A stretch of 58,526 nucleotides of DNA, taken from the NCBI RefSeq assembly GCF_001194135.2, contig NC_068988.1:53507500-53566025 (forward strand), read 5' to 3'. Under the pieces are notes generated by a model, which did no database searches, had not been told where the DNA came from, and saw only the letters and a program-made list of their open reading frames with translations. The number at the start of each line of letters is the position of its first letter. Positions within the stretch are counted from its first letter, which is position 1. The translations under genes and the position numbers were made by a program. Source of the DNA: Octopus bimaculoides. Lineage: Eukaryota. Shown here piece by piece: positions 1 through 58,526 of this stretch.

Positions 1-11380: not shown

Positions 11381-12019
11381 AATATTATTAAACATAGTGA
11401 TTTCTCCACACACACATACACCTACTTTCAGTCTCACAACCTCAGAAGGCGAGTGGGTTTGACAGTAAGTAACCAGAGAAACACTAGACTTGTAAGATAA
11501 TGAATCAGACATGGTGTCTGGTCACTGGTATTTCTTTCTGCACTTGTCTGTTACTCTATGTCCGTCTATTCTGCAGAACCATTAGAACAGGTTATATAGA
11601 CATAATATTAAAAACAGCTGTAATAGTCACGTAATAGGGTGCTAGAGAAAGAGAAAAATAGCAAATGAAAAAGTATACGTGAAACATTTTATTTTTATAT
11701 GAATGCGCGCGTAAGTAACCGTCTTGGTATTTTTGTGTATATATGCGTGAGTGGTTATGTATTCACACACACACACACAAACGCATTAATGTTTGCTTTT
11801 ATGTCGAGTTACAATGAAAACAATTTAACATTAAACTGAAGAATGATTCAATACTTTACTTAGAATACATATATATTATAATTTTACAAGAAGATGGACG
11901 ACAGCGACTTCGAAGTTTTACGCATGAATAGCCTTCATCGGACTGTCAGAGGAAAGCTAGCCGGTTAAAACTTCTAAGTCACTGTCAACACTATTCTTGT
12001 AAAAATAATAATCTTTCCT

Positions 12020-12210
12020 ACTATAGGAACAAAGGTTCAGACTTGCGAGGAAGAAGGATAATTGCTTACAGTGACTGCAGCGGTATTTGTTTCATCGACC
12101 TCGATAGAATGTAAACCAAAGTCACGGTCGGTAGAATTCGAACGCAGAACATAAAGAGACACGAAGCATTGTTATTTGCTGAGCTAATGATTCTGCAAGC
12201 TTACTGCCTT
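12020..12210 (-). mobile_element. Family A SINE (old)
   Basis: Degraded signature blocks. Confidence 0.6.
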
Positions 12211-12526
12211 CAGTGCCAACTAACAAGATAACAGTTTATGTCATAATATAAGAAGTTATCAGGAAGGTCACAAACAATACTTGTTGCTGCTTTATAATTT
12301 AGCTTATTCATATTCACATAGAAATCAACACTGTAAAACACAACACCAGAAATTTGATCAGAATTGTTCCTGGCTAATTCAGCATGCATTCGGGTTTTAA
12401 TTTAGTTTAATTGAACTCTAGTCAACATTTGCATGAGACATTTGGAACCATCTAGTTTGACGCCTCTCGAATATTTTCATTTATCTCTCTCTCTCTCTCT
12501 TTCTGTCCCATTCTCTGAAACACACG

Positions 12527-12559
<33 letters not shown>

Positions 12560-13059
12560 GTGTGTATGCGCACACACGCACACACTCACACACACTCACA
12601 CACGCTGACGTACACACACACACACATGTAGGGTAAGTCGTTGATGGCCGACTAGACAGTATGATAGAATATTCGACTACTAAACAATGAACCGCAAGTT
12701 TGCATTCCATCACTGTCGCATTCTATTTTCTCTTTAAAACACACACGCAAACATACACATATGCACACAATCACACACAAATACACACACTAAGACACAC
12801 ACAACCTGAATTTCTATCTCTCTCTCTCTCACACACACACACACGCGTACGCATGCGCACACACATATACTCATACACACATTAACATGTACACAGAGTC
12901 GTAGATGACTGAATAGATAGACTGTTACAAGGTTCGATTGCTAAGCGAAGAAACGCAATTTCGAATCCCAACATCGCTCTAGAGCCGAGTACCGACCAAG
13001 GCACTTGACTCTTAAAAATAAACAAAGCAAAAAATAAAACTAGTCCACCTAGTGATAAA

Positions 13060-13374
13060 TAGGTACAGTGAGAAGTTCAGCTGATTACTCTGTAAAATGC
13101 AAGGGTAGCTTTTAGCATTAGGTCGTCTTGCGTTGCTCAGCGCATTGGGCTTTGTAACGGAGAACATTCCAAGTTCACAACTTCTAGGCCAATCATACTT
13201 TCGGCTTTCGTTAGGACTTGTCATAAGTGGCATTTCCCTACAACCGTTCCCGTGAAATTCTCCAACCGTTTCTTTAGTGATTACTGATTTTTGCAGAGCC
13301 AAGTTGCTGGCCCGGCGCCCAACCCTCCTGCTTCTTCTCCTGGGTTTGAGAGCGACATTGGCGCAAGAACAGTC
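13060..13374 (-). mobile_element. Degenerate 5' region and endonuclease N-terminus of an RTE-like LINE
   Basis: Frameshifted RKYDW...TWNVL...DDLM..., preceded by a gggttgggcgccgggccagcaac leader of the kind I recall from RTE 5' ends. Cut by an N-gap. Confidence 0.35.
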
Positions 13375-13660
13375 NNNNNNNNNNNNNNNNNNNNNNNNNN
13401 NNNNNNNNNNNNNNNNNNNNNNNNNNNNNNNNNNNNNNNNNNNNNNNNNNNNNNNNNNNNNNNNNNNNNNNNNNNNNNNNNNNNNNNNNNNNNNNNNNNN
13501 NNNNNNNNNNNNNNNNNNNNNNNNNNNNNNNNNNNNNNNNNNNNNNNNNNNNNNNNNNNNNNNNNNNNNNNNNNNNNNNNNNNNNNNNNNNNNNNNNNNN
13601 NNNNNNNNNNNNNNNNNNNNNNNNNNNNNNNNNNNNNNNNNNNNNNNNNNNNNNNNNNNN

Positions 13661-13928
13661 ACGAGGCTCCGGCAGGGGATGGTGGCGAACCCTGCTGTAC
13701 TCTTCCACCACAACTTTCTCTCACTCTTACTTCCTGTTTCTGTTGTACCTGTATTTCAAAGGGTCAGCCTTGTCACACTGTGTCACGCTGAATATCCCCG
13801 AGAACTACGTTAAGGGTACACGTGTCTGTGGAGTGCTCAGCCACTTGCACGTTAATTTCACGAGCAGGCTGTTCCGTTGATCAGACCAACTGGAACCCTC
13901 GACGTCGTAAGCGACGGAGTGTCAACAA
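13661..13928 (+). mobile_element. Family B SINE, 5' part lost in an N-gap
   Basis: Matches the 3' two-thirds of 18599-18963. Confidence 0.92.
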
Positions 13929-13969
13929 ATAAGCTGCCAGATGGATACTTGCATGGCTGTTATAGTTGG

Positions 13970-14185
13970 TAAGCCCCTTACATCAGTTCTGATCGAGTAG
14001 GCCTATAGGCAAAGGTGTCCAACCATAGTCCTTTCCCCAATTTATTATTCGTCAGTCATAATACATCATGGTCGACATTATTTGATGCGTACGTCATTTT
14101 TTTTCAGGAGGTAGGATATAAATTTAAGGGAGGTTTAAGGTGCTGTTTCTAGCAGATCGAACGACCACGAAGCAGCTCTCAGTTA
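13970..14185 (-). mobile_element. Old dispersed repeat, family D (SINE-like)
   Basis: Shares gtcgttcgatctgctagaaa..., an A-run and a tttgatcat...gatca...ggctaaac(aac)n-type end with 36205-36395, 53675-53865 and the tail at 46960-47040. Confidence 0.5.
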
Positions 14186-14187
14186 AA

Positions 14188-14371
14188 TTAGATAGATAAA
14201 TAGACTAATAGACAGGCAAACAGACAGATCGATAGATAAATAGATAGGTAGATGGACAGGCAAACAGACAGACAGGCAGGTAAACAGACTGACTGACAGA
14301 CAAACAGATAAACAGACAGACAGATACACAGGCAGACAGACAACAGACAAACAGACAAAAGACAGACAGAC

Positions 14372-14414
<43 letters not shown>

Positions 14415-14460
14415 AAGCAAGATAGATAGATAGAAAGAAAGCAAGATAGATAGATAGAAT
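14188..14460 (+). repeat. (AGAC)n/(AGAT)n tetranucleotide mosaic
   Basis: Direct reading. A similar tract lies at 29700-29840. Confidence 0.95.
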
Positions 14461-15227
14461 GCTAACGACAAGATAGCTACAGAAAGGATGGAACCAAGAA
14501 AATTTTCTTTGCAATTCCCTCAAAACGCTAATGTTTACCAAGAGCATATTTTTAGTCAAGCATCCATTGTATGATGGCAGTTATGTCCCCGCTGTTGTCA
14601 TAGCTATGCCCGTGTTTATAAACAATTGTCAAGTGAACCGTTGCTGTCATTAAATATCCGTCAAATAAACGAGGCAACAAGTAGTTCAAACAACAAACAA
14701 ACCTTACTACCATAGTTACGAGTAAACGCAGAAGCCAGTTTATTGGAATCTTTCTCTGTAACAAAACAATTACCTCAATCGTCTGCTTCACTGATTTAGT
14801 GCATAGGTGAACCTGTTAACGTTTGACGTTGTCGTACAGGTTGTTGGCTGCTTAAAGACTGGGGAGGAGCAGTAGGAGAAGAAGAAATGTGTGCGTGTGT
14901 GTATGGGAGGGAAATAGTCTGTACCACGTCTGTACTAACCTTAGCGACTGTATCAGTGCAGATGTTTTGTTGCTGTTTACATGTGTTTGGGTTGTTATTG
15001 GTATATTTCTCTGGCTACCATTGTTTGTTTATTTTCCTCGTCTAAGCAATGCCATTTATTAATTACGACCCTTCTCGACTACTGCTTCACTTGTTTTGCA
15101 GCCTCTACAAAAGAAAACATCATCATCATCATCATCACCAGCAACAGCAGCAGTAACAGCTGCAACACTTGCAAAATGGCATGGAGCAGGGACTGCAGTT
15201 GCTTCAACAGCCAGAAGGGCAACAAAC

Positions 15228-15395
15228 GAAGAAGAAGAAGAAGAAGAAGAAGAAGAAGAAGAAGAAGAAGAAGAAGAAGAAGAAGAAGAAGAAGAAGAAG
15301 AAGAAGAAGAAGAAGAAGAAGAAGAAGAAGAAGAAGAAGAAGAAGAAGAAGAAGAAGAAGAAGAAGAAGAAGAAGAAGAAGAAGAAGAAGAAGAA
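15228..15395 (+). repeat. Pure (GAA)56
   Basis: 168 bp, uninterrupted. Confidence 0.98.
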
Positions 15396-15616
15396 TGGTA
15401 GTGTAGGAGACGAACGAAACAAAAAGAAGCAAAAAGAAAACCGCATTGTTTCTTCAAACAGGTTAATGACCGTTAAAAAAATTTATTTTCAAATGTCTTA
15501 AAAGTTGTGAATTTAGTGACATCGAGTGTTACGTTCTTTTTGTCACCTGACTTGACTGGTTTCTTGTTACAAACACTCACGCCTCATCTTTCTGTTTATT
15601 ATTATCCGAAACATTA

Positions 15617-16215
15617 AGGCGGCGAGCTTGCAAAATCGTTAGCACACCGAGCAAAATATGCTTTGCGGCATCTCGTCCATCTAAGTTAGAATTCCGCCAG
15701 AGTCAGCTTTGCTTTACATCCTTTTGGGTTCGATAAAATAAGTACCAGTTGAACACTGCGGTCGCTGTAATCGAGTTACCTCCTTCCCCGAACCTGCTAG
15801 CTTTGAGTCAAAATTTGAATCTATTATCAAAATTAATATTGAAATTTGAAACCGTTAGTAACGTTAATTCGGCGAGCTGGCAGAATCATTAGTACGCCGG
15901 AGAAAATGCTGTCTTTATGTTTTGAGTTCAAATTCCGCTAAGGTCGACTTTGCCTTTCGTTCTTTCGAGATCGACGAAATAATACCAGTTGCGTACTGGG
16001 GTCGATGTTATTGAATTACCCTTTCCCTTAGTGTAGAAAGGTTTATTATCTACAAGATTGAAGGCTGCGTGCCGACAGAATCGTTAGCAATCCGGAAAAA
16101 AGTGTGGCGGTATTTCATCTCGCCTTACGTTCGTAGTCCAGATTCCACCGAGCTTGACTATTCCTTTCATCTTTTAGACTTGCCCTTTCCCTTAAAACAT
16201 GTTGGCCTGTGTCAA
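15617..16215 (+). mobile_element. Three head-to-tail family A SINEs
   Basis: Heads at about 15617, 15869 and 16063, each with a B-box-like and a gataaaataagtacc-like segment (the third is partly deleted). Confidence 0.85.
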
Positions 16216-16517
16216 AATTATCTGCAACATTTCTGTGGAGGCAGTGATTGATATTATATCATAATAATCAACAATAAAAATTTAATATTGTCATTGTATA
16301 CTTTGATAGACATTCTACAATGGTTACAGCTAATGTTCCCGTAGCGTAGCTATGTCAGATTGCCACTTCATGCAAATATTATTATTCAACATTCATTTAA
16401 ATTTGGTAATTTTCAAAACTTAAATGTCTCGAGATAGATTCATATTTAATATTGGAGAACATCCTGATTACGCCCATACTCTATCACGATGATAATTTGC
16501 ATACGATTGTGTGTGTA

Positions 16518-16552
<35 letters not shown>

Positions 16553-17214
16553 TCGCGCGCGCGCGCGTATGTATGTGTATGTGTGTGTATGTGTGTGTGT
16601 GTGCGTGTGCGTGGGCGCGCGCGTTCGTATTTTGTCATAGAAGGAAGCGTCATTGGTCTTTTGTAACGGTCCTCGAGACTTGTAAATGATAGAAAATGTG
16701 ATAAGGAGCAATGGATCAAAATATTGAGTTATCCTCTGAACGGAAACATGATCAAATACTTAAGGTAACAGCTTGGATTCCACTCAAAAGCATTAAACTG
16801 ACCAACAAATGAGACCACCGTAGTAATGGTGTTGAAATCGACAGTACACTATAACCACACACACCAGTTAATATTTTGGTAAACTATCACTGGTACATGC
16901 TTATACTTTACCAGACTTACGATGTATTTCTTCGATTAAAACTTAAGTCTCGCCACAAAACCAATTACATTAGCATTGAATCTCGAATGTATTTGTTAAA
17001 CCATAAAGTGACAACTCCATTAAGTGTTTTACAAAATTGTTGTCTTGTCAGGTGAACGTTTAACAATAATAAACGACCTCTTCTGTTTAAGTTCTTGACA
17101 CTCTTGAATATTGTTATTAACTATAGTGATAGCCTGCTATAGTTACATAATGATGAATACGTGTGTACATTTTTCAAATAGTGTTGTGCAGGTGCATAAA
17201 GTTAAAGTTGTATT

Positions 17215-17455
17215 GGGTTCCAGTTGATCCGATCAACGGAACAGCCTGCTCGTGAAATTAACGTGCAAGTGGCTGAGCACTCCACAGACACGTGTACCCT
17301 TAACGTAGTTCTCGGGGATATTCAGCGTGACACAGTGTGACAAGCTTTAGGTGTTTTCGCTCAATAAACACTCACAACGCCAGGTCTGAGAATCGAAACC
17401 GCGATCCTATGACCGCGAGTTCGCTGCCCTAACCACTGGGCCATTGCACCTCCAC
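17215..17455 (-). mobile_element. Family B SINE with an internal deletion and no tail
   Basis: The head and 3' body are joined at an aagct microhomology near 17343-17347. Confidence 0.9.
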
Positions 17456-18598
17456 TTGATAAACTGATAAACACGAAAAAAAGGAATAAATACTGAGAGA
17501 TAGGTAGCTAGATAGATAGACAGACAAGAAACAATATTGAAAGGTATATATTAAACATAATGAAATCACACATTACAATGTATTATAATTTTCAACTAGG
17601 AAAAAACACCACGCCTTAAATTTTACCTTGTTTGTGGGAAAATTGTTAACATCGTAAAAAGTAAAAGATATAGGAAACTTCTTGACAAAATAAATAAAAA
17701 AACAATTGAACAATGGTGGTGAATATTAGGTGGGGTTCTGTCCTCAGAAGCAAGTTCGTGTGAAATGAGAAAAGAAAATAAACAACTTTGTATTAATATT
17801 TTAGTTTTTTTATTCATAGCACCCACGACATTTCTTACTTGTTATTGACACTGAACTCTGTCCGTGGCGAAAATACTAAATTTTCAAACAACATCCTCTA
17901 TGTAACCACAAATAAACAAAACAAGTTTAGCTAGTCAACATTTTGTACCAGTATCCAACTCGGAAGTCTGTTTTTGGTAATTTTGAATGCCTTTAAAGCT
18001 AAAAAGTATTTTTTTCTCTATACGAAATGTTATATTTCGTAAAATGTTTAACTTAGCTTAATTTTTTTGTATCAATTTATAGATTCCAAATTTTCAAATC
18101 GTCTTCAGCGTAACTTAATCTGAAGAGATTTTTCTTCCCCATAATAGGTAAGCAGTGGGGGTCACAGCATGTATTCGCACTACTCTAGCTACATTTGCTT
18201 AAAATGACCACTGAAAACAGGCGACAACAGTCGTAGCAAGATGAACATGAAGAATGTCTACTCTAATTCACGTTGATGGACAGGACAATAGCAAATAAAA
18301 TCCTGAAATTTTTATCTGCGTCCAGAAAGAACATGCTAAAATGGTCTTATGAAATTTATTCGTAGAGAAAAACATTAATTGTAACTTCAAGAACTTTATT
18401 TGCAAATCTTTTCCACAACTTTAGCAAAAATTCTTGGTGCATTTCCTTTTTTCTTTTTCTTTCTTTTTATGTCGTTAATCTGGTGCACTATTCCTTCTTG
18501 ACTACATTCTGCTTTCAAAGATTATTTTTATTTCAGATCAAAATTACCTAAGATCTAGAGAAGTAACTTTATTTTCCTGTATATAACCTCTTGTTATT

Positions 18599-18963
18599 GG
18601 AAGCGCAATGGCCCAGTGGTTAGGGCAGCGGACCCGCGGTCATAGGATCGCGGTTTCGATTCCCAGACCGGGCGTTGTGAGTGTTTATTGAGTGAAAACA
18701 CCTAAAAGCTCCACGAGGCTCCGGCAGGGGATGGTGGCGAACCCTGCTGTACTCTTTCACCACAACTTTCTCTTACTTCCTGTTTCTGTTGTGCCTGAAA
18801 TTCAAAGGGTCAGCCTTGTCACACTGTGTCACGCTGAATATCCCCGAGAACTACGTTAAGGGTACACGTGTCTTGCACATTAATTTCACGAGCAGGCTGT
18901 TCCGTTGATCGGATCAACTGGAACCCTCGACGTCGTAAGCGACGGAGTGCCAACAACAACAAC
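18599..18963 (+). mobile_element. Family B tRNA-derived SINE, full length
   Basis: tRNA-like head (tggcccagtggttag; gtttcgattcc), conserved body, tail gtcgtaagcgacggagtgcc(aac)n. Confidence 0.93.
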
Positions 18964-19315
18964 CTGTGGTTAATAATAGTTCATTTATGTAACTGTATTC
19001 AGCAATGGGCCTCCTCATTGTCTTGAATTTATTTTATGATTTAAAGATAGGAAGTGACACCTTTCAGTCTCACTTTCTGAGACTTTCTATTCTAGTATGC
19101 CACCTTGCTAGCACATAGTATGCAAGGCTAGGGTGTATAAAAGCATGCAACAAACATCATACTGTTTTTCTTTTTTCTTTTTCTTTTTTTTCAATAATAC
19201 CGTGGAGGCGTGCCAATTGGCTTTGGGAAAAACGTGTATGTTAAATAAAGCTTCACAATACCAATTATGATTTCAGCGTTTTCCTACTACAGCACACACA
19301 CACACACACACACAC

Positions 19316-19354
<39 letters not shown>

Positions 19355-20077
19355 TAACATACTGTTCTGTGATAGAAAATTCGACAAAAAAGTATTCCAT
19401 CTGGTGAGAGATAAGTACTAAAGAACACAATACATGTCTTTAAGTGCGACTAATAGTTTAATATGTTGAGAAATATCTCAAACATATTCATCAGGCACAA
19501 ACCGCATTTCATAATGAACTAAAAAAAAAATTGAATAAGAGGAGAAACGCGAATGAACTGAGAAAGCAGCATATAGACAAAGNNNNNNNNNNNNNNNNNN
19601 NNNNNNNNNNNNNNNNNNNNNNNNNNNNNNNNNNNNNNNNNNNNNNNNNNNNNNNNNNNNNNNNNNNNNNNNNNNNNNNNNNNNNNNNNNNNNNNNNNNN
19701 NNNNNNNNNNNNNNNNNNNNNNNNNNNNNNNNNNNNNNNNNNNNNNNNNNNNNNNNNNNNNNNNNNNNNNNNNNNNNNNNNNNNNNNNNNNNNNNNNNNN
19801 NNNNNNNNNNNNNNNNNNNNNNNNNNNNNNNNNNNNNNNNNNNNNNNNNNNNNNNNNNNNNNNNNNNNNNNNNNNNNNNNNNNNNNNNNNNNNNNNNNNN
19901 NNNNNNNNNNNNNNNNNNNNNNNNNNNNNNNNNNNNNNNNNNNNNNNNNNNNNNNTGTATATATATATAATAATATAGATTTAATCAAAAGATTAAATGT
20001 GGTACTTAAAATGTTTGAGGCACCAGAATTTGGTAGGGTAAAAACCAAAAACAAAATCAAGAGATTTGGTGAGTAAA

Positions 20078-20480
20078 ATTTGAAGAAAAGCAACAAAAAT
20101 TCAATAGGTTATAGCAGTACGTACGTTTCGTAATGAAAATGTACTTCTCAGCTGCATAATGGAAGTTCAATTTTAGAAAGTCATTTTGTAGATGTGTGCA
20201 AAAACAAGAGTAGGAGAAGAAGAAAATACCATCTTGACTGGGTTGTTAATCAACAGTCTAGACTGTTGATTAACAGCCCAGTCAAGATGGTATTTTCTTC
20301 TACTTTTGTTTTTGCACACATCTACAAAATGACTTTCTAAAATTGAACTTCCATTATGCAGCTGAGGAGTACATTTTCATTGCACATTTTATGTGGTGTT
20401 CTCACTACATAAATAAATGAAGTTTGTACGAAACGTACGTACTGCTATAACCTATTGAATTTTTTTGCTTTTCTTCAAAT
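20078..20480. repeat. 403-bp spacer-less palindrome (fold-back)
   Basis: Centre is caacagtct|agactgttg (20259/20260). Arms are 182 and 221 bp and differ by a few substitutions, a 6-bp indel, a 1-bp indel and a 46-bp segment present only in the right arm. Confidence 0.97.
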
Positions 20481-20690
20481 GTATATATATATATATTGTT
20501 GTATTTGGGGGTGGCCATGTTGCCAGTTTAGCGAATAAAAGCACACGCACTATATATTTGGTGTTCACTTGCTTCAGCTTTATTTTATATTAATTGTATT
20601 TCGGCCAGAGTTCTTTCGTCACACGTCTGTGACCTCATCAGTGGTCGTTTGCTTTCTTCTTTCTTTCTTTTTTGTGTGTCTCTCCTTACT
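20481..20690 (-). mobile_element. Probable Penelope-like pseudo-LTR fragment carrying the hammerhead
   Basis: The hammerhead is followed by an AATAAA-containing AT-rich stretch ending in (TA)n. No Penelope ORF is adjacent, so this is inferred from the ribozyme type only. Confidence 0.4.
20602..20647 (-). ncRNA. Minimal type I hammerhead ribozyme (Penelope-type)
   Basis: Minus strand: CGACCA-CUGAUGA-G-GUCACA(GACG)UGUGAC-GAAA-G(AA)C-UC-UGGCCG. The core is intact, stem II has 6 bp, stem I has 5 of 6 bp, and the triplet is CUC. Confidence 0.7.
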
Positions 20691-20699
20691 AAAGATCTG

Positions 20700-21110
20700 C
20701 CATTTTGTATTCCTCTTGACAAAGCTTATTGTGGTTTGTTTTGGAAATAGTGGCGACCCAGACGGGGCTAGCATAATTAATTGATGGACTAAATGTATTT
20801 ATTATACACTAATGCTGTATCTGTGATTGCTCCTTGTTTGTGTATCGTCTGCTTACTGTACAGTCTTTTATGCATTGTGAATGTTGCAGCGGTGTTGAAT
20901 GTAATTCCTAGTATTCTGTTTTTTTTTCTTCTTTTTTTGTATGTAGTAGTATGTTTATGCTGCTGATTATGTCGATCGTGTTACTTGCTTGCATTTGATG
21001 CTCTCTAATGTTGTTGAGATATTGGGTTTTATAGGTATTAATTTAATACTGTTGTGGTCTTAGATCCAGATGTCAAGATAATTGATTTTGGAACAGAGCT
21101 GCAGCAGTGT
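20700..21110 (-). mobile_element. Degenerate LINE reverse-transcriptase C-terminal fragment (I/Jockey-like)
   Basis: RILGITFN...TFTMH at 20897-20917 and INYASPVWVATISKTNHNKL around 20758-20775, with stops and frameshifts. Confidence 0.6.
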
Positions 21111-21589
21111 CTGGAAGATGTTATGAAAATGTGAGTTGAGGTTATGTAGATGTTTTGAGGAACCAATGTTAGCGGGGTGGGTTATCAACGAAGGAGTCTC
21201 AATCATCTAGAAATAGCAGATAAATCTCCTTATTCCAGTCTATTGTCTAAAAATGGATGAATATGGAGGATAAAGTAGTCTTGATTATATTGTGCTAGAA
21301 AATTAGACAAGACTGTTATGTGTTGAGAACTCGCCGAACGATGAAATTTCAACACACCATAAAGGATAAATAAACGCGGTTTTATATATAATCCGGTGTA
21401 ACTAACACTACTTTGTTGAATAAAACGTGTGTGACTTTGTATATGCATGAATGCACGTGCGTGTAATATATGAATATATGCACATATATATATAAATGCA
21501 TACACACACGTACAAATGCATACACACATACACACACTCACTCACTCTCTCTCACACACACACACACACACACGCACGCACACACACGC

Positions 21590-22000
21590 ACACACACGGC
21601 AGGCTTTCAGTTTCCTTATTTCTTTATTGCCCACAAGGGGCTAAACATAGAGGGGACAATCAAGGACAGACAAACGGATTAAATCGATTATATCGACCCC
21701 AGTGCGTAACTGGTACTTATTTAATCAATCCCGAAAGGATGAAAGGCAAAGTCGACCTCGGCGGAATTTGAACTCAGAACGTAATGGCAGATGAAATACC
21801 GCTAAGCATTTCGCCCGACGTGCTAACGTTTCTGCCAGCTCGCCGCCTTACAGGCTCTCAGTTCCCGTCAACCAAATCCACTCACATAGCTTTAATCTGC
21901 CCGAGGCTATAGCAGAAGACACTTGTCCAAAGTGTTATGCAGTGGGACTGAACCCGGAACCATGTGGTTGGGAAACAAGCTTCTTACCACATTGTCACAT
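21590..22000 (-). mobile_element. Family C SINE 5' half (host of the 21616-21850 insertion)
   Basis: ccaaatccactcac...gaagacacttgtccaa...agtgggactgaacccggaaccatgtggttg. Confidence 0.85.
21616..21850 (-). mobile_element. Family A SINE (tail type X) nested in a family C SINE
   Basis: 16-bp TSD caggct(t/c)tcagtt(t/c)cc at 21600-21615 and 21851-21866. Confidence 0.93.
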
Positions 22001-22664
22001 AAATGTTACGGATCCACACTGATTTTAGTTGGCATAATTGTAAAGGAAAATGTCAAAATACACATTTTATTGTTTCTTTCTTTACGCCTGCACCTCGTTT
22101 GGAGAAGGCGCCGTATGTATGTATCTACTTATGTATGTATGCATGTGTTCGTATGTGTGTGTATGTATGTATGTATGTATGTATGTATGCATGTATGAAC
22201 GTATACATGTTTCAGGATGTGGTACCAAAGCTAAGATAAGTGGTCTAAGTGTCAAAAGTGAGATGCTATTCATAGATAACTTAAGGACTTTAGACAGGCG
22301 AGTTCAGACGACTATGTGGTAAAATGAATCTTTGTTGACCGAAAACAATTAATCTGGTCTGTTGAAGGGGGACTATTTCCTAGAACTTGCTTCTTTGAAT
22401 AAAATAATTCAAGCCGTTCATTTGAATTAAACTGTAACAACAGATTGGAGTGATAAACCTACTGATAATATCTCGCTTCTCGGAAATATATCTCCTCTTA
22501 TATGAGTCTTAAACAAATCTTAATTCTTCATATTCTTCGCACAGGCTTTCTGTTTTATGTAGCTATTTAGAAGTAAGTTGCTCCTTATTGTAAGTTCAGC
22601 GAATATCATTTACAGTGACTGATAAGAGTGGAGAAGTGCTTAGAGATGTACGGTAAAGAAGTAA

Positions 22665-23260
22665 CGGTAGAGGACTGAGTGAAATGTTTTGCCATATTTA
22701 GCCATGCCGTTTTACGTTCTGAGTTCAAATTACACTGGGGTCCGCTTTGTCTTTCAATACCTCTGGAATCATAACATAAACATAAATGTGAATCAAATTA
22801 TAAGGTCAATTTAATCGATTAAACTTGCAAATTCATGATCTTGTGCAGTTTTTCTTTTTTTATTCATTTTCTTTATTTTCATCTTTTTTCCTTATTTTGT
22901 ATTTTATTTTATTTTTCTGGCAGATGGGACATCCATTGTTCATGTCCTTTTACAACGCTTCCGAGACTTGTGGGAAGAAGAGAGATATCCTCCAACCTGA
23001 GATTTGGTTTGAATACTTGCAACAGTGCAGACAGCGTTAAAGGTACCCACGGAGCCAGGTTGTCGTGTTAAGCAGGGCGGAAAATTAAGCCTAGAGTTGT
23101 AAACATCCAGGATAAAACAGAGTCGTTAGAGCGTCGAAAAGGATGTTTTGCGGTATTCGTTTCGACTTTCCACACTTTGAGTTGAAATCTAGGTGACATC
23201 AGTTTTTGTGGTCGAAAAAAATAAGTACAAGACTGTGTGGGGTGGGGTGCAGATTGACCG
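22665..23260 (+). mobile_element. Two old family A SINE remnants
   Basis: ttacgttctgagttcaaat near 22712-22730, and a second remnant at about 23110-23260. Confidence 0.55.
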
Positions 23261-23984
23261 AATTGCTAGAGCATGAGAGAAGATACCTTACAATATATCC
23301 ATTCAGGCTCTTAGAGTTCTGGGTTCAAAATACTGTGTAGATGTCAAAGACCAGAGTTAATCTCTCGACAACAGGAACACTCAGTTCAACTTGTAATTAG
23401 CCTATATAACAAATAGTCTTGCAGCCAACACAGATTAACTGACAACGGCATGTCGTGATTCCATCCAGCAATGAATTAAACACAGTCGACTGAAACAGAA
23501 AATGTATTCATGAAAGAAAGCTTCGTTGAATAGAGATACGATCCAAGTGGTTGAAATACTGGAAGCTGTTTCCTGTTTCAATCACCCAAATTTCTGATCA
23601 TTTGTTTTCTATTACGTTAAATAGTTACTGCTCTTAAGGGCTGGGTCATTGGTAAGCCTACCATAGAGGAGCATTTTAATTTTTTTTTTTTTTATCAGGT
23701 GGGAATATATTTTCTATGATCATTTTACAGGATCATCAACACAGGTGGTAAGTAGGGAGAAGGTAACTTCAAAACCGGAAGTCCGAGCTGATTCCTTGAA
23801 TCAACAGGACTCTGCTAGAGGCACTCACATTGCCAGGTGGTAGCGTTAAACTGGACGACGGGTTAATTTCATCACCCATATAAACTATGCCGGAATTTGA
23901 ACTCACAAGGCATCTAGTCCAACGTTCTTACAATTCCAAAGTTCCTCGTCCTGGATTAGTACTTTAATTATCGAAATGATAACT

Positions 23985-24120
23985 AAATGATTAAATGATT
24001 AAAGGCAAAATTAAGCTCGGTGGGATTCGGACTCAGAGCGCCGAGTGTCAGAACAAATCCCGCGAGGCATTCTATCCGATAGTCTAACGTCTCTGCCAAT
24101 TCGCTGCCTATTTCAGTCAT
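23985..24120 (-). mobile_element. Family A SINE (old)
   Basis: aaaggcaaa...ctcggtgggattcggactcagag...ctaacgtctctgccaattcgctgcct. Confidence 0.65.
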
Positions 24121-25196
24121 TAGATGACAAAACTGAGAAAACTTGGATACGCTCAAGTATACTTTGCCTGCCACACAGAACGTTACTCCAGAACAGACAG
24201 GTGGGTAACCTATGATGAAAGATTCGGTTTGTATTAGGTACAGGAAACTGTTACATCAAGATAGTGGATCAAAAATGCAGGCCAGTTTAACACCATCACT
24301 TGTTTCTTGGATCCCTTTAGTGCAGTTTACTCCGTAGCAAGAAGTCAGACCGCCCATGTTATTCTTACAAACATTGGTCTACAGTTTCTCAGAGTGGATA
24401 TCAGCCATATTGATTCATATAGATACAAAAATCCTTGGTACTCATTCTTCCTCACTGGTTATTTTTCTTTAGAAAGAGCAACAATTTCACGACTAGTTCT
24501 AACTTTAAGTTGATTAAATCATACACATTAAATGAATAAGCAATTTATTATTGTATTTATAGCTCACGAAATAACCGTAGCAATACACTACTTTTAAAAC
24601 TGATACTTCACAGCAGATCAGTTGAAATTTAGACATAAAATACAAATAAACCGGTGTCATATTTGGTCGTATTGCCTTTTCTTTAATTGAAACCATAATC
24701 TGTAATGAAGGCTGTAGTTTGGACAATAACAATGGTTCTTATAATTTCAGAAAGTACTATAAGCTCAAATAGACCAAATGAGTTATCTACCAATCTAACA
24801 ATTATCCGAACTAACAACGAGAATTTATAGCAAGTCGAGCGATCGCGTATACATGTTAGAAATAACAGCGAAATCTCCCTCAAAACAATGACTCTTAACG
24901 TAATAAATTATTCAATTATTCAAACACTACACTATTTAATATTTCATGTTTAAGATATTATGTATGTTTTGATGGAGGCTTAGGCTACTATTTTTATAGG
25001 TCGAGTGTCCAAGTAGAGATTTTCTCATTGGCTTCTTCATTGTCTAAAGATGTGTTAGTAGTGGGTTTTTCTTTTTGTGCATGGTTGCAATGAGTCATTT
25101 TTTTTTTAAAACAGGAGTTTTGACCTGACAGTTTGTTAGCACTAAACAAAGGTGCTTTCAGCATTGATGTAACGATGAACTAGCCTTGCTCTAGCC

Positions 25197-25324
25197 CAGT
25201 GGTCCGCATCCTTATATTCTTCTCAAAATTCGGCGGCACACTGAACTAAAAATATAACAGGGGAAAAAATTATATTCAGGTTACACTGCGGCACACCTAG
25301 CGGCATACCGGTTGCAGAACACTG
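25197..25324. mobile_element. hAT (Charlie-like) MITE
   Basis: TIRs cagtggtccgcatcc / ggttgcagaacactg match at 12 of 15. The 8-bp flanks are ctctagcc / ctctaatc. gcggcac motifs repeat internally. Confidence 0.7.
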
Positions 25325-25984
25325 CTCTAATCTAGATTCACTTCAAGGACTATGTCTTAGAGCAAATTTGGTCGTTTACTAAATCAAACAAGTCGAACAT
25401 ATCAAACCATCACTGACTAAATAGGAACAAGTACGAAACTTCCTTTTTCTTTTTACTTTTCACCTTTTAAGTCAACATTCTAGCGTTAGTCCCATGCTTT
25501 ATTAGAAATATGTACTGAATTAAGTACTGGCCTTGATCTAAATACGGGTATGTTTATCTATAACACGCAATTCACATGACAGTTAAAGTATCAGAAAAAA
25601 TACACAGCAGCAGAGAACATAAAGAAAGCTACCAGCAGTTAGTTCTAAGTAATGATAAAATGTAATAGAATTCTTGGTGAAGATATGGGAAAAGACAGAA
25701 ATATTAAAATTCTATATAGTCATATAAATTTCATGCGTTAACGGAGAAGCAAAGAACGAAAAGCTTAAACTAGATTAATTCTTTATAAGCTAGAAAGGCG
25801 TAGCTAATGATATGGACTGGGGTTGATAATAAACTAATAGCTTGAAAACTAGGCCATGAGATATGATAAAGACGAACAAGTACATAAAACAATAGATTCA
25901 TAATTTCTTACATACGCATTAAATGTCAGAATTACAGAGGTGAAGTAATTAGGATTTTGTTATGTTCGTGATTTTCTCCAGAAA

Positions 25985-26160
25985 ATTGGTTTCAAATTTT
26001 GGTACAAGGCCAGCAATTTCGGCGTGAGTTGGGTAAAGTCTATTTCATCGATCCCACTGCCCGACTGGTACTTATTTTATCAATTCCGAGGAGATGAAAG
26101 ACATAGTCAACCTCGGCGAAATTTGAACTCAGGACGTAAAGATGGATGAAATGCCGCAAC
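25985..26160 (-). mobile_element. Family A SINE lacking its extreme head
   Basis: tttggtacaaggccagcaatttc tail through atttgaactcaggacgtaaag. Confidence 0.8.
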
Positions 26161-26239
26161 ATGGACAAAAGCAACAAACGCAACAGCAACAACAACTATA
26201 AACTGCACACAAGAAGAGACTGCTCTTACCAACCAGCCA

Positions 26240-27205
26240 TTCATTGTGTTATTATATCAGTAACAGTTTTGATATGGTCAATGAAGGGAGAATGCAAGAT
26301 GTTAATGCAAAAGATTTGAGAGGGTTAACAAAGTCACGTAGTAAGAGTTTATCTGTTGAAGATCTGCAGCAGTTAGCACAGCAAAGCATCCAAAATGAAC
26401 CCGTAAAATATATTGTAGAAGCAGTAAGAAAGAAATTTTATTTCTGAATAACTCAATAACAAGACTGCGGAAATCCAGGAGCAATTTACTGAGAATGACT
26501 CCACACTGCAGCAAAACAAAGACAGGCGTTCTGAACATGAAACTCTGTTGCTGTGAATTGCTTAGTGAGCAAAAGACTCAAGAAAACGCAGACGACGTTA
26601 GATACAGACATCATTAGACGCAAACAACTGTAGAGACATACATTTGACGCAGACGACATTAGACGCAGAAGATTGTAGACGCAGAGGACATTAGACACAG
26701 ATGCAGTTTTTAGATTAGATGCAGTTTTTAAAAAGCAGCCAATACACAAGAAAGAACGACATCTTGAAACCCCACCCCAGATATAGCACATTATATTTCT
26801 CAGTAGTGATATTTAGCTGAATTTAATGGTGAGTAGGTCAATGTACTTGTGATTAAAATTGATTAATTTAACCTACTTATAATTTTATAACATTAGATCT
26901 TAACTACAGCTCGTTTTGGAATTTTATCATAACTTTAGATCACAGTGCATAACATCACATTGTGTGCCATTATCTCAAGTTATTAGGTGCTTGAAAAGCG
27001 CGACAGCGAGTTTCTGTTTTTTTTTTTTAAGTCGTATAACTGTATCTATTATCATCTTTTGAATTTATGTTATTGTTAAAAATTGCTTATAGAGTTGGTA
27101 TCTCTATAAATGCCGTTATAATGACACCATATAACACGGCTTCGTTTAGCCTAGTTAGTATTCTTTAGAAACGTAACTAGAGCGCTAATTGTAGTATTAC
27201 AGTAT
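26240..27205 (+). mobile_element. Tigger/pogo transposon 3' relic
   Basis: DVNAKDLRGLTKSRSKSLSVEDLQQLAQQ and FTENDSTLQQ resemble the Tigger transposase C-terminus. A possible right end is ...gtagtattacag|ta. Confidence 0.5.
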
Positions 27206-28274
27206 GTGATGCATTTGTTACGAGATATATTATAGGTGACTAAAGAAGGCATGCCAGATGGACTTGGGAGGAAATGGCAGGCATTTTTAGTTCAGAGGAA
27301 CGAAGAGTTGATTTGTAATGATACTTTTGGCTGATTGAGGAGACTGCATCCTGTGGGCTAGAGGCTATAGAGTGTTGATCAAGAGTGATGAGATCAAGAA
27401 TGTTTGTGCATGAGACAATAAAACTGTCCTATATGAGGGATCAGTGTTCCATAGTAAGTTTTACTTGAACTTTGTGAAGAGTTAGTAGTTGATGGTAAAG
27501 CAAAAGATTATATTTATTAAAAGAAAGAAACACTGTCAGAGAAGGATAAATAAAATTCAAAGGGAGGGAGAAACAGGGTGGGAATGGAGGGATGAAATAG
27601 AGAAAGGTGGATGAAGAGAGAGGCCTTCCGATTCCGGTTCCTAAATCAAACATGTAAAAACAAAAAATCACTGAGATTGAATGCGGTGTAACCTATGCTT
27701 GACTGAAGAGGGCTAATAATACCGAAACATATGAGTAGTTATTAAAATAATTACAATGGCATTTGTTATGCACCTAATGTTGTCTCTTCTTCATCACACA
27801 AGGATTTGTAATTAAATTTTTAATGCTCAGTGCTAAATAAAATATGTTAAAACAACAAAATATGCTAACGCTAATTTAACTTGAATTGAATATCTGTGTT
27901 TATGAGGGTGAAATTTGAGAAATGCTTCCGACACAAACACTCTTAAGTTTAATGATGCGCAGACTTACAATCTCTACAATAACAAGCAGTACAATGATGC
28001 CCACTGTATATCAATTTTCAGTAACATCATCAGCAGAACAAAGCATTCAGATATCTCCAGTGAAAAAAAATTACTTTGAATATAAATGTATTGTTCAGAA
28101 ATGACGTATTTTGATAAACGATGTCTTTCATGAAAAATCTTGGGTATCAGTCGACGAGATAATGCAAACAGCGATGACGTATTACGTCGAATTAACCAAT
28201 AGCAAGCAACAAAATTATGGTGAGGCGCAGGAGCTAGAGTTATTAAATACACGTTAAAAATCACCAAACACACG

Positions 28275-28326
<52 letters not shown>

Positions 28327-28384
28327 TATGGAAGTATGCTAGTGTGTGCTGAAAAGTTCAATGAAGTCCTGCATTTATTAATTT

Positions 28385-28757
28385 AAGCTCTTAGCAAAGG
28401 AGGAGGTATTGTTTTCAGTCGCGTTTGTTTGTTTGTTTGTTTGTCCGTGAACAAGATATCTCAAGAACCACTGGATGGATTCGGATGAAACTTTTAAGGA
28501 TGTTTGGCCTCGTGACTGGTACGAACTGATTAGGTTTTGGGATTGATCTGGTACCGGACAAGGATTCTTGATTATTTTTCCGTTTTTTTTTACTTAATTT
28601 TTGAGAGCGATCGGGTTCATTTTTAGTATTCTCGTTTGTGAGAGCTGTCAAGTTTATTTTAGATATTCTCATTTTAAAAGTCATCTCTGGCTAATCATTG
28701 AGAGGACGTTGGTGGTGCCTTGACGGAGGTTTTGCTTTCTGGGTGGTCTTGTTAGTA
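28385..28757 (+). mobile_element. Helentron-type non-autonomous element (HINE/DINE-1-like)
   Basis: 5' ...aaggaggaggtattgttttc, an internal (GTTT)n followed by gtccgtgaacaagatatctc, and a 3' gccttgacggagg...tagt end. This architecture matches DINE-1-like elements as I recall them. Confidence 0.6.
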
Positions 28758-28839
28758 ACTGCATTGTTTCTTTTCCAGGTAAACTAATAGCTAACCATTC
28801 AAAGAACACTTCAAAAGTAACTAGTAGCAACTTCTCTTG

Positions 28840-29080
28840 AAAATCGACAAAATTTGGCATCGTACTGTTAATCAAATACCTGCAGAAAAAGCGCCCCCGA
28901 GGACATTCACGCTGATATGGTTGCTACATTAGGGGATAACGCACCAGCTTTATCAACAGTGCAAAAGTAGACTTTTCGAGATTACCCAAGATCTGGACGT
29001 CCTGCAACTGCCACCACCGAAGAAAACATTAATCGTGTTCACCACATGCTGATGAATGACAGACGATTGGCTATAAATTA
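28840..29080 (+). mobile_element. Mariner transposase N-terminal fragment
   Basis: DKIWHR../IKYLQKK../DIHADMVATLGDNAPALSTVQK../DYPRSGRPATATTEENINRVHHMLMNDRRLAIN, with frameshifts and a deletion. It ends at a SINE insertion. Confidence 0.85.
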
Positions 29081-29300
29081 TTTTCTTTTCTGTTCTTGGC
29101 ACAAGGCCTGAAGTTTTTGGGGAGGAAGGGCCAATCGATTGGATCGACCCCAGTACGCAACTGGTACTTAATTTATCGACCGCGAAAGGATGAAAGGCAA
29201 AGTCAACCTCGGCGGAATTTGAACTAAGAACGTAAAGACAGACGAAATACCGATAAACATTTCGCCCGGTGTACTAACGTTTCTGCCAGCTCGCCGCCTT
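29081..29300 (-). mobile_element. Family A SINE, full length, inserted in the mariner relic
   Basis: A-box-like tggcagaaacgttag and B-box gttcaaattcc. 17-bp TSD cgattg(g/a)ctataaatta at 29064-29080 and 29301-29317. Confidence 0.95.
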
Positions 29301-29704
29301 CGATTGACTATAAATTAAAAAGCTAGAATCTTCAGAAAACGAAAGAGACAGACTATCACATAGATTACAGATACAATCTGTAAACGATTCTCCGTAAGTT
29401 CTCTGTAACAATTTATCGTAATTTCCACAAATTCCTTCGACGAACGTTTTGCTTCTAGGTTAGAAGGTAGCTCTTCTAGTAAATAAATAAAACACGAAGA
29501 TTCTAAATTCACACAGCACTGCGTTATATTGGTAAATATCTAAGTGCAAGATTGCCATGCGCCCATATTTCCTTGAACATGTCTTGGGTACAGGTGTTAA
29601 AATTTGCGCCTGAAAAGAATTTGATGCAAATAAATGAATTAAAATAAAATAAAATATTAAATATAAGATGAAATATAAAATAAATGATAAATTAAATACA
29701 AGGT

Positions 29705-29737
<33 letters not shown>

Positions 29738-29772
29738 TATAGATAGATAGATAGATAGATAGATAGAGATAG

Positions 29773-29813
<41 letters not shown>

Positions 29814-29877
29814 CAGAGACAGGAAGGGAGAGAGAGAGAGAAATTCATTTTGTTGGCCAATATTATTAGTAAATAAC

Positions 29878-30055
29878 AGGGCGGCTAGCAGGCGGAATCG
29901 CTAGTACACCAGGCAAAATGCTCAACGGTATTTCGTCCGTCTTTACGTTCTGAGTTCAAATTCTGCTGAGGTCGACTTTGTCCTTCATCCCATTCAGGGT
30001 CGATAAAATAAGTACCCTCGAAATTCCTGGCTTTGTGCCAAAATTTGAAACCATT
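29878..30055 (+). mobile_element. Family A SINE with a short internal deletion
   Basis: Head, B box, gataaaataagtacc, and tail ctggctttgtgccaaaatttgaaacc. Confidence 0.85.
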
Positions 30056-30199
30056 ATATTATTATTTTACATATTTTTATGACGACCGAATTTTCCACTT
30101 GCCTCAAGAGACNNNNNNNNNNNNNNNNNNNNNNNNNNNNNNNNNNNNNNNNNNNNNNNNNNNNNNNNNNATATAATGGATGTACGTGAGCGCGTGAAA

Positions 30200-30422
30200 A
30201 ATAACTATTGTATAATGTATTTATTTATGATGTATCAGTCAAATACTGATGACCAAATGGGAGGGTGAGTGAAGTCTACAATAACGGATACAATAACCCG
30301 AAGACTCCATAGTCTCGAGTGAGGGGTGCGTTAATAAACTTGCACCACAGTCAGTAACGTAATCAAATGTCATTTAGAAAAAAGCTCCATATGACATGAA
30401 TTAAATTAACCACACATCTACC

Positions 30423-30477
<55 letters not shown>

Positions 30478-30900
30478 AACGAAGGTCAATTTTAACGGGT
30501 GCAGTAAGTGTGCCGAATTAGTTGCCTCACATGGAAAACAAATTTCACGGAATTAAATAGCTTACCGCGTCTTTTCTTATCTTTTACTTATTTTTTTTGC
30601 TCATTACTTCCAGTTTGGCGCCCAGCCTTCGTTCTTCAAAATATCTTTGTCGACCAATCATATCATATCACAACATTGCTTTATCCTGGTTGCTTGTCAC
30701 AGCCTCTTAGACATGGACATGAAGGAACAAGATTAAGCTGACCTCCTATCACTTTTTATATCTTTGCTATAAATATGCATTTAAGATAAGCCTCTCTTAT
30801 TAAACACACATTAAAAACTGGGTAACATTTACTTAATAGAAACTAGATTTTGAGGAAACTAGTGACTGTCTGCATCGATAAAACTAAATATATGGAATTC
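30200..30900 (+). repeat. About 700-bp unit, copy 1 of a diverged direct duplication
   Basis: Colinear with 35400-36070 at an offset of about 5188 bp. Identical blocks of 35, 18, 18, 16 and 15 bp. Confidence 0.9.
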
Positions 30901-30989
30901 AGTTATGCTACTGTTGCTGCTGCTGTTGTTGTTGTTGTTGCTATTGTTGCTGCTGCTGCGGCTACTGCAGCTGGTGTTCTTCTTGTTGG

Positions 30990-32482
30990 GATCTTGTGAA
31001 ATTCTTTCCAACCACTAGCATTTTCTGAAATAATCACCAGAATAATTTGAAATATCCTACACAGATATAGTTTCGCATGCTTGATGAGCGAGATCACAAA
31101 CATTTTCTCAACATGCAAAACTAGATCAGAACTGCATTTTTTTGAAAATAATCTGGTGTAAATTTGGAAAAACTTGAAGTTTTTCGAAGAAATTCATCAA
31201 CATTCTCTCGCACTGATATTCGGAATGATGAAAAAAAATGGTATGTACTCAACGCAGCAAAAGATATTCTATCCATGACGGTACAAAATTCACAACAGTC
31301 TAAAAAGATAGTATCCTTCTAGACATTCTAATAGGAACGTTTCATATGAGGCACCGAAATATAAATATTGATTTAAAAGTTTGGCACAAAGCCAACAATT
31401 TCGTGGTGGATGGTAAGCTGATTACATCGACCTAAATGTTCAACTGGTACTTATTCTATCAACCCCGAAAGAATGAGAAGCTAAGTCAATCCCAGCGACA
31501 TTTGAACTCAGAGCGTGAAATCAGAAGAAATGTCATTAAGTATTTTGTCCAGCTCGGTAACGATTCTGCCAGTTCGGAATATCGAAACATGGCATACCCC
31601 ATTCACATTACGAAAACCTATGGATATGTTATGGATATGTCAGTAGTAACCAAGAACGACTCTGCTAAGTCGGAAACTGACAAACTAAACACTTTAATGG
31701 CAAACCTCAGAGTAACGTAGTATGTAATCCATTTTTGCTAACCTTATAAACAGTAAAAGCATATCCATTCTTTTTTCTGCCACATGAATGTATACGTCGA
31801 AGATGTACAGGTAGACTAGAAAAAAGTTTATATCTCAAAATATAATGCCGATGAAATACATAGGAATAAAAGTTTTAAAGAGATGATGAAAAATAGAAGA
31901 TAATAAAATAGCTGAGGCCACTACGAGGCAAGATAACAAAGTATTTGATAGCATAATGTTTGTAGACAACATCCCTCATAGTAAAATAGTTAATAGTTAA
32001 GAAAAAATCTTTCAAAAATTTACGTTCAATATAACGTGGAAAAAAAGTAGATATATCGATCGTAATAAGTTCTATCCGCTTGATAGGTACGCATGTAAAA
32101 CAATCACAAAGTATAAGTCCCTCCATCCAGCAAAAAAAAAACATGAATTAATGTAGATTAAAAAACATAACATATCGGATAAAGTAACAAGAAAAATCGT
32201 GAACAAACCTCCAAACGAAATTTGCAGAGTGGAGACAGTCAGGAGTATAGGTGAAAGACTCTATGGTCAGTGGAACATCTCTTCCGGAAAAATATATCTA
32301 TATGTAACCAACGTGCATTAGATAAACGCGGCGAATCAACCAATACATATAATGTGGATATTATATGTACACAGCTTTATAATCAACAAAAAAGACAGGT
32401 TACTGAATCAGTTTACATACAAGAGTACAAACCTAGTTTTAACCGTAGTCTTAATGGAGTAAAACCAAAGCAACATATTTAA
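30990..32482 (+). mobile_element. Degenerate Penelope-like element (RT end plus GIY-YIG)
   Basis: Near 32170-32480: YIG...NLQTKFAEW and KRQVTESVYIQEYKPSFNR (GIY-YIG C-terminus). Weaker RT-like ITNIFSTCKTRSELHFFENNL near 31090. Interrupted by a family A SINE. Confidence 0.45.
31372..31575 (-). mobile_element. Family A SINE
   Basis: Signature blocks. Lies inside the Penelope-like relic. Confidence 0.8.
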
Positions 32483-33602
32483 CAAATGCATATATTCCTC
32501 GCTAGGTCAGCTTCAGTTACACATACACACACACACACACATTTGCACGCACGTACGCACACACTCGCGCAATTATTCATTCTTTACTATAACGGTTGAA
32601 AAATTCACTTTAGCAAGACTCCAATATTCACAGACAACTATTTTAAGCAGACTTTGAGACAACTGTTATATATATAGCGAATGATATCAATAAACTTTCA
32701 AAGCTCGAACCAGGAGAAGAAGCAAAAATATTAATATTGATTACTATAAACAATATCAATGATAATAAATAAATATTACAAACAGTACATTGGGCTGAAA
32801 AGGTGAACGAGGAAGAGGGGGGGGGGAACAAAGGCACATTGAATCGGATAAAAACAAAAGCTCAAAAGCGTTTAAAGCTCAAATATTAACAATACATTTC
32901 TCAAATCCAAAGTTTGAAAAAAATGTAAATCCATTCACACACAGCAAAGGGAAAATATTTCAAAACATCAAAAAACAAACTAATTTACATATATCAAACT
33001 GACATGTTGAATGTAAAATAATTAGACATATAAACAAAAGAAGAAGCAAATGTAAAAGAACGTAAAGAAAGTAATCCTCGATGTTTATAAACACTAGCTG
33101 TTAACAGATTTTGCAACAAATACAATGAAATAGTTTTAGTAACCAGGTTACGAAAGTTTTTTGACACTTCATAATAGACAATATTGTAGCAAAAAATTGG
33201 GTATAATAGGTTTTTGTACAGCCTTAAATGCTTAAGAGGATAAAGAGGATACAAACATACATACAGACACACAGATATATAAACATTTATATACATACAT
33301 TATATATATATATATATATATNNNNNNNNNNNNNNNNNNNNNNNNNNNNNNNNNNNNNNNNNNNNNNNNNNNNNNNNNNNNNNNNNNNNNNNNNNNNNNN
33401 NNNNNNNNNNNNNNNNNNNNNNNNNNNNNNNNNNNNNNNNNNNNNNNNNNNNNNNNNNNNNNNNNNNNNNNNNNNNNNNNNNNNNNNNNNNNNNNNNNNN
33501 NNNNNNNNNNNNNNNNNNNNNNNNNNNNNNNNNNNNNNNNNNNNNNNNNNNNNNNNNNNNNNNNNNNNNNNNNNNNNNNNNNNNNNNNNNNNNNNNNNNN
33601 NN

Positions 33603-33648
<46 letters not shown>

Positions 33649-33749
33649 GCTTCTTTCTTTGCTTTTATCTGACAATTTAATCCACTTAGTAGATGTTTGT
33701 GGTTGCATTGTTTCAATAAGGAAGTATGCAAAGAACGTGATATAATAAA

Positions 33750-33796
<47 letters not shown>

Positions 33797-33950
33797 TTGT
33801 ATGGGTGCGTATTAAAAGAAAGAGTGAGACAGCAAAAGACGTCCATACAAACATGCATGCATACATACGTACATATGTATATGCACACATACATACATAC
33901 ATACATACATACATACATACATACATACATACATACATACATACATACAT

Positions 33951-34481
33951 AGAAGAGGAGAGAAAGAGAACTGTGCACAGTACTAGAAATCAACTGCCCT
34001 GCGGATGTTAACATGAAGCTAAAGATCAGCGAAAAAGGAAATACATACGCTGAACTAGTGAGAAATCCGCAGTTACTCTACCCAGATTACAAATTCAGGT
34101 TTATACCTGTAATTATTGAGGCACTGAGATATGTAACACACTACCTAAGTACCAATCTTGATGAATTAAGTTTCTCAAAACCGGAAAGGAGAAAACTGAT
34201 TCGAAGACTACAGATCCAAGCCATCACAGTAAAACTTTCCAGAGGTTTATCATATAAGTATATATGCGCATGTCTAGACACACAACTATCTGCATGAGAA
34301 TGCATACATAAAACAAAACATACAAATCTGCACATGCAGTGACTCCAAATACTGCACATATACACACATACATACAGAAACACCTTTTTGGTGTTGATGA
34401 AATTCCAGTAAAGAAGCCTTGTATCTAGGTTAGAAACCAGTTCTTTATTGGCAAGAAATCTTGAAATAAAACTGAATAATA
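33951..34481 (+). mobile_element. 3' fragment of an RLE-type non-LTR retrotransposon flanked by (ACAT)n
   Basis: The frame from 33953 reads ELCTVLEINCPADVNMKLKISEKGNTYAELVRNPQLLYPDYKFRFIPVIIEAL...RRLQIQAIT, an RLE C-terminus parallel to IIDIACPAD...EERKVERY in the 57688-58526 copy. The 3' UTR ends in aaatcttgaaataaaactgaataat. (ATAC)n lies on both sides. Confidence 0.75.
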
Positions 34482-34542
34482 ACACACATACATACATACG
34501 TAGGTACGTCCATATAGGTATAAACACTCATATATGTATTAT

Positions 34543-34601
<59 letters not shown>

Positions 34602-35197
34602 NNNNNNNNNNNNNNNNNNNNNNNNNNNNNNNNNNNNNNNNNNNNNNNNNNNNNNNNNNNNNNNNNNNNNNNNNNNNNNNNNNNNNNNNNNNNNNNNNNN
34701 NNNNNNNNNNNNNNNNNNNNNNNNNNNNNNNNNNNNNNNNNNNNNNNNNNNNNNNNNNNNNNNNNNNNNNNNNNNNNNNNNNNNNNNNNNNNNNNNNNNN
34801 NNNNNNNNNNNNNNNNNNNNNNNNNNNNNNNNNNNNNNNNNNNNNNNNNNNNNNNNNNNNNNNNNNNNNNNNNNNNNNNNNNNNNNNNNNNNNNNNNNNN
34901 NNNNNNNNNNNNNNNNNNNNNNNNNNNNNNNNNNNNNNNNNNNNNNNNNNNNNNNNNNNNNNNNNNNNNNNNNNNNNNNNNNNNNNNNNNNNNNNNNNNN
35001 NNNNNNNNNNNNNNNATATATATATATATACGTGAGCAAATGTATAGTAAATACACAAACGAAAACAAACACAGAATGACAAGTTAAAAAAATGTACGAA
35101 ATGCACAGTCGAAGGGAAAACATATTAAATGCACAGGCGAACGGAAAACCGACAAAGGTCTCTAATATGAGTGAGACTTTTGTCAGAAAGGTCTCTA

Positions 35198-35236
<39 letters not shown>

Positions 35237-35399
35237 CGAAGTTACAAAGGCACATACAGCTGAACGACTGCATCGGTGTGATGGTTTTATGCCGAAATAA
35301 CACCGGTTCACTTGCATACATGCCCTACACAGAAAGATCGATAATATTTACAGTAAGATAGATAGTATGTTATGCTTGTGTGTGTGAGCAAACATTAAT

Positions 35400-46900: not shown

Positions 46901-47339
46901 ACACCCACGCATATTTTATGCCTGGAAAATAGTTATAATAACAACAAAAAATAGAATTGGGACGATCGCGGATTGACAATCTTTGAGTATGCGTCCGCTT
47001 GATCAAGGCTGACCTGGGGCTAACCAAAAATAAAGCAACAATACTGTCATGATGAAACCAGGCGTACAGAAGTCATCATGTGTACTAATGTAGGTCACAT
47101 TCCAGATGAGTCAGTTTAAGATGCATTAGTTCCGTCTGGGTGGCTTTCAGTTGTTCTCAATTGTTACACTTTAATTTGTAACCAATTGAACTCTTGTAAT
47201 CCGTATTATCAACACGTGTCAGTTGTTGTTGGGTTGTTAGTCTATATATCGTATTAGCTGATGCAATTTATGTCACAGTACTGTATATATGTTGATACGT
47301 GTGTATATGTATGCATGTGTATGCATACGTACCTACACA

Positions 47340-47500
47340 TATCTATGTATCGTTGTCCTTATATTTGTCTTCTAGCCCTCCACCACCGTTCGACAATCGG
47401 TGTTAGTTTGTTTATCTCTCCGAAACTTAGCAGTCCGGCAAAATATCCGACAGAAGTAGAATAAATACCGACTTAAAACAAAAATTAAGTACTTGCTATA
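47340..47500 (+). mobile_element. Family C SINE 3' part (old)
   Basis: ccaccaccgttcgacaatcggtgttagtttgttta...aacttagcagtccggcaaaa. Confidence 0.65.
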
Positions 47501-47820
47501 CCCCGACATACACTTAATCATACGGGCAGAAACACACACACACGCACACATGCACATTGTACGCATGTATGTCCTTAGAAATGTATAGGTAAAGCATGTG
47601 TGCCGATGCACGCCCAAACACACTCGCTCGTACAGTGCGTGTGGTAGCACATGCAAGCATTCGTACACAGACAAGATACGGACGCGCGCACACAGTCACA
47701 CAACGATCATAAACATACGTTTTGCACGCACACACGCACACTCTACTTCTCTTTTTCTCTCTCCATACATACACGCACACACGTACATATCTTGCGCGCG
47801 CGCACAGACACACACACATT

Positions 47821-47851
<31 letters not shown>

Positions 47852-47856
<5 letters not shown>

Positions 47857-48260
47857 CTTACTCTTTTACTCTCTTTTATTTGTTTCAGTCATTTGTCTGC
47901 GGCCATGCTGGAGCACTGCCTTTAGTCGAGCAAATCAACCCCAGGACTTATTCTTTGTAAGCCTAGTACTTATTCTATCGGTCTCTTTTGACGAACTGTT
48001 AAGTTACGGGGACATAAACACACCAGCATCGGTTGTCAAGCGATGTTGGGGGGACAAACAAAGACACAAACATATACACACACATACATATATATATACA
48101 TATATACGACGGGCTTCTTTCAGTTTCCGTCTACCAAATCCACTCACAAGGCTTTGGTCGGCCCGAGACTATAATAGAAGACACTTGTCCAAGGTGCCAC
48201 ATAGTGGGAATGAACCCGGAACCATGTGGTTGGTAAACAAGCGACTTACCACACAGCCAT
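47852..48260 (-). mobile_element. Family C CORE-type SINE with an internal microsatellite, full length
   Basis: tRNA-like head ggctgtgtggtaag...gggttcattccc, CORE-like ggcaccttggacaagtgtctt, internal TA/TG repeat, and 3' half ending (gtaaaaga)n. Confidence 0.9.
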
Positions 48261-48552
48261 ATATATATATGCATGCATACATACATATCATATACGTATA
48301 TACGTGTCCATGTATATCCTTCTAACAATGTGTGTGTGTGTGGTGTGTGTGTATTTATGTATCTATCAATTACTCTGTGTGTGTATGCGTGTTTATGTGT
48401 TGTTTGTATTAACGGATGCAAGAAAAAAAATACTCAGTGCGTTAGATCAGAATCGTAATAGCTTATTTACGCTGTTCTAATGACCTCCACAATGGAATTT
48501 CACGGCTATGTAACCAGATCTTCAGATTAGATCCAGTCTATTTCTATTTGAG

Positions 48553-48701
48553 GAACTACGTGTCCATAAACGCGCGCGCACACACACAGACACACACAGA
48601 CACACAGACACGCACACCCACACACACACACACACACAAACAAAAAACACACGCACGCACACGCGTACACGAACACACACAACAAACACATGCACACCCA
48701 A

Positions 48702-48735
<34 letters not shown>

Positions 48736-48962
48736 ACAAACACACACACACAAACACACGCACGCACACACAAACACACACACAAACACACACACGCACA
48801 CAAACACACACACGCACACACATAAACACACGCACGCACACACACACACAAACACACACACACGTATATATACATGCGCGCATGTACATAAACACAAACG
48901 CTCATGCATGACACAAACACAGATACACTCAGAAACATACACTCAATGCTAACGCACGCACG

Positions 48963-49006
<44 letters not shown>
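48553..49006 (+). repeat. Long degenerate (CA)n mosaic
   Basis: Direct reading. Similar CA/TA/TG/ATAC mosaics at about 1-355, 7254-7430, 9010-9780, 12520-12890, 16510-16625, 33280-33950, 44630-44820, 47520-47850, 49310-49700 and 53880-55230. Confidence 0.95.
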
Positions 49007-49007
<1 letters not shown>

Positions 49008-49476
49008 GCCTGTTAGAGAGCCAATATATGAATCGCTCAGTCTTGTAAAAATAGTTGACAAATCCGAAAATAGAACCTCTCCTTCTTGAAGAAGGAAGTA
49101 TATATGTATTGGGTCATGTAATTAGATATGCCTGAAAATGCAAATTTGTTAAGGGTAGGAGATATCTGATCACGTGATCTGTTAGAAGCCGATCTTTTGA
49201 ACTCGAAGATTATGACGTAATATTAGTTTGGTTTTGCATCAAGTTTATCGAAGTATCTGGAAGTCATTTGATAGCGGGGAAAGACTGATGAAATAATCGA
49301 CTCAGATACTCGGACACACAGACACGCGTACACACGCATACATACACAAACATACACACACACACACACACATGCACACACACACATACACACGCACACA
49401 CACACACACACACACCACGCACACAGAAGCACAAAGACGGATCACACGTACACAGATACATACATACATACATACA

Positions 49477-49508
<32 letters not shown>

Positions 49509-49709
49509 CATGTACATACATATATACATATGTACACACGTACGTGTGTGTTTGCATATTTATGGATACGAACACAAATACACATCATACACGTACACAC
49601 ACACATATCACACACACATACACATACACATACATACTATCAAACACATAAGCAGAAACATACACTTATATACAGATATAGACGTGTATGCGCGCGCGTG
49701 CATCTATAA

Positions 49710-49850
49710 TAGACATAGTCATGGTCGAATGGTTAAGAGGTATGATTTACAATCATACTCTCAAGGATTCGATCCCATTGTATGGCATCTTAGGAAAATA
49801 TCTTTTGCCATAGTCTCAGAACATCTCAAGCATTGGAAGTGAATTTGTGT
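49710..49850 (+). mobile_element. Family C-like SINE 5' half (old)
   Basis: atggttaag...ggattcgatcccattgtatggcatcttaggaaaatatctt...gcattggaagtgaatttg. Confidence 0.55.
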
Positions 49851-50049
49851 GGACGAGGACGTTTTGGAATCTTGTCCGAGTTCTATTCCTGCTGGCAAGC
49901 CTTGGCACTCCAAAATTCCCTTAGAATTACGGTAAGAGTACACCTGTTTTTGGTCGACCACTTACACGCTAATTAAAGGAGCAGGCCGTTTTATTGACCG
50001 AAACATTGGAAACCGTCGAAACCGCCGGAAACCTATTTACATATATTAA

Positions 50050-50263
50050 CGGCTTCAAATTTTGGCTCAAGGCCAGCAGTTTCGCGAGAAAAGCTAAGTC
50101 GGTTACAACGGCCCCAGTGCTCAACTGGTACTTATTTTATCGACCTCGAAAGGATGAAAAGCAAAGTCGACCTCGGTGAAATTTGAAGTCAGAACGTACA
50201 GACAGACGAAACGCCGCTAAACATTATCTCCGGCCTGCTAATGATTCTGCCATTTCGCCGCCA
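50050..50263 (-). mobile_element. Family A SINE
   Basis: Perfect 16-bp TSD tatttacatatattaa at 50034-50049 and 50264-50279. Confidence 0.93.
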
Positions 50264-50645
50264 TATTTACATATATTAATGCAAAATAATTTCTTTTTTT
50301 TTTTTTTGGAATTAGATCTCGAAGTATATTAATGCTATAAATAATAGCATTGGGCTGAAAAACTCTCTTTGAATAGAAAAAGGTCAGAAATAATTTAGAG
50401 TGTGTTTCAATAATGTGTACCTAGTACAGATGCAAAATGAAGAAAGTATACATTGACGTAATCCTTGTGTAGGTTCAAAAATCGTGACTCAGATTTTCAA
50501 GTGCAGTTAAGTATCAGTGTAATCAACGAACTTATCAATATCAGCTCTGCACATACCGAAGGCCGGACTCGTATGCACTATAATTGCACATGTACAAGTT
50601 GTTGAAATGGATACTAGGCCTTATTGGTGTGATTATTCAAGTCGA

Positions 50646-51036
50646 GTGGAGGCGCAAAGGCCCAGTGGCTAGGGCAGCGGACTCGCGGTCATAGGATCGC
50701 GGTTTCGATTCCCAGACCGGGCGTTGTGAGTGTTTATTGAGCGAAAACACCTAAAAGCTCCACGAGGCTCCGGCATGGGGATGGTGGCGAACCCTGCTGT
50801 ACTCTTTCACCACAACTTTCTCTCACTCTTTCTTCCTGTTTCTGTTGTACCGGTATTTCAAAGAGTCAGCCTTGTGACACTGTGCCACGCTGAATATCCT
50901 CGAGAACTACGTTAAGGGTACACATGTCTGTGGAGTGCTCATCCACTTGCACGTTAATTTTACGAGCAGGCTGTTCCGTTGATCGGACCAACTGGAACCC
51001 TCGACGTCGTAAGCGACGGAGTGCCAACAACAACAA
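50646..51036 (+). mobile_element. Family B SINE, full length
   Basis: Closely matches 18599-18963 along its length. Possible 8-bp flank repeat attcaagt. Confidence 0.93.
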
Positions 51037-51229
51037 ATTCAAGTTGGTAACGATGTTGAATACTAGCTACCTGAAAGGCAAACAAATGTGTCTTGAAACC
51101 AGGAATGACAAGCGGGATGTCATTAACTAAAATTAATAAGAGAAATCGGATTTAGGAATAATAGGAAATAAGCTAACTCAGTCACCTCTTCCCCATAATC
51201 CTTAAGTGGTTCCTCGCTCCAGTAACAGA

Positions 51230-52150
51230 CACTGACCGGCGTGAATTTGCTCCTCCAGATGCTGTGTTGCAAGCTGACCGATTTATTCTTATTAATGTCT
51301 GCTCCTGTTTTTATCACGTGTTTCTTCTGTATGGTGCTGCCACCTCAATTTACGAGATACCCGACAGTATGACATTTACGCCGTCTGCCCTCTCTTGCAG
51401 TATCGATGGAAGACCTGCTCAGATCAGAGTAGTATCGGATAATATCTAGGCTGACTCTGAAGATAAAACAGTTGTGTTCTGAGTACCAATTATTCGAATA
51501 TGTAGACATTCAATGCCGTTTCTATCCACTACACTTCCAAAAACACTAATGCTTCAGATAGCTGTTCTTCCAAGTACGGAAAATACTTGAAACGTTAGAC
51601 TTCTCTTTTTCACAGAATAAATCATATCTCACCGCTTGAGTTATCTGTATCACTGTTTGCCGACACAAAACATCACTAGTTTCCTTCCATCTTACTGCTT
51701 TCTGACAAAAATTCTGCCGAGAAGAAATTTGGTTCATTCAAGCCAACGTTGGTATGTTCAGGAAACCCAGTCAGTATCTTCCAGACAATTAACTCTCTAA
51801 CTGCTACTCTCGTACAATCTTAGGGTGTATTTAAAGTACTATTTCAGTAATCCACTAACACGAATGGAGGATATGTTACCAAGAATGCTTCTGAACGCTT
51901 GAAATATTACACCATCTGATATCTATCAGGACATAAATGGTCGAAGTCTAAAAGCACTGCCTTCACTTCTGTTCATGCCCAGTGTCACTGACTTACCTGA
52001 ACCAATACAGCCCCCTCCATTTGATCAGGGCTGATCAAACAAGGAGAACACCTAGTAGTCAACCAGCAGAAGTGCAAGTACGGGTTTCTCGGAAATCCTG
52101 ATCTGGTAGATGGCTACCACATCTATATCAAATGACCTGAGATCGTTAAA
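51230..52150 (-). mobile_element. Degenerate apurinic-endonuclease region of an L1/Tx1-like LINE
   Basis: DLRSFDIDVVAI near 52110-52145, plus scattered weaker similarity. Heavily disrupted. Confidence 0.4.
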
Positions 52151-53013
52151 AAGTGGTCTTGCTTCTAAACTGACCCTAGACCACTTGTATTTATATAAAC
52201 AATACTTAGTAGTGAAATATTAAGCAGATAAAAAGCGAGTAGGAGAACTTAATCCGGTTTTATTTTTCGGATCCTTGAAATACTTCACCATAAATCCTTC
52301 CTCTAATTTGAAAATCTTCATAACGCAGGGAAACTATTTTTGTTTTAGCGGTAGTTTTCTGTTGAGTTGCACCAGAAGTATTTCAATGGACTTTCCCCGC
52401 AAAAAAAATATTTATTTATTTATGTTTAACAATAATCCAACAACTCAATATTGTCATTTCAGAGAGACGGTTTAGTATTCAAAGATAAAGGTGGTTTGTA
52501 CGACACTCTGATTCATGTTATCCATCGTTTCCTTATTTACCTCAACAGCGTCAATATAGAACATTAAAAAGACGTGTTGCAAATTAATACGAGAGAGAGA
52601 AATGCATCGAATGAACTCCTTCTCTAACCCCAACAAAGAATAACATATAAATGAGAAGACTTTGGATATATAAAAGATATATAAAAGTGAGATGGCCATG
52701 TCTAAGGCAAATTAAGGCAAAAAAAACCATGAGGGGCCTGCATGGAGTTTGGGTTGATGTTTTTAAGAAGCACCGTAACATTCTGTTCTCCAAGATCCCA
52801 TATGAACCTATATCATAGCAAGAAACTCAGATGACGACAGCAATATCAAACCCACTCATTCATCAAAAGACAACCAGTTAAGAATGGGCATAGAAAAGGT
52901 GATAATGGCACTGCCCCAGCATGACCACAGCCTCGGGCTGGAACATATAAAGGAATATTTGCATCTCTATACGCATACAGGCACGCGAACACACACACAC
53001 AAACATACATACA

Positions 53014-53042
<29 letters not shown>

Positions 53043-53044
<2 letters not shown>

Positions 53045-53303
53045 CCTTTCTGCTATAGGCACAAGGCCTGAAATTTTGGAGGAGAGGACTAATCGATTAC
53101 ATCGACCCCAGTGTTTCACTGGTACTTAATTTATCAACCCCGAAAGGATGAAATGCCAAGTCGACCTTGGCGGAATTTGAACTCTGAACGTAGTGACAGG
53201 CGAAATACCAGTAAGCATTTCGTCCTGCGCGCTAACGATTCTGTCAGTTCAGATAGTATAATCATCTTTCCTTAGACGTAAGACCAGCAATTGCGGGAGA
53301 TAG

Positions 53304-53375
<72 letters not shown>

Positions 53376-53475
53376 ACAATCGATTATACTGACATCATTA
53401 GTTGGCTGGTACTTCGGCGGGATTTGAACTCAGAACGTAAAGGTCCGCAATCAAATATGTATTTCGTCCATCGCT
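53043..53475 (-). mobile_element. Two tandem family A SINEs
   Basis: Copy at 53043-53250, and a degraded copy at 53270-53475 with an AG/TG microsatellite inside. Confidence 0.8.
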
Positions 53476-53674
53476 CGACCACCACCACTCTTATAATAAA
53501 ACTATATATGAATATTATCAAAATTATAAATGAAATATAAATGCAGTGAAAATAAAAAAAAAAAGACAAAAGAAACAGAAATGAAGGTACAAGAGAGGGT
53601 GAGATAAAGAAAGAGAGAGAGAAGGAACACAGAAACATGCAAACGGGCACACATAAACTGATGCGCACGCAGAC

Positions 53675-53865
53675 ACTTGTACTGGTTCAAATGGCAGCCA
53701 AATCACCCTCAAATCACACAGACCGTCTTTTTAAAAAAATGGTAAGAAATCTTGAAAAAACAATAAAGATGGGTTGCTATAGTCAGATTCCGTTTGATCA
53801 TTGATCGATTTAAGCTTAAGTCAATGTCAGCTGATCTGAAAGGCTAAATAACAACAATAACAACA
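53675..53865 (+). mobile_element. Family D repeat
   Basis: gcagccaaatcaccctcaaatcacacagaccgtc...tttgatcatt...ggctaaataacaacaataac. Confidence 0.5.
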
Positions 53866-53986
53866 GTAGCAAGACATACAAACATGCGTACTCACACGCA
53901 CACATACACATACAAAAACAAATACACACACACGTACACACACACACATACATGCGTGTATACAATGAAGCATATATACATATATA

Positions 53987-54036
<50 letters not shown>

Positions 54037-54130
54037 TAGACACACACACATACACATGCGCGCGCACACACACACACACAGATACACGCGCGCGCGTATA
54101 CAATGAACCATATATATGTATATCTATATA

Positions 54131-54178
<48 letters not shown>

Positions 54179-55127
54179 NNNNNNNNNNNNNNNNNNNNNN
54201 NNNNNNNNNNNNNNNNNNNNNNNNNNNNNNNNNNNNNNNNNNNNNNNNNNNNNNNNNNNNNNNNNNNNNNNNNNNNNNNNNNNNNNNNNNNNNNNNNNNN
54301 NNNNNNNNNNNNNNNNNNNNNNNNNNNNNNNNNNNNNNNNNNNNNNNNNNNNNNNNNNNNNNNNNNNNNNNNNNNNNNNNNNNNNNNNNNNNNNNNNNNN
54401 NNNNNNNNNNNNNNNNNNNNNNNNNNNNNNNNNNNNNNNNNNNNNNNNNNNNNNNNNNNNNNNNNNNNNNNNNNNNNNNNNNNNNNNNNNNNNNNNNNNN
54501 NNNNNNNNNNNNNNNNNNNNNNNNNNNNNNNNNNNNNNNNNNNNNNNNNNNNNNNNNNNNNNNNNNNNNNNNNNNNNNNNNNNNNNNNNNNNNNNNNNNN
54601 NNNNNNNNNNNNNNNNNNNNNNNNNNNNNNNNNNNNNNNNNNNNNNNNNNNNNNNNNNNNNNNNNNNNNNNNNNNNNNNNNNNNNNNNNNNNNNNNNNNN
54701 NNNNNNNNNNNNNNNNNNNNNNNNNNNNNNNNNNNNNNNNNNNNNNNNNNNNNNNNNNNNNNNNNNNNNNNNNNNNNNNNNNNNNNNNNNNNNNNNNNNN
54801 NNNNNNNNNNNNNNNNNNNNNNNNNNNNNNNNNNNNNNNNNNNNNNNNNNNNNNNNNNNNNNNNNNNNNNNNNNNNNNNNNNNNNNNNNNNNNNNNNNNN
54901 NNNNNNNNNNNNNNNNNNNNNNNNNNNNNNNNNNNNNNNNNNNNNNNNNNNNNNNNNNNNNNNNNNNNNNNNNNNNNNNNNNNNNNNNNNNNNNNNNNNN
55001 NNNNNNNNNNNNNNNNNNNNNNNNNNNNCAATTTTTTTCTATGATTCATCAAAACAGAGATGATGTCACGAACGGGGCTGAAAAGTTCACACATGCACAC
55101 AGATATATGCACATACACACACGGGCG

Positions 55128-55159
<32 letters not shown>

Positions 55160-55714
55160 TCCATACATCCATACATAAATACATGCATACATCATAAGCA
55201 TATATATATAGAAATAGATATATATATATATATTAATTTTTTCTCTCTTCGATAGATGTACACAATAGATACTATCATAACCCCGGAATTATTCTAATCT
55301 ATTCCGAAGGATCCAGTGACTAATACAAGCAATGTGTCATTGTTTATATCAGCTGACAAATTCTGACTGACGTAATTCCTGTTCATTGATAGTACCTCTC
55401 ATCATCATCTTTACATTGTTTATTAGTTCCATCATTCACTATCGATGAACAGGTATGTTGTACTTTAACCCAACTGGTGATACGCAGCTATGTCTCATGC
55501 TCGCGTGTGTATGAACCTGTACAGGTGTGCACATGTCGATATGCATCAGTATTTGTAATCCGATATTCTTTCAATTTATAATTGGTTTCGGTCATTTGAC
55601 TGCGGCCATACAGGGGTACAGTCTTTTAACAATCACATCGATCTCAATTTTTATTTTAAGTGCAATGCTTATTTCATCAAATTCTATTTATCGAAACTCT
55701 AAGTTTCTTCACAC

Positions 55715-55716
55715 TA

Positions 55717-55751
<35 letters not shown>

Positions 55752-55752
55752 T
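55715..55752. repeat. (TAA)n tail/target at the 3' end of R4/Dong-like copy 1
   Basis: tattgttattatt... lies directly beside the element's 3' UTR. Confidence 0.9.
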
Positions 55753-57557
55753 AAAAATAAAATATGGTCTGTTGTCTTCTGCTGAACCGGGGTCATCCCT
55801 TGACCCTAGGGTTACAGCAGGTCCTCATCTCATGGAGAGTAATCGGCGTAAAATGTGTGCGGAACCTAGCAACACTATTTTCTGAAGTTCTCTCACGTTA
55901 ACACTGCAAGGGAGTTTGTTGAGCTGCTTATGAAGGCCCTTTTTAATTAACCCTAACGCTCCAATCACTACTGGTGCTGTGCTGCTTTTCATTCCCCACA
56001 TGGTAGTCACTTCTATTTCTAGGTCTTTGTACTTAAATAACTTCTCAACTTCTATAATGAACACATTTGTCTCTGATGATACTGTCACATCTATCATTAA
56101 GCACTTCTTATTCTTCCCATCTTTGATGATTATGTCCGGCCTGTTTGCTTTGGTTTCTTTATCGGTGTTGATTGGCATGTCCCAGAGTACTGTTACATCA
56201 TCTTTTCCGGTTACAGTTTCATGTCTATCCTGGTACTATCTTTCTGAAGTTGGAAGCTGGTAGTGTTTACATATCTTCCAATGGATATATTGCGCTACTC
56301 TATCGTGTCTATGAATATATTCGGTTTTTGCAAGCGCTGAGCATCCAGTTAAGATGTGGTCCATTGTTTCATCCTGCTCATGACACATTCTGTATTTCGG
56401 GTCAGTGCCATCGTTCATTATTTTGTTGTGGTAAGCCCTGGTTGCCAAGCTTTGATCTTGTGCTGCTATGATAAAAGCTTCGGTTTCAGCCTTCAGTCCT
56501 GAGCTCTTCCTCCATACATGAGTGTCTCGTTTTTCTACGTCTGGTTTGTTCACTCTACATGGGTATTGGCCATGCATCGGTTTTTCTAACCATTCTTCTT
56601 TGCTCTTCTTCGGGCTTGTTTTTTCATCTCTTCTTTAACTCTTTTAGCAAACTGGGTTATTTTCTCACTCGCCTTCATCCTAGGTTCCTCCGTCATCAGT
56701 TGTTTCCTAAACTGTACAGATTCTTTGTATAACGAGTATAGCTTCTTTACTTTATCATGCTGGTAGACAAACTTCATTAGAGGATCTTTTGACAGCTCAA
56801 GATATGTATTTAATCCTACAATGGTGGTTTTGTAAGATAATTCTAATTGAGTTAGTCCTCTTCCTCCTATGTTTCTCGGTAAATAAATCCTGTTCACGTC
56901 CGCTTTTGGGTGGTTCATTCGAGTCATGGTTAGTAGTTTTCTGGTTTTGGAGTCTAGCTTCTTTATTTCGATCATTTGCCAGTTGATTATGTTGAAACTG
57001 TAAGCTACGGTTGGTACTGCAAGAGTGTTAATGGCTTCTATTTTGTTTGCAGCGTTCAGTTCAGTCTTTGTTACTAACCGTACTCTCCTGTAGTACTCTT
57101 TTCTAATCTTCTCTTTCATTGCTGAATGTTTTATGCCGTTACTTTCGTCTCTGCCAAGGTATTTATATGCTTCTTCCTGGTTCAGTGCTCGGATTCTTGC
57201 CTCTGTATCTACGCGGATATCCGCAGAACATGCCAGTTTGTCTCTTATGAAAGTGGCTTTCGTGCATTTCTCCAGTCCAAACTGCATCCCGATATCATCA
57301 CTGAACTTTTTAACCGTAGCAAGTAGACCTTGTTGTTCGTCATTTTTTGAGTACATTTTCAGATCATCCATATAGAACAGATGGCTGCCTTTTTTCTTCT
57401 TGATCTCATATCCATACCCAGTTTTGTTGAGCATGATACTTAATGGTGTCAGTGCTAAGCAGAATATTAAGGGCGACAGCAAGTCCCCCTGGAAGGTACC
57501 ACTTTTGATTTTGATTGGTCTGCTTGTTATTGATCTACTGGAATGGTTCAGTGTCAC
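55753..57557 (-). mobile_element. R4/Dong-like non-LTR retrotransposon (RLE type), 5'-truncated, copy 1
   Basis: RT motifs GTFQGDLLSPLIFCLAL and HLFYMDDLKMY, then MHGQY, a zinc-knuckle region (YRMCHEQDETMDHILTGC...RHD) and an RLE motif (RPDIIIKD...CLMID...EKLFKYKDL). One frameshift near 56590-56600 and one in-frame stop at 56236-56238. The 3' UTR 55753-55824 runs into (TAA)n. Confidence 0.92.
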
Positions 57558-57638
<81 letters not shown>

Positions 57639-57650
57639 CATTATTATTAC

Positions 57651-57683
<33 letters not shown>

Positions 57684-57687
57684 CATT
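57558..57687. repeat. (TAA)n/(ATT)n tract joining the two R4/Dong-like copies
   Basis: About 130 bp of near-pure triplet repeat. It creates the artefactual poly-Ile N-terminus of ORF 56586..57686. Confidence 0.97.
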
Positions 57688-58526
57688 GCCTTTGCACAGA
57701 TTCTAATGCTGAAGATGTACTACAGTGTCAGCTGTTCCTACCAGTGAACTAAGGTAACACCTCTTATTTTTCGAGCACCTTCCGGAGTATTCGGGCGTTT
57801 CCAAGCAGTACTGTTTTCTGCAAATGCTCCACCCTTATTACAGCCCCTATTTGTTCCACGTACTTCTCGAGATTTTTGCTCACTGTTCCCATGCTCCGAC
57901 AATTATTAATACTACTGCTACCTTTTTCATCGACCACAACTGCTTAACTTCCCAAGCTAACCTGTCATATCTCTCGACTTTTCTTTCTTCCTTATCGCAT
58001 ACCTTGTTGTCAGCTGGGCATGCTATATCTATAATCCAGCATAGTTTGTTTTCTTACTCAATTAAGACTATGTCTGGCTTCCTATTCTCTATCTCATGGT
58101 CGCACTGAATCATAAAATCCCATAAGATCTTTGCATTTTTATTTTCGATGATGCCTTCGGGTTTATGGTCGTACCAATTTTTTGTTCTGTCAATTCCATA
58201 CTTGTTGCAACGTGTCCAATGGACAAGCCGGGCTATATTATCGTGGCGTCTCTTATATTCCTTCTGGGCTAGTGGCGTACATTGGCTGGTAATATACCAT
58301 ACAGTTTCACCATTTTGTCCACAGATTCTGCATTTATCACTTTCTGATGTGTTGTCTATTCTGTATTTTATGTAGTTTGTTCTTAGTGCTTACTCTTGGA
58401 CAGCACAGATTAGAGCCTCCGTTTTCGGTTTTAAATCACTTTTAGTCATCCACGGCCATCTTTTTTCTCTATCTGTCTTATCTTCAACATCCCTATGAAA
58501 TTGACCATGCATTCTTTTCTTTAACC
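57688..58526 (-). mobile_element. R4/Dong-like non-LTR retrotransposon, 3' part of a second, divergent lineage (runs off the window)
   Basis: Minus strand reads MHGQFHRD...LKPKTEALICAVQE*ALRTNY...CRICGQNGETVWYITSQC...RRHDNIA...RKPDIVLIE*...WIIDIACPAD. It has in-frame stops. The 3' end abuts (TAA)n at 57687. Confidence 0.9.

What the first reader, a model, noticed from the sequence alone, without database searches (positions are those of the whole stretch)
55715..58526. Head-to-tail stack of two divergent R4/Dong-like LINEs built in (TAA)n
Seen (minus strand): lineage 2 3' end, (TAA)n of 130 bp, 5'-truncated lineage 1, then (TAA)n of about 38 bp. The two proteins share only the clade motifs, so they are distinct families. 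Lineage 1 is lightly damaged (one frameshift, one stop) and so fairly young. Established: Dong-type R4-clade elements insert in (TAA)n. Inference: each insertion leaves or enlarges a TAA tract that is the target of the next, giving self-propagating mixed arrays and seeding the abundant (TAA)n repeats, with two lineages competing for one target. More copies may continue beyond the window.
Basis: partly seen in the sequence, partly recalled or inferred. Interest (0 to 1): 0.75.

Follow-up and report, generated by a model that had tools for sequence, protein, structure and literature searches.

The report
Two stacked TAA-targeting Dong-like LINEs
Two dead copies of different families of a known jumping gene (Dong-type LINE) that inserts only into TAA repeats lie one behind the other in a TAA repeat of what is probably an octopus genome; this is an ordinary result of their target preference, and the same stacks occur in other animals.

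Summary
On the minus strand the order is:
- L2: the last 253 codons plus 3'UTR of one LINE that carries a restriction-like endonuclease (RLE).
- An imperfect (TAA)43 tract of 130 bp.
- L1: a 5'-truncated second element of 578 codons plus 3'UTR.
- A (TAA)12 tract of 37 bp, then unique DNA.

L1 and L2 are 36% identical over the whole 253-residue overlap. They fall into two old sub-lineages, each found in several animal phyla.

In nine related loci, 17 of 19 relatives have a sense-strand TAA tract after the ORF, and every 5'-truncated copy starts at one. This includes loci from a coral, an octocoral, a fish, a shrimp and a sea urchin. Three of these loci, from two samples of unidentified organism(s), show the same mixed head-to-tail stacks.

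The Dong-type, TAA-targeting reading is therefore well supported, and stacking recurs. Several claims remain open:
- A reverse-transcriptase (RT) phylogeny against reference Dong/R4 sequences was not done.
- Nothing supports the idea that these elements seed the genome's TAA repeats. The other three TAA tract clusters in the window show no Dong remnant.

TAA specificity of Dong and several Dong-R4 families in octopus are already published. Interest is low to moderate.

The parts
57767..58524 (-). L2: C-terminal 253 codons of a Dong-like LINE ORF (linker, CCHC knuckle, restriction-like endonuclease). It runs off the window end. It carries stops at 58392-58390 and 58056-58054, a 1-bp deletion near 57893, and Tyr in place of the knuckle His.
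   Evidence: Translation; 36% identity to L1, E 1e-52; best relatives 78% and 71% identical.
57688..57766 (-). L2 stop codon and 76-nt 3'UTR, ending directly in the TAA tract. It contains a small hairpin, GTTCACTGGTAGGAAC, that relatives share only weakly.
   Evidence: The start of the 3'UTR resembles that of the 78%-identical relative in L006.
57558..57687 (-). Imperfect (TAA)43 tract of 130 bp. It is the tail or target between the two elements, with three variant units (ATG, AGT, ATG).
   Evidence: TRF: score 239, 95% matches; sequence.
55828..57557 (-). L1: a 5'-truncated Dong-like LINE ORF of 578 codons, starting at about residue 425 of a 1001-residue relative. It holds RT motifs with YMDD, thumb, linker, CCHC knuckle and RLE. 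Lesions: frameshift at about 56600-56625, TAG at 56238-56236, Cys-to-Tyr at 56394-56392.
55752..55827 (-). L1 stop codon and 73-nt 3'UTR. A conserved three-tier hairpin lies at 55820-55779, about 27 nt before the tail.
   Evidence: MFE -23.9 kcal/mol, z -3.0. Seven-sequence alignment across phyla: 14 pairs, 10 with compensatory change, 89.8% paired against 31-45% when slid. The covariance model finds it only here in the window.
55715..55751 (-). (TAA)12 tract of 37 bp after L1, made of tail and/or remaining target, followed by unique DNA.
   Evidence: TRF score 67; sequence.
57555..57560 (-). ATAGTG at the L1 5' junction. The same hexamer closes the downstream TAA tract at 55717-55712. It may be a target-site duplication or joining microhomology. 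This is weak: the GTG could also be an L1 codon (Val where relatives have Leu).
   Evidence: Read from the sequence and from alignment with relatives. No matching sign at the L001 junctions.

Best explanation
These are two dead copies of (TAA)n-specific LINEs of the Dong type. Dong belongs to the R4 clade of LINEs that carry a restriction-like endonuclease. The copies come from two anciently separated sub-lineages and lie in the same orientation in one TAA microsatellite of what is probably an octopod genome.

Each copy arrived by target-primed reverse transcription:
1. The C-terminal endonuclease nicks TAA-repeat DNA.
2. The freed (TTA)n end primes on the (UAA)n tail of the element RNA. The protein probably recognises that RNA through a conserved 3'UTR hairpin.
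3. Reverse transcription often stops early. That is why L1 lacks about the first 42% of its ORF.

Every copy ends in a sense-strand TAA tail and leaves TAA on its 5' side. A suitable target therefore persists at both ends, and later insertions of any TAA-specific lineage pile up head to tail.

Shown: the anatomy, the homology, TAA on both flanks here and in relatives of five named animals, recurrent mixed stacks elsewhere, and 3'UTR hairpin covariation.

Inferred: the nicking and priming steps (by analogy with R2 and published Dong work), the role of the hairpin, and the order of insertion. L2 was probably first. It has the higher lesion density, though Fisher p is only 0.17, and there is a possible ATAGTG duplication around L1.
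For: - Anatomy and lesions.
- RT domain, and homology to solved R2 proteins through the RLE.
- Relatives across animals: a coral (Oculina) and a sea anemone (Exaiptasia), fish (Nothobranchius), shrimp (Penaeus) and insects for L1; Paramuricea, Diadema and Amphimedon for L2.
- Two non-overlapping identity clusters and a split NJ tree.
- 17 of 19 relatives have a sense-strand TAA tract 3' of the ORF, 13 within 160 bp. The binomial P is about 1e-18 against a generous background.
- Ten of the eleven 5'-truncated relatives begin within 50 bp of a tract; the exception is a near-complete L007 copy.
- Stacks: L001 (L2-like then L1-like), L002 (L1, L2, L1), L006 (fragment, L2, L1, L2).
- 3'UTR hairpin. 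Weak model hits outside the training set fall directly after ORF ends in L009, L006 and L008.
- Literature: Dong, DongAg and DongBg target TAA (PMC3812793). The Dong target is (TAA)n in most insects, molluscs and cnidarians, and no N-terminal zinc fingers are known (PMC7998251). O. vulgaris has 5 recently active Dong-R4 families with 1129 insertions (PMC13282606).
- Full-length relatives give no N-terminal zinc-finger Pfam hit.
Against: - No RT phylogeny with reference Dong, R4, Rex6, HERO or NeSL sequences was possible. Some HERO families are also microsatellite-specific (PMC4640811).
- No other copy of either family from the host genome could be examined.
- The junction lies in a 130-bp repeat within a gapped scaffold and could not be checked with reads.
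- Two tandem L2-like copies in L007 have almost no TAA between or after them.
- Loci from named species each showed a solitary copy, so stacking is documented in only two samples of unidentified organism(s), plus this window.
Confidence: 0.8

Rival explanations
1. Assembly artefact. The two elements are real TAA-flanked copies from different places, and the assembler joined them through the shared TAA repeat.
For: The window is a scaffold with 11 runs of N. A 130-bp simple repeat is hard to span with short reads. No read evidence could be obtained.
Against: There is no gap between 55029 and 58526. The same architecture is present in long, high-coverage contigs of other organisms, so it needs no artefact to explain it. 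A possible ATAGTG duplication ties the two sides of L1 together.
Confidence: 0.07
2. These are TAA-specific RLE LINEs of another clade, such as HERO or an NeSL relative, and not R4/Dong. The mechanism is the same and only the family label differs.
For: Some HERO families and the NeSL-related Togen families are microsatellite-specific (PMC4640811). The O. vulgaris annotation lists Hero families as well as Dong-R4 (PMC13282606). No reference-based phylogeny was run here. The N-terminal Myb-like domain got no Pfam hit.
Against: TAA is the published Dong target. The taxon spread (cnidarians, molluscs, insects, fish) matches that reported for Dong-like elements, Exaiptasia included (PMC7998251). 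Full-length relatives have no N-terminal zinc fingers. A WTREEYKQVMEA motif fits the diverged Myb described for R4/Dong.
Confidence: 0.1
3. The stack arose by unequal or ectopic recombination between TAA tracts of two separately inserted copies, not by a second insertion into the first copy's TAA.
For: Long simple repeats promote recombination and slippage. The data cannot tell the order or the mode of joining.
Against: In the three stacked loci (L001, L002, L006) neighbours are always in the same orientation and 5'-truncated copies begin exactly at a tract. Targeted insertion predicts this; random recombination would not enforce it.
Confidence: 0.05

Closest known systems
Dong of Bombyx mori, with DongAg (Anopheles gambiae) and DongBg (Biomphalaria glabrata); R4 clade
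   Same: RT followed by a CCHC knuckle and a PD-(D/E)xK restriction-like endonuclease. Insertion is in (TAA)n with TAA on both sides. Full-length relatives have a single ORF with no N-terminal zinc fingers (PMC3812793, PMC7998251).
   Different: No direct sequence comparison with these references was possible. The window copies are truncated, so the 5' HDV-like ribozyme known for Dong (PMC3774820) cannot be assessed. Rfam found none in full-length relatives.
Dong-R4 families annotated in Octopus vulgaris and other coleoids
   Same: The host is probably an octopod: interspersed repeats are shared with O. vulgaris at 75-90% identity. Several coexisting Dong-R4 families are reported there, 5 of them recently active (PMC13282606), and the superfamily is abundant in coleoids (PMC8967140).
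   Different: Those papers give counts, not target sites or stacking. Whether L1 and L2 are among those families is unknown. The nearest database proteins are 64% (L1) and 78% (L2) identical and come from unidentified organisms.
R2 (28S rDNA-specific RLE LINE, solved structures 9nl2, 9dou, 8gh6)
   Same: The same domain order from RT to RLE and the same presumed target-primed reverse transcription, with recognition of a 3'UTR RNA (PMC10499050).
   Different: Only distant similarity (E 9e-15 to 5e-5). The target is TAA repeats and not the 28S gene. Relatives have no N-terminal zinc fingers.
Repeat-specific LINE arrays: TRAS/SART in silkworm telomeric repeats, HeT-A/TART in Drosophila (own knowledge), and tandem Utopia insertions in U2 genes (PMC4640811)
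   Same: Elements whose target is a tandem repeat, or whose tail recreates the target, pile up head to tail, and several lineages share the site.
   Different: TRAS/SART and HeT-A/TART are APE-type LINEs at chromosome ends. Here the stacks are RLE-type and sit in interstitial microsatellites.

Membership tests
RLE-bearing LINEs (R2 group) | Reverse transcriptase domain | tested here: met
   Pfam RVT_1 in L1 at E 6e-10, above the cut-off. The YMDD motif is read. L2 is cut off before the RT by the window end.
RLE-bearing LINEs (R2 group) | C-terminal CCHC knuckle followed by a PD-(D/E)xK restriction-like endonuclease | tested here: met
   L1 aligns with R2 chains through the knuckle and the KPD...DV...K...KY region. 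L1 and L2 both keep RPD/KPD, IDV/IDI and the EK..KY / ERK..RY lysine motif. Each copy has one mutated zinc ligand.
R4/Dong clade | Insertion in (TAA)n, with TAA at both junctions on the sense strand | tested here: met
   Window. Relatives: 17 of 19 have a 3' tract and all ten TAA-flanked 5'-truncated copies start within 50 bp of a tract. Other host copies were not available.
R4/Dong clade | RT phylogeny groups it with Dong, R4 and Rex6, apart from R2, HERO, NeSL and CRE | not tested
   No reference sequences were obtainable. The original papers are not held, and the supplement of PMC7998251 has no sequences.
R4/Dong clade | Single ORF without N-terminal zinc fingers, with a diverged Myb/SANT-like N-terminal domain | tested here: inconclusive
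   The window copies lack the N-terminus. Full-length relatives give no zinc-finger or Myb Pfam hit. A WTREEYKQVMEA...W motif is seen by eye.
R4/Dong clade | HDV-like self-cleaving ribozyme at the 5' end, cutting at the TAA/element junction (PMC3774820) | tested here: inconclusive
   Not assessable in the window, since L1 is truncated and the L2 5' end lies outside it. Rfam finds nothing in full-length relatives, but such ribozymes are poorly detected by sequence models.
R2 clade proper | Specific insertion in the 28S rRNA gene | tested here: not met
   The flanks are TAA repeats and unique DNA. There is no rRNA match in the window.

The most novel reading that the evidence does not exclude
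Mixed Dong stacks may be more than debris. Promoter-less elements of different lineages could be co-transcribed through the TAA spacers from upstream copies and released by 5' ribozymes, so that the array itself keeps several lineages alive. Sister RLE lineages in the same genome may aim at other microsatellites; an (ACAT)n-associated fragment lies at 33953-34494. Together they could shape the unusually microsatellite-rich octopod genome.
Probability: 0.2. Interest if true: 0.55.

Novelty: new member of a known kind. Interest (0 to 1): 0.3.

Why it matters
The finding adds two uncharacterised families to a known class of microsatellite-targeting LINEs. It also shows that two deep Dong-like sub-lineages share the TAA target and stack together in more than one animal.

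If a genome-wide count bore this out, it would help explain how site-specific LINEs persist in harmless niches, and how much they contribute to TAA repeats in repeat-rich genomes such as octopus.

The conserved 3'UTR hairpin gives a concrete RNA element to test as the template-recognition signal of Dong-type reverse transcriptases. That is of some interest, because R2-type enzymes are being explored for targeted insertion.

None of this overturns current understanding.

Tried and rejected
The junction is unverified.
- Exact look-ups of two window ORFs found nothing on record, so the scaffold could not be extended and no other host copies were obtained.
- HDV-like ribozyme: Rfam at gathering score on five loci and the window gave only a tRNA. 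Permissive mode on the Oculina 5' end gave only noise.
- N-terminal Myb or zinc finger: no Pfam hit at E up to 10.
- Reference Dong/R4 sequences: PMC309301 and PMC307436 are not held, and the PMC7998251 supplements hold no sequences.
- Idea that the host SINE carries a TAA tail and is mobilised by Dong: rejected. The other SINE copies in the window (ending at 21991 and 48259) do not end in TAA.
- Idea that the orphan TAA tracts are tails of very short Dong copies: a covariance model of the L1-type hairpin finds nothing near them, even with filters off. Other families' UTRs were not modelled.
- Literature searches for Dong head-to-tail arrays and for the SINE sequence found nothing relevant.
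- The ATAGTG duplication is kept only as a weak hint. The GTG may be an L1 codon, and the L001 junctions show no comparable sign.
- An L2-type 3'UTR structure got only 5 weakly supported pairs.
Full report
**What is in the sequence**

Read on the minus strand, the region holds two LINE remnants bounded by TAA tracts.
- 58524-57767: an open-frame remnant of 253 codons that enters from beyond the window end. I call it L2. Its stop codon is at 57766-57764 and a 76-nt 3'UTR follows.
- 57687-57558: an imperfect (TAA)n tract. TRF reports 130 bp, 43.3 copies and 95% matches.
- 57557-55828: a second remnant of 578 codons, L1. Its stop is at 55827-55825 and a 73-nt 3'UTR follows.
- 55751-55715: a (TAA)n tract of 37 bp, then unique sequence.

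There is no run of N between 55029 and the window end.

**What the two remnants encode**

L1 carries the C-terminal half of a reverse transcriptase: Pfam RVT_1 at E 6e-10, with a YMDD box. It aligns with solved R2 retrotransposon proteins from the RT fingers through thumb, linker and zinc knuckle into the restriction-like endonuclease (E 9e-15 to 2e-13).

L2 covers only the linker, knuckle and endonuclease. It aligns with the matching part of L1 end to end: 36% identity, 55% positives, 4 gaps, E 1e-52. The two therefore share much more than clade motifs, though they are clearly different families. No other copy of either lies in the window.

**Damage**

- L1 has one frameshift in an A/G-rich run near 56600-56625.
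- L1 has one TAG at 56238-56236, where relatives have Trp.
- L1 has Tyr at 56394-56392, where relatives have the first Cys of the CCHC knuckle.
- L2 has stops at 58392-58390 and 58056-58054 and a 1-bp deletion near 57893. It also has Tyr in place of the knuckle His.

Both copies are dead. L2 has the higher lesion density, but the difference is not significant (Fisher p = 0.17). Without a consensus of host copies, 'young' cannot be measured.

By alignment with a 1001-residue relative, L1 starts at about residue 425. Roughly the first 42% of the ORF and the whole 5'UTR are missing.

**Relatives and the two lineages**

- A search with L1 gave over 1000 proteins. The best are 64% identical. Named sources are a coral (Oculina), a sea anemone (Exaiptasia), a killifish, a shrimp and insects.
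- A search with L2 gave 442 proteins. The best are 78% and 71% identical. Named sources are an octocoral (Paramuricea), a sea urchin (Diadema) and a sponge (Amphimedon).
- The first set is 51% identical to L1 (median) and 37% to L2. The second set is 38% identical to L1 and 50% to L2.
- The ranges of identity to L2 do not overlap, and a neighbour-joining tree splits the two sets cleanly.

L1 is thus much closer to coral and fish elements than to its neighbour L2. These are two old sub-lineages, each spread over several phyla.

**Target preference, tested on relatives**

No other host copies could be fetched, because exact look-ups of window ORFs found nothing. I therefore fetched nine loci around relatives. 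I mapped Dong-like coding hits and TAA tracts in them.

- 19 elements reach the C-terminus. Of these, 17 have a sense-strand tract of at least four TAA units within 800 bp after the ORF, and 13 have it within 160 bp.
- Ten of the eleven 5'-truncated copies begin within 50 bp of a sense-strand tract. The eleventh, a near-complete L007 copy, has no tract nearby.
- Full-length copies have the tract 460-900 bp upstream of the first protein match, which leaves room for the 5'UTR and N-terminal region.
- The background, even counting the arrays themselves, is 0.12 tracts per kb per strand. Thirteen of 19 within 160 bp then has a binomial probability near 1e-18.
- The pattern holds for L1-like copies in Oculina, Nothobranchius and Penaeus, and for L2-like copies in Diadema and Paramuricea.
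- The exceptions are two tandem L2-like copies on a low-coverage contig (L007), where only two or three TAA units remain.

This matches published knowledge. Dong, DongAg and DongBg target TAA microsatellites (PMC3812793). The Dong target is (TAA)n in most insects, molluscs and cnidarians (PMC7998251).

**Stacks elsewhere**

Three loci repeat the window's architecture. They come from two samples of unidentified organism(s), on long, high-coverage contigs.
- L001: TAA, an L2-like element, TAA, a 5'-truncated L1-like element, TAA.
- L002: TAA, a full-length L1-like element, TAA, a truncated L2-like element, TAA, a full-length L1-like element, TAA.
- L006: four Dong-like pieces alternating between the lineages within about 7 kb, each separated by a TAA tract, and a fifth piece 3.7 kb further on. 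All are in one orientation.

Head-to-tail stacking of different TAA-specific lineages is therefore recurrent. The single loci sampled from named species each held a solitary copy. I found no paper in the held library that describes such Dong stacks. The key 2004 survey is not in that library, so I do not claim the stacks are undescribed.

**A conserved 3'UTR hairpin**

The 3'UTRs of L1-like elements from the window and from six other loci share a three-tier hairpin, and the tail begins some 25-45 nt after it.
- The seven-sequence alignment has 14 pairs, and 10 of them show compensatory changes.
- 89.8% of cells pair, against 31-45% when the partners are slid.
- The covariation score is 0.63, against 0.07-0.18 for the slid controls, and no shuffle out of 500 reaches it.
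- In the window the hairpin lies at 55820-55779 and folds at -23.9 kcal/mol (z = -3.0).
- A covariance model built from the alignment also gave weak hits directly after ORF ends in three elements outside the training set: L009 (E 0.0085), L006 and L008.

By analogy with R2, whose protein binds its 3'UTR RNA to start target-primed reverse transcription (PMC10499050), this hairpin is the likely template-recognition signal. That role is an inference.

**How it most likely works**

1. The endonuclease nicks TAA-repeat DNA.
2. The (TTA)n 3' end pairs with the (UAA)n tail of an RNA held through its 3'UTR hairpin.
3. Reverse transcription proceeds and often aborts, which gives 5'-truncated copies such as L1.

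Each copy keeps TAA on its 5' side and ends in a sense-strand TAA tail. The site therefore stays a target, and further insertions of any TAA-specific lineage stack in the same orientation.

The hexamer ATAGTG lies at the L1 5' junction (57560-57555) and again at the end of the downstream tract (55717-55712). It hints that L1 entered at the 3' edge of a tract that already followed L2. The hint is weak, because the GTG may equally be an L1 codon.

**What is not supported**

- Seeding of TAA repeats. The window's other three TAA tract clusters are at 3364-3453, 10154-10216 and 41346-41426. None has a Dong-like coding remnant or a copy of the L1-type hairpin, even with filters off. One of them follows a SINE-like copy, but other copies of that SINE do not end in TAA.
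- Competition between the lineages. The data show coexistence on a shared target, not competition.

**Membership**

The features of an RLE-type LINE are met, and so is the Dong hallmark of TAA at both junctions. These points remain open:
- An RT tree against reference Dong, R4, Rex6, HERO and NeSL sequences. None could be obtained.
- The N-terminal domain. Relatives give no zinc-finger or Myb Pfam hit, and a Myb-like motif is seen only by eye.
- The 5' HDV-like ribozyme known for Dong (PMC3774820). Rfam finds none in relatives.

Some HERO families also target microsatellites (PMC4640811), so I leave about 10% for a different clade label.

**Host and context**

A third, very diverged RLE fragment in the window has one database relative, a predicted protein of Octopus vulgaris (75% identity). 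That O. vulgaris locus shares many interspersed repeats with the window at 75-90% identity. The host is therefore probably an octopod.

Dong-R4 is reported as abundant in coleoids (PMC8967140). In O. vulgaris it has five recently active families and 1129 insertions (PMC13282606). Several coexisting Dong families in such a genome are expected.

**Limits**

A mis-join across the 130-bp repeat in this gapped scaffold cannot be excluded, and I give it about 7%.

**Verdict**

This is a correct observation of an ordinary, already understood kind of element. The modest addition is that mixed stacks of two deep Dong-like sub-lineages, and a conserved 3'UTR hairpin, recur across animals.

Noticed in passing
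window 33953-34494 (+), flanked by (ACAT)n at 33880-33951 and about 34495-34515; L010 10150-10590: A third, very diverged RLE-LINE 3' fragment. Its C-terminal endonuclease part is 26% identical to L2 and scores phmmer E down to 3e-10 against L2-like proteins. Its 5' truncation point abuts an (ACAT)n tract, not TAA, and ACAT repeats follow its 3' end. The only database relative, in Octopus vulgaris, is truncated at a different point yet also joins a (CCAT)n(ACAT)n tract. This suggests a sister lineage that targets ACAT-type microsatellites, on two copies only.
   Followed up: partly
window as a whole, compared with L010 (O. vulgaris OX597824.1): The window shares many interspersed repeats with an O. 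vulgaris chromosome at 75-90% identity. Examples are 47858-48259, 21615-21846 and 42044-42278. The host is probably an octopod, and the window itself is largely microsatellites and SINE-like copies.
   Followed up: partly
window 55779-55820 (-); L001 11770-11827, L002 18701-18758 and 12766-12823, L003 11919-11973, L004 11866-11923, L005 11710-11767: A conserved three-tier 3'UTR hairpin of the L1-like lineage, with compensatory changes across a mollusc, a coral, a fish and a shrimp. It is probably the RNA signal recognised for reverse transcription.
   Followed up: yes
window 41427-41560 (-) with TAA tract 41346-41426: A SINE-like copy with an internal deletion ends directly in about 27 TAA units. 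Other copies of the same SINE in the window, ending at 21991 and 48259, do not end in TAA. The origin of this tract is unexplained.
   Followed up: partly
L003 8147-8300 and L002 14808-15000: Full-length relatives start with a G+C-rich, visibly self-complementary stretch directly after the upstream TAA tract, where Dong of Bombyx has its HDV-like ribozyme. Rfam gives no hit. Further in, the ORF has a conserved WTREEYKQVMEA...DANKLANVRRDI motif that looks Myb/SANT-like.
   Followed up: partly
L007 3782-8880: Two L2-like copies lie in direct tandem with almost no TAA spacer (only GATGATAATAATC). The second ends in AATAATAATAA followed by a run of T. This is an exception to the TAA-spacer rule, on a low-coverage contig.
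   Followed up: no
window 57641-57687 (-); TAA tracts in L001, L002, L006: The commonest variant unit inside the TAA tracts is ATG (...AATGATAATAA...), which is also how the L2 3'UTR runs into its tail. It may be plain mutation, or a trace of extremely short insertions. Not tested.
   Followed up: no
window 40703-41330 and 15060-15500: Two long trinucleotide arrays: a (GAT/GAC)n-type array of about 600 bp next to the 41346-41426 TAA tract, and an array of about 300 bp near 15100-15400 whose six-frame translations read poly-Arg, poly-Lys, poly-Ser and poly-Leu.
   Followed up: no
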